Shown here: positions 1-64,000 of the stretch, one piece after another
Position numbering within the stretch: position 1 is the stretch's first letter
Layout of the letters: every line of letters starts with the position of its first letter
Origin: Fistulifera solaris
Taxonomy: Eukaryota
Reading direction: 5' to 3'
NCBI GenBank assembly: GCA_030295235.1
Contig: AP026164.1
Span: 558,001-622,000 of the forward strand
Length of the DNA: 64,000 nt
Notes under the pieces: generated by a model
The model's database searches: none
The model's input: the letters and a program-made list of their open reading frames with translations, nothing else
What the model was told of the DNA's origin: nothing
Made by a program: the position numbers and the translations under genes

Positions 1-546
1 CAGCGGCGCCGCAACAGAGTCCCCTAAACCTACGGCAGCAATTAGAATAGCGGCTCGAGGAGACATGAAATGATAGAGACCCAAGTAAATCAAAAGAGCA
101 TTAAATTGCATCGGTCCCCATAATAGTTCCGAAGGAGAAGAAGACCGAGACAGCGCTTGAACTTCGATATCATCTGGATCCTTACAAATGAAACCTTTGT
201 ACCAAAATCGAATCATGAGAGCTGCTGGCACGATTGTGTTAAATCTCCAAGTCCAGTCAGTCGTATCGTAGAGCGGCCAAAAGATTAAACTGCTACTCAA
301 CACCATATGAATGCATGGTTTTGTCCAAGTTGATCTGCTTCTGTCCATGTTGCTCAGTCGATTGACGAGCTCAAGGCATATTTTAATGCATATCAACGTC
401 CATTGCAGCACTAAAATATTGTTGAGAATTGGGGGAAGATATTTCCATGATAAGTACTTAAGAAAAAAAGCCATGATAGCATACGCGAACAATACAATGT
501 TTTCAAGAGGATCACTTGGACTGAATGGTGCGCTGCGCAGTATTCA
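1..546 (-). CDS. Phytol/farnesol kinase-like (CTP-transferase family) membrane protein, partial; runs off window start
   Basis: Open minus-strand frame not in the ORF track (no stop inside the window): ...KPCIHMVLSSSLIFWPLY...DIEVQALSRSSSPSELLWGPMQF...AAVGLGDSVAAPL resembles VTE5/FOLK motifs (SRxGxxxELLxGP, GDxxA). First in-frame ATG at 474; true start uncertain. Confidence 0.65.
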
Positions 547-1246
547 ACTGGATCGAAGCTCGGATAAGTGTTTGTTGATTATTAGGGGTGGCGTATTAAT
601 TACGGCATGATTACACCTGGTAAGAAAATCCGCTCAATCAAGGTTTGGACGTTCCTCATTCAATCCGATAACAGCATAAACAATAGCAATTAGAATGCCA
701 TGTGTTCGAGGCGTTCAATGAATTCTTTCTGGTGAAATATGCGGACCTTGCCTCAACACAACCACGACTGCATTTCAGTCATGAATCACATTTTGTATTT
801 TATCCGTTCTGTACGCCTCCTAGAGGAAGCTTAATCGCCTGACTGAAATAAATTTAAAAATTCATAAGTTAGGGCATGTTATTTGGAGATCTGTTAATGG
901 AGTGGAAGACGTCGACGCGTTGCGCAACCAACTTTTAATCGAAAGGTGTTTACTCTCTTTATGAAGTGTACCCCTGCGTAGGGCGACAATGTTCCGACTC
1001 AGCCGGAATCCAGTCCCGGAAAAGTTATGCCTCCGCGCTCCGCTCGGCTCCGCGCGCAATCAGCGGCTCGTCTGTCTGTCCTCCCAACGGGTCGATCTTG
1101 TGATCTTGTGGTCTTGTGGCTTGTGGCAATGCGGATTTTCGTTCGCCCTTCTATGTTTGCCATGTTGCTTTGCAAATAGACTGGACTAGTGTGCTTTCTT
1201 TGAGGGAAAGATTCTGCGGTGGCTTTCTATGCTTTTGAAACAGCCA

Positions 1247-4200
1247 ATGGAAGACGAAAAAGCCAGTAACGACCGCATCGGTCACGCCGAAGTTCACTTT
1301 AACGACGAGGACGACGACCCGGAAGAGAGCGAGGACGATGAAGAAGAATCCAGTGACGGGGATGAAGACTTATCCGATGTATCTCATGAGGAAAATGCTT
1401 CGGATGATGATGAAGACATACTTCTTTATTCTGCTGATCACTACGACGAAGACAACTTACCGGACTATTCTTGTCGTTATTGCGGTATTCACAATCCATC
1501 TTGCGTTGCGATGTGTGTGGAGTCCAAAAAGTGGTTCTGCAATTCATCGGGTACAACCGGTTGCAGCCATCTCGTCCACCACTTAGTTCGATCGCGCTCT
1601 CACCAGGTTCAGCTGCACCCTAATAGTCCCTTAGCGGACACTGTTTTGGAATGTTATAATTGCGCTTCGAAGAACGTCTTTGTTCTGGGATTCGTCCCTG
1701 CCAGTGCCAGTTCGGTTGTTGTTTTGCTGTGTCGTGTGTGCGTTGAGACAGTGCCTGCTTTGAAAGACATGGATTGGGAACTTTCACAGTGGCATCCGGT
1801 GTTGCAGGATCGACAATTTCTTCCGTGGTTACTGTCGGTGCCATCGGAAAAGCTTCAGTTGCGCGCACGGGATATCTCGCAAGCTCAAATGGCAAGGTTG
1901 GAGGAGCTGTGGAAAACAAATCCGGAAGCTCGCTATGCGGATTTGAATCGCCCGGAAATAACGGAAGAGCAGGATCTACCTTCCGTGCAGCGTGTGTACG
2001 ATGATGGATATCATTACCAAAATATACTCGCACCGCTTGTGCAGCTCGAAGGTGATTACGACAGGCAAATGAAAGAAAGTTTGACGGAAGAGAGTATATC
2101 TATTCGTTGGGACAAGTCGTTGGCGGGGAAACACGTGGCCACATTTTCTTTCATAGGTTACAAGCGGAACAGTCGAGGATTGTGATCGGCGACGAACTAC
2201 GGATCAAACTAGGACAGGGTTCACAGTTTTTGTTTGGACGAGCATGGGAAGGAGTTGGATATGTCAAGAGCATCATTGATGGTGAAGTCGAACTCGAATT
2301 ACGGAGCGTCTCTGTCCCGGAGAGTATCACGGACGATTACGTCGTGGAATACGTTTGGAAAAGCACGTCGTATGATCGTATGCAGAACGCTTTGAAAACG
2401 TTTGCGATCGATGACACTTCGGTTACAGGATATATCTACCACAAGCTTCTCGGACATGCGGTTGAAGAACAGCGAATTGCTACCGCCAAAATTCCAGCAA
2501 CCGAAGCAGAATTCCATGTTCCAGGCTTGCCTCCTCTAAATGAGTCGCAACTTGAAGCGGTCAGCACAGTCCTGCAGCGCCCTCTCAGCTTAATTCAAGG
2601 GCCTCCAGGTACGGGCAAAACTGTTACTAGTGCAACCCTTGTTTACCATCTGACGCGGCAGAATATGGGTCAAGTGCTTGTGACAGCTCCCAGTAATGTT
2701 GCTGTCGATCAACTGACTGAAAAAATTGCCGCTACGGGGCTCCGTGTTGTACGTCTTGCTTCAAAAACTCGTGAACAGACGTCTTCAACCATTGATCATC
2801 TGTGTCTGCACGTCATGACTCCTTTGGCTGCTGGTGATGAGTTTCAAAAATTGCAACGTCTGAAGGATGAGATCGGCGATCTCTCCGAACGAGATCAGCG
2901 CAAGTACCGAGCTCTTCGCAATCGTACCGAGAAAGAAATCCTTCAAGCTGCTGACGTGATCTGCTGTACGTGTGTTGGAGCTGGTGACCCGCGGTTGAAG
3001 AACTTTCGTTTCCGCCAAGTGCTGATCGATGAGGCAACTCAAGCCATTGAGGCAGAAGCTTTGATTCCAATTGCCATGGGAGCAAAGCAAGTCGTCTTCG
3101 TTGGCGACCACTGCCAGCTAGGACCTGTCGTCATGTGCAAAGCAGCGGCAAAGGCTGGCTTGACACAAAGTCTATTTGAGCGACTTGTTCTTATTGGGAC
3201 GCGCCCAATTCGTTTGCAAGTGCAATACAGAATGCATCCTGCTCTTTCTGAATTCCCTTCCAATATGTTTTATGAAGGCAGTCTGCAGAATGGTGTGACG
3301 GAAGCCGATAGACAGTTGTTGACTATGCCTAGCTTTTCTGGCAAGGAAGATTTCCCCTGGCCTGTTCCTGAAAAGCCCATGTTCTTTTATTGCATTAACG
3401 GAATGGAAGAGATTTCGGCATCTGGCACGTCTTACTTGAACCGAACCGAGGCCTCGTACGTGGAGAGAGTTGTGACGCATTTGTTGCGAATGGGCGTGAC
3501 TCCGGCACAGATCGGTGTTATTACGCCATACGATGGACAGAAGAAGTACCTTTCTGATTACATGCGCCGAGTTGGCGCTCTGGCCAGTTCGCTTTATGAA
3601 GCTATTGAAGTTGCTTCGGTCGACGCTTTCCAGGGCCGTGAGAAGGATTTTATTCTGGTTTCATGCGTCCGCTCTAGCGAAACACAGGGTATTGGTTTTT
3701 TATCGGATCCACGACGTCTAAATGTGGCGCTTACGAGAGCTCGCTTGGGAATTATCTTGTTCGGGAACCCTCGCGTACTGAGTAAAAACCCGCTTTGGGC
3801 TGCCCTGCTAATTCATTTTAAGGAGTACGAATGTCTTGTTGAGGGCCCCTTGACCAATCTTCAGGCAAGCTACATCACCATTTCACGCCCGAAGCGCAAC
3901 CCAGCTAGTGATTCTCGTTACGCTTTTACTGCGCTAGCAAGAGGCGGTTGGGATGGACGCTGGGAAGACCGACGAGACCGCCCGAACGAGGCCCCTGCCT
4001 TTAAGCGCCGTGGACGCAGCAAACAATCGGACTCAAGATTCGATCCTCGGTACGAATCATCCAGCGGTGCTCCGGCTAACGCCAATGGATCTAGTGGAGG
4101 TTTGCCCATTCCGAGCTTTGCTCCTTTGCCGAGTTACGCTGGCGGCGGTGATGATTTGAGCAGTGTGGGAGGCGACAGTGCTGTCGACTCGCAGTTTGGT

Positions 4201-4326
4201 GGAAGTAGGGCAAGTTTCTTCTCCCAGCAGACGCAGCGAAAAGACGATTCTCGCGGACCATCATTGGGCTACTTTGTCGGCGGACCTAGCGGTAATTTTT
4301 TTGGTGGGGATCACGGCAAGAAATAA
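1247..4326 (+). CDS. UPF1: UPF1 nonsense-mediated decay RNA helicase
   Basis: CH zinc domain (CRYCGIH...KKWFCN, LECYNC), Walker [47 protein letters not shown]. Two ORFs joined by a 1-nt indel in a T-run near 2150. Confidence 0.97.
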
Positions 4327-5334
4327 TAACGACTAAGGTACAAAAGGAGTAGGAACAATGGACTCGGGATCGTCTGCGATCAACTATAGCAGAAAATGTT
4401 TGTCTTCTGTTACTAAACAGTTGCTTTTCGGAGAGGAGGGGACAAAGATCTACCCATTCTTCTCGCGAGACGATCCAAATGGTCCACGCAGGACTTTCTT
4501 GTAGCAATCGCTTAACCGTTCACCATCTACCAGGTATCAACAACAGTAGACTGTTTAGCGACGTCGAACCGACCATAAGAGTTTAAATAGTAAAACGCAA
4601 TAAGAATATGGATAGGTAGCTAAGCGAGGAAATGTTGAAATTGGTAGATGCTTCTTGCTTCTTGCATCGTTTGATTCGTAATGTCGTAAGTAAAATGCCT
4701 TGGGAGCAGTTTGGTCTCAAAAATTACTATAGACCCAAAGTGTTGTCTGTTTTTCACAACGACTGGATTTCAGTCATGAATCATCATTCTTCCGAGTCAG
4801 CGCTACCTAGCCTTTGTTCTTACTGCTAGCATGCTAAACTATGATTGTCCTTATTACATTCAATATTCTTTGGCAGCATTCGCGATGCACTGATTGATTC
4901 GTGATGTCAAGATGCCTTGGGAACGAAAAACTTCCATTGTCTTCTGTCCAATGATTAACCCTAACACTACTATCACTACTTTGGCATGTGAGCCACGTCA
5001 CGAGTGCAGCTTTTTACCAGGTACCTGGAAACGGCGTTAAAATTCTGCCTCGTCGTAGACGCTACGTAGAATCTTGTACTTGGAGGCAGAATTTTAACGT
5101 CCTTCCCCGGTACGGGTTGGTCGCAAATTTTGCAAAGGTCAAGAAGAATGCGAGAACGACGATGGAGGCGGTTCGGTGAACCAATCCAACTTTTTCGACG
5201 TTGTTAATCGCTCTTTATATGCACTAATCCTGTAATTGTGGAAAAAGGGTGTGAAAGGTCGTTTGCCTGCAAATCTGGTCACTCCTAGCTTCTCGTTTTG
5301 AACATCGACCAGCGGACGCCGTCGTAGCCAAATC

Positions 5335-8300
5335 ATGCTGGCAACAGAACCGACTACGCAGAGATCACGGAAATTGAAATATTTACAGCAACAGGAACGG
5401 CGGATTTCTGCACTTTTAGACGTTAGTTACGTAACGAATCGCATCATTGCCGCTTCGCAACCCATTCCGGACGATGAACCAACCTATCGAGATCTGGGAC
5501 GGTCAACTTGTGAAGGAGAATCATTCACGCAAAGCGAACAACAAAGAGACGCCTCGGAACGTAGTGCAGGCATGTATCAGGAATTAGAAGATTCTGTTTC
5601 ATCTGCCCGGCAAGTTTCTTATTCAAATTTTGGTGAAATCGGCAAATCAGACTTTCAAAGTCCCAATGACAACGATGATACGTCCTTAAGCTTACAATCC
5701 GACATCCGGTCTCGCAGAACTTTCAACTCGTCAGTCAGAAACGAAAACAATCCACGAAGAAACTATGCACACTCGTTGGCTAAATTCCTGAATAAGAAAC
5801 ACGGAGAGGGCAATTACCTTTTGTTTTCATTATGCGATGATCAAGCGGATGACTCCACATTGTTTCACCTGCGGCGTCAAATTGTACAATTGCCTTGGAA
5901 ATCCTCCAGAGATAATGCTTCGGAGCTTCCTACGGTCCCTTCATTGCTGGATATCTGCTACGCTTTTCATGCATGGCTAAACATGGAGGGCATTTCGGTC
6001 GGAAACGAAGGTCACTCGTCGCTCAAGCGATCGCAACACGTGGGCGTGATTTATTGTCCCAACGGAAAGACTCGAACGGCTATTGCTATCGCTTGCTATC
6101 TCAAGTTCACTGGTCAAGTGGACAAGACTGAAGATGGCTTCTTACTCTTCCTCGAACAGCGATGTCCGGATAGTGAGCTTTCACCGGCTACTGTGGCCAA
6201 AGCTCTCCCCGCGTCCATTCGTACTTTCTTTAGAAATTTTGATTCCACGATCAAGCTTAAGCGATATATGAATCAACAACCGCTCTTACTTCGGTCAATA
6301 GTAATGCGTGGCCTTCCGGTTGAAGAGAAACCGTGTTTGAATATTTTCAACGCTCAAGGTGACCATGTGTATTCCAGTCACCCTGACTTGTTTGGAGATA
6401 TATCCGTGACGAACCCTTATGCCCAGCAAGATCCCGGTCATTGGGAGGAAGAGGAAGGTTTCTTTCCAGTCAACCAGATCTTGGAAGGGGACTTCTATTT
6501 GCTGTGCCGATTCGGAGGACACTACGCAGACGATCTCTCTGATCCATCAAAGATCATTTTTCGTTATGCAAACACAACAAGTTTTCTTGGAGCTGGACCT
6601 ATCCACTTACGATGTGATAGAGTTGATCTGATGCGTCGATACGCGCACCTAATTGATTACAAGGAATTTTTACTCTCTATGACGTTTGAAGCATCTTGGA
6701 ATTGCTCTAGTCAGCAAGAAGCACCTTTGCTACAGAGAGATAGTATATCTGACAATGTTCTTTACGTGCGAAGCGGGTACGAGGCTATGGAACAAGGCTG
6801 GGAAATAATTTCACGGCATCATTGCGCAAAGCCAGTGACCATCGATGTCGACCTTTTACGAGCCTCCTGTGAAAGTCTACATGATTGTCCTTCTCATCTT
6901 TCCGCTTTGGCCTTGCAGCTTAGCAACTTTGATTTGAATAGCGCTAAAAACATGCTCACAGAAGGAAAAATGAGTCTTTGGTGGAGTCGTCGGACAGCGA
7001 CAGAGGCTCCATCTCTCCAATATCAATCGATTAGCCATACACAGCCCACTGTTCGGCCAGAACATCTTGAAATAAGAAACCGTATTTTAAATTTGGTCAG
7101 GGGTGTTGGTGCACTATCGACATCATTTGGGAATGACTCGTTTCAGACAAGGGCAACGAAGCCATCCACTGAAGATATTGAAGAAGGATACACACCAGTA
7201 AAACGGCCAGATGCAGCTTCTTGGTATACATCCCCATTGATGCGACCCAAGTCGGGCGACATCACAAATGCAATCGGCAAGGCTAAATTCATTTACCCAA
7301 ATTCAGACCATCCATTACGCCGAAAAGAACAACCTCTCGTTCCCTTTTTTCCGCACCCGTTACCTATGAAAGAAGGAACAAGTAGCGTGCTTGATGATCC
7401 CCAGAATCGCAATGCTTTTGACATGTTGATGCTTTCTAGCCCTCCTAACATTTCCATGAATGATTTACTTGCATTGCAGCGTTATCTCAGAGGTGAAAGG
7501 GAGCGTCCTCATCCAGAAACAGCTAAGATATGCGGTGATGGTACAGAAATCATGCTAGGTCGTGGAGCAACCAATGACCTCAGCAAACTACCTGGCGACA
7601 AGAATGAAAGTGTCGTCGACATGAAAAGGACAGCATATCCTTCGGAAAAACCAGCTCTCACAAATGCAAAAACTAATCTCATATCGTATACTCCGTTGAA
7701 AGATGATGAATGTTTTTCGAAGTACTACAAGATGCTGAAGATGGGCCTACCGCGAGGCGCTGTTGAGAATGCAATGACTCGAGATGGCGCTGACTTGTCG
7801 CTGCTTGATTTGGATCCTGAAAAGAGTCTTGTGTCTCAGAGACCGACACAGGCTGTATCCTCGGACCGTCCGTTGAAAGATGATGAATGTTTTTCGAAGT
7901 ACTACAAGATGCTGAAGATGGGCCTACCGCGAGGCGCTGTTGAGAATGCAATGACTCGAGATGGCGCTGACTTGTCGCTGCTTGATTTGGATCCTGAAAA
8001 GAGTCTTGTGTCTCAGAGACCGACACAGGCTGTATCCTCGGACCGTCCGTTGAAAGATGATGAATGTTTTTCGAAGTACTACAAGATGCTGAAGATGGGC
8101 CTACCGCGAGGCGCTGTTGAGAATGCAATGACTCGAGATGGCGCTGACTTGTCGCTGCTTGATTTGGATCCTGAAAAGAGTCTTGTGTCTCAGAGACCGA
8201 CACAGGCTGTATCCTCGGACCGTCCGTTGAAAGATGATGAATGTTTTTCGAAGTACTACAAGATGCTGAAGATGGGCCTACCGCGAGGCGCTGTTGAGAA

Positions 8301-11300
8301 TGCAATGACTCGAGATGGCGCTGACTTGTCGCTGCTTGATTTGGATCCTGAAAAGAGTCTTGTGTCTCAGAGACCGACACAGGCTGTATCCTCGGACCGT
8401 CCGTTGAAAGATGATGAATGTTTTTCGAAGTACTACAAGATGCTGAAGATGGGCCTACCGCGAGGCGCTGTTGAGAATGCAATGACTCGAGATGGCGCTG
8501 ACTTGTCGCTGCTTGATTTGGATCCTGAAAAGAGTCTTGTGTCTCAGAGACCGACACAGGCTGTATCCTCGGACCGTCCGTTGAAAGATGATGAATGTTT
8601 TTCGAAGTACTACAAGATGCTGAAGATGGGCCTACCGCGAGGCGCTGTTGAGAATGCAATGACTCGAGATGGCGCTGACTTGTCGCTGCTTGATTTGGAC
8701 CCTGAAAAGAGTCTTGTGTCTCAGAGACCGACACAGGCTGTATCCTCGGACCGTCCGTTGAAAGATGATGAATGTTTTTCGAAGTACTACAAGATGCTGA
8801 AGATGGGCCTACCGCGAGGCGCTGTTGAGAATGCAATGACTCGAGATGGCGCTGACTTGTCGCTGCTTGATTTGGATCCTGAAAAGAGTCTTGTGTCTCA
8901 GAGACCGACACAGGCTGTATCCTCGGACCGTCCGTTGAAAGATGATGAATGTTTTTCGAAGTACTACAAGATGCTGAAGATGGGCCTACCGCGAGGCGCT
9001 GTTGAGAATGCAATGACTCGAGATGGCGCTGACTTGTCGCTGCTTGATTTGGATCCTGAAAAGAGTCTTGTGTCTCAGAGACCGACACAGGCTGTATCCT
9101 CGGACCGTCCGTTGAAAGATGATGAATGTTTTTCGAAGTACTACAAGATGCTGAAGATGGGCCTACCGCGAGGCGCTGTTGAGAATGCAATGACTCGAGA
9201 TGGCGCTGACTTGTCGCTGCTTGATTTGGACCCAGATAGAAGTCTCATCTCCCAACAAAGCAATATCGCGAACAATAAATTTGGAACTAAGGAGACTCTT
9301 TCAAACACGGCCGAGTTTAATCAGTTTCAAGCCGAGGATATTGCTTCTCAGAAAGCATCTAATTCTCATCTAAGGGCAGAGCCACGACTGAACGCAGGAA
9401 AAAAGAATGTGAGACGGAAAAAGATATATTGGAATCCAATAAACCCCGGGGGAATTGAAAGAGGATTCTTTGTGGTCGTTGGTGAAAGGAAAAGTGCCGA
9501 TGGACAGTTTAAAGTACGATGTTCGAGAGTTCGAGGATCTTTTTACCGAGTCGCCTGATGCAGCAAAAACCAAAACAATAAAAGCAGAGAAAAGAGTAGA
9601 AACAAAGAGGAGCGTCCAGGTTGTTGATGGGAAACGATCCATGAACGGAGGCATTATTCTTAAGCGTTTAAGGATCGAGTATAAGGTGCTTGCTGAGATG
9701 GTCGAATCAATGTAAGTAAGATCTTGATGACGCTTTGTCGTTCAAAGCAAAGCTTTTCTTATGGCATCGTTTACGCCCCAGGGAAATTGGAGCTCTGGAC
9801 GCAACATCGATCAAAGCGCTGAAAGAATACCTACCTACTGCTGACGAAAGAAACCAGCTTCAATCCTATTTACAAGCGGCTGGTGAATCCAAGGAGAAAC
9901 GAGAAAAGCTCTACGGTGATCTGAGTGATTGTGAGAAGTACATGATTTGCATGATGGACGTAGCTAAAGCCGAAGATCACTTCGATTGCATGTTATTCCG
10001 GGTGCAATTCCGATCCAGATTCGACGAACTTACTGAGTGTCTTAGGACGGTAGACAAAGCTTGTGATGAGGTCAGGTTTTCTGAAAAATTTCGACAGATT
10101 ATGGCAATAATACTAACCGTGGTCAATCAAATCAACACGGGTGGCGAAGGAAAGGGTCAGGCTATGGGTTTTAACCTTGAGACACTTTTGAAGCTTAATG
10201 AGGTATGTCTTTTTGGCTTGTCAATGGACATCTTCGCAAATCTCATCTTTCTACTCAAATCAGGCGAAGGCTTTTGATAAAAAAGACAAGCGTTCTTCAA
10301 TATCTCATCAAAGTGGTCAAACGAAACGACGAGTCGCTAATTGAATTTCATGAAGACCTTCCACATACCAACGACTCAGCAAACATTATATTGGATTCTC
10401 TATGTTCTGATATCAAAGCATTAAAGGAAGAACTTGAAAAATTATTTAAAACATCACAAGAGCAAGCAGACGAGCTCTTGGACCTTGGGATAGCATCTAA
10501 ACTCTCTCTTTCGGAATTGAAAGAGCAGAAAACGAACGTTCGTACTCTTTCGGGTGTTTCACAATTCAACCAGGTAGATCATTTAACGGGTAGAACACCT
10601 ATGGAAAGGTTTTGCCTACATGCAAAAGCATCAATCGACGAGGCTAATCAGCTGACTTCGCAAGTCCAGGTCAAGTTTAGAAGCCTTTTGCAATACTTTG
10701 GAGAGGACGAGAAGATGGCTAGTAATGAATTCTTTGGGACACTCAAACGGTTTATCGCAGATTTTAAGAACGCAAATCAAATTGTACAGAAAAAGGAGAA
10801 CATGCGGGTACGTTTTCTGAATAACATACATCTGAAAATTAATTTGAAGCATTGCTCACATTGCTGAAGCTGCGAGAGATGAAAAGACAAGAGAGCATGA
10901 TACAGACAGACCGACGGATCGGCTTAGAGAAACAAAGTAAACAAGCATTCCACGCAACAGAAGTCACCAAATCTAGTCCCATGAGCTCAGCATCAGCGAT
11001 CTCTGCATTCTTTGCAGCAAAGAAGGAAGCGGATTCTCGGCTTTTTGTTTCGGATTCCGCCACCGGTGGCGTGAGTTTTGTTGACACAACACCAATTGAC
11101 TATTCCAGTTCAGCCTCAGGAGAGGCACAGTTGTCAGCTGGTACTGATGTAGACCAAGGCATTGATGGAGAAGCGGACAAAAGGGTGGTTTGTGAACCAG
11201 GAAAATTGTCGCCACATGCAGCAGTTGTGGTCTCCGCGTCTTCTACATCGAGAAAACAAGGCTCCTTTTCAGAAGGAGACCAAACCGATACGGTTAGTAC

Positions 11301-11535
11301 CATCGGCGCTAGCGCTGCAAGCACACCATCTGTAGATTGTTGCGATTCGTCACCCGCAGTCATTTGCGTTGATGAGGAGAAAGAAAAAGGACTTTTTGAA
11401 TTGTCGAATGCTTGCGAAGTAGGCAAGGGTGGAGGCGGCGAAGGAGATTCTAAAATTCCGAGTGTGGCATCGGCTATCTCTGAGTTTTTTGCAGCAAAGA
11501 AATTGGAAAGACATTCGTCAAACACCAAAGTCTGA
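5335..11535 (+). CDS. Formin with N-terminal PTEN-like phosphatase/C2 region, tandem CCDC53-like repeats and FH2 domain
   Basis: LDVSYVTNRIIA and YCPNGKTRTAIAIACYL (PTEN/tensin-like), C2-like segment, FH2 motifs (RRKKIYW, SLW, VVDGKRSMNGGI, GFNLETLLKL, KKTSVLQYL, YFGED..FF). Introns 9712-9781, 10203-10263 and ~10808-10869; indels at ~9450 and ~10280. 3' end uncertain. Confidence 0.9.
7693..9235 (+). repeat. Coding tandem repeat, 177-bp (59-aa) unit, 8 full copies plus 1 truncated
   Basis: Unit starts (ccgttgaaagatgatgaa) at 7693, 7870, 8047, 8224, 8401, 8578, 8755, 8932, 9109; among the full copies I see only a synonymous T>C at 8700. Confidence 0.98.
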
Positions 11536-11784
11536 TTTAATTATCGGTGGAGTTGGTATTGATGTTCCCGCACCACCCGCCAACTGTTGCGATACGGCAA
11601 AAGTCGTGCCTAATGGAAAAGAGGACGATCATTCTCAATTGTCGACTGATGATATTCACACAGAATCTTCGAGGTGAAGAATATTATAGAAGCGATTGAA
11701 GTGAATCTTATCGCACTGAGCGTAACACAACAAAAGATGGAGAAACTAGAGCAAATAAAAAAATCGACCACGAAACTGTTTGCG

Positions 11785-13600
11785 CACGGAATCGGACAGT
11801 GTCACATGGAAGAGCTTCGCTCCTCGCCATCACCGCCACGCGCATCCATCAGCCGTATTTATATAGTAATTAAAATTATTTGGTTTTGAAATGAACAAGT
11901 GTTAGCATGTAGGAGTTGTGGTATACATTTTTCATTGTGCCGGGACATATGGGGGACCCTTGCGAGTGCCCGTAACCGCTAACCTATTTCTAGGATAACT
12001 CATAAGCACCGCAAGAGCTCCGAAGACGTTAAGCAGATGTCAACAAGCGATCACAAACGCCCATGTATCCGGTTGGGAGCGGAAAGGCGAATGTGGCTTT
12101 CATAAGCTGCTCAGCGGGTGAACCCCAAACCCCGCTCAACCGTTACCATTGCTTCACCAATCACTGGCGCACACAGTTCTTCGGCACGCCTCATGGATCC
12201 CACAACTCAGGTGAAGAACTTTTCCCAGCACAATGCTCCAACTGCGTGTTTTCCGGTAAGGCAGGAAGCCTCGCAAGCAGGCAAGCGAATCGTCGAGACG
12301 ACACGAGGTTGCCGTTTCGCGAGACGACTCCTCCTTCCTCGGGACATACGCACCACAGCCCTTCATGCGCTCCCACTATGTATTCAACCATACGGTCCCA
12401 AGCTGTGATCGCAGGCCACAGCTTTGGCAACAACTGAATACGGGGAGGACATCAAACCTCTCTCAGTCGCCTTTGAGAGGAGATGTGAGAAGAAGAAGAA
12501 CGCAGCGAAAAAATAGACAAAGATGTTTGGCGATGCTTCTCCGCTTCTCCTATCGTAAAATCAAAATCAGTTTGTGTTCACAAACTCAATTTAAAAATCA
12601 TTTAGAGGGAACTATCTAAGTATTTCTATTTCGAGCAACGGTTTTCTCCATGTATTGGTTGGGATCCCACCACCCACGAATGAATGTCACGATATACGCG
12701 TCTGCATATCTTTCAATCATGATGAGCGCAGCTGCGAGCCCGGCCTGCTCGTATCTCACAAGTAAAGCACGTGTTCAAAATTCAATTTGGAATAAGGGGG
12801 GAAAGAATGGAAGTCAAGTCCATTATAGGCACTTTTGTTTGCCCCGACTTTGATGATGGGTGAGAGTGAGCACGACGATTTTTGTTTAACGCGTTCGTGC
12901 TTTGCTTTTCAGTCTTGTTGAAAACGGGTGTGACTATGTAACGATTAATTTTACTTAAAGACTGGGTACCGATGTGCATGAGTGAGAGACGAGCTAGGAT
13001 GGTCATGAGTCAATTTAAACTCCGTGTAGGAATTTCATGTTGTTGTGTCATCGGGAGCTTTTCAATCGCAATTCTTCAATGTGTATTTGGTTAGTGTGTC
13101 TGTGTCTGCTCATTGTCAGCGACGAGGTGACTACGGAGTACTTTTTATTTTACTTTTTTTACAAAAGAAGGACGACGGAGGACAACAAAAGCGAACAGAA
13201 CGAGACAATACAAGATACAAGTATCGAGTACGGAATAACAATCCTCTCGACTGATGATAATGCGGAAGGGAAACGATTAGGAAAAGAAGCTACGATATCA
13301 CGACAACAGCGATCACCACTCGTTGAGATTTCCGAGGATGTCATCTGACGCGTTGTAGACGATCTGCTGTATTTGTGGGTGTCATTCCGCGAGTAATCGC
13401 AAAAATGAATGAGTGTCCTTTTACTGTGCTAGAGGAACCGCCATCCGCTTTGGAAATCTTGCACGATTGTGTTTCGCTTGGTTGACCTCTTTTTATTCGA
13501 AAGGCAATATCTTTTTGTTGCACAGTCTCAAAATTGGTGTATCCCTGTCTGCAAATGAAACGCCTCGTTGATGTATCACCCGATGGGCATGCGGATGTGC
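11785..13600. repeat. Dispersed ~1.8-kb repeat, copy 1
   Basis: Near-identical direct match to ~54882-56530; this copy has an extra ~140 bp at 12920-13059. Confidence 0.95.
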
Positions 13601-14552
13601 TTCGCCGTATACAGTTTTCTGCAGAAAGGCAAGACGAAAATGTTCCTGCAGATGACCACTCGTATAAAAGCGATTGTATCCAAACCTTATTCGTTCAGCT
13701 CGACCAACGATGTATGACCGTCGAACTCATTCAATGACACACCAATCATTAAAACAATCAGCAAATAAGGCACAAGAACGTTTATTCACATCGATAGTCA
13801 TGTTCCCGTGCATTAGCATCTGACAACGGCAGAAAAAAACAACGATCCGTACAGCGAAGACTAGCCGCGACAAACGATTGTTTTCGGCAAGAGTTGACGT
13901 GGATCTGGTAGACGACGACAGCCCATGACACCAATCAAGTACCTTAGACCTTTGCATGGGCGGAAAAAGCGTTCGGAGCAGGACCATCGTATCCTGTAGA
14001 ATTTGTGGATGGGAAATTAGCATTGCACAGGGATCAATCACTCCGAGAATCTATTCTATCAGGTACTGGAATGAGGAAATGATGGTGTCTTCGTTCCTCC
14101 CTTGAAGTAAGGGTGCTGTGCCCTCTTTGCACAATGGTCCCATAGCACTGCCGTCTATCAGACCAGTCAGAATTTTTGAATCATTGTTGAAAGTAAAAGC
14201 CGCCATTAAGTGGGCCGGGGATGCGAAGAATCGAAAAAACTAAACCTTTTATGCGATAATTTTCTGTCAGAAAGACGCTGTTGCTTCCCAATCATTACGG
14301 TATGATGTACCGTAGCAAGTCTAATTTTTTCTTTTTCGTGAAAAGTTTCCCCGATACTGTCTCGAAAAAGCACAGGAATGGAACAAAATAGGATGTAGGG
14401 TGTAAACCTTAGTAACTCGGACTGAAAATCAATCACGAGACATCTTTCGTGCAAATTTTACACCATGACAATAACCTGTGAAAGGAAGCAAGAAACAACG
14501 CGTCGAATGAGAAGATCAACGATAAACAGAATGATCTTCCATTTTCAAAAGA

Positions 14553-17328
14553 ATGCCTATGCCATATACTGAGATTCAGCAAAGTGATAGGGAGAAAGAG
14601 CTTGACGGACACCAAACTTCGATCGGAAGTACGGAGGGCGCCTCGCCTCTTGAGATTGAGAACGATGACACTTATTATGACTTCGCTGAGCAAGCACTTT
14701 CTTGGAAACATCCGTGGTTTTTCACGGCGCCTTTGATACTATTGCTGGAAGTACCTCTGCTAAGTGGTAACGCGCTTGTCTTTTATCATTTAACTGGTCG
14801 AGTGTGGGCTGCTACGCTACCAATGCTTCACCTCTTGCTGGCTTTCCTTTCTATTCGCTGCTCTGTGGTCGATGCAACTAATCGTGAGATAAACAGCACG
14901 AGACTGGTGATATCTCTCTCACTTTTGGCTGACATACTTCTCGCTGGCTTTTTCTACCCTTTCTTCTACCATAATATTAAGGAGGCATTTTTCATTGAAC
15001 CAGACGGCACGGATGTCATCGAATGGTCCAACTACAAGCGACTCTTTGATTTATTCGCTTTCAGTTCGAGGGTATATTTCATTTTAAGAACGATACTATC
15101 CACAGTTGGCTGTCTAGCACGCTTTCAAATTGAATGGCCGTTTCTTGTCGCGAAATGTATCACGTCACCAATCTGCTCACTGCCTGCGGAAAAGGAATAT
15201 AGACTGCGGTCTTCCGTGCAGCGTATCTCGTTCTCAGGTATCATCATTGCAACTTTTTTTCTCTTCGTGGTGCATCTTTTCTGTTGCCGTACACTTTCTA
15301 CCTCCTTTTTCGCTTCGACGGAACGCGGACGCAAACGAGTTTTGCGACCCGATAGATGAAACGGAATGCCTTTTGCCTTTCCCGTCTTTCTTTCATTTAA
15401 GGCCGGATGAAACGTCCGAGACGGGTTGGCGAGTAAACCTACAAGAGGCGTCGCTTCCATTGTTACGAGGTGGAATTTCTATGCATGCCGAGTTCTACAA
15501 CGAACTTGATGGATTTTCAACGATGGGTCCAATTCTCTTTTATATAAATGGTCTAAAGGAGGCGCACGAAGCCGGGTTAAATCAGTTGAAAGGCCTAAGG
15601 GAGATTGCAAAGTCTATAACGCAAGAGTCGGTAACCTTTTTGATTGACGTGGAAGGCGCAACGTTGGTCCCACATAGCGCGGAGATTGACTACCTTGATC
15701 CAAATCATCCCATGGTTTTGCTATTTCCAGCGAGGCCACTGAAGCATAACACTCATTATGCTGTGGCCATCGTGAATGCAACAAATGGCAACGGGGGATT
15801 ACTCGCTCGTAGTAGTGCGATGGAGAACCTTTTTCAGGAGAAACAAGCAGAGCAGCCTACAGGTTCGACTAAACCGGATCAAGGACGAATGTATCGATAC
15901 ATAAGCGAAGTGATTCCAGCTTTACAGAGAGCAGCCAGTTGGCTGAATCTCTCGGAAAATCCGGCAGAGCTTCAACTTTTGTTCGATTTTCACACTATAA
16001 GCGAAACTTCCCAGTTGTCACCCGCGCGAGCAGTTCGCGATGGTACGTTCGCTAAAATTTCAAATGAGAAAGAATGGAGGTGGGATGAACATGTCAGGAC
16101 TAACCGCATCGAGGAATATTCTTGTGATGAACCAGAAAGTGTTCTGGCACGTACAGTTCATGCTGAGATGGATGTTCCGTGGTTTCTACAACACTTTGGT
16201 CCTGGTCATCGAGGGGCATTTCTCGATCCCCAAGCCTTAGATAAAGGCCATGCGTCGTCTCTTGGCATTGCAAAATTTTTACTTCACCTCCCTTGCTCAG
16301 CGCGTTCTGCAGCTCTTGGGTATGATCAGTCAAAACCCATACGCGGCATTATGGAGTACGGTCATGGACTATTTTTTAGTCGCTCCGAGGCTTCAGATGA
16401 TTTTCTCCTCCAAATGGCTCATGACGAAGGATATATTATCATGGCAATGGACTGGCGTGGCATGTCCGTTTTCGATCTGCTGGTTGTAATAAAGACTTTG
16501 ATATCGAAGCCGAGTCAGTTCCAATCGGTTCGAGACAATTTAATACAGGGATATGCAAACAAAATAGCCCTACAGCACTTTGCAAGGAATGCAATGATGG
16601 CGATGGATTGGTTCGATTTTGCAGAGAATGACGCTGTCCTGCGATCCGTCCCTTTCGCAAATGACCAATCTTTATCATTTGTATTCTACGGCATTTCACA
16701 AGGCGGAATATTGGGAGCCGGCTATTGTAGCTTAGCAGGGACAACGGCTTTAATCGATCGAGCCATACTTGGTGTCCCAGGGACTCCTTTTGCTCTGATA
16801 ATGACTCGATCTTTAGACTTCCAAGGCTATGATAGATTGCTTTTGATGAATTTCATGACTAACCGACACGTCCGTATCTTTTTGACGATCATACAAATGG
16901 GATGGGATGCCACCGAAGGTGCTGGTTTCCTCGCACCCCCTATCCGAGAACCTTATCCGCGCATGCTTCTACAAGCAGGGCTAGGAGACGTTATCGTACC
17001 AGCTCTTGCAGCCGAGGCTCTTGCCAGAGCTTTCAACGCCACTCTACTACCAGGAAATCCGCGAGACGTTTATGGCTTAGAGCGTGGACAAGCGGCGTCC
17101 TCGACTTCCATTGGACCGAACGTCACATTCACTGAGCTTCTGTTTACGAACGACTACTCCTCTCTACCACTCGACAACACTTTCGCTGTCGACAACCCGA
17201 TTCATGATTGTGTTCGAAGAGACAAAGCATTGATAACACAGATAACAGAATTTATCAATACTGGACGCATAGTAGACCCCTGTGAGTCGGACAACTGTAT
17301 TCGAGAAAAAGATAGTTGTTGGGACTAG
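14553..17328 (+). CDS. Membrane-anchored alpha/beta-hydrolase-fold protein of bacterial type
   Basis: N-terminal multi-TM ORF joined by a T-run indel (~15260) to a domain with CLLPFPS..TGWRV, NELDGFS, YGHGLF, DWRGM, nucleophile elbow YGISQGG, GLGDVIVP and a late His (IHD). Confidence 0.7.
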
Positions 17329-17502
17329 CTATTGAATCGGTTTAAGATGTCGTTCTTCATTATGAGCGAGAACTTATTCGTTTGCCATTGCAAAAGAAAA
17401 AAAAACAAAAATTTACGCCTGTGTCCATGCATGGGGTCGCACGTTCCCGGACTTATACTTTTGCAAAGCAAATGCAAGATAAGGTTGAATAAATCCAATA
17501 AC

Positions 17503-18958
17503 TTACTCTTGCTTTTGACGCTTGCTAGCTCCACCCCTCGTAACGTCTCCGGGCTCGATCGCGACAGAAGTATGAAGAAATTCCGCTGCCTCGGCAGAAG
17601 CCTTGACTTTCACTGCGCTACGCGGTAACATTTCGGCTTCGTACGCCTCGATAGCTTTCCGAATTACTTCCTGTTTATCGCCACTCTCACTTGCCGCACG
17701 ATAAATTGATTTAGTCAGCGACAAAGCATCTAGCAGTGCCTGATTCGCGCCTTGTCCTTTGAAAGGGCTCATGGGATGAGCGGCATCGCCAATCAGGGTG
17801 ACGACTCGATCTCCAATATTCTCCAGACTTCCAATATCGCCCATAAATAGCGTTGAAGGAGAAAGAATTGCGCGGTCATAAACCGGGTAACCAGAAACTA
17901 AATAAGAGGGAGTAGACTTCAGGATGAATTCAATTGGGTTGTGCCAATTGGAACATCGTCTACGGGCCTCCTCCAAAAAAGCTTCATTTCCTTTCTTCGC
18001 GAGATCTAGTGAATCGGACTCACTAAAGGGAAACTAAGCTGCCACATATACGCAGAGCTTGAATATGGCATCATATACAAACGAGTGGTACCGTCTGCAG
18101 TTTGAAATACTGTCTTTCCATCTAGCAACTCACTCTGTGAGCGATCTATCTCCAGCAGCTCGCATATACCGAGCATTACGAAACAGTTCAAGTACCGCAA
18201 ACTATCTCCCACCAATTGTTCTCGAACTTGACTTCTGATTCCATCAGCACCAACTACCAAGTCAGCCGTGTGATGAACCCTTGCTCCACTTTTTATGTTA
18301 AGAAAAGTCAGCAGTACTTGTTTGTTTTCGAGCTTCTCATAATTGAGAAGTCGGTAATTCCAGTGAATACGATCGCAATTGACGTTTTGAATATCTTCCT
18401 GTCCACTGGCAACTTGCAACAGCTGCCGCCGCAGTGACTGCCGAGCGATGTGAATGTTCTGCCGACGAGGTTCTTTCTTTCCTTCGCTCGACTTGATTTC
18501 CTCCTCGCCATCTTCCTGCTTCCAATGCCGCATGCCCCACTGACCAACCACCGTGCCATCGGCTGTATGCACAATATGTTTCGTGGAAGTGATGCCGTCT
18601 TCCAATTTCCAAATGCCGAATCCTTTCAAAGCTTTACTTGCTTGCTGCATAGTCAGTCCGTACCCTTGCGCTCGGTCGATGAAATGGGCATCACGTTCGA
18701 ACACATCATAGGGAATACCTCGATGTCGACAAGCAGCAGCTAGAGCCCAGCCGGCTAATCCACCTCCCACAATAGCGACCCGCGGAAAACGATCATTAGC
18801 TGGCACCCTTTCGTCGGATGGAACGAGTCCAGAGGCGGAACACGAGCCGCACGATTCGACACGTTCCGACAGTCCCTTTTGCGAGCTTTCCGACTGGATG
18901 GCCTTTTCAACATTCCCTCTCCATGACATGCGTTACACACTTTCCATTCGAGCTGCAT
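17503..18958 (-). CDS. FAD-dependent monooxygenase with N-terminal CxxCxGxG zinc-finger-like motifs
   Basis: IVGGGLAG Rossmann motif, ADLVVGADGIRS (DG motif), IGDAAHPMSPFKGQGANQALLD (GD motif); N-terminal CNACHGEG...CGSCSASG. Three ORFs joined at ~18880 and ~18010. Confidence 0.88.
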
Positions 18959-19059
18959 CGTTGAGCTCAACGATTTCTGCAACGATCCCCAACACACGAA
19001 TTGCTGATTGCGGCCGCTTCGGAAAGTACTCCACCAAGGCAACAGAAATACTGCGCTTT

Positions 19060-19431
19060 TCATTTAGTGTTCCGCCGAACAACTCTTTGATATTTCCCCG
19101 AAGCACTTCGCTCCAGTGCTAAGGAGTTCTTCACCGTAGTTGCTAAAGGTAAATCGTTGGGAAAGTGAATGTATCGAATGGTCGATCCTCGAATGTGAAC
19201 GGTGTGCACGGCCTGATCCGTCGATAACCCCAGCCCTAGCGATGATGATGATTTAACATCCTCTAACATCAAATTCATGTCTCCATCGCTCGCGGACAAG
19301 TTTCCCCGGATAATTTTCCCGTTCTTGAGTTCAACCGATAATTGAACACCAATAAAATGACGCAAAAACGTAGCCAGTGCTTTGGGCTGTTTCTTCTTTG
19401 GATTGCCGTCTACTGGTGGTGTCATTGTCAT
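19060..19431 (-). CDS. Sm/LSm-family protein, Lsm10/SmD1-like
   Basis: Sm1 motif VELKNGKIIRGNLSASDGDMNLMLEDV and Sm2 motif HIRGSTIRYIHFP. Confidence 0.85.
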   Translation of the reverse strand: MTMTPPVDGNPKKKQPKALATFLRHFIGVQLSVELKNGKIIRGNLSASDGDMNLMLEDVKSSSSLGLGLSTDQAVHTVHIRGSTIRYIHFPNDLPLATTVKNSLALERSASGKYQRVVRRNTK

Positions 19432-19687
19432 GGTGGATGCTGGAAAACAGTGCGAGGCGCAGCCTGCGAAAACGACGACGTTTCCAGTATTGTGTGCGTC
19501 GTACCAGCATGTCCCAACTGACTTCTTCTTTTAGAGTCAAACTTCTCCTTTTACAATTTACCTTTCCACCCGGGACTTGACTGTGATTTATACTGTGCTG
19601 GTCGATTTGCGCGCCAAAACTAGGCCACAGTATTGGATACGGTAAATCACAGCCCGGCACTCCAATTCAGTACGGTACGTCACTCGA

Positions 19688-20473
19688 ATGCAAATGCCAC
19701 CATTCACTTTCTCCTCCTCTGCTTCTGCGACTGCGCACCTTGATGATGATCGTCGACCTTCCTCCCGTCCACCACTCACACCCACTCCTTCACATTCATC
19801 TTCGATTCGTTCGTCGTCCCCTTTACTCATTCGCTGCTCCTTCATTCAAGTCAGCGGACCTCGCAAGGCAAGTCCTCCGAAGGGAAGGAAGAAGATGTCG
19901 ATCCATCTTTGTCAACACAATAGTGACAAAGTCTCGATGGATGATTCATCGGCTTCCTTGTCTTCGAGCCGAAGCCTGCTCCAACTGGAAACCGCGATCC
20001 ACGAAAGTGACACCTTTCATGGTACGTCGTTACAACAAGTAGAACGACCCTCCAAACACCAAGACAAGAAAGGTTTGCACAGACGATGCTCGTCTTCGAG
20101 TCTTACGAGAGTATCGTCTTCGTATACCGATCCATCCATTCCGGCCTTTGTGTACATTCCCATTGCATTCTCACCAAGTTCCCCATCGATTAACGATGAT
20201 GATGATGCATCTTCATCTTCTGAAGAAGACTTGGATATAATACACTTGAGCCACGAGTTTCATCACTGGCAAGCTTTTCCCAACATGTCTGATGTGAAAC
20301 GCAACACGACATGGGGAATCATCACCGCTACCGTCAACGATGTGATAGTGGATGAGCAGCTGCAACTGGTTAAGATGGACTACTTTTCACCATCCGAAGC
20401 CAGTCCGATACGGCAGCCCAAGCCGCCTCTGTCTCATTGTTCGCTCTCCACTTCTTCGCTCCTCGTGGTATAA
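19688..20473 (+). CDS. Ser-rich hypothetical protein
   Basis: 261-aa ORF, low complexity, no recognised motif; start uncertain. Confidence 0.4.
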   Translation: MQMPPFTFSSSASATAHLDDDRRPSSRPPLTPTPSHSSSIRSSSPLLIRCSFIQVSGPRKASPPKGRKKMSIHLCQHNSDKVSMDDSSASLSSSRSLLQLETAIHESDTFHGTSLQQVERPSKHQDKKGLHRRCSSSSLTRVSSSYTDPSIPAFVYIPIAFSPSSPSINDDDDASSSSEEDLDIIHLSHEFHHWQAFPNMSDVKRNTTWGIITATVNDVIVDEQLQLVKMDYFSPSEASPIRQPKPPLSHCSLSTSSLLVV

Positions 20474-20662
20474 CAACTCCATCACGATGCGACGGGAAAA
20501 CCCCGCCCTGTCTCAAGTACCGCCCGCTAGCGTGGACAATACTCCAAATAGCTACTTGGAGATAGTTTTCTATTTATGTGTTTGCAAGAATTAGTTTGTA
20601 ATTGTGAGAGATAATTAGTGTTTATTTGTCAAAGAAAGGTTTAGGAAAACGCTCACTGCCGT

Positions 20663-22246
20663 TTACATTTCTACATTGACTTTGAGTTTCGGCTGCACTC
20701 TTAGCAAGGGTGGTCGAACACCACCAAATTGAGAAACTGTTTGCGGGTCGTCGGCATCATTGTGAACGCCGAATGTGATGCTGTTCCCACCGGGGAGATC
20801 ATAGCCCACAAAGCCTTGTAGACTGCCGAACCCATCGGGGCGGAGCATGGCTACCAGATCCAAAGCTATGTCCACCGATCTCTTTCCCGGTTTCTTTTCC
20901 TTGCTCACTGTCTTTTCACTTGATTGAGGCGCAAAATCTTTGCAGAGGGCGAATCAGGAAAGGCCATCACCGCGTCATTCAGGTCGGCAATGATGCCCCG
21001 GATGACATTTTCTTTTGTGAGACCCAGAGAAGGTACTTCGACTTTTTCCAACGTCGTTTCGACGATAAGACTTTCTTGTCGTAGAGCTTGAGCCCCCGTT
21101 TCTACCTGCGTTTCAGCATTCGACAGAGCTGTCTTCAGCAATTGCTTCTCCAAACGTTTCAAAGCCGCCGCTCGAATTGATTCAACCGACTCTTCAAAAA
21201 CAGAAGTTATTCCTCCATCCATCAATTCGATCAGTTGCTGGCGAATTTTTCGGCGATAAGTTGCAACCGACGTCCATCCGGTGACAGCACGAGTTTGACC
21301 GTCCCATTCGGCTAGGACGGAATCACGGAGTTCCGCAGCAGTCTCTCCCAAGTCATTCACACTCAAACCACGAGCCGTTCGGCGTTTCCAAACCAGTAGC
21401 TGGGCCTGTATACGGCGCGTCAATTGACTGGCTACAGTGCCTAAAGTCAAGTAGGCGCTGGCTACATTTGGAGGATCCAACGCAAGCTCCGTTACGCCGG
21501 ATTGGCGGATCTCTTCATTGGCCAGCAATAAAGCTTCAGATAATGGCTTTCCTTCCTGATTATTTTTGGTGTCTCCAGCTAGAGCAAAGATCTGTGACAA
21601 GACGATCGGCGAGTTAGGCTAGTCGAAACAAAGCACAACGTCAACAAAACATGATGCTTACCTTCGCTGCATCCGCGGACGAGGAAGCTGCAACTACCTG
21701 AAGATCAAACGCTTCATCAAAACGCATGTCATTGTTTTGCTCTACAGCAACAGTATCATACAGTGATTTCACTTGCTGTTTTAACAATTCCTGATCAACC
21801 TCTTCCTCATCGGCCGAAGAAACAACAAGGACGAGGCTTGTTTTTCGCGGAGTCGATGCCCGAAAGATTGCAGTCAATGTACGCGCATGTCTTGAATTGT
21901 CTATACCCGATAGAATATCACCGTTCGTGATACCCTCTAGAATGATTGTCGGGGCTGTCTGTGCGCACAATGCCAGAGCTATCCGATCGGCAGTTGAAGT
22001 ACTCTGCAGCGTCGCTCCTCGGCATAGCATTTGATTTGTCGCCGAATCATAACTCAAGATATCATCAAACGCTTTTCCCAAAAATAAAGAAGGAGTGCCG
22101 GGAGAAGGGATGATAGCTACTAAAGAGTCGGAAGAAGCCGATGCAGGGATTGAACCTAATTTTAGTGTCCCACTCGGATCCAGAATTGGTGATGCAGCCG
22201 CCGCTAGAGACACGGAAAGGAAAGTCGACAAATACCGTAAAAGCAT
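20663..22246 (-). CDS. Signal-peptide-bearing protein, possibly periplastid PPP1-like
   Basis: Signal peptide MLLRYLSTFLSVSLAAAA; intron 21592-21661 with CTAAC branch point; A-run indel ~20915; conserved-looking C-terminus MLRPDGFGSLQGF...TFGVHNDAD...RVQPKL. Confidence 0.7.
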
Positions 22247-22862
22247 ATTGTTTTATTTTAGATAAAGCAAGACACTGAGAAAAATTCTGTTGAACTCTTT
22301 TACTTTGATTCAACAACTACCTTCCGACGGAGTATTTGTGTGGCCCTTGCTAGTTTATATCCCAAGAAAAGCAAAACGCAAATCTGTTTGTCGGCACCCG
22401 CAATAGCTTCCACCTGGCGCCGCCCGTCTGTCATGCATCATATGGTGCCGTGTTGGTGATTTGTGTAGACTATCAGCTATTTTGTAGAGACGATATCATC
22501 CTTTCTGCAATTTTGCAAGAGGCCATAATTACGAAACTTCAAATAAGATAGCAATGCTAAGCTGTATCCTGTTTTATGTACGTTGGTGGGGCAGTTCGAT
22601 GTTCGATGCTTCTTTTTGGTTTCTGGGGGTCGGAGACTACGTTTTAGTGTAGAAAGTTACCATTGTGGTTGGGGGCATTTCCATACGGCGGCACGCTCGG
22701 ACGAAAGCAGCGACGAGCAGCATCGTCCATGGTGCTGCGCTTTGTATCCTGGATGAAATTCCGTGAACATACGCTCCATTTTGCGACGAGCATCTCTTCT
22801 TCATTACATTAAGTCACCATTTTCATCGATTATAATCATTGAACGTAATTGACGTCTCCGCC

Positions 22863-25800
22863 ATGCCAGTTCCGAGGAACAAACGCAAACGCGTCGAGAA
22901 TCCAGTCGACAGCACCTCAGCACCGTCCCGCCGCCGTCGGGATAGTGGAACGGGTGCTGAGCCGCCGACAAAATCGGATGTTACTCGTCAAGATACAACA
23001 ATCGACGAGGGAAACGATCAAGTCGAAACTTCCACCGACATCAAACTTCCTCTACACGAAGAGGATACCGAAAAGAATGCAGAGCTCGACGAGAGTGAAA
23101 ATTTGCCGATGGCATCTCCATCAGCCGAGGGGGCATCGAATAAAACTCGACTTCGTGCCTTGCTGGTTCATAGAAAACTGTTGCTGAAGCGATTACAAAC
23201 GATGAAACAAGCAGCACAAGCAAGGCTGAGTGATCTTCCACCAACAAATCAAACGTCAGATGAAGAAGTTTCATCATTTCGAGAACTCTTACGCCACGCG
23301 ACAACTATTGCTCGACAGCAGGCTAAATCCGAAACTCAACAAGAACGATCCTCCGTTTCTCTGCGACGGGGATCTTCAGTGGGAAAAAGAATGAATGCGG
23401 CTTTATCTACTCTATCATCTGTAGACCCCGGAACTGCTGCTCAGCCGATACCCACAGGAGATATATCATCGTCAGCAGTGGACAGGCCACAATCGGCGGC
23501 TCACAAATCCTTAGTCGTCAAACGGTCTGTAACGCCCCAGCCTCAACAACGTCCTGCATCAGCACCTACTCTCGTGAACAACAATAAACTGCAACAACAA
23601 CGAGGGCCGCCGCACAAAGGACACCCACGGCAGCAACGTTCAGTGCCCTCGATCTCGATGAATAACGCTACGTCTCAGAACATCATCTGCGGGGAAACCG
23701 CTGCACTGAGGGAACAAAAAGCCGCTATTCAAGCGAAATTGAATTCTTTGTATGAGAGAAGAGGACAGACATTTCCTCCGACAAAACGCTTTCACAAAGG
23801 CAGGGACTTGAAACTAGAATTACCCCCGCGTCGACAAACTGCGTGGGATGTCTTATTACAAGAAATGCGATGGATGGCTACTGATTTTCGAGAAGAACGT
23901 AATTGGAAGCGTGCGACAACTCGATTGCTCAGCTCCGCTGTGATGAAAAAAAGAAACCAGCGCCAAAGAAATACCAGCAAAAAAGAAAGTTGAAAAAGAC
24001 GTCCGCGCCCCTAAAACTCCAAGAAAGGATTGTTCGAATGTTTACGATGACGCAATTGACGTTGAAACGGCAAAAAACATTGCGAGACAGCTATCGACAA
24101 TGATTTCTGAAAAGATTGCTGCTCTTCTTCACGAACCAAAACTCACAAAAGACGCGGCCGAGGGAACAAATTTGGAAAATGCCACCGTTGAAACGGTGCA
24201 TCCCATACACGACAAAAATGACATGCATGAAAAAATTTCTTCTCTTTTCGAGAGCGTTCAAACCACAACATGGAAAGAGGAGCAGGATTTTGATGAAGGG
24301 CAGCAGTACGGATTGCAGATGTCTGAGAAACAATCTGCTACCATTCTTAGAATAGAGTCCAGATGGGATAAGTTAAATGTCGGGAGTGTGCTTCATGGAA
24401 GTCGTTGCAGCGGTAAAACTATACTTGTCTGTTCTCTTCTGTGGCGACGCCGAGATCTTGGTCCGCAGCTTTTACTCTGTCCGGCGTCAAGGTTAATTCG
24501 TTGGGGACACGAGCTTCGACGTTTCAACGGCCTACGGCCGTTCGTCTTGGACAAAAATGTAGGAATTGATACTCTTGGAAAGAACGATGTGCTTCTTTGT
24601 AATCATATGTCTCTGGGTCGCTTGAGCAAGTCTAGCAGGGCCAAGCACTTCGTTTCTCTGATAATTGATTGCCGTCATGCTTTCGGCTTTGGAAGATTGA
24701 CAACTACTCAAGCTTCTTTTTGTCCGTCATCAATCATATCGTCAGATTGGTGGGATGCCGCCAATGGTTTGGTAAACATCCAACAGAGATGTTTGATTGT
24801 CGAAAACGAGTCGAACACTGGTGAGCTACCAACGTATGCTCGCTGCCTGCCTCATAAACTGACACTCGAAATTTTGGCGTTCCGCACAATGTTGCTTATG
24901 GGTGCGCCCATTTCGACCCTTTCGTCTGAGCGACTGGGAGCTAAAAACCTCCTTTCCTGGGCCAGGAAACATGTGAAGGAGGGATCAACGAAACCAGCGT
25001 CTCTGTTTAAGGCAGTGAAGGATGTGTTACTTTCTTGTGTAAAGCCGTTACTTATTGATTTATTATCGGCCCCTCAACTCGATCGGTCCTGTTTATCGAA
25101 TAGCGGTAAAGAGCCATGGATCATTGTTCCGATTCAAATGACAGCATCACAACAAAAAGCCTATGTTCATTGCTGCCAGGAAAGTCAATTTTGTCTTTCA
25201 CAAAAATTATCGGATTGTCGCTCGATTTCAGACTCATTACTGCGACTGCGAAGGTGCTGCTCATTCGTCGAAAACGATGCTGTATCGTCTACGGTGACTC
25301 TCTATCAGGCAATGAATGACTTTTCGAAAGTGAAGACGTCACAATATAGCAACCCCTCTTGGTTGTCTTTCGATGCCGCTAGTCGCCTGCTCAAAGCATC
25401 GGGCAAGCTTCAAGCTCTTCTGTCGATACTTTCTGAACAATCTTCAGTATCAATGGGAAACGAGAGTTCGGTGGAACTTTTGCTGGAAACCAAAAACACG
25501 CTTGACTTACCTTCTTCTGCCATTCCGAAAGCTAAGAGAATCGCTGTTGTTGCGGCATTACCGGAGTTGTTGCTTATGACCTCAATTCTACTTCACTGTG
25601 TGGGTCTCAGCCATCGGTTGCTCTTGGAACCCACGTCCATGCCAGACGAGTTAGTCTTCGACAATTGGAAAGAAAACCAACTTGCGCTTTGTGACTTCAA
25701 CTCAGACACATTACTACCGGAAATTGTCGTTTGTTCGATTGAATCGATATCGGGTGATCACGGGGGTTGAGTACCGAGCTAGCTGACCTTTTGTCTGCCT

Positions 25801-28752
25801 CGACGAAGATTGGAGCGGTCGTTCTGAAGTGTTGCTTCAACAAGTTGTTAACCGTTCGTTTCAGCGACGTTCTCGTCAAGGCATGGCACCGTGCAACTTC
25901 CTGCGCTTGATATCCAAAAACACATGCGAATCTACTTTTCTTTTGGATCCCCACAAGCTATGTTCAGGTCGACAGCACCGAATATTTTCTTTAAAAATAA
26001 ACCCTATTGGGTGGTTTGATACGCATGTTGCTCCTGAAGAATCAAACAAGGAAGGAGAGGATCCAAGAAAGAGAGCCGTTTCATCCTGTCTCTTTGGATT
26101 CCCAGCGGATAATGTGCTGTCATTCCGCGACTCTCTACTATCTGAAATTCTTGCCACCGACAAACTACCCCCATTACTCTCGCATAACGGAGATGTATTG
26201 TTTCTACCGTCATCGAAACAAAATAATGAACTGGAATTAGAATCGTCCTTTATCTATTCAATGATCGAAAGCGAGTGGTTGGCGAAAGCGACAACGACTG
26301 CGAGACGAACTCCGATCCAGACAAAAGAAACAATCCAGGAAAGTTTTTCAGTTCCTGCGCTCTTTGATTCGGAAGCTGCTTTCTTTTTTTGGAAGACTAC
26401 GAAAGCGTCTCTTTTTTCTTACATACAGCAACTTGCCGTCATCAGCGAGGCAGTCACGTTCGGATTATCAGAAGGATTGACTCTTGCTAAACCATCATCA
26501 ATAGCCGGTTCTGTCAATAAGGATGAGCGCATTTCCAAGGGGACGCAAATCAAAGAATCATTCTCCGATGATATGAAACCCGATGCATCGGAATCATCTC
26601 TCCTTTTCTACAACTTCAATGACACCAGGAATGAAGACCGTAACGAACACCGTCAACGTTTCAACCTTTACGCCGCTTCATTTGGTAAAGTATTTTCGGC
26701 CTCGGATCTCTCTACCCTATGTCAAGGAGAGGAACCAATATTTTACACTCCTCCTCTATTCCCACGCATCGTTGAGTCCTCGATTCTTGCCGAGAGTGAC
26801 TCGGAATTCATCATATCGTCATCGGTAGCAGATGCTGCTATTAAGATTTCGCCAAACGGAGATCATCGTGATGCAAAGAGACTACGTTTGGATCACGAAT
26901 TCGAACATTCAGAAGATGTTTTGTTTGACATTGCGCTAGATCTCGAAGATATCAAGAAAGATGATAGCTATTCCCAGTCACTAGCAGTGCCAAGCCTAGT
27001 TGAAGACTTCGGGATGGCCGGCGCAGGTGCTGTTCCTCTCCCACGGGATTCTGCTCTTGCTGCTGCTCACACTGCAGTAGTGCCCATGAAGCTTTCATAC
27101 TATAAAGAAGCCACGGATTGTTTTATCGGCAATGATGTTTTTGAAGCCGAGAAAGAAAGCCCCTCTTTGTAGATGAATCGACGTTGAAGTCGGTCATTTT
27201 ATTTGTGTCAAGAAAACGTCCCCGCGGACAGGTGGTGCGACCGGTGACTTCTCAGCCGGGTAAAGCGTATCGCGTGCCCTTACCCGGTTCCTTAGGGCCC
27301 CCTTCAATTTTGGCTGCTGGCAAAAGCGTCAATGGTGTTATACACGAGCACAATGGTAGTTTGACGGGCAAGCAGATGAAGAAAAGAAAGGCAATGGGTT
27401 CCAGCGACCACACGATGACAGTCTCATCTGCATTTACGCGATTACCTTATAACGACACAGCACTTCTAGGGGGAACCTCGGGCCAAATGGGCGGACAAGC
27501 AAGTGTCAAAACCAAGGATTCACTGAAGAAAAATTTGCTGATTTCCTTACGCCAATCGTCGAGTGGTTTAACGTTGTTCGAATCGACAGGCTTTCGTCTC
27601 GCCTCAACTGACGTAAAAAATCGTGTGGGTAGCAGACTGATGTCGCACTCCTGGACATCTAATTCTGCTTTGGAAGTTGGACCGGGATTGCCTCTTCATG
27701 TCGTGCGACCAGACAGGGACCGTCACCCCATTTCTTTCGAAATCGACAAGTCACTATGGACTAGTATTATTAAGAAGTTAGGATCAAGCAATGACGAAAC
27801 AGGAAACGAGTCATTGGAAGTCGCGACTAAGCAAAAGGAATCTTTCCACCAGTCTCTCTCTATACCTTGTCGAATGAACTTCGGACCATTCCAAGCAGGA
27901 TTTCTTGCGTCTCCCACTGGTATGACTTACATTTCAGCGACCAAAAATCGCGTGGGAATTTCGTTACCAATGGGAGTGAAAGTCTCCTCGAACTTCGATA
28001 GCAGTATCAACAATGTGGACTGGACGCCGAGCCACGACGAACATCTCATCCGTGCAGTACAAAAATTCGGTTTTCATTGGAACATGGTTGCGAAATCACA
28101 AGCGTGTTTCAATGAATTCCGTTACGTTTATGATAGCCAGTCCGCTTCTCGGGGAATCTCTCGTAACTGTCGTGAACGGTGGCAGGCATTGTCAAAACTT
28201 GATCCCCTCTTGAATGCGAATGGGAACCAGCGACACAAATATTTTCGTCACAAGATCGATCTACCGGCAGGAGCTGATGCAGGCCAATACATTGAGCGTC
28301 CATCTTTCGCCGCTTGTAAACAAAAAGATCAAGCAATTGTTATCTTTGTCCCAGGATCAGCGCTGTTGGGTAAACAATTGGATGATGCCGAGAACAGTGC
28401 AAGGAAGGATACAGTGGAATTAGATCAAGCAAAAGCAACGATACCAAAACGAACTTTCAAAGCATTTAACAAATCGAAACCTTTAGCTATGAAGCAAAAG
28501 GTTCCAATTCCAGGTGTCGCAACGGAGAAGCCATCCATCGGGCCAAGCCACCCCTCTCATGCTCAGTCCGTTGAAGAGGCCGTTACAGCATTGGGAGCCA
28601 GTGGAAGGTCCGAAATGTGGCCGCTCCAACTTCTAGTGGCGAATGCTAAACGCACACCATCAGGAGATAACAACAAAACGACTAGTAATGTTTCTGCAAA
28701 TAGCCGAACCAACACTCAAGCGCCTGCAGGTCAACCCAAAACTGGAGCATAG
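22863..28752 (+). CDS. HSA + degenerate SNF2 ATPase + SANT/Myb chromatin protein (p400/Domino/EAF1-like)
   Basis: HSA: WDVLLQEMRWMATDFREERNWK; SNF2 remnants GSRCSGKT, RWGHELRRF, IIDCRH, LLRLRRCC, SGKLQALLSIL, GGL, DEDWS; SANT: WTPSHDEHLIRAVQKFGFHWNMVA...CRERW. Four consecutive ORFs joined at ~23950, ~25780 and ~27165. Confidence 0.75.
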
Positions 28753-29883
28753 CTTGAGCACCTATGGGTATTTGCAGATTTGTACAGTAGAACATAACAC
28801 TACAGCAGTATAGAAACAATTTTGAGATGTATATGGGAGCAACGGTCGAATTTCGAATTGTAATCCTATCTTACTACAGTGGAAAAGCATGATGGATCGT
28901 GGCGGGCGTAACGAAAATACAATTCCTCCCGGACGACGCCCGCAAGGACAAATCAAAAAAATGTGGTGGTCGAAATCAATACTTTGTCATTGCAAAATGC
29001 ATCCGCACTGGACAAACAACCCTTTCACGTACCGAACTCAAAGATTTTACCTGCAATTTGGTGCGCGAGCAACAATCAAACCGCAATTTGTTTTGACGCA
29101 CATTGCTTGACGGAAAGTTTGTCCCCATATCAGCTGCGATATTATACGGGGGTTATAGCCCATTCCCCCAGACAAAGAAAGTGGAGCGAGCCAAACCAAA
29201 GGTAGAAACGACCAGTTCCATAATCACGGACACCAACTCAAAAATCTCGACGTCATTGCAAGGTCTAGCTATCGGTCGATTGTCCATCGTTCCTTTTGGA
29301 TCTCCACCACGTTTTTCGACTAACGGAGACTCAATATGCTTGGTTTCATTACTCTACGGAGATAATTTTTTCGGTCGGATGTTACACGAATCGAAAACTC
29401 GGTATGCATTGAAATCCAAAGATCGAATATCGAAGCACATGAACTGGATGACAGAAACGGTAACCTTGCTGACTTTCAAATACTATTCGTCACGACATGT
29501 CAGTGATTGAGAGGAAGAGCGACTGTACATTCCTAGTCGATCCTTTCCTTCGACCGCGGAGATCATTCATTACAAGCCACTTCTCTCTGCATTCTCACCA
29601 TGAGACTCGACTGCGCTGATTAGCGCGTCGAGACAAAGCGCGTATCTACCCAATCGAAATATCCGATCGGATCTTAGGGCAAAAGGTATAAAGATGAGTT
29701 CCATAATCATGGGCACCAGTTGCTATACATCTCCCTGCACACCACGCTTACTAAGAATCCTACTCGAAATGAGAAAAAAAGTCCGACTACCCAAACTACA
29801 ACACCAAACACCACCCATGATGGTAGTAGTATCTACAGAGTCGACGAAGTTCCCTGTGTTGTTCGACATCATACTCCTTGCGG

Positions 29884-29888
<5 letters not shown>

Positions 29889-29922
<34 letters not shown>
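29889..29922. repeat. (GA)n microsatellite
   Basis: Uninterrupted GA dinucleotide run. Confidence 0.95.
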
Positions 29923-29925
<3 letters not shown>

Positions 29926-30085
29926 TCTTAAGACTGCTTCGACCACTCCAGAATGTTAGACCAGAAACATTATAGGTGCGATCGAAATAGAACTTTTGGC
30001 AACAATTTCTTTCTAAAACATCAATACCTGGTAAGGTTACAGGATCGACGTGGGGAACAAGGTTGGCCTTTTTTTTTCTTCCTAG

Positions 30086-30653
30086 ATCAATTTAGAAGTG
30101 TTAGGGATAGGGATGATATGTGAAGGCTCGTCATCTCACGTATCGACGGACAGAAACAGAAATTCTGTCAACCAAGTCGCTACGTTTCGCAACAACAGAA
30201 GAGGAAGTATCTGGTAGAGCTAAGACGATAAACAGTCAAAGTTTTCCAAACAACAATATTATTAAGCCTTTACAAATCCGACAAATGAACAAGGTGGAAT
30301 CTCACTGGGTGATGGTTCCGCCGAGAATGTCACTGCCATCGGACTAGGTCTTGTTTTATCTTGAAATTCTGAGCTCACGTATGTGGCTCTAACATTCTTG
30401 TATCGCGTTGCTTGCAACCCTTTCACGCCTTCACGATCAACCCAAATCGTGCAAAGACCCTTGGGCCTCGCCCAAGAGGTTACACTCCGGATGCTTCCGA
30501 TTTGGGGATCGGAATTCGCGATTAGGTCGTGCGGCCATATTGGCTGAGTCCCTAGTAGTCTGCCCGCTATCCGCATTTCCGTGACACGTCAGTCGTCGTC
30601 TCGTCGCGGCTCAAAATGTTTATCATCCCTATCCCTAACACTTCTGAATTGAT
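30086..30653. mobile_element. MITE-like non-autonomous element with 33-bp terminal inverted repeats
   Basis: atcaatttagaagtgttagggatagggatgata (30086-30118) is the reverse complement of 30621-30653 with one mismatch; no coding capacity inside. Confidence 0.75.
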
Positions 30654-30791
30654 TAACTCGTCCTCGTCCGCATCCGTTTTTTTTTTCGTCGATTGACATT
30701 ATGCCGAGAAAAATGACCATGAACATATAGGAGATAACTGAGGCGCTTGTTCACCTTTGATACGAAACCTAACGGAAAGAAAGAAAGTTAA

Positions 30792-30815
30792 AGAGAGAGA
30801 GAGAGAGAGAGAGAG
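30792..30815. repeat. (AG)n microsatellite
   Basis: AG dinucleotide run just upstream of the protease ATG. Confidence 0.9.
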
Positions 30816-30822
30816 CGTAGCA

Positions 30823-32131
30823 ATGAGATGGCTCAATGAACCAGTGTCGGGGGTAACGTTTACGATGTCCATTGCCAACTGTCATTTGCATTCCTTCGTC
30901 GGAAAGGTCCAAATCGACGGGAGTGACGTGCTTTTGTTGATCGATACTAAAGCGACCGATGTGTGGATTGACTTTACGAATGACAGCCATGTAAGTAACA
31001 TCAACAAATCATAGTGACGTGCATTACATACAGTATGATGACTCATTCCACTTTGCCATACGACAGAGTTCGTCGTCATCACATTCTTTCCAGATGGGCT
31101 TGGACCATCAAATCGAGGCGTTCGATCAAGTCTATCAACAATATACTGGAAACGACGCATTACCATGCAACGCAAAAGGAATATTAGGGCTCGGAAGAAG
31201 TGCAACGACCTCCACCAATGAAACCAGCGTTCTGGGTCATCTGTCTCCCTTATTAAAACACGACATGTTCGCTATTTACGCCACCACCACGGATGACGCC
31301 AACGGCGATGTCCTATCAACGTCTTCCAAGATTGTATGGGGCGGATATGATAATCGTCATTATCAGGATTGTTTGGAATGGAACAGTGTGGGTCAATGGG
31401 AAGAGGAACAACTCTTCAAAGGCGGCTGGGATTTGGTGTTGCAAGGGGCGTTCGTGGGTGGTGCGGATTTACCGGATAGTCAAGAAGCTCTCATAGATAC
31501 AGCGACATACAATATTCAATGTCCTCTAACAGCGTTGGAGAAAATCATTCGAGTGAACAAATTGGTGTGTTACAAAAACAGTTATGACACTCTGGTACCG
31601 GTCGATTGCGTGGCGGGGGAATACAATGTTCTGGCACTCGCCGATTGTGATGCACATTTCGAAAGCTTGGGATTTTACATGGATGGACACACCTACTACA
31701 TGACCAAAGACAATTTAGTGTACACAATAATATTACCAACGGGCTCTCACGAAAAAATATGCGCTCTCCGACTGGAACGTTCCAACACGACAGAGAGTTG
31801 GGTGTTGGGGACCATTTTCATGACGCGCTATTACACGGTGTTTGATTTTGCTCGCAATCGCATCGGATTTGCCGTGCGCAGTGAAGGCCGCAATAAAGAA
31901 CGGTGTCCCGACGACTGGTCCGAGGATATTCGTTACGATGGAAAGCCCATTCCGGTTCCGACGGCCCCTCCGACCGTCGCTCCCACGTCGGCACCCACCA
32001 TCACCAAGAACACAACCCGCAATGAACAAGGGCCTTCGATGGCGCCGATTATTGGTTCGGCTTTATTGATTCTATTGTGTTTTGCCTTCCTTCGAGGGGG
32101 GGAATCGACGGCGACGGCGGCGGATACATGA
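30823..32131 (+). CDS. Pepsin-like (A1) aspartic protease homolog with P/T-rich stalk and C-terminal TM
   Basis: LLIDTKATDVWI, GILGLG, IVWGGYD, ALIDTAT, WVLGTIFMTRYYTVFDFARNRIGFA; phase-0 intron 30991-31066 joins the two ORFs in frame. Start uncertain. Confidence 0.8.
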
Positions 32132-32264
32132 ATCGGACAACAAATATTCATTGACGTCCCGTCACGAAGATGCTGAAGCGCCCGGTCTGGAATTAATGTG
32201 AGCAGGAGATAGGCCATAATCATAATATATATGAGTAGATTAGCAATTGAATGGTTAACACTTC

Positions 32265-32960
32265 CTTAGAAAAAATCGTCCGGATTTTCTTTCTTGTGTT
32301 CCTCCCCTCGATTCGGATCGACGAGCTGTAACTGTTTCCTCAGTGTTGCATTATGAACATACTCTGGATGTACATAAAACTGTTTCCCCCTTGGCAACAA
32401 AAGTTACACAGGGGATGCAATCCTTTGTAGGGGATTACATCCTTTTCCGGATCAAAGACAGTTTCCACACTGGTCAAGAACAGGCTACGTGAGACCGCTT
32501 TGAGCAAGCAATCGGCTTCTTTTATTTCGTTCGGTGGTGCCATTGAATTAATTTCATCGGTTGCATCCTCTGCTTCCTTTTTCTGATGACATTTTCGAAC
32601 CGGAATCTTTTCTATCTTGTAGACGTAGGGCGAAAATACAAAATGAATGGCGGCCGTCGATACCATGGAACCGGCGACGAACGTCATACCGAATGCCAGA
32701 ATGCCCACTTCCACATCGGGTATCCCTCGAATGGCACAAAACGCGGGCAAACCGACACTTCCGGTAAAAGCCGATAACACCGAAACAGCCCTCAATCGTG
32801 TAACAATCCCTCCCATGGGCGATTCGTACAACACATGGGAGACTTCTTCATCAGTGGTAGCAAAGTTGCGACAAGGCAATGGTGTTACACGAAATGACGC
32901 TGACGGCCAAATGATGCGGTTCCATCGCGATACTTGCACTAACTTGAAAGACATTGTCAT
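32265..32960 (-). CDS. TMEM70-like mitochondrial membrane protein
   Basis: Arg/Ser-rich presequence, LYESPMGGIVTRLRAVS, two TM helices, IHFVFSPYVYKI; after an indel near 32395 the frame continues GKQFYVHPE. End approximate. Confidence 0.6.
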
Positions 32961-33348
32961 CTTTTCAAGATAAAAAGAAGATACTTGCAAAGTCTCAATG
33001 CACAGCTAAATATATTATGTTAGCTACTAGAGGTGAAAGGTGTTTAAAGCTTGAAATATCATAGGAAGGGGAATTCGTGACAGAAATCCAGTCGGACACC
33101 GGAAAGCGCGTCGTCGCTCTTATAAGCTAGTTGGACCAACGAACGAACAAGGGAACGGAATAACGTAGTACCAAAATATAGCTGCTGCAAGTGACCTGAG
33201 TGCCGTAACATTACCTAATGTGATCGATGGAGTAGCATAGTAGCAGCGACCGAATCCGACAACCTACAAATGTACCAGCCGCAATTATCAACGAATTCAT
33301 GACAAAAATGTGCAAGCTACCCCCTTATTTCTGCGCTGTGACTTGTGA

Positions 33349-34963
33349 CTATGGCTCATAGCGTCCCGGTCCCATCGCCAGGGAGCTCCCACAACTTTTT
33401 AGATCAACAATTACGGCAGAAAAGTTATCCGTCGATCCACATGACTTTGCGTGTTCACAAAGATTACGAGCCGCCCATTTGAAGCGATCCGTGTCAATCA
33501 TCAGCTTTCCATGCTCCATCGCACAAGACGACGCTATCACTACGTGTGCGGCCTCCTCATTGTCCAGCACATCCCAGATTCCGTCCGACGACACAATGAG
33601 AAACAAATCATCCTTTCCAATGTCATATTCACAAATCTCCGGATCCGCGATCACGTAAGGCTTCAGACTGGCATCGCCAATGGAGCGCGATACAGACAAC
33701 AAGCCCTCCTGAACGAATAAACAATAGGTAAAAAGATGGTGAGAAAAAAGTTGTGGAAATACAACCGAATCCATAATTGTGACAATGATTTTTTAGGAAT
33801 CACCGTGAAAACCAGACGTACCACTCTCCATCTTCCCCAATGAATAACTCTACCCCCGAGCTCTGTAATCCGCCGTGTTTCATCCGGTAAACCAGGCTTG
33901 TGATCGCGACTAAGTCTTACGATTGAACCATCCCACCGGACAATTATAGCCCGAGAATCACCAGCATTCGCACATACGACGCGTCGCCCTCCCACAAGTG
34001 TTACCGCACACGCCGTACTTCCATCTGGTTGACCCGTTCTTACAAAGTCATCGTCGACTGATAGAAAAGTATTCTTCATAGCGTAACCCAGATCATACGG
34101 ATAAGATTTGTCATTCCGAAGATAGGCCGTCATCCAATCGGCACAAAACTGACTGGCCTTGTCTCCCCCGTGGCCATCAAAGATCCCCAAGAACGTCAAT
34201 GGCATAGTTAGCCGCTGCGTCCGCTTTCTTCCGTATGTCACTTCCACATCTTGTGAATTTGACTTGACATCCACAGGACTTACTTCGACCTGAACCGCAT
34301 CGAGATTCTCCACGCAATACCTGTTTCCAAAGAACCAACGGGTGAGAAGAGGGCTCAATGTTTATTTTCTTCAATAATAAATATAAAAACGTACCGATCT
34401 TCCATGTAAGGTCGTCCTCCCTCATCACTCCAGTGACTAACGTTTAAATGTATCCCATTGGGACGCAATTCCCGTCGTTCCATTACTGAAGGACCGACCG
34501 GTTGTTTCTCTGCCCCATCCGTAATCGATGATCTCAATGAATATCTCACTCGAGTCAGATGGGCCGGAAGCGATGCTGGAGTGTGTCCGAAAATATCACC
34601 CATTTCCGAAGCCAAAGGAGAGGGTGGAGATGTCAATTCCGATTCTACTTCTGGAGATCGACTACTTCGCAAAAACTTTGGCACCGCTAAACACGATTTC
34701 GAAGAGATCCCTTTGAATTTCATACAGTGGTCCCGATAACTTTCTCCCGGATCCGATTCGTACGGATCTTCCTCGGCCGGCGCACTGCGACTCCGGCGTC
34801 GCGTAGTGTCGTCGGTTTGTTCTTTATTCTTTCGTGCTAGCCGCTTCCTTCGCAGCTCCCATCCGTTTGATTTACGAGCCGTTGTTGATGCTTCCAGTGA
34901 CTGATTTTCCTCAACAGTTTCCATCGTCACTTCCCTGCTTCGTGATCGAAAAAATGGCGCCAT
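33349..34963 (-). CDS. Protein phosphatase 2C (PPM family)
   Basis: GRPYMEDR, GIFDGHGG, GSTA, ANAGDSRA, DHKP, LSVSRSIGD, SDGIWDV, GSTDN; introns 34321-34394 and 33709-33821. Confidence 0.95.
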
Positions 34964-36237
34964 GGCAATGAAGAATGCTGTTCGAAACGTTTACAACTTT
35001 CGTGTAACTGGTGGGAGTTGTCGCTGGTTTTCCTTAAGACAGAGTTGTATGTGATTGCCGTTGAAAGATACGCAACTGCGTTACCGACACGAGTTGCTTC
35101 TTAAAGAATTCTAGAGCAACGTCAACAACGGTGAAAAGTTCACAAATATTCCCTTTGAAATTCGCTCTCTTGCTCGTAATCGTGATTTCAGACTCTTAAA
35201 CTAAACCTCTACGAACACGCTTTAATTGTTGAATAAAAGATTGTCGGCCGTCTCGCAATTAGATTCGTAAACGTAAACGAAACAAAGGCGTAAAATTACT
35301 TTTAGAATTGAAACGATCAATGATATCGACAACGGATTGTTACTTCCTAACGGGCTCAACACGTGCTGCAGTTGCAGTTTCGGTTTCAGTCGCAGTCCGT
35401 TTCAGTTTCATCGCGTGGTTGGCCCCAAACTCTCGTCTCGCTTCTCGTTCGTGCTTTCTTATGCAGCGCTTGATTTCTTCCACCTTTTTCTAAATCCAAA
35501 AATATGATATGAGTTATGATCATATACAGCCATGTATAGAGAATAGAGAGACACTATCAGTTTAACCCTGGCTGCTTTTTCTAACTATCGCTAAGTGAGA
35601 TGCGTTCTATACACAGCGAACTTTACTTAGGTGGCACGGTTTCGCCAGTCCAGACAAAACTCGTTCCAATTCGTCTTGGGGAACTAGGACTCTACAACTT
35701 AAAGTACCAGGTAGCATTGGATGGACATCTTTCGTTGGCAAGAACGAAATTCTCTTCGTGTTTCAACCAATAAAGCCAAATAAATAAGCCTAAAAATTAT
35801 GTTAAAATGACAATTTCTGTTCGAAAGGAAACAATCACTCCTAAATCATATATTTTACTGTTTTCTGGCCCACTATTTGCAAGAGTTGTTGTACAAGTAT
35901 AGAACTAAAAGTGGAAGGAAAGCATTTTCATGATATTCTCTTTTTGTCAGCAGCTTACTCTTTTATCACAGTCCTATCCCCTTGATCCGAAAAATTACTA
36001 ATTAAAAGTACCAAAATTCTTGTTTGACAACGTGAACATTGTTCACCACACACCACACCGACAGCCGACCAAGAAAAAAGGTGGAATGACGAATGACCTA
36101 AGCGCACCGAATGCCAAAAGACATCTCCTGCGCCAACAATTGAACAACAAAGTTCAAGAAAGGTCTCCGGAAAACGCTTTCGTTGACCAAAAATAAGAAA
36201 GCGTTTACTTCCAGAATTGACGGGGCCGATCAGAAGA

Positions 36238-36979
36238 ATGCCAAGTAGTTGTAGTGCAACTCAATTGCAATATCAAGTGCTGCTAGCGGCAGCTGCCCAA
36301 GATGGGGCGCTTGCGGAAGTCAAATTTCTAATCAACAATGAGAAAGTCGACATCAATGGAGGAGATGTTTTTGACGAGACTCCTTTGCATTGGGCCGTTT
36401 CCTCGCAGAATGAATCCGTCGTTCAATTCTTATTAGAAAACGGTGCCGACGTCAATCGGCCTCATCTCAAAACCCGAGAAACACCGCTGCACCGAGCTTG
36501 TTCCGCCGGAAGTTTAGAAGCAGTCCGTCTGCTCTTTCAATTTGGCGCCGATGGTGTATGGCTAGACAAACAACGACGATCACCCTTACAATCTGCTATT
36601 CAAAAACGCCAATGGCACATAGCTCAATACTTTATTGAGGATCAACCACAACTATTATCTTCTTGTCCGGAATTGTGCCTGCGGATCACTCAATTTGGTC
36701 AAATATCGTTGCTGAAACAATTTTTGAAAAAGGAATCTGCTGATACGTTGGCTTTTTTGTTGGGCAATCCGACATCAGGCGATAGAGCTAGTTACGGTAT
36801 TTTTGCGCAGCAACGCTTCGTTAGTACACAGAGACCACCGAATAGGGGAAACCGCTTTGACTATGGCTTGTAAACAGCGTTTTCCAGATGCGCTACATGC
36901 CATGCTCCGATCTCGCCCAGACGTTTGGCCGGATGTCGCTAATTTGTTATCGGGCAATGGAGCCACAGAAGTCAATTAG
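36238..36979 (+). CDS. Ankyrin-repeat protein
   Basis: ETPLHWAV..GADVN, ETPLHRAC, RSPLQSA; after an indel the frame continues GETALTMAC to a stop at 36979. Confidence 0.85.
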
Positions 36980-37019
36980 ACTTTAAATTTTACGCTAAAA
37001 TATTGGTCTTTTTTGAACG

Positions 37020-38695
37020 TCAAACACAGAATTTAGCAACTGTATCTACGGCAAACCTCGTAAAAAAAGTCTGCACGGGTCCAGTTCTCCCAGCATTCTC
37101 TTCCAAAGACTGTTTCCAGTTCGTCACAATGTCGTCATCGTCATCGTGGTCACGCTGACGCATAAGCTCCAAGTCCATAGCATTCATTACATCTTTCATT
37201 GTTATTGTTTCCTCGTTACCCTCGTCATCGTATTCTTCTTCATCATCTGCTAGCTCATAGTCTTCGACCGAGAAATACGGATCAGGTGTATTGTCCAAGA
37301 ACTCGAGATCTTCAGGAACAGTTGCCTTAAGTGTGGCTTGTAAGATGTTGAGAAACATAACTGGATTGACACTAGGACTGTCGACTACTGGAATCCCATC
37401 AAACTCGCTCGAGGTTCGTAGAAAGGACTCGACTTGATGCTCTAGAATATGTTCGTCCAAATTGAAGTTTTGGTCGTCGGAAATCACCATCCAAGATTCA
37501 TCCTCGTCAACGTTCGATCGCCTTGGTAGGCCATCCCAACCAGGATGATCGACTCCTTTTTCAAGGTTGAACGTATCGCTGCTGATCCGTACTGGATAAT
37601 TGTACACTGCTCGTCAAGCTTCAAAAAAGAGTCAAGGTTGAAGGCCGCGCGATTTGGTCCAGCTTGAAAGGCTTCTAGAAACCATGATACATCACTTCCC
37701 GTCCTTGCCAGTAGAGCAGGCCATCGCTGTAAGGGAGCTAATTCCTTTGGAAAAAAAGACGAAGAAGTTTCGGAAATCAAATGTTGCAAACCAGCCACTA
37801 TACGAACCCCCAGAGCGACACCGTTTTGCAAATGCGGTGTTGCATCATTCGCCGCTTGTCGCATCAGGCGATTCAATTCGGGAGTTCGGAAAGGAACTTG
37901 TTCCGATTCGGGCCAAGTTCGACTCACCGCAGTTCGTAGTGCTGCGTATTGGGTTCGCCCTAATGAACACGTCGTCCATACCCAATCCACTTGGTCCGCC
38001 GACAGTTGAGGATTACGCGACAAAGATTGTTCGATGAACGAAGCCGCTGCTTCGTTTCCCACTTGAGGAAGCGTTTGCAGTAAGTATGCGATTCGCCTGG
38101 GGACAGCAATAGCTGTGCGTTGAAACATAGGAGCAGACGACGCCACTCTCGACTGGATTGCTTGTTGAAAAGCATCCGAAGCAACATCGAATCGATTCTC
38201 ATTTATTGCTGACAGAGCTTGGCCAACGGTAAAGCAATCGTTCGGAGGAGGTAACAGAATAATCTGCCCATTTTGTATCCAGCATCGATTACGACAATAC
38301 TCCATTTCATCGTCCGATTGTGTGTGGACCCAGTCGGGCAAATGATAGGCAGCTTCTGTCAATAGTAAATCACCATCGTCCCAAAATTTCACCACAATGT
38401 TGTCGTCCCCTGCATTCAAAAATAGCCCCACAAGATACCAGCAGTCTCGAACATCACAATAAATTAGCTTGGCTCGCAAGTAAGGTATCCTATCCTCGCT
38501 GACGTGTACATCAAAGCAAGGACGATGCCACCATGGATAGGCGTCGAGTTTCGCATTCCAGTCAACAGCCAACTGTGTCAAGGCAACAAAGTCGTAGGGA
38601 TTCCGGTAATCCTTGCGATGACAATAGACTTCAACGAGAAGTTCACTCTGGGTTGATGTCTGTGTTGCTAAGGCCTCTTCTAGCAAGGTTGCCAT
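37020..38695 (-). CDS. ECD: Ecdysoneless/SGT1-family protein
   Basis: DGDLLLTEAAYHLPDW, NRCWIQNGQIILLP, DEDESWM, acidic region, MNAMDLEL and C-terminal GP; two ORFs joined near 37600. Confidence 0.8.
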
Positions 38696-39321
38696 GGTTC
38701 CGTGTTCGACAAGATAACAACGACAATACGACAAACAAAGAGTTCGCGACGACGACGTAATAAACATCTCATTTTTTACCCCTTATACACTATAGCCCGA
38801 AGTGTCGTCGAATAATCTCACGACTGGGATTCTGTCACGAAGCAACCTTTCCTAGCTAATTAGCGACCTCACCTTCATTCGTTCGGCAAGCGTGCTAGCC
38901 TACATTGAAATACATTACGATCCAATCATAAGGTAACATTTGCAAAACCCCTTATCGACCAGTAACGTTTTTTTAAACTTGTCAAACGTTGTCTTCCGTT
39001 TTTAATATTTCCTGAATGTTGTTCCTATTTCGATGAGACAGCAATTGAGTCATGAATCAATATAAATTCGACGCAGATTGCTACCTAGCCTTTACTCCTT
39101 CTCCCTTGGCTTTCACCGAGACACAATTACCATCAACATCATTTATTTTACACGCTTCAATTCTAACGGTCGAATTCCTTGCGGAGGATTGTTGTCTTCC
39201 GTCGTTCTACAATAGCGTAATGGAACTTTTGAATGTAATTGACTGGCTACTGGTAGTCTATCAGCGCAAGAGGCTCAGAATATACGTGGACGTAGCGCGT
39301 TCATAGAGTATAACGAGAAAT

Positions 39322-39654
39322 TTAGGCAATGTCTATTGCGGAGTTTTTATAGGTTACGAATGCTAACACAATTCCCCCCTTAGCATGCACCAGTCGTTTT
39401 TGAGGAAAGAAATTGTCGAAGGGGCGAAATTCATTTCCAACGAAGTCATGACGGCAAGATTTTTGCATTAATTGCCTATCTTCGTTGCTTAATTGGGCTT
39501 CGGACCTGCTGCAACCTCGTCCAGTTGCTGTTTCATTTCGACCTTTATTTACATTTAAAGACGCTGCAATCGCAGCCAGCAGTTGGGCTTCTTCCTCTTC
39601 GCGAGTACGAGGAGATAAATGAAATAGACCTTTACTTGCCAATTGAGAACTCAT
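39322..39654 (-). CDS. Small hypothetical protein or gene remnant with a UIM-like motif
   Basis: EEEEAQLLAAIAASL fits the ubiquitin-interacting motif consensus; remainder unrecognised. Confidence 0.3.
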   Translation of the reverse strand: MSSQLASKGLFHLSPRTREEEEAQLLAAIAASLNVNKGRNETATGRGCSRSEAQLSNEDRQLMQKSCRHDFVGNEFRPFDNFFPQKRLVHAKGGIVLAFVTYKNSAIDIA

Positions 39655-41632
39655 TGGTGTTTGTTTTAAAAGAAAAGAAGGGATGTCTTTTTCGTTGTCA
39701 CAATTTTGTGTGGCAAGAAAGATAATGAACGACACTTCGAAGCACGATTCTATGGTACACAAAAGCCGTAGAACCATGTCAAGCTCGTGACTGCTATTCA
39801 TTCACGAAAAATGAGCCCTATTTTGAACGAAAATTTTGCAACATTCACCAAAAAATCACGATGATAACTGTTCTGCACTGACAATACGTCTACTAAATCC
39901 CTTCTAACTTCATCATTTTAGCTTGTCTCTCAATTTCCTTTCACATCCACATAGCTATTCATGCAAGAAAGCAATTTCCGTTGTGGAAATTGAGACTTGT
40001 GCTGTCTGCGTCTTGCAAATGACGAAAAAAGACGCACGCGAGGTGTTGGAAAAAGTGGCTGCCGACCCCCGCTTTCATGGCAGGTGGATGCCTCCTGAGG
40101 CTTGGCTGTCTCTTACTTCATTATATTCCACTAAGCCACATGACCAGAAGTTAATTGCAGCGGTTTTACGAGGACGAGGTACTGAAAGAAAACGCAAGAA
40201 CAATAGCAAAAGGAGTCGATTTGCCAAGTAGAGCCGTGGGCCGAATACCGTTCGGCGACTTAAAGAAAGACGCGCACAGCGAGGCTCTCTTGCAAGAACT
40301 TCGAGCACGGAAGGTAATCTCTGATACTGACAAAATGCTTAAAGCCGGTAAGAAAAAGAAAGACGGCGATCGAAATTGGACCGACTATCTCAACCTTTGG
40401 AAGGCGGACGAGAAACAATTGTGGCATCTTGAGAACACGGATGCCGATCCGAACAAATTCGATCCGAAGAGTTTTGTCAGTCGTGGGGATGGAGTGGTCC
40501 AATTATTTCCTTGTGACATTGTTAATGAAATTCTTTTTGTCGATTTGTAATTGTCTGGAGAAGGCACGTCGCCGAGCGCGAAGAACAGTGTCACGATTAC
40601 CATTCCTCTATTAAGCATGCCATGACGATTAAGATGTGCGCAACGTGCCGCGTTTTCGGAATCAAATCTTGTTTCGTCTGTGTCATGATCTTTGAATGAT
40701 GGCACATGCAACAATTGAAGCGTTGAATGCAGTCACTTTGCAGTTGAGTGAGATAATATCTAATAAAATTGTAAGAAAATTAGACAACATTAGTGGATCA
40801 AGAAGCTGCCTTAAAAGTTAGATATCAATTTAACCACGCAACCATGCGTTGAGTGGTGTTTAGTTGTAAATAATGATCGGTCCCATCGCGGCAAAGCGGA
40901 GAGAAAAGTGAAGAAAAATACCGAGAACCATTTTGCCTCATTTGATCGTCGAACCATGCTTACTCGCCATCTCTCTTTTTCATCCGCAGCCAGCACCAAC
41001 GAGCTTTCCGACTCTTTGGATTGTTTTAGCAACGAGCTGCGAGAGGGCGAAGAAATTCATCTTGACCTGAGTCACTTTCCCTTCGCTTCTGCCGAATGCA
41101 TTAGCCTTCTTTTTGGGTTCTTTGCCAAGCATCACAGCGCCATCGTCTCAGTTCACGCACCCTTCGATTTGCTGTCAATCTTGTTCCCCAAACTATCAGA
41201 TTTTCGTAGTTTCAACTCAGTGTCAACAAAGATTGAAGCCACCTACCGAAAATCAATCCTCTTGGACCACGCTGTGGCCGAAGACTGCGACGAGAGCGAA
41301 ACAGATTCGGATCTCTCGTTTCAGTACGCAAGTCAGCTGCCTTAAAAAGCGCATAGGAAAATGGACGACTAGAGCGTCACCGCAAAGGTTTTAATGATTA
41401 GCATCAGGACGACGAACACAACGACGACAACAAAAACAATAGCAAGCAAACGCGACGACGATGATCACTGATGTTTTTTTGCATCTTTCTACGCGATGTC
41501 CGATAGTACACCTATTTATATAGAATAAAGGACTATCGATTTTATTGTATTCGACATGGTTTCGTAGGACTTGTGTCCCATAGATTCATTCGCGAATTCG
41601 CGTATGGAGTTCGCAAAATGACAGGTTCTGCG

Positions 41633-41828
41633 TGACTTGACTCACAAGGAATGTATTTGATGATAAAGATATATTATAAGCATGTTAACAGCTAAAGTAA
41701 AGATGAGCAGGACGCAGTTCTCAATAGATGAGAACCAAGCGTAAATGGAATCGATAATAGATTGCCATGATCCATAATCTTCTAAGAACAGAACGTAAAG
41801 AACAAGAGAGGACATGTAGTGTACTGCA
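41633..41828 (-). repeat. 3' LTR
   Basis: 196 bp; preceded on the minus strand by the polypurine tract GGGAGGCAGAA (41829-41839). Confidence 0.97.
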
Positions 41829-41874
41829 TTCTGCCTCCCAACATATCTTGAAAAGTAATGTTGCTTGAGATAGA

Positions 41875-44800
41875 TCAATGTAGATAAGGTTTGACTCGTC
41901 GGATATTGATATGTTCTTGAACGGTGTCGTTGAGTTGGATAGTTAAATTTCCGTTCTGAAATACTTCGACAACTTTATAGGGTCCAATTGCTCGATCTTG
42001 TAGTTTTGATGGTTGGTAGACTAGTTTGAGGACTTCCATTCCTGGTCTGTAGTTGAAAGGGAATCGTTTTTGGTTTGCTAAGACTGTTCGTTCGTCGATG
42101 AGTTGTTGTCTATTCTGTTGAATGGTGATCCAATCAGCAACAACTGGTATATCAAGTATCATGTCCGACCAAAAACTAGGGCTCCCGGTGTGGCTTTGAG
42201 TCCTCCATGACACGACGCTCTAAGTGCAAAGACGGTATTTGCTAGGGCGGTGTCAACCATGAGTTTTCCTGTTTCCAAGGCTGTTGGTGGATTCAAAGAG
42301 GACATCGTTCGTAGAATATTACCAACTGATTGATGCATACGTTCGCAGATCGCGTTTGATGTTGGCGTCTTCTTGTTTGAAGGTGATTTGTGGATTCCAT
42401 ATTTTTGTAGAGTGATTTGAAATCCATAGCCAATAAATTCACCACCTTGATTGAATGTGCAGAATAATGGTCGTGGATATTTTGATAGCCAAGCGTTGTG
42501 AAGTTGCAAGGCGACATAATCGCACGCTTGTTGTCTAGTCGTATGAGTTCTGCAAGGTTGGTTACCGGATCGATGATTGAAAGGGCGATGAAACTGTGCT
42601 CGTGACCGGCTATTTGAAGAGTCCATGGTCCTATGAGATCAACACAAATGTCTCTCCATGGATGAATATTTGCTTCGTGGCGGTAGTTCTCCGTATCCGC
42701 GTTGAAGTTGCTTCTTTCATTGGCATTCGTCGCACCTTGATACGTAGTCATCGATTTTATTTCGTAATTGGGAGTTGTAAAGATGTGTGGAGATGGTGTC
42801 GAATAGTCGACTTCTTCCTAGATGACCGAGTACAAAGTGGTACCATGCCACTGTCTCATGTAATAGTTCATCTGGTAAATAGATCTTCCACGGTTCATTT
42901 GGTTTTGGAATGAAACATATAACATAAACATTGGGTGCGAGCATTTGTTCGCAAAATGATTGTGGATATTTTTGTCGTAGCGTTTGCAAACGGCGTCCCT
43001 CGTTTGTACCGCTCGAAGCCTCTTGTAATCTAAGACAAAGGGCGCCACTTCATTGAGTGGTAGATTGACAAAGCAACTCTTAAGGTCGTCATCGTCGATG
43101 GCCATTGAATAAAATGTTTGACTTCCCTCTTCGGTGGAGTCAACGTATTGTGGTTCGAACCTGTTAAGAATTTCTTCGTCAAATGGCAAGCGTGAGAGAG
43201 CGTCCTGCTAATGGATTATCTTCACCTTTGATATGGTGTAAGTATGTACCGTATTCATCAAGAAAAGTCTTCCATCGTAGTATTCTTTGTGATGTGTATT
43301 TTTCGAAGACATTGTTTCGATGGTCCGTATAGACATGAAGGTCTGGACATCCATAGAGCATGGTACCGAAACTCGTGTAGTATCTTGACAATAGATAAGA
43401 GTTCTTTTTCTCCTGTAGTGTAATTTCGTTGTGCAGCGTCGAAGTTTTTTGGTATAGTAGGCGACTGGCATTTTGTCTTGAAATATGGCCGCGCCCATTT
43501 GTTCATTGCTTGCGTCGGCATAAATATGGAACGGTTTGTTATGATTTGGGTACTGGAGAAAGGCATCTTGAGCCAGTAGTGCTTTAATTTGCTTGAATGC
43601 TTGTTCCATTTCGTTAGTCCAGTTAAGCTCTTTGCCTTTCGTTGCCGTTGCTTTTGATAATGGTGCAAGAATATGAGCTCGACGAGGGTACATATCGCGA
43701 TAAAAATTGATAGCTCCAAGGAAGCTTCGTAATTGATGAACGTCTTTTGGTTGCTTGAGCGCGAGGGATGGGAGTTATACGTTTTTTCCAAGGTTTTAGA
43801 CCATTCGGTGTTAACCAGTATCCTAGCCAATCCGTTTCTTGAACTCCCCATTCGCATTTTGAAGGATTGACAATGAAGTTATTGTCTTGCAATGTCATTA
43901 AGACTCGGTCAAGAAGTTTAAGATGAGCTTCCCACGAAGTCTGAAAAGCATCCGACATCGTCGATGTAGACTTCAACGTCTTCAAAGTTTCGAAATATCT
44001 TTTCCATCTTCTCTTGAGATATGTCGGGAGACTGTGATATTCCCATTGGTAATCTGTTATATCGGTAATTTCCAAATGGCTGCACAAATGACGCAAAGAT
44101 TCTTGCTTTCTTCGCCGAGTTCGAAAGTATAAAACTGCATTGAGATGTCGAGTTTCGTAAGATAGCGATATCCCTTCCGTCGTTTGAGAATGTCGGTAAT
44201 GATTGGAAGGTTGTAGACTTTTCGGCTTGATAACTTTATTCAATTGACGGAAGTCTGAGATCCATCGAACTCGACCATCTTTTTTTGGAATAATAAATGA
44301 AGGTGAAAGCCATTCGGATGGTCCAAATTTCGATAGGACTCCGATAGCTTCAAGATGTTCTAGCTCGCCTTTGAAGGTAGTTCGGTTGTATGGCGAGATT
44401 GGATAATATCGGCATGCGTGTGGTTTGCTTCCAGGTTGGATATCTATGTGGACTTTTTCCGGAAAGCATCCAAGTTTGCCTGAAAATAAACGCTTGTATT
44501 TTGATAGTAGACTTGCGAGTTGGTCCTTTTGCACATCGTTTAGATGATCTTGCTTTTGTGCGATTATATTTGGATTGGTTTCTTCATATTTCGCTGGTAG
44601 AATCTCTTTTGATTTGTATCCTGCCTCCTTGATTTGTTCTTCTGTAATGAAAGTTTCGAACGAATTAATTTTATCGTTTTCAAAGAGATCGGACATGGAG
44701 GTAAAGTGTGCAGAGAAGTAGTTCGGTATAAAATAGTCACTTGATCAAAATGGTATTTGGTTTTCGAACCATGATACTGTTTTCGTTGAATTGTGAATGT

Positions 44801-45119
44801 CGATTCCGAGTTTGGTCATTAAGTCATTTCCGATGATTACGTCATAGATCGTTTGAACGTTATTGAAAATGATACATGGAAGTGGACCTGGCACTCGTTG
44901 AGAGGCGGAAAACTCGGGTAACGAGATGTCTTGAAGTTCAACTTGATTGTTATGGGTTTCAACGCCATGAAGACCGACGATGCGTTTACCTTGAATGAGT
45001 TTTGGCGTCGCACCTTTTGGTAAAGCTCTTCGATTAAACATTGTATGATCTGATCCTGAATCAAACAATATTTTTAATGGATGCTTGTTTTCTTGGCCTT
45101 GAATATATTTAGCTGACAT
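41875..45119 (-). CDS. pol: Pol polyprotein (protease, RT, RNase H, integrase; multiple frameshifts)
   Basis: LFDSGS protease; PKKDGRVRWISDFRQLN and YIDD (RT); YADAS, YTDHRN (RNase H); HHCC, DLIGP, NAICERMH, GPY motif (integrase). Confidence 0.93.
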
Positions 45120-45299
45120 GATAGTTATAGGACGAGGGCGTGTCTTGCGATTGTTGTATCATGTAATTAGGTATTAATTTAATGTCTAAATCTCCAGAAT
45201 AATAAATATCGTCGCATAAAGATGTGAATGATATAGAAGAAGATACATTTGATTCACTCTGCGAAGACGATATTCTGGGATCAGACAATAAATTTTCAT

Positions 45300-46359
45300 C
45301 GGCGGTTGTTACGGCTTAACGATGACATACCATAAAACTGATTCGGATACAAGTCGTTGTCGCCATCATTCCGGCTGGTTTTGAAGGAGTTTCTTGTGCG
45401 ATTTTTGCATGATCTTGAGGTGCTGTCTTGCTGTTCTTGGTTTCATTGATCTTGCGGATTTTATTTGGATTGTAGTTATTTCCGTTTCGATTATACCAAC
45501 AGTAGTTCCAATCATGATGACTCACACCGTTTTTATCAAGGCATTAAGCGCTTTCGGCAGTCACCAACCGCTTTAAAAGTCTTGCGTTTGTTACTGCCTC
45601 CGTTGTTCTTGTTTCCTTGATTATTTCCTTGATTGATGTCGTTATTCTTGCCTTTCCATTTGTTGTTGGAACGATCGTTGTTTTGTTTCTTGCTTGAATT
45701 TTGTTGAGGATTTTTCTTAGCGATATTTTGTTGCTTGATGAAATATTCCAAAACTTCTCCCTTACTGATTCTGGCTAAATCAAAGGAGCTTTTATCAAAG
45801 GACTTTTGCCACCACTCGGGCATAGCACCATAAATCGCATGCTTGAGTGTCGATTCATCGAGTTTCATTGCATTTCCAGGGAGAAGACTTATCCAGTTGT
45901 TTGCTTCTTCCATCAAAATGTTAAATTGACTCCACGTCCATTGTGAAAGGAAGACGACTGTTTCGAATTTCTTCAATAAGACTGAAGCTGGTATTTGCTT
46001 TATAAAACTTGTTGATGAAGTTCTTGAGCTTCGACTTGAATGTTTTGCTTCCATTGTTTTCCGTCCATGCTGAAATAAAATTTGGAGAAAGCGTTCGCGG
46101 AAATAATTGCATGCACGTTTTTTTCAATCTTCTTCTCGGTTTTTTCTGATTCTTCTCCACCGATTGCTTGTTTGACATAATAAGGTAGTTGCGTGCAATG
46201 TCTCATGAACGGCGTGAATTCAATTTTCGTCAATCGCTTGATATGAATTTCATACTTCACTCCTTCGAGCTCCCATTTGAATTGGATCTCTTGAACATTT
46301 TCTTCATCCTTGTATCCGGGGTTGAAGTAAACATTACTGGTTGATTTCTTGGCTGCCAT
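45300..46359 (-). CDS. gag: Gag-like protein (frameshifted in this assembly)
   Basis: Follows the 5' LTR; AMPEWWQ capsid-like motif, Asn/Lys-rich linker, degenerate Zn-knuckle (...HDWNYC). End approximate. Confidence 0.75.
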
Positions 46360-46397
46360 GGTGTATTCGATATGAGCGTAGCGTCCTGTGATCACAA

Positions 46398-46593
46398 TGA
46401 CTTGACTCACAAGGAATGTATTTGATGATAAAGATATATTATAAGCATGTTAACAGCTAAAGTAAAGATGAGCAGGACGCAGTTCTCAATAGATGAGAAC
46501 CAAGCGTAAATGGAATCGATAATAGATTGCCATGATCCATAATCTTCTAAGAACAGAACGTAAAGAACAAGAGAGGACATGTAGTGTACTGCA
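46398..46593 (-). repeat. 5' LTR
   Basis: 196 bp, TG...CA, identical to 41633-41828. Confidence 0.97.
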
Positions 46594-46809
46594 CTGCGTT
46601 CCATGTCACGCTTCATCACGTTCCGCGAGATGCGAACGGAGAACCGATCGGTGTAAGCGTACGAAACAGACGAATGAAGAATGAACGAAAGGAACAGCGA
46701 TGGCCTCATCCTTTATCGAAAGGGGAATATACCTTGAGCCGATTTCCTAAAGCCTAACGAGGGTAGAAAAACTACAAGTGCGACCAGACAGACTAGTCTT
46801 CTATCGTCA

Positions 46810-48443
46810 TTACTCTTGCTTAGGACCAATCATGTCTTCGGCAACAACCCATTCGTCGAACTGTTCAGCCGTCAGAAATCCAAGCTCAATTGCGGTATCT
46901 TTGAGCGTTGCTCCTCTTCATGGGCTGTCATGGCTATTTTCGCGGCATTCTTGTATCCAATGTGAGGGTTCAATGCCGTAACTAGCATCAGACTTCCGTG
47001 CAAAAGTTCTTTGATGCGACCTTCGTTTGCTTCAATACCACTTATGCAGCGTACTGCAAAACTTTCCGACGCTTGTCCGAGCAAGGTAGCGGATTGCAGC
47101 AAGTTAGATATCATGACTGGCTTGTACACATTCAGCTCCAGCGCCGGACCTTGCGATCCAGCAAAAGTTATCGCTGCATGATTTCCAATGACTTGGGCAC
47201 AAACCATCGTGAGAGCTTCACATTGTGTCTGATTGTGTTGAATAGTGAGAAAATCAAAATGAGTTTCAGGTTGCATGATCTTTTCATGTAAAACAACTTA
47301 CAGGATTGACTTTTCCGGGCATAATGCTGGATCCTGGTTCGTTTGCTGGAAGAGAGAGTTCACCCAGCCCGCATCGAGGCCCTGATCCTAGCCATCGTAC
47401 ATCACAAGCAATCTTATGCAAGCTGGCAGCAACCGTATTGAGTGCAGCGGAGGCGTGAATCAAAGTATCGTGTGCCGCGAGAGCTTCAAATTTGTTGGGC
47501 GCCGTGACAAAGTCCATTTTCGTCTCTTCCGCGATCGCCTTGGCAATGGCAACATCATATCCCATGACCGTGTTCAAACCAGTACCGACAGCAGTTCCGC
47601 CGAGTGCCAAGCGGTACAACGCAGGGATTGACGCCTCAATGCGCTCGATACCGTATTCAACTTGCTGCAGATAGCCGCTGAATTCTTGTCCTAACGTTAA
47701 TGGTGTCGCGTCTTGACTGTGAGTCCTTCCAATCTTGATAATGTTCTCAAATTTCTTCACTTTTTCTGCAAGAGCGTCGCGGAGAACTTTCAAGCCCGGG
47801 ATAGTAACAGTAGTCAAACATCGAACGGCTGCAATGTGCATAGCGGTGGGAAAGGAGTCGTTGGAGGATTGTCCCATGTTCACATCGTCGTTCGGGCTCA
47901 CGTAAGCCTTCTTTTCTTCTTCCGTCAATCCCGTCTTGTCAAACGGCAAACCGAGAATCTGATTTGCTCGATTAGCGATCACCTCATTGACGTTCATGTT
48001 GGTCTGCGTACCCGATCCTGTCTGGTAGACGACCAGAGGAAATTGTTTATCATGTTGACCGGAAATGATTTCTTCCGCGGCTTGCTGCATTGCAGTCGCT
48101 TTCTTCTCGGAGAGCTTTCCAATTTGAGCGTGATATTTCGCGCAGCATTTCTTAATCAAAGCTTGTGCGTAAATCACATCGAGCGGCATCTGACAATTGG
48201 AAAACGGAAAGTTCTCGATGCTTCTCTGCGTTTGAGCCCCCAAAGATTTCCTGCCTCTACTTTCAGTTCTCCAAGAGTATCGCTTTCAATACGAGCTGGA
48301 ATATCTTCTACGACAGTCATCTTCAGCTGTTTGGATGAAAAGAAGGAGGAAGAGAGGCGTACAGTCTTGGAATAGGAATTAATAGCTCGAAAGCAATGAA
48401 TGATAAACGATTGGTTGCATTTGCTCAAAATTCGTCCTCTCAT
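46810..48443 (-). CDS. fumC: Class II fumarate hydratase, mitochondrial
   Basis: [50 protein letters not shown] signature; intron 47229-47301; indels ~48240 and ~46915; presequence-like N-terminus. Confidence 0.96.
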
Positions 48444-48826
48444 CGTCGTGCCACGTGAAAAATGTCGCAAGTCGCAACTGCAAACAGCAAATGCGTTGTG
48501 CATTCTATAACATCAAAGCCAGTCACAAATGGAAAGATCGGTCACGAATAGAGAAAGACGAGGAAATCATCATGCGATCATGCGGATGAAACTGCAGAGA
48601 CTTTCCGGTACTCGCAGCCAATCATTTTGCATCTTGAAAACCGCAAACGACTGATGTCATTCCTTTGGAATTCCAGCGGAGTGCGGCGCCGTTTTCCGTC
48701 GCCACATTTCCGAACGCCAAACGAAAAAACTTATGTCCGCACAATTAAGTCAAACACGAAGCTTCTCTTTCTTCTTTCACCCACCCACCACAAACCTTTC
48801 CCATTGAAACAAATCATCAAACCATC

Positions 48827-50222
48827 ATGCTCGCACGAACATCATTATTTCGTTTCGGAAAGGCCAGCTTCCCGCGGTCTTTCTCAACAGCGTCAATCGA
48901 GATGCATAGCCGGACGGAACACTGCATTCATTTAGAGGAACAGTACGGTGCCTTCAATTACGCGCCACTTCCGGTTGTGCTCAATAAGGGTCGAAACACC
49001 AAAGTCTGGGACGTGGAAGGCAACGAATACTTCGATTTTTTGAGCGCTTATTCGGCAGTGAACCAAGGTCACTGTCATCCGAAAATTTTGGAGGCACTTT
49101 ATGAGCAGGCCTCCAAGTTGTGTCTGACGAGCCGTGCCTTTCACAACGACTGCTTGGGAGAGTATTCGGAATACATCACCAAGTACTTTGGTTACGACCG
49201 CGTTTTACCAGCCAATACTGGTGTGGAGGGCGGTGAGACCGCAGTCAAGCTAGCTCGTCGGTGGGGTTATGCTGTCAAGGGCATTGCACCCAACAAAGCT
49301 CGAGTGCTGTTTGCCAATCAGAACTTTTGGGGAAGGACTCTAGCTGCTATTTCAAGCTCAAATGATCCGACGGCGTTCCGTGGTTTTGGACCTTATATGC
49401 CGGGCTTTTCCAACGTTCCATTTAACGATTTGGGTTCGCTCGAGAGTGAATTCGAAAAGGACGTAAGTAAGAAGTAGTTGTAGACGACGAATATGAAGCT
49501 TTCATTGAGTCGGCAGAGTACTCATCAGTGTCTTGCAAAATCTAGGCTGAGAATATTGCTGCATTCATGGTCGAACCGATCCAAGGAGAAGCTGGTGTTG
49601 TTGTTCCCACGGATGGCTACATGAAAAGGTGAAGCAGCTCTGCGAGAAGTACAACGTTCTGTTAATCGCTGACGAAGTTCAGGTAGGAATTGGACGCACA
49701 GGCTACGAGCTGGCTGTGCAACACGATGACTGCAAACCAGATATGATTGTCTTGGGGAAAGCTTTGTCGGGTGGTGTTTTACCAGTGTCGGCTGTTTTGG
49801 CTTCCGATGAAGTTATGTTGCAATTAAAACCAGGCGAACATGGTTCTACCTACGGTGGAAATCCGCTGGCGTGTAAAGTCGCAACGGCTGCTTTGCAGGT
49901 TCTAAGAGACGAAAATTTATGCCAGAATTCAACAGCTCGCGGTGAGCAACTCCGAAATGGGTTGAACAAATTGGAGGGTACAACCGCTATTGCAGAAGTA
50001 CGAGGACGTGGACTGCTCAACGCGATTGTCATTGACGAGCCCAAGGGTCACTATGGTGCTGCCGGAAAAGCGTACGAACTTTGTCTGAAAATGAAGGATA
50101 ACGGCCTGTTGGCGAAACCTACGCACGGCAACATAATTCGTTTCGCTCCTCCTTTAACAATCACGGAAAATGAAGTCGACCAGTGCCTTGATATCATCGA
50201 GAAGAGCCTTGGTGAACTCTAA
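48827..50222 (+). CDS. OAT: Ornithine aminotransferase, mitochondrial
   Basis: [61 protein letters not shown]; intron 49463-49545; indel ~49625. Confidence 0.96.
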
Positions 50223-50864
50223 TCAGATACAGCGATCTTCGAGAACAAGGGTTTCTTTTAAAGATCATATTGTCTTTTGTAGGACTTTTTCTATTCTTGC
50301 CTTTTTTGATTACTTTGGCGGGTGAGCAGCATCCGCATCTTACTCTTCCTTTAGGCAGCACTTTTCCGATTAGTAGATGATAAAAGTACCGGTACTCCGT
50401 TTTAGCTGAAACATCTTTCAAATGTGGCAGGCAACAGCAGGGACTGAAAATTAGTGTCGGCATGGCATCATCCCATTACATATCTTGTAGTTTGTTGCAC
50501 GGAACGGTAGATTCATCTCTACGGGATCGTTAGCATCATCAATATTACCATTGGATACGTGCCATAACGGGTCGCTACTTATTGCCCTAAGTGTAGTTTC
50601 GTAAGAAGTTCTTCAGGGTGATTGACCGACACCGGGACTGAAATTTGGTTTAGTCGGAAACGTCATGTCAAATTAACCGTTCGCGTTTGGTTTGTTACGT
50701 TTAACCCTGATCGGAATGGACATTTTATTTTTGTTGACGATGGAGATCGAGGTTGCGTCTCGCGTTCATTGCAACACTCTAACTTCACGCAAAACAATCA
50801 TCGTCCAACAAACACTCTTATTATTTCATTTATATACGACAGATACTATTACAACGAGTATCCA

Positions 50865-51458
50865 ATGGGAAATATCTTTTGCGGCGAAAAGGAAGAAAGC
50901 GCAAAAGCAACTGCTTTCGATAGCAAGGATATCAACAGCACCTCGAATGAAATTCCCAACTCGGCTTTGCATTCGTCCTTTCCTGCTACGAACGGTAATA
51001 ATGCGCTACAAAATCAACAACAACAGAATGGGATACTTAATGATCCTGAAGAGTTAGCGAAACTTCAAGCATCACGAGAGGAAGAAGCTCGATTACAACT
51101 GGTCCTTCAACAAGCCGGCCGAGCCATGGTATCAGTTCGATCGACGCGGGGTAGCACGCCATATTACGATCAAGGCTTTGCCGCTGCCTTGCACCAACAC
51201 TTAGAACAAACAACGAAATTCCCTTCTGTTCCGAACGAATTGCCCCCGCCAAGTCAAACACCCGTATATACCAGTTTATCAAAACCAATGTGGCAAGATA
51301 TAATGCTGGGCAAACAAGATAGTGGATTGGCTGGTCTAGCCGGAGAGAACCCTCATACTTACATGGATCATGAAGCGGAGGCATTTCTCGACAAGGTGCA
51401 GGTCAAGAAAGAGAGACTGTTTGCGGGCACAAACCCCATGGTGGAGAATTTGCTGTAA
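50865..51458 (+). CDS. N-acylated small protein, LAMTOR1/Ego1-like
   Basis: Starts MGNIFCG (myristoylation plus palmitoylation pattern); EEEARLQLVLQQAGRAMVSV resembles the LAMTOR helix. Confidence 0.55.
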   Translation: MGNIFCGEKEESAKATAFDSKDINSTSNEIPNSALHSSFPATNGNNALQNQQQQNGILNDPEELAKLQASREEEARLQLVLQQAGRAMVSVRSTRGSTPYYDQGFAAALHQHLEQTTKFPSVPNELPPPSQTPVYTSLSKPMWQDIMLGKQDSGLAGLAGENPHTYMDHEAEAFLDKVQVKKERLFAGTNPMVENLL

Positions 51459-51547
51459 AAGTATGCCAAGTATGATTTGTATAGGAAGAGCATGTCGAGT
51501 CGACTTGCTTGTCTATTTTATGAATGCTGTAGAAAATTGTCTACGCT

Positions 51548-52438
51548 TTAGAGAGTGTCGATTGTTTCACGTTCATCGATTTGAACGTGTCCTACTAAAT
51601 TAAATGTCACCAGTCGATCAGTTTCTTCGTTAGCATCCCCAATCCATTCCATGTCATCCACCATGATCAAAGATGCTTTTCCCATGACAGTCCCTTGATG
51701 GAATTTGTAACGTCGTCTGGGTGTCACAATATCCAGACTCGCGGCAAGAGCTGCCGCGGCAATGCCCGTCGCTGGATCCTCCGGATAACCCGAGGCCCGA
51801 GGAAATTGTCGACATTCATATTCTTCATCATTGACTTTGGCGTACAAATACAGTCCCGTCGAATAATCTAAAGCATCACAGCAACTTTTGAAGTGTTCTG
51901 GATTAAGAGGAGCCTTGGCTTGGTGTAGGGCTTCCACCGAATGCACGCGGATGAGTGTTTTTAGTCGAGCAATCGATGCGTGACAAAACGATGACGACTG
52001 CACGTCCGACGACTGTAAGCCCAATGTATCACGGATTAATCGGAACAGGAGTGGTGAATTGATAACTTTTTGTTGATAAAATGGTGCTCGCATGTGTAAA
52101 GAAACGATTTGATCGGGAACATCTACTTGAGCTTGGTAGGTATTCGCGCGACTATCTTGAAAACGAACCATCGAGGTCTGCTCCGCCATACAGAAAGCAC
52201 CTCCCATAGCAGCATGTGCACAAAAGCTCACTTCTTCTCCCGTCGGCATATAAAAAGCCATTCGCTTTTGGAGTGAATCGATCACCACACTTTCCCATGT
52301 ACAAGTCTTGGCAAGTTCCGAGCCGACCAAGTTTTCGCCCATGAAGACAGTGACCGGGTTCCCTCCCGTTCCTTTCCATTGACAAAAGACACGTGCGGAA
52401 ATTTTGTGAATGAGGCGTGCTGTTTTGTTTGTGGACAT
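51548..52438 (-). CDS. PhzF/diaminopimelate-epimerase-like protein
   Basis: GGNPVTV, EVSFCAHA, RQFPRASGYPEDPATGIA, QGTVMG. Confidence 0.9.
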   Translation of the reverse strand: MSTNKTARLIHKISARVFCQWKGTGGNPVTVFMGENLVGSELAKTCTWESVVIDSLQKRMAFYMPTGEEVSFCAHAAMGGAFCMAEQTSMVRFQDSRANTYQAQVDVPDQIVSLHMRAPFYQQKVINSPLLFRLIRDTLGLQSSDVQSSSFCHASIARLKTLIRVHSVEALHQAKAPLNPEHFKSCCDALDYSTGLYLYAKVNDEEYECRQFPRASGYPEDPATGIAAAALAASLDIVTPRRRYKFHQGTVMGKASLIMVDDMEWIGDANEETDRLVTFNLVGHVQIDERETIDTL

Positions 52439-52754
52439 GCTGCAAGGAATGCTCTAAGAGGCTAAGAGGCACAAGACGACTGATGTGATGTTATCATTAT
52501 TATTATTTCCTCTCCGTCGTGATGAATGAGCGAGAGGCAACATTGCTTTATGAGCATCACTAAGGGTAAAGTTAAACATCTCTAGGGGGTTATCTTCCTA
52601 ATTCCTAACCCTAAACCTCAAACGAACTTTCACCTTAGCTGCGTCCGCCCTCCCATCCGATCAGTATGTGCCCCACCTCAAACCTTTTTTTTTACTTTCG
52701 CATTGCACACAATTCCTATGATTTGACAACCAATAATGAAGCACTGAAAGAAGC

Positions 52755-54074
52755 ATGTCTTTTCGCATTGTGTGCTACCTGTTATTAACTACTCATTGTT
52801 CATCATTTTTCACACAAAATAGAGTTACGCTGGCATCATTTCGATTGAATACAACACCATTATTGTTTACCATGAAACGAACCAGAAACGAGGATGCACC
52901 TCAAAAGGATCCGTCGCTATCATCACTAGAAACAATCCGCTTTGTCGAGTTTTATGCTGGAATCGGCGGATGGACTATGGCGCTACAACAAGTAGTAGAG
53001 CGGGGGCATTCCGACCTTTCCGGCTTGCGATTCGAATGCGTCGCTGCTCTCGATCATTCGGATCTGTGCAAAGTTGTGTACGAACACAACCACAAACCCG
53101 TCACCTTGTCAAATCGACCAATCCAAAAACTTACGGTCGGTCAAGTGGAAGAGTGGCAAGCCGATTTGTTCGTCATGAGTCCTCCTTGTCAACCACACAG
53201 TCGTCAGCATACGCATCAAGAGCGGGAATTGCAAGACAAGCGGTCCGAGAGCTTTCTGCACTTGTGTGAGTTAATTCAGTCTCTTTCGACCGTACCTTCC
53301 GTTATTTTGCTGGAAAATGTGGTTGGATTTGAACGATCGCAAAGTTTTTCCTACTTTCAGAAAGTTTTGAAGGATCGGAATTATCAGTGCTGTCATTTCA
53401 TAATTAATCCCAGTCAAGTTGGATTACCTAACGATCGACCTCGTTTCTATTCTGTGGCTGTACAAAACAATTATATCAAGCTAGAGAAAGATTCTTGGCA
53501 AAGCAAGTTCTTTACAAAACCGTCCGATGACATTAGTGCGGAGGTTATCATTCACACGGAAATTCCCGAGTTGGGAGTGAACGCGATGAACAGCATCATT
53601 GAAAAGGATATACCCAAGCTCCAACATTTCCTCGATAATCCGCCCGATCCGCGTTTGAGCATTCCAGAGAAGGTTTATCAAAAGCGAGCCGCCTGGTGTC
53701 TTGACATTGTCACTCCCGAACAACGACGCACATCGTGTTTCACGTCGGGGTATGGGAAATTTGTTCGCGGCACTGGCAGCGTCTTGTACACTGGAGAGGG
53801 AACGTTTGAGCTGGTAGCACCCGAACAGCGCGAATACGATGCTGAGTGGGACAAGGAATTGGATTGGACGAAAGCGCGGTACTTTTCTGGTTCCGAGTTG
53901 GCTCGTCTATTTGACTTCTCGAATGAATTTGCTTTTCCACGAACAGTATCACTGGGACAGCAGTGGAAGCTTGTGGGTAATTCACTGAATGTGAGAGTCG
54001 CTGCTCGACTATTGGAGTTTGCGTTTAGGGTACGCAGGAACCCGTTGCCGATAAATTTGGTCGGCACCCATTAG
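52755..54074 (+). CDS. DNMT2: DNMT2/TRDMT1 tRNA C5-methyltransferase
   Basis: EFYAGIGG, MSPPCQPHSR, LLENV, PNDRPRFY, the DNMT2-specific CFT motif (CFTSGYG), LVGNSLNV; no large N-terminal regulatory domain. Confidence 0.93.
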   Translation: MSFRIVCYLLLTTHCSSFFTQNRVTLASFRLNTTPLLFTMKRTRNEDAPQKDPSLSSLETIRFVEFYAGIGGWTMALQQVVERGHSDLSGLRFECVAALDHSDLCKVVYEHNHKPVTLSNRPIQKLTVGQVEEWQADLFVMSPPCQPHSRQHTHQERELQDKRSESFLHLCELIQSLSTVPSVILLENVVGFERSQSFSYFQKVLKDRNYQCCHFIINPSQVGLPNDRPRFYSVAVQNNYIKLEKDSWQSKFFTKPSDDISAEVIIHTEIPELGVNAMNSIIEKDIPKLQHFLDNPPDPRLSIPEKVYQKRAAWCLDIVTPEQRRTSCFTSGYGKFVRGTGSVLYTGEGTFELVAPEQREYDAEWDKELDWTKARYFSGSELARLFDFSNEFAFPRTVSLGQQWKLVGNSLNVRVAARLLEFAFRVRRNPLPINLVGTH

Positions 54075-54881
54075 AGCTGCGGCAATGCAAACGACGATAT
54101 TAAGATGCGCTGGGTGCAAAGCAAGGGGGAGGTGAGGATTTTATTTGACTTCGCCCGTCTTGACGCTGTGGAGTCGATTCAAAGCGGAAATTACTCGACT
54201 AATGGGTCGCAATTCCGCGACAGATGAGCATTTCTTGGTTGAGCTGGATGGTAGGCATGTATACAGGAATGACATTGGGGTATGTCGCGTTGGCATTGCT
54301 CTTTGGCTATGTCTGTTTTACAGCGTATGTAGTTTCGGTTCAGAACTAATTAGTCTTCCCCTCTTGGCATCAATGATGTAACCTGTATGATTTCCGTACA
54401 AAGAAGCACGCGCCCTCCTAGCCATACGTCCTTCAGTGCTGAATGAGCCACGAAACCTCTCGGCGAGCCCCTATTCTCCCCTATGATGTTAACCCTTAGG
54501 GTTCTGTTCCAAATAGCTGTGCTAGAGCGGCACATTAAGACGGCATGAGAGAAGAAAAAGAAGAGATAGGGTCCATTCGAATAGTGGACCCAAAGGAACC
54601 GAGTAGAGTAATGGAAGCATGATGGGAAACATTACCAACATGTTGTGGGCCTTGGTTCAACAATTGATTTCGATGTCGGCTCTGTTCCTCAGCTCTTTGT
54701 CGGTGGCAGGGAGAAATTGAAGTAAATTCTTTGCCCAAAGCGCACCACATCGAGTGGAGCAGATACTAGCTAGGGCAAGTAATAACAATTTACAAAGCAG
54801 CATACATGAGTTCGCGTGCAATGAGCAACAAAGGCACAAAACAAGTAGTTCAAGCCGAACGACCATAAAACCGTTTAGACA

Positions 54882-56530
54882 CACGGAATTGGACAGTGTC
54901 ACATGGAAGAGCTTCGCTCCTCGCCATCACCGCCACGCGCATCCATCAGTTGCATTTATAAATTAATTAAAATTATTCGCTTTTGAAATGAACAAATGTT
55001 AGCATGAAGGTGTTGTGGTATACATTTTTCATTGTGCTGGGACATATGGGGGACCCTTGCTAGTGCCCGTAACCGCTAACCTATTTCTAGGATAACTCAT
55101 AAGCACCGCAAGAGCTCCGAAGACGTTAAGCAGATGTCAACAAGCGATCACAAACGCCCATGTATCCGGTTGGGAGCGGAAAGGCGAATGTGGCTTTCAT
55201 AAGCTGCTCAGCGGGTGAACCCCAAACCCCGCTCAACCGTTACCATTGCTTCACCAATCACCGGCGCACGCAGTTCTTCGGCACGCCTCATGGATCCCAC
55301 AACTCAGGTGAAGAACTTTTCCCAGCACAATGCTCCAACTGCGTGTTTTCCGGTAAGGCAGGAAGCCTCGCAAGCAGGCAAGCGAATCGTCGAGACGACA
55401 CGAGGTTGCCCTTTGGCGAGACGACTCCTCCTTCCTCGGGACATACGCACCACAACCCTTCATGCGCTCCCACTTTGTATTCAACCATACGGTCCCAAGC
55501 TGTGATCGCAGGCCACAGCTTTGGCAACAACTGAATACGGGGAGGACATCAAACCTCTCTCAGTCGCCTTTGAGAGGAGATGTGAGAAGAAGAAGAACGC
55601 AGCGAAAAAAGAGAGAAAGATGTTTGGCGATGCTTCTCCGCTTCTCCTATCGTAAAATCAAAATCAGTTTGTGTTCACAAACTCATTTTAAAATCATTTA
55701 GAGGGAACTATCTAAGTATTTCTATTTCGAGCAACGGTTTTCTCCATGTATAGGTTGGGATCCCACCACCCACGAATGAATGTCACGATGTACGCGTCTG
55801 CATATCTTTCAATCATGATGAGCGCAGCTGCGAGCCCGGCCTGCTCGTTTCTCACAAGTAAAACACGCGTTCAAAATTCAATTTGGAATAAGGGGGGAAA
55901 GAATGCAAGTCAAGTCCATTATAGGCACTTTTGTTTGCCCCGACTTTGATGATGGGTGAGAGTGAGCACGACGATTTTTGTTTAACGCGTTCGTGCTTTG
56001 CTTTTCAGTCTTGTTATTTCAATCGCAATTCTTCAATGTGTATTTGGTTAGTGTGTCTGTGTCTGCTCATTGTCAGCGACGAGGTGACTACGGAGTACTT
56101 TTTATTTTACTTTTTTTACAAAAGAAGGACGACGGAGGACAACAAAAGCGAACAGAACGAGACAATACAAGATACAAGTATCGAGTACGGAATAACAATC
56201 TTCTTAACTGATGATAATGCGGAAGGGAAACGATTAGGAAACGAAGCTACGATATCACGACAACAGCGATCACCACTCGTTGAGATTTCCGTGGATGTCA
56301 TCTGACGCGTTGTAGACGATCTGCTGTATTTGTGGGTGTCATTCCTCGAGTAATCGCAAAAATGAATGAATGTCCTTTTACTGTGCTAGCGGAACCGCCA
56401 TCCGCTTTGGAAATCTTGCGCGATTGTGTTTCGCTTGGTTGACCTCTTTTCATTCGAAAGGCAATATCTTTTTGTTGCACGGTCTCAAATTTGGTGTATC
56501 GCTATCTGCCTCGTTGATGTATCATCCGAT
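54882..56530. repeat. Dispersed repeat, copy 2
   Basis: Near-identical direct match to 11785-13600, lacking the 140-bp segment. Confidence 0.95.
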
Positions 56531-56810
56531 GGCAGAGGCCTGTTCGCCGTGCACCTTTTCCCGCAAAGGCACAGACGACGGCGATTCATTCAAGTGTAAA
56601 TGATGTGTATCCCTGCACTATCCGTGCAACCAGAGCAACGATGTATGACGGTCGAATCCTTTTGCCAGCGTCTCTTCTATCAATAAAGCAAATAGCGGAA
56701 AACCACACTCTCGTGCATTCTTGACAATTCGCAAGCAATCGACAAGCTGCATTGTGGACGCGGTGATCTTGCTTGTTATCTCTTTCGCACAAAAAGATCG
56801 CACACTTACA

Positions 56811-57089
56811 ACCAAGTTAAAAAGATTACTCAACGATCGACCTCGTTTCTAATTTGTACCCGAACAGCGCAAATACGATGCTGGAAACAAGGATCTGGAT
56901 TGCACGAAAGCGCGGAACTTTTCTGGTTCCGAGTTTACTTGTCTGTTTGATTTTCATAATGATTTTGGGTTCCCACGAACCGTAACACTGGGACAACAGT
57001 GGGAGTTTGTGGGTGATCCACTGAATGTGAGAGTCGCTGCTCGACCGTTGGAGTTTGCGGTTAGGGCACACAGGGACCCGTTACTAATA
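56811..57089 (+). pseudogene. Decayed, internally deleted partial DNMT2 copy
   Basis: gattactcaacgatcgacctcgtttcta matches ~53422-53449 and is joined directly to sequence matching ~53818-54053 (cccgaacagcgc...cactgaatgtgagagtcgctgctcgac) with many substitutions. Confidence 0.88.
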
Positions 57090-57299
57090 CATGATGTTAA
57101 CAAAGGCTTGTAATGACTAGACTTGACTTTGAGATTTATTGGAGCTTCTGTTGATTTTAAATGTAGCACTGACATAACCGTGTCAAGAGAAAGCAATTTG
57201 ACTTGCCCTTCGCGTGGAGACTTGAGACAGCACCTCATCACAGAACTGAACCAGACAAAGTGCTCGCTTTACTTAAGTTCATTAATTTTCTTGACTGGA

Positions 57300-59409
57300 T
57301 CACAGAGCGTCATCATCTATTGACTCTCCATCAATATTTTCGTCGCTGAGTGGCTCTCCGTCAAGCTCTTCGCCGATCGATTCTTTGTCAATGTTCTCGT
57401 CATCAAGATGAAGCTCCCCATCGACGTCTCTGTTTGTGTCTCTGTTTGTGGCATTGTTTTTCGAGTCTTCTTCTAAGGATTCCCCATCGACATCATCGAG
57501 ATCGATGCGATCACCGTCTACTTCGGAATCTTCTCCTGAACATCTGTTCGTTGCATAATCATTCCTCTGACATGGCTTTTGAATATAACTGTCCACTTCG
57601 GTGAAAGACCCTATCTTTGCTACCTCGACGCGTTCTTCGGGTAAGGGTTCGATGACATTCCCTTCACTCGGTGACGGCTGCATTTCCGCGTCGTCAAGTT
57701 CTGAATCTAAAGATCCATCGTTGGAATTGCCTTCATATTGTGTAAGACTTGTTTTCTCCTTTGTAAACTTTGACTTTATCTTCCTCCCTTCGAACCTATC
57801 CTGTAGTTCGTCCAAAAATGAAGGACTGTAAACGCTCCAATTCGTCCAAGCTGCTAAAATTGAACTAATTTCAACGGCAAGCTTATTGCGGGTAAGCCGT
57901 CCACCCCATTCCATTCTACCAACTGCCGTGAAGACGTCTGGGGCCATTTTTTCGATTGCGTCACGATATCGAAACGCGTTCCGGACGCCAGGCTGTTGCG
58001 AATTGAAAAGAATATCGGAAAGAAGAAAGAGCTGCGCTGTTTTCTGCTCCATTGCAACGTCCTTCGGCACGTTCTCTGTGGGTTCTTCTTTTAACAACTC
58101 CTCAAGCATATCGCAAATATGTCGAAATGAGCCGCTCTTTTCGAAACAAAATGCCATGGCTTGACAAATTGAGCCACGTGACGTAGTGAGCTCTTTTCGA
58201 AACAAACGCCTGAATTCAGTTAATTCGTGCGGAGTGAGGTCTTGTCCGTCGCTAGTCCCAACGTGTCGTCGGCATCCATCTGGATTTTCCTTGCGAATTG
58301 CAGTTGTAACTTCTTTCGTCTCGACACCATGGTGCAGGGAAGGAGGAATCCATACCGGTCCTCCCTCTTCCATTACAAAGGGTTCTGTACGCCAAGACTC
58401 CCAGGTGTCCCCGTGCGAAAAACTCCACACACGCCAAAGATAATACCTTCGCTCAGCGTCACTCCATGAACGATCTTGCTCTCCTCTCAACTTCTGTTCC
58501 AGCGGGTGCTCGTCGCTAGCCACAACAAAGGCAGCTCTTGAAATAAAATGCTCCCTTTCGCTATCTGCAGGTACCAGAACCTCTATCGAACCAGCACCGG
58601 CGTTTAGTCCATTCGGTCTACTCGACATTTCCTCTTGATGATTTGGAACGTGGCGACCCCACCGTACCATAATATACCTCCCTACTCGAAACGCATCCGT
58701 GTCATCCAGCTCCTTCAAAGCTGCTTCCGCGTCGGCGCGATATCGAAAACACACGAAACCCGAGTGTCGATTTCTAGATCGCTCTTCGGGGGTTCTAGCC
58801 CACATAATTTTGACCGAATTCAATGGACCTTTTGAATCAAAAAGGAACTCAACAGGCAGGCGTTAGAAAATGTCCTTTTGAAAATAGGGATCATGATTCA
58901 GTCAAATATACCGACTAGAAAGACTTTATCTCACCAAATTGCGCAAACACATTATATACTTGTTCTTCTGTAAGATGGGGAGCGAGATTTCCCACAAACA
59001 AATTCGTAGTAATATTCTCCTCCCCAGGTTGAACAAACGAGCCAGATACCCGCTGATTCGAAGCTGGCGGGTACTTTGAAAGAATGTTTGTTTCCGCGTT
59101 TAGTTCTTGCAATAATGCATCCATTTTGGCTTTCCGGGAAGAACTTATCGCTCCGTGATGTCGTTTCATTGACGAAGTGATTGAAACCTTGACAGGATCT
59201 TTTCTCGTAATTGTTGTTGACACTTCATCTGGTTTAATAGCTTCGCATGACGTTGTTACAGATAGGTTTGGTGAATTGAGTGCATCTTCAGTATCAGGCT
59301 TGCTCATTCTTGACTTCTTTTTGAGGGTCGCAAAAACATCGTCTTCCTCAGACGACGATGTGTCGCCACTCTCGGAGGGTGGGGCGCCTCTACGATGGCG
59401 GGTACTCAT
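57300..59409 (-). CDS. U2SURP: U2 snRNP-associated SURP-motif protein (SR140)
   Basis: RRM (TTNLFVGNL, SVKIMW.RT.EE, GFVCF), SURP-like YYLWRV.S...GD...WRTEPF, CID (LFLLSDILFNS), acidic DGE tail; intron 58829-58934. Confidence 0.9.
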
Positions 59410-59843
59410 GAGCACCGTGTCACCACTTAAGTTACGAATTTAACGATGCAGAATTAATAAACGCGGTGGCATCATCGTATAAGCCTACTGGCATTCAGCA
59501 CCTTTTCCGGCTTCAAAAAGCAAGGAGCGGCAAAGCTGCATAATGCGTCGAATGTGAATACGTAGTAATGACGTCTACGTAGACTTTACGTGGGTCTCGT
59601 AGGGGAATAGATCGATAGAGTGGAGACCCGGATGAGTCCAAGTTCGCGCATCGATCGCGGTCTAAAACTTGTCTGTGCTTCGTACGACTTTACATTCTGC
59701 CAACCAAAAAGAAAGAAAGATGCAACGATGCGCAGTTGAATTTGTTGCGCCAAACCAACAAACGAAAAATTCCTTGATCGCAAAGAGGAACAATTTACAG
59801 TTTAGTCTGACTTGTGGTATTGCAGTTACATCGAAATTACAAA

Positions 59844-61536
59844 ATGGCTTCTTCTGAAGACATTCTTCAACAGGCGGGGAGCTTGGGAAACCTGGACCGG
59901 TGAGTTCTGTGAAGCCGACTGTTACTTTCGAAGTCACCTCCCCCCTGGTCTTACTTTTTTTCTGACATTAGTCCGCAAATCTCCATCTTGGATTTTTGGT
60001 TCGCAGTATTCGCACCTTATTGCACGTCGCGTCCGTGAACTTAATCTCTATTGCGAGCTGTATTCTTGCCAGGTCTCAGCGGAAGAGCTCGGTAAACACG
60101 AAATCACAGCCATCATTCTTTCCGGAGGACCTTCTTCCGTGTACGATGAAGGGGCTCCTCACGTTCGAAAGGAAGTATGGGACCTGATTAGTAGCCGACA
60201 GATACCGGTACTCGGAATTTGCTACGGAATGCAGGAGCTTGCTTACACATTCGGTGGGCACGTTCAGCCGGGTCTCAAGCATGAGTATGGAAAGGCTCAT
60301 GTGCAACGCATTGACCCCAATCATACATCTCCATTGCTTCACAATATGCCTGATGACTTCGTCATGTGGATGTCACACGGCGATAAACTCGATAAAACAC
60401 CCGAAGGGTTCAAAGCAGTAGCCAAAACGAGCAACGCCGAGTTTGTCATCATGGAGAACATTGAGCAAAAGATGTGGGGATTGCAGTTTCACCCCGAGGT
60501 TACACATTCACCCCAGGGCAACATTATTCTTCGCAATTTCTGCATCGAAATCGCGGGTGCTAAACCGAACTGGATCATGACTGATTACGCTGCTGAATTC
60601 ATCGAGTCGGTCAGGAAGCAAGTTGGGGATGGGCATGTGATTGGTGCAGTAAGTGGTGGTGTAGATTCCACAGTGGCCGCCGTTCTCATGACCAGAGCTA
60701 TTGGTGATCGCTTCCATGCAGTCATGGTGGATAATGGATGCTTGCGTAAGGACGAGGCTGTTACGGTTGTCAAGCGACTCCGGGAAGATTGCCATGTAAA
60801 TCTGCGATGTGTCGACGCCTCGGAACGTTTTCTCGGCCTTTTAAAAGGGGTGACTGATCCAGAACAGAAGCGCAAGATTATTGGTCGTACTTTTATCGAT
60901 GTCTTCCAGGAAGAAGCAGATAAGATTCAAGCAGATAGTGGCAGATGCGACTATCTTCTTCAAGGTACTCTTTACCCGGATGTGATTGAAAGCATCTCTT
61001 ATAAGGGCCCATCGGCGACTATTAAAACACACCACAATGTTGGCGGCTTGCCAGCCACAATGAAATTGAAACTAATTGAGCCCCTTCGTGAGTTGTTTAA
61101 AGACGAAGTGCGTGCTTTGGGTATCGCTTTGGGTATCGAAGAGAATAGTGTTTGGCGCCATCCGTTCCCTGGTCCGGGATTGGCCATCCGTATTCTTGGC
61201 GAAGTGACGGCAGAACGTGTCAAGATTTTACAAGAAGCAGATGCAATCATGATTGAAGAACTTCATAAGGCGGGACATTACCGCGCCATTGGACAGGCAT
61301 TCGTTGTGCTCTTGCCGGTTAAGAGCGTGGGTGTAATGGGAGATGGTCGGACCTACGAGGACGTCGCCGCAATCCGGTGCGTCGAGACGACTGATTATAT
61401 GACTGCGGACTTCTATCATTTACCTTACGAGGTGATGGGAGCTATGTCAAGCAGAATCATTAACGAGGTTCGTGGAATCAATCGCGTCTGCTACGACATC
61501 AGTTCGAAACCCCCTGCTACTATTGAATGGGAATAG
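59844..61536 (+). CDS. guaA: GMP synthase (glutamine-hydrolysing)
   Basis: ILDFGSQY, SGGPSSV, GICYGMQ, QFHPEV, SGGVDS, QGTLYPDVIES, KPPATIEWE; intron 59900-59971; extra T at ~59995. Confidence 0.97.
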
Positions 61537-61644
61537 TCAAGTAGCGTAAATAACACGTAAAGTATTCACTAAGTGTCGCCACTATGGATAGCAAAGCACG
61601 ACAAAAGTCAATTTTGACTTTCGAACACAACGTTGTTCATATTC

Positions 61645-62917
61645 TTAGCCACCGCGTGTGTTGTTGGGAGGTGCGGACCCATTGTCATTTGAATTCGATC
61701 TACCAACAATTGCGTCTGGTCCTGAACTAATAACTTCTTCCACGACTGTATTAAAGGATCGACAGGTTGCAACTGGGCATTGAATACCAAGAAAGTGCCA
61801 TTGACAATTGTGTGATTTCACTTCGCAATCGTTGCACATGATAGTGACAATACGCTGTAAGTCTGCCGGCATGGGATGCTCCGCAATGTCACGAGCTCTG
61901 GCTTCCCAGGCCGCGGCCATCGATTGCTGACTGACCACTGTCTTTTTTGCAGATAGGGCACCGATAATCGAACCCCGCTAGCTTACGGAAGCAGTGAGCA
62001 TGAATGGCGTGTCCGCAGGGCAAGTCCTGCGGCGATTGTCGAGAGGAAAACATATCTTCTCGACAAACGGGGCAGTTGTTTTTGTATTTGTCTTTTAAGC
62101 ATTGATGTGTTTCAAAGACTGTGACGGAAATGCACATGCAGCACTGGTCACAATGACGAAAGGATTCCATTCCGCCCACGCGGCAGAAACCACATTGATC
62201 GCAATGGAAGGGCTTTTTACCCTGTATGCAAATGCGTTAGCAACTACAATTTCAACATTTCAAAGTGAGAATTGACCAGTAGTTCTTACCAGTGACATCC
62301 ATAGATTACAGATTCCACAATGATATTCTCCGAATATTGTGTGACAACTCGTGCACTGGTTTCTGCAAAAGAAGAGCGAAGAAAGTGTCAGAGAATGGTA
62401 ACTTCTTTTCATTTTTATCAATCGATTTTACTTACGTCGCCGCTTGTCTCACGTTACAATTCTTACACACCACCTCACGAATTAAGAAACGATTCAACGG
62501 CGGATGACCCGGAGGACTCAATTCATCATGACATATCCGGCAACCGAACACTCGGTTACAGCAAGGGGCTACAATGTTGCAATTTCTCTCGTAATGCACA
62601 CACGCCGCACTCGCTTCTTGCGCAGGCAAGACCGGAGCCGGAGCGGGAGTCTGTATCGTGCGATTGCCCGTCATGAGTGACTGAATGCGAAATCGTTTTT
62701 CATCCGCACTTAACGAAGTATCGGCCATGACCGCTTGAATAGCACGTCTTCTCGCGACAGCGGCATCTTCTTCTGCTGGAACAGGAGGAGTAGTGACATC
62801 ATCCATGTCGTTCCCGTCTTCCATCGCGTCTTCGTCGTCGGAGAGATCATCCTCGTCGTTCGCACTGTGGTCGTCCATATCCATATCTTCGTCGCGAAAG
62901 TCGTCGTCGTGATCCAT
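61645..62917 (-). CDS. RCHY1: RING finger and CHY zinc-finger E3 ligase (Pirh2-like)
   Basis: CHY (CVHYERNC...APCC...CRICHD), CTCHY, RING-H2 (CPVCRED...LPCGHAIHAHC...CPIC), zinc ribbon (CNDC..HFLG..C..C.SFNT); several short introns. Confidence 0.9.
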
Positions 62918-63321
62918 CTTTCTGTTCGTTTGAAAGAAATGTATGAGAGCAAACTGTGTCGGTAAACAAAGATTCTTTCTGAGTCTTCTTTAGCAAAGAA
63001 GGGTGAATGCGATTACGTTTTTACATAAACCAAACGATGACTGATTTCCTTCATCTGCTGCTGCTGCGTCGATGTGTGACACTGGGGATGACGGCGGCGG
63101 GAGACTTCCGTTAGGTCTCCAACCAGGGTGAACCTCTTCCGATAGCTCTCCCGTTAGGAGAGACGTTAACTGACTACATTCAACTTTACAGTAGAGTACG
63201 CGCCATTGGATGTGGTACTAATTACTTAGAATCTACTTAGGTTGCTCGATAAAGTAACAAAGCCTTATGAATGACAGTCCCGGATGATTCATGAATCACC
63301 CCTCTAAGATAACCAAATCCT

Positions 63322-63475
63322 CAATAAACAATAGTCAGCGAGCGCGACCGCTCTTGATAAAGAAAAAGTCAGCGAGCGCGACCGCTCTCAATTGTCAATA
63401 AAGAAAAACCAGCCTACGTGACCCTGATGCAGCGAGCGACCTTCCAATAAAGAAAAACCCAGCCTACGTGACCTT
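63322..63475. repeat. Cluster of short direct repeats
   Basis: agtcagcgagcgcgaccgctct twice (63333, 63367) and caataaagaaaaacc(c)agcctacgtgacc twice (63396, 63445). Confidence 0.85.
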
Positions 63476-63592
63476 CCACCGATCAAGGCTTTCGTCGAAA
63501 ACTACTTCGTGTAAATAATCAAAACCCAATCTACACAATTTCAGTTTCAAACTAGACTTGGTTGATTAATATCACACATTACTCTATACGTG

Positions 63593-64000
63593 TCATTCAG
63601 CCAATTGAAACATAACATCAAATACAAAAGGTCGGAGATCATCTCCGACTCCAATCTCCGAAATAGAGTCAAGGAACCATGTCCTCTCATTGAGGGCACG
63701 TCGACCATGTTTCAGAATTGTCGCCGCATAAAAACATACATATGGTCCGCAACTATGGCCATCATGTTGCAATAGTTTATTGGGAAGACGCATTTCTTGG
63801 TATTCCCACGGTAATCGGGTAATGTTGATTCCTGCTGCTCGCTTGTTGACGGCATTCTAATTGCTGCCTCACCGCACGCAATTTAAATAAACCTGAAAGC
63901 CAGACAGCATTAGAGTAGTGATCGTCCGGATCTTCGAGGGAGTCGAGCGAATAAATAACTCGATTATCGGCATCAACCACCATCAACCACCAGTGCCTCT
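63593..64000 (-). CDS. Ulp1/C48 cysteine protease domain, partial; runs off window end
   Basis: HWWLMVVD...YSLDSL and, after an indel near 63790, LQHDGHSCGPYVCFYA: catalytic His, Asp, Gln and Cys. Confidence 0.8.

What the first reader, a model, noticed from the sequence alone, without database searches (positions are those of the whole stretch)
7693..9235. Formin with nine CCDC53/WASHC3-like modules where a poly-proline FH1 is expected
Seen: nine copies of PLKDDECFSKYYKMLKMGLPRGAVENAMTRDGADLSLLDLDP lie directly upstream of FH2, and there is no poly-Pro tract there. Knowledge: this motif resembles the C-terminal helical domain of WASH-complex subunit CCDC53 (KYFKML..GVP..AV..KM..DG.DP..LD), and formins normally recruit profilin-actin through a Pro-rich FH1. 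Similar modules may already be annotated in stramenopile formins. Inference: an arrayed adaptor replacing FH1, i.e. a profilin-independent actin elongation or recruitment mechanism, possibly relevant to gliding or valve morphogenesis.
Basis: partly seen in the sequence, partly recalled or inferred. Interest (0 to 1): 0.7.

Follow-up and report, generated by a model that had tools for sequence, protein, structure and literature searches.

The report
Formin with helical modules replacing FH1
This diatom gene for an actin-filament-building protein (a formin) lacks the usual proline-rich feeder arm and carries in its place a string of tiny helical domains like the tail of a WASH-complex subunit, a design shared across diatoms and their relatives that may explain how cells without profilin still build actin filaments.

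Summary
Confirmed. Window 7693-9234 holds nine copies of a 42-aa module (177-bp unit, at least 99% identical) inside a roughly 2,000-aa PTEN-like/C2-FH2 formin with no polyproline FH1. The module passes Pfam's CCDC53 cut-off on the C-terminal 38 positions only. It is under strong purifying selection against the 13-copy homeolog (15 synonymous, 1 non-synonymous change) and appears in spliced, RNA-like contigs. The FH2 frameshifts are assembly errors. The design is not peculiar to this gene: all three formin pairs found in this genome have it, as do 108 of 108 informative FH2-only hits and oomycete, pelagophyte and labyrinthulid formins. No profilin, WASH or Arp2/3 subunit was found in this genome; profilin loss in diatoms is published. 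Best reading: tethered actin-monomer capture sites doing the FH1-profilin job (about 0.5); no binding partner is shown. A brown-alga-like formin keeps both modules and FH1, so the modules probably predate FH1 loss. Databases auto-annotate the domain pair; ten literature searches found no paper on it. The scan noted the same thing earlier on the homeolog (e1-7527631).

The parts
5335..11535 (+). Whole formin gene, four exons (5335-9711, 9782-10202, 10264-10807, 10870-11535), about 2,000 aa once the two spurious bases are discounted (my arithmetic from coordinates)
   Evidence: ORFs; Pfam; introns 9712-9781 and 10808-10869 skipped in RNA-like contigs; middle intron inferred from GT..AG ends and FH2 profile continuity
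5755..6174 (+). PTEN-like phosphatase fold; CX5R loop keeps Cys and Arg but has Tyr for His, the stramenopile PTEN-formin pattern
   Evidence: phmmer to solved PTEN, E 4e-4, query residues 141-280; pattern described in PMC2386819 section 9
6268..6627 (+). PTEN-type C2 domain (weak match)
   Evidence: PF10409 E 0.088, below cut-off; close relative P0001 E 6.8e-4
7693..9234 (+). Array of nine 42-aa CCDC53-C-terminal-like three-helix modules joined by 17-aa linkers, at the FH1 position
9235..9411 (+). 59-aa spacer between last module and FH2; no polyproline
9412..10807 (+). FH2 domain over three exons
   Evidence: PF02181 E 2.5e-6, 7.4e-27, 7.1e-16 for the three pieces
9448..9448 (+). Spurious extra base in a G run: assembly error that shifts the frame at the start of FH2 (a second one lies near 10279)
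   Evidence: Base left out in contigs of runs X1 and X2; 10279 left out in X1; homeolog is in frame at the first site
10870..11535 (+). C-terminal tail exon, low complexity, with a short amphipathic motif occurring twice
   Evidence: translation; no Pfam family at cut-off

Best explanation
A membrane-targeted (PTEN-like/C2) stramenopile formin in which a beads-on-a-string array of small three-helix modules does the job of FH1 plus profilin: each module captures an actin monomer (directly, or on a non-profilin carrier such as CAP) and the flexible linkers deliver it to the barbed end held by the FH2 dimer, so copy number tunes the elongation or nucleation rate. Shown: the architecture, the position, selection on the module, its spread across stramenopiles, the lack of FH1. 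Inferred: actin-monomer binding and delivery, membrane targeting, and that the modules made FH1 and profilin dispensable.
For: Position is fixed: last module within 60 aa of FH2 in 167 of 173 FH2-bearing proteins from module queries and in 108 of 108 informative hits of an FH2-only query; a P5 run within 300 aa in 1 of 173 and 4 of 108. All three formin pairs found in this genome have 2-13 modules there. Variable copy number and S/A/P/E/K/G-rich linkers of 15-73 aa (5th-95th percentile) match a capture-and-deliver tether (model as in abstract of PMC13507409). Module surface and core are strongly conserved (M17 96%, Y14 84%, K13 81%, P23 80%; dN/dS about 0.01). No profilin hit in this genome while cofilin, CAP and capping protein are found by the same search; profilin reported missing in two diatoms and Pythium (PMC4501334 passage; PMC11420354 passage). 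Outside formins the module sits with other actin parts: villin headpiece and WH2-like motifs (P0208) and, by Pfam family, a WASH subunit.
Against: No binding partner is known for this domain in any protein, and it has no sequence or fold match to a solved actin binder. Modules and a true FH1 coexist in P0097, so they need not be functionally equivalent. Some formins carry modules hundreds of residues from FH2 (P0026, P0066) and a module-rich protein pair without FH2 exists in this genome (C23/C24). FH2 alone can elongate with free actin (established knowledge), so a profilin-less cell needs no substitute. The homolog sets are related sequences, largely diatom, and do not count as independent events. 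A negative own-genome search does not prove absence.
Confidence: 0.5

Rival explanations
1. The modules are multivalent docking sites for a non-actin partner (capping protein, CAP, a small GTPase or a membrane-trafficking adaptor) that place or regulate the formin; the lack of FH1 is a separate loss that followed the loss of profilin.
For: Coexistence with FH1 in P0097; occurrence with PH, FYVE and PDZ domains and in non-formin proteins; homology to a subunit of an endosomal complex; capping protein and CAP genes are present. Net charge near zero and small helical fold fit a generic protein-protein module.
Against: Does not by itself explain why the last module keeps a tight 23-45 aa distance from FH2 in most proteins. 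Strumpellin, SWIP and ARPC2 were not found in this genome, so WASH itself is an unlikely partner here.
Confidence: 0.27
2. The modules bind filament sides or the barbed-end subunits (F-actin), raising processivity, bundling filaments or shielding against capping protein, rather than delivering monomers.
For: Small helical domain of villin-headpiece size; co-occurs with a villin headpiece in P0208; diatom raphe actin is stable bundles without directional turnover (PMC11420354 abstract and passage).
Against: No fold match to villin headpiece or any F-actin binder was listed (inconclusive for so small a domain); no basic patch overall (mean net charge 0.03).
Confidence: 0.15
3. The modules act on the formin itself: they dock on FH2 or on each other to dimerise or autoinhibit it, replacing the missing DID/DAD control.
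For: Diatom formins lack GBD/FH3 (PMC2386819 section 7); fixed spacing of the last module to the FH2 start.
Against: Would need one module, not 2-13 near-identical ones; modules also occur without FH2.
Confidence: 0.06
4. The array is an assembly artefact or neutral repeat expansion in a pseudogene.
For: Units are at least 99% identical in DNA; the gene has frameshifts as assembled; copy number not verified by reads.
Against: The homeolog has its own separately homogenised 183-bp, 13-copy array about 85% identical in DNA; module dN/dS about 0.01; frameshifts absent from run contigs; a 207-nt (177+30) unit contig appears in runs that also show spliced joints; relatives have 8-9 diverged copies.
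Confidence: 0.02

Closest known systems
Stramenopile (heterokont) PTEN-formins (Grunt, Zarsky and Cvrckova 2008, PMC2386819; Pruyne 2017, PMC5628938)
   Same: PTEN-like plus C2 N-terminus, CX5R loop with Arg kept and His lost, C-terminal FH2. The 2008 supplement already tabulates FH1 in only 1 of 6 Thalassiosira, 0 of 4 Phaeodactylum and 0 of 6 Phytophthora formins.
   Different: Neither paper names a module in the FH1 position in the parts I saw (CCDC53 occurs 0 times in the 2017 main text; not among the domains in the 2008 tables); the 2017 text writes these proteins as PTP-C2-FH1-FH2.
CCDC53 / WASHC3 (Pfam PF10152), small subunit of the WASH complex
   Same: Each module matches profile positions about 110-147 above the curated cut-off; 112 of 113 aligned modules hit the family at E up to 0.5.
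   Different: No N-terminal trimer-forming coiled coil; arrayed 2-13 times; fused to a formin; other WASH subunits not found in this genome. The passages I read on CCDC53 deal with its coiled coil and give no function for the C-terminal part.
Canonical FH1-FH2 formins (capture-and-deliver through profilin)
   Same: Several binding-site-like elements on a flexible tether just N-terminal to FH2.
   Different: Folded three-helix modules instead of polyproline tracts; no profilin found in the host genome.
Tandem WH2 nucleators and elongators (Spire, Ena/VASP, bacterial WH2 proteins; recalled)
   Same: Proposed working principle: direct, multivalent actin-monomer capture.
   Different: No WH2 match for the module; resemblance is functional conjecture only.

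Membership tests
Formin | FH2 domain | tested here: met
   PF02181 over three exons; frameshifts absent from run contigs
Canonical FH1-FH2 formin | Polyproline FH1 before FH2 | tested here: not met
   No in-frame PPP; no hidden proline-codon run in 5000-11700 except one downstream of FH2
Formin | Actin nucleation and processive elongation | not testable with these tools
   needs biochemistry
Stramenopile PTEN-formin | N-terminal PTEN-like phosphatase fold | tested here: met
   phmmer to solved PTEN E 4e-4
Stramenopile PTEN-formin | PTEN-type C2 domain | tested here: inconclusive
   PF10409 E 0.088 here; E 6.8e-4 in close relative P0001
Stramenopile PTEN-formin | Catalytic loop keeps Arg, lacks His | tested here: met
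   alignment; criterion from PMC2386819 section 9; 48 module-bearing formins show a like loop
CCDC53/WASHC3 | C-terminal conserved region of PF10152 | tested here: met
   37.1 bits, cut-off 24.6, positions 110-147; tested against the profile only, not against an individual WASHC3 sequence
CCDC53/WASHC3 | N-terminal coiled coil that builds into WASH | tested here: not met
   none of 36 own-genome matches starts before profile position 63
CCDC53/WASHC3 | Other WASH subunits and Arp2/3 present in the cell | tested here: inconclusive
   0 matches for strumpellin, SWIP N-terminus and ARPC2; tool warns that this does not prove absence; the closest actin relative is Arp1
UBA / villin headpiece / other solved small helical domains | Fold match | tested here: inconclusive
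   best Z 4.4 (rmsd 3.3, 45 aligned) among 48,161 chains, no Foldseek match at E 0.001; UBA-type Pfam hits in 1 of 113 members each, E 0.017 and 0.21
Actin-monomer-binding module | Binds G-actin | not testable with these tools
   needs binding assay

The most novel reading that the evidence does not exclude
The WASHC3-tail-like module is an unrecognised, ancient actin-monomer-binding domain. Stramenopiles arrayed it in front of FH2 to make self-feeding formins, which let diatoms and some oomycetes discard both FH1 and profilin; the single copy at the end of human WASHC3 would then be a hidden actin-handling site of the WASH complex.
Probability: 0.35. Interest if true: 0.87.

Novelty: new variant of a known kind. 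Interest (0 to 1): 0.66.

Why it matters
FH1-profilin delivery is the textbook way formins elongate filaments. Diatoms are reported to lack profilin and Arp2/3 yet depend on actin for gliding and wall formation, and how they build filaments is open. A conserved folded module sitting at the FH1 position across a eukaryotic supergroup gives a direct, cheap test (module binding, array-FH2 TIRF with varied copy number), and would also assign a function to the unstudied C-terminal domain of human WASHC3.

Tried and rejected
Complex prediction of one module with a diatom-type actin (P0295, 99% identical to the own-genome actin exon) plus ATP and Mg gave no verdict: three runs 0.32, 0.01 and 0.79, median 0.32 against a mark of 0.34, three controls 0.00-0.02, alignments not used; it is not used for or against binding. 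No solved relative by sequence or fold; this shows neither a new fold nor a different one. No listed sequencing run is on record as RNA; X3 and X4 are called RNA-like only because their contigs skip introns, and all four runs are one study. Read depth could not give the copy number because contigs collapse the array. Own-genome searches for profilin, strumpellin, SWIP and ARPC2 found nothing and their controls did not ring. The Atlas gave only CCDC53-labelled clusters at 0.87-0.89 for the module and nothing for the C-terminal part of the non-formin carrier. An own-genome search by alignment and a viral-contig scan could not be run, so diverged own-genome modules may be undercounted and viruses were not examined. 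Named Ectocarpus fragments end before the FH1 position, so FH1 in Ectocarpus itself is not shown. Low-scoring Pfam hits on the array (Brz zinc ribbon, EBNA2, sigma70) were rejected as repeat-summed noise (0 stretches). A gliding- or silica-specific role was rejected because of the oomycete, pelagophyte and labyrinthulid homologs. Papers PMC7594500 and PMC5795050 (passages) gave nothing relevant. Supplements of the two bioRxiv preprints were not seen and could bear on the WASHC3 tail.
Full report
Observation. The repeat is as described. Tandem Repeats Finder reports 7692-9230, period 177, 8.7 copies, 99% matches. Nine modules begin at 7693 and every 177 bases after; each encodes the same 42 residues, followed in eight cases by a 17-residue linker; units 1-8 differ by one synonymous base in total. 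The array is in frame within 5302-9558. No in-frame run of three prolines exists, and a six-frame look at 5200-11700 finds only two short off-frame runs downstream of FH2, so there is no hidden FH1 exon in the gene region.

The gene. Upstream lie a PTEN-like fold (phmmer to solved PTEN, E 4e-4) and a weak PTEN-type C2 match (E 0.088). The catalytic loop keeps Cys and Arg but has Tyr in place of His, which Grunt et al. give as the mark of stramenopile PTEN-formins (PMC2386819 section 9). FH2 begins 59 residues after the last module and spans three exons. As assembled the frame breaks at 9448 and near 10279; contigs of public runs lack one base at each site (9448 in X1 and X2, 10279 in X1), and contigs of X3 and X4 skip the introns 9712-9781 and 10808-10869. 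The homeolog is in frame at the first site. I read these as homopolymer errors in an intact gene of about 2,000 residues. A paralog's FH2 is 100% identical to a record named Fistulifera solaris, and genes come in pairs on paired contigs, so the genome is that diatom or a very close one, with two subgenomes.

Is the array real and used? The homeolog on contig C3 has 13 units of 183 bases, nearly identical among themselves but about 85% identical to the window's array in DNA. Over the 42 module codons the two differ by 15 synonymous and 1 non-synonymous change (dN/dS about 0.01, against 0.12 for PTEN-C2 and 0.11 for the first FH2 exon; small sample). Each array has thus been homogenised on its own while the protein is held constant. 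Contigs of 207 bases (one unit plus 30) occur in X2, X3 and X4, as expected where a tandem unit collapses in an assembly graph; X3 and X4 also show spliced joints, so the repeat is probably in the mRNA, though no run is on record as RNA. The exact number nine is unverified, but close relatives have 9 and 8 diverged copies.

What the module is. One unit scores 37.1 bits (cut-off 24.6) on PF10152 CCDC53, positions 110-147 of 147; 112 of 113 aligned modules hit that family. This was tested against the profile, not an individual WASHC3 sequence. AlphaFold2 on that alignment gives helices at 9-19, 24-34 and 38-42 with mean pLDDT 78 (87-94 in the core). No solved chain matches by sequence or clearly by fold (best Z 4.4). 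[quoted passage not shown]

How widespread. FH2 matches in this genome fall in three homeologous pairs (9 matches); every one has modules directly upstream: 9 and 13, 2 and 2, 4 and 4, and by eye no polyproline. A fourth pair carries six modules without FH2. Module queries returned 240 proteins (120 listed) and 1,185 representatives (150 listed); of the 239 distinct proteins held, 173 have an FH2 hit, in 167 of these the last module ends within 60 residues of it, and 1 has a run of five prolines within 300 residues. Many of the 66 without an FH2 hit end at or just after the array and look like truncated gene calls. To lessen the selection bias I searched with FH2 alone: of 120 listed (157 found), 12 were set aside for having under 80 residues upstream; 108 of the remaining 108 have a module within 60 residues and 4 also have a five-proline run within 300. 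Most of these are one diatom ortholog group with two modules, so they are not independent. Named carriers include pennate and centric diatoms, Aureococcus, Hondaea, Mucochytrium and Phytophthora, the last with the same PTP-C2-modules-FH2 order. Linkers are variable in length and rich in S, A, P, E, K, G, i.e. beads on a string.

Profilin context. No profilin, strumpellin, SWIP or ARPC2 match was found in this genome, while cofilin, CAP and capping protein were; the closest actin relative is Arp1. These negatives are not proof, but agree with print: many diatoms lack profilin and Arp2/3 (PMC11420354 passage citing Aumeier 2015, which I did not read), and profilin was found in all of 26 species except Pythium ultimum and two diatoms, leaving Ectocarpus as the stramenopile that has it (PMC4501334 passages; by subtraction). 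The one module-array protein I found with a clear multi-tract FH1 between array and FH2 start, P0097 (unnamed), is closest to Ectocarpus modules. One case only, but it suggests the order: modules plus FH1 first, FH1 lost where profilin is lost. It also shows the two are not mutually exclusive.

Mechanism. The most economical reading is that the modules are tethered capture sites that feed actin monomers to the FH2-bound barbed end, the role of FH1-profilin in the capture-and-deliver model (PMC13507409 abstract). It rests on position, copy-number variation, flexible linkers, conservation, the missing profilin, and company kept elsewhere (villin headpiece and WH2-like motifs in P0208). No step of binding is shown; I put it at 0.5. 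Rivals are a non-actin partner (0.27), F-actin binding (0.15), self-regulation (0.06) and artefact (0.02). A role specific to gliding or valve formation is not supported.

Novelty. The domain pair is auto-annotated (JGI names such as 'Formin Homology 2 Domain/Subunit CCDC53 of WASH complex'), PTEN-formins of stramenopiles are described, and their lack of FH1 was tabulated in 2008 (1 of 16 formins in three species; PMC2386819 supplement 4). Ten searches of the open library listed no paper whose title or abstract deals with this module in formins; most subscription papers are not covered. Verdict: a real, apparently unstudied variant of formin architecture spread across stramenopiles, with a direct test of how profilin-less cells elongate actin; interest 0.66.

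Noticed in passing
G000 C23 about 782600-788600 and C24 about 757900-763900 (L045, L046): Large non-formin protein pair: N-terminal repeats of a short basic motif, six CCDC53-like modules, a conserved C-terminal region with no Pfam or Atlas match, and several Gly/Arg-flanked WH2-like repeats at the end; relatives among P0186, P0188, P0193, P0199, P0200. Possibly an unknown diatom actin regulator.
   Followed up: partly
P0097: Unnamed brown-alga-like formin with nine modules followed by a true polyproline FH1 and the FH2 start; the only clear coexistence case seen.
   Followed up: partly
P0208: Unnamed protein with two modules, several WH2-like motifs and a C-terminal villin headpiece.
   Followed up: partly
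window:10870-11535: The formin tail has a short amphipathic motif twice (near 10990 and 11480), DAD- or WH2-like by eye; the C21/C22 formin has a WH2-like motif within or after FH2.
   Followed up: no
window:1190-4326: UPF1-like helicase gene (by eye) with a frame change around 2056-2185, intron or assembly indel.
   Followed up: no
G000 loci L040-L046: Many genes in this assembly show single-base frameshifts that differ between homeologs, suggesting frequent homopolymer errors; apparent pseudogenes here should be checked against reads.
   Followed up: partly
G000 C3:1250345-1261292 and C4:1175598-1185654 (L047-L050): Two conventional actin genes in opposite orientation about 6 kb apart on each homeolog.
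   Followed up: no

Follow-up and report, generated by a model that had tools for sequence, protein, structure and literature searches.

Here, we characterized a GC-rich core of 541 nt (11940-12480) in the window, that is, in the whole 64-kb stretch of Fistulifera solaris DNA that was analyzed. Within a multi-copy family, a piece of which is carried by a low-copy duplication of about 1.8 kb, the core is the part with the highest abundance and the best conservation. On balance, we favor the view that it belongs, as the non-coding and best-conserved part, to a nuclear family of interspersed repeats in a Fistulifera-like diatom, and that it most likely represents a piece of a mobile element.

A low-copy duplication carrying a piece of a high-copy family

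A sequence-only reading of this DNA had proposed that an element of 1.8 kb is duplicated in the window, with a second core at ~55037-55575. Both statements hold, since 11765-13637 matches 54860-56578 at 92-97% identity and the core recurs at ~55037-55577. The features of the duplication are as follows:

11765-13637, no strand assigned: duplicated segment of ~1.8 kb, copy 1, delimited by blastn and by alignment against copy 2
54860-56578, no strand assigned: duplicated segment, copy 2, without the counterpart of 12920-13059 of copy 1 and with an 11-nt deletion near its right end
11940-12480, minus strand (tentative): GC-rich core, copy 1
55037-55577, minus strand (tentative): core, copy 2, with 8 substitutions and no indels relative to copy 1
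11900-12762, no strand assigned: high-copy unit within the duplication, delimited by contig depth in run X1, its left limit being approximate
12920-13059, no strand assigned: 140-bp insert found in copy 1 only, seen as an indel in the alignment of the copies

By blastn, the identity of the two copies amounts to 96.9% between 11765-12919 and 54860-56015, and to 92.4% between 13060-13637 and 56017-56578. A third copy of the segment was not found within the 64-kb window. At the right end of the duplication, similarity in the alignment of the two copies declines gradually, with no sharp stop. The copies of the core differ at 11941, 11964, 12165, 12173, 12314, 12318, 12358, and 12378. GC content is 54.7% in the core, relative to 45.7% in the window and 41-43% in the parts adjoining the core. 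An LTR element is located in the same window (41633-46593), and blastn detected no similarity between it and either the core or the duplicated segment. Both copies of the segment lie downstream of plus-strand genes. The window is a compact eukaryotic region, and the domains encoded by its ORFs include UPF1, C5 DNA methylase, aspartyl protease, and GMP synthase. The product of the GMP synthase ORF shares 99% identity with a protein of F. solaris and ~80% with those of other diatoms. Neither rRNA nor tRNA was detected anywhere in the window (no match at the Rfam gathering level and no gene predicted by ARAGORN).

Contigs of four public runs (X1, X5, X6, and X7) were aligned to 11000-15000. In run X1 (85% of sampled words; library type only guessed), depth stayed level at 15-18 over the unique flanks, where one contig of 1515 nt spans intergenic DNA, and the run thus appears to behave as DNA of the window's organism. 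Summed contig depth in X1, which here and in all depth figures below is not equivalent to copy number, was 20-60 times that of the flanks over ~11900-12762, with bin means of 424-935 over 11938-12741 vs. 15-18 on the flanks. At single places, depth was ~112-123 at 11853-11866, 987 at 11941, and 17.7 at 12767. Within the unit, depth declines with rising coordinate, from 935 to 650, to 424-507, and then to 102. The remainder of the 1.8-kb segment is present in low copy, with a depth of 37-46 over 13144-13545 in the same run.

The 232 contigs of X1 aligned to 11000-15000 comprise 85 with at least 99% identity to the window, 63 with 95-99%, 64 with 90-95%, and 20 with less than 90%, so that 147 of the 232 fall below 99%. 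One variant, at 12628, is shared by up to 16 different contigs, and the longest X1 contig in the core measures 130 nt (depth 429). The occurrence of many short, non-identical contigs over a continuous stretch of ~860 bp indicates that many slightly different copies exist; sequence was readable for two copies only, the remaining variation being taken from the contig differences listed. Four contigs of other copies run past 12762 into one common sequence (loose-end agreement 0.92). This common continuation indicates that the family unit is longer than the part held by the window, and that the window copies were cut or rearranged at that point. Even with up to 3 mismatches allowed, the 21-letter common continuation of the other copies is absent from the window. 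Anchors of 24 and 20 nt taken from the conserved part had no exact matches in collections of metagenome, viral, and prokaryote contigs.

The two copies in the window did not arise by independent insertion. Each sits in the same low-copy segment of ~1.8 kb, and the segment itself was duplicated, or its copies were homogenized by gene conversion, over a distance of 43 kb. The 140-bp insert has a different history, being a member of a separate, very abundant, short (~100-140-bp) dispersed repeat that was inserted later into copy 1. Its depth in X1 was 1380.8 in the bin 12876-13009. The loose ends before 12919/12923 and behind 13015 showed low agreement (0.53-0.66), indicating that the flanks differ among the copies of this repeat.

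Coding potential and relatives of the core

The core had been described as lacking a credible ORF, and our searches agree with this description. An open frame of 134 codons occupies 12033-12437 on the plus strand; it gave no Pfam match and no homolog in a word-indexed protein search, and its single match among 1.84 billion representatives was P0121 (86 aa, E = 2.3e-11), which, together with its one cluster-mate, derives from ENA metagenome contigs. When aligned by tblastn, P0121 follows one frame of the window to ~12170 and another from ~12183, and has Q at the position of a stop codon in the window. The frame switch and the read-through stop indicate that open frames differ between relatives, with the 134-codon frame not being kept, and that the region is non-coding, a view to which a 1-nt deletion at 12119 in X5 adds. 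Searches of Pfam with 11 ORFs of the element, and with 4 more on the minus strand, yielded nothing that reached the cut-off. A 117-aa ORF had no homologs, and a 52-aa minus-strand ORF (12619-12774) had no usable match in the protein Atlas. The latter was considered as a possible C-terminus of an element protein and was dropped, as its listed variants occur at third codon positions in 3 of 9 cases, which is no excess.

Pieces of 11839-12566 were also found in X5 and X6, which are DNA runs labelled with other organisms, and in X7, a freshwater metatranscriptome, at 87-100% identity. Some of these pieces are nearly identical to the window, with 2 differences over 350 nt in X6 and none over 121 nt in one contig of X7. 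Contigs of X7, an RNA library, span 12010-12473; they show neither strand nor ends and may include carried-over DNA. Runs X5, X6, and X7 had no cover on the unique flanks, which by itself counts as no evidence but would fit samples containing little of the organism, from which only multi-copy DNA was assembled. Additionally, two ENA metagenome contigs (559 and 1106 nt) encode P0121 and P0122, which match 12012-12255.

A diverged version, referred to here as the B-type, was represented by an X5 contig over 11927-12083 with 21 differences and 2 indels relative to the window. The changes of the B-type are also readable in a loose end of X7 and match P0121, and the sequences from X5, X7, and P0121 were counted as one lineage. 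Over ~11941-12063, the window type and the B-type differ by roughly 15%. Over 12064-12212, a single-base deletion at 12119 (X5) is the only one among the differences listed. A near-invariant stretch (~12064-12118) adjoins a diverged hairpin, which is described below.

Folding of the core and conservation of pairing

The core had also been portrayed as packed with nested stems. The three stems given as examples do occur where they had been placed, with z-scores between -0.5 and -1.8, but the abundance of stems does not go beyond chance. None of the 24 core windows of 80 nt passed the 1% level (-2.58) on either strand, this level being set by 300 background windows of 80 nt (mean z -0.04, sd 1.04), and the means of the core windows were -0.08 on the plus and -0.44 on the minus strand. 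For the whole core of 541 nt, z was -2.51 on the plus strand, where 1 of 100 shuffles folded as well, and -1.79 on the minus strand, where 4 of 100 did; the mean was -0.78 (sd 0.99) for 14 control segments of 541 nt from the window, one of which reached -2.51 with a z of its own of -2.58. A folding energy no better than that of shuffles had been named as a result that would count against a structured RNA, and on both strands the z-score of the core lies within the genomic background.

Several stems had been said to extend by G-U pairs on the minus strand, and folding is indeed more stable there: the energy of 11950-12025 is -33.0 kcal/mol on the minus strand and -22.7 kcal/mol on the plus strand. 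The composition of the core on the plus strand is A138 C166 G130 T107; the minus strand is rich in G and U, so that the extra G-U pairs and the lower energies found there are partly a matter of composition. The stable tetraloops that had been proposed (UUCG, GCAA, and CUUG) were not recovered as loops, since CTTCGG, CGCAAG, and GCTTGC are all present but form parts of stems in both MFE folds. At the tips of hairpins, these folds show a single classic tetraloop, a GAAA on the minus strand, at 11990-11987, which caps the first of two long hairpins:

11955-12020, minus strand: long imperfect hairpin of ~28 bp, with 6 G-U pairs and the GAAA cap at 11990-11987
12255-12345, minus strand: second long hairpin, with no usable variation

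Framed as 11950-12025, the first hairpin had a z of -3.45 on the minus and -2.03 on the plus strand, the frame having been chosen after the fold was seen. The corresponding values for 12255-12345, whose frame was chosen in the same way, were -2.63 and -1.63.

No known RNA family had been recognized from the letters of the sequence, and a search against Rfam (4227 models) is in agreement, with no match at the gathering threshold in the whole window. When matches at E up to 10 were admitted for 11600-13800, six were obtained, the best with E = 0.93 and all at 18.2 bits or less, far below threshold. Telomerase RNA was considered as well and rejected, as CTAACC at 11979-11984 lacks a full template and the element is multi-copy.

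Conservation of pairing was assessed by mapping the 18 listed substitutions of the B-type onto the MFE folds of the minus and plus strands. Three compensatory double changes were found on the minus strand, at 11981/11996 (A-T to T-A), 11986/11991 (A-T to C-G), and 12030/12063 (T-A to C-G). The pair 11986/11991 closes the GAAA loop, and the pair 12030/12063 has a pair probability of only 0.37. Single changes at 11961, 11966, 12004, 12017, and 12062 keep the minus-strand pairing, several of them as G-U; in the plus-strand fold, the first four are broken or unpaired, whereas 12062 is paired there too. The same changes were then moved to random positions of the same base 20,000 times. In the 541-nt minus-strand MFE fold, 3 doubles were observed vs. 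0.31 expected (P = 0.0023), and 8 pairs were kept with 3 broken (P = 0.0027). The plus strand had 1 double (P = 0.25). A local fold of 157 nt on the minus strand gave a weaker signal, with 2 doubles (P = 0.035) and a P of 0.17 for the fraction of pairs kept. When the B-type changes and both indels were applied, the hairpin re-formed with 27 pairs on the minus strand (-27.1 kcal/mol) and collapsed on the plus strand. In an energy test of the 11955-12020 hairpin, 34% of random placements folded at least as well (P = 0.34).

When the window type is compared with the B-type, 11955-12020 alone among the elements shows compensatory changes. This signal is suggestive and strand-specific, and it comes from one lineage comparison and from a structure derived from the reference. 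The GAAA-capped hairpin may be a conserved RNA signal of the minus strand. Double changes of this kind could also arise at the DNA level, by template switching in an imperfect palindrome, with no RNA function involved.

Other pairings behaved differently. The B-type does not retain the stem at 12175-12220: its 5' arm is apparently missing there (loose end before 12183; frame switch), and a G>A change at 12213 breaks a pair. Mapped onto the minus-strand MFE fold, the eight differences between the two core copies include one that keeps a pair, two that break one, and five at unpaired positions. A swap at 12314/12318 (G...C to C...G between the copies) was considered as a case of covariation and rejected, as in both MFE folds these bases have other partners, with which pairing is lost. 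The same swap could retain a mini-hairpin of 2 bp.

Nature of the repeat and competing explanations

The element was compared with known classes of mobile DNA. The search for terminal inverted repeats at the ends of the unit and of the 1.8-kb segment gave a best score of 15, vs. a shuffle mean of 14.3 ± 2.3, and terminal direct repeats at the ends of either did not rise above chance. No poly(A), A-rich, or simple-repeat tail and no target-site duplication was found at ~11900-11935 or at 12762 on either strand, a weak test because the window copy may be cut at 12762. The motif ACAAGT, found at 11896-11901 and 12758-12763, was rejected as a target-site duplication because other copies match the window up to 12762. 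Pfam searches revealed no ORF for a reverse transcriptase or a transposase within the element or adjoining it, and a SINE head of tRNA, 5S, or 7SL type was not detected (no gene by ARAGORN and no tRNA, 5S, or SRP match in Rfam).

Copia-type LTR retrotransposons (CoDi) are the dominant class of repeats in diatoms. Like these, the unit could begin with TGTG (11935) and end with CACA (12758-12761) as possible LTR ends. Unlike them, it has no target-site duplication, the flanks TTCAT and AGTAA being different, and the sequence of other copies past 12762 resembles neither a primer-binding site nor a polypurine tract. "Stringent" non-LTR retrotransposons and their partner SINEs possess 3' stem-loops that are recognized by the reverse transcriptase. 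Our family resembles these systems in being multi-copy and non-coding, in having one end that is best conserved and most abundant, in its hairpin with compensatory changes, and in a depth that falls toward the presumed 5' side. It differs from them in that we saw neither an ORF for a reverse transcriptase nor a tail repeat, poly(A), or target-site duplication. Another likeness, by description and between unrelated organisms, is to the SIDER retroposons of Leishmania, which are reported to measure ~0.55 kb and to occur in 3' UTRs (PMC11520807; PMC2689281). SIDERs are half-kilobase, non-coding retroposon relics downstream of genes, and both window copies likewise lie downstream of genes; a regulatory role of the core would be pure conjecture.

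We infer that the family is mobile, and the mechanism that we prefer is that of a retroelement read on the minus strand, of which the window would hold the 3'-terminal untranslated part. The window copy would have been broken off at 12762, on its minus-strand 5' side, with other copies carrying shared internal sequence onward, and the GAAA-capped hairpin at 11955-12020 could act as an RNA signal, for example for recognition by the reverse transcriptase. A retroelement 3' end would fit because depth falls with coordinate, because other copies continue past 12762, and because the conserved, structured part lies at the low end. The sequence-only reading had offered a minus-strand structured RNA, which would be either an unknown ncRNA or the product of a non-autonomous retroelement. 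The multi-copy state lends support to the side of this proposal that concerns a repeat element, whereas a structured RNA is unproven, with no Rfam family and with folding at background level.

A further-reaching reading, which we consider unlikely, is that the core is a lineage-specific, multi-copy structured RNA of the minus strand, conserved among Fistulifera-like diatoms and expressed in freshwater communities. With its GNRA-capped long hairpin and an almost invariant segment of 55 nt, such an RNA could be a new ncRNA family or a new non-autonomous diatom retroelement. Less probable still is a free-standing family of multi-copy structured ncRNA genes of ~0.3-0.85 kb on the minus strand, serving the cell. 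It would account for a GC-rich island (54.7%) in AT-richer surroundings, for the near-invariant ~12064-12118 beside a diverged hairpin whose pairs are kept, for a GNRA loop with a covarying closing pair, and for the span of 12010-12473 by contigs of an RNA library. That library may, however, contain carried-over DNA, and further points argue against such a gene: no Rfam family appears even at E up to 10, the folding energy is within background, usable covariation is missing from most of the core, the B-type has lost one stem, and no promoter or terminator was identified. Moreover, the extension of other copies past 12762 makes the unit longer than an RNA gene of such a size.

Between these two in probability, and likewise unlikely, stands the explanation that the core is a nuclear fragment of some other high-copy sequence, either an rDNA spacer or a mitochondrial repeat region, which lies within the 1.8-kb duplication and whose depth reflects its source. 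The mitochondrial genome of F. solaris is reported to contain eight blocks of repeats, which measure 345-943 bp and occur in both orientations (bioRxiv 10.1101/2021.11.10.468027, section 9). Compared by description, these blocks resemble the high-depth unit (~860 bp) in their size range, in being non-coding, and in their high copy, and the continuation past 12762, identical in four contigs, would suit a fixed array. The up to 16 different contigs per place, with an average depth of ~46 each, and the length of only 130 nt of the longest core contig nevertheless fit many unequal copies better than eight equimolar blocks or a homogenized array. Spacer and organelle sequences are transcribed and are the first to appear in samples with little of an organism. 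Diatom mitochondrial DNA typically has roughly 30% GC, however, and the 54.7% of the core is far from this value and argues against a block of this kind; nor is there any rRNA or tRNA in the window to indicate an rDNA or organelle source. Finally, it is highly improbable that the core is ordinary, non-functional intergenic DNA that was duplicated once, with stems due to chance and depth due to unrelated short repeats. Folding statistics within background and the gradual fading of the duplication borders would be consistent with this explanation, but the high depth is continuous over ~860 bp, and diverged versions of the core occur in three other runs and in two metagenome contigs.

In the accessible portions of the literature found on Fistulifera genomes, transposable elements, and ncRNA, and on diatom retroelements, the core repeat is not described, and SINE-like elements of diatoms did not turn up in the portions searched. 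The preprint on the chromosome-scale assembly of F. solaris mentions, in its available part, other highly repeated elements without homology to known sequences (bioRxiv 10.1101/2021.11.10.468027). In general, the repeats of F. solaris are barely described, and the accessible literature mentions transposable elements only in passing. As it stands, the core belongs to an ordinary, unclassified interspersed repeat and probably derives from a mobile element. If well defined, a family that has type-specific versions could help to distinguish the two chromosome sets that this hybrid pennate diatom received from its parents; repeat markers for the parental sets were named, and not carried out, in a 2018 paper, as far as its available text goes (PMC5935921). 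Should the hairpin prove to be an RNA signal, an active system of retroelements in diatoms would be indicated.

Sequence features of the duplicated segment

Of the two copies of the duplicated segment, only copy 1 (11765-13637) carries a 140-bp insert, at 12920-13059. The insert is a member of a very abundant short dispersed repeat, with a bin depth of 1381 (summed contig depth, not copy number) in X1, a public sequencing run behaving like DNA of the window's organism, where its contigs have loose ends, continuing past the match into flanks that are unlike one another. Its borders read TTGAAAA ... TTTTCAA; a search for a longer inverted repeat at the insert gave none. Within the GC-rich core, positions 12054-12118 are almost identical, among the differences listed, between the repeat version of the window and the diverged B-type version, in contrast to the adjoining 11941-12063, where the two differ by ~15%.

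Genes beside the two copies

Upstream of copy 1, the long ORF at 5335-9558 contains a perfect tandem repeat of a 177-nt unit (7692-9230; 8.7 copies, 99% matches). The peptide from each unit matches Pfam CCDC53, a WASH complex subunit, giving nine matched stretches. From 9558 to 11677, the large gene 5′ of copy 1 runs on through ORFs in changing frames:

9735-10277, ORF
10205-10867, ORF
10852-11535, ORF

The changes of frame could reflect introns or single-base errors in the assembly.

Around copy 2, the 3′ end of a C5 DNA methylase gene (53851-54056) recurs ~3 kb downstream at 56887-57092 with 83% identity; thus, the block containing copy 2 is bracketed by this gene end and its degenerate second copy.

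An LTR-retrotransposon-like element

A ~4.96-kb LTR-retrotransposon-like element lies at 41633-46593, with direct repeats of 196 nt that are 100% identical to each other. It contains a weak RVT_1 match on the minus strand, and its reading frames are fragmented into many short ORFs.
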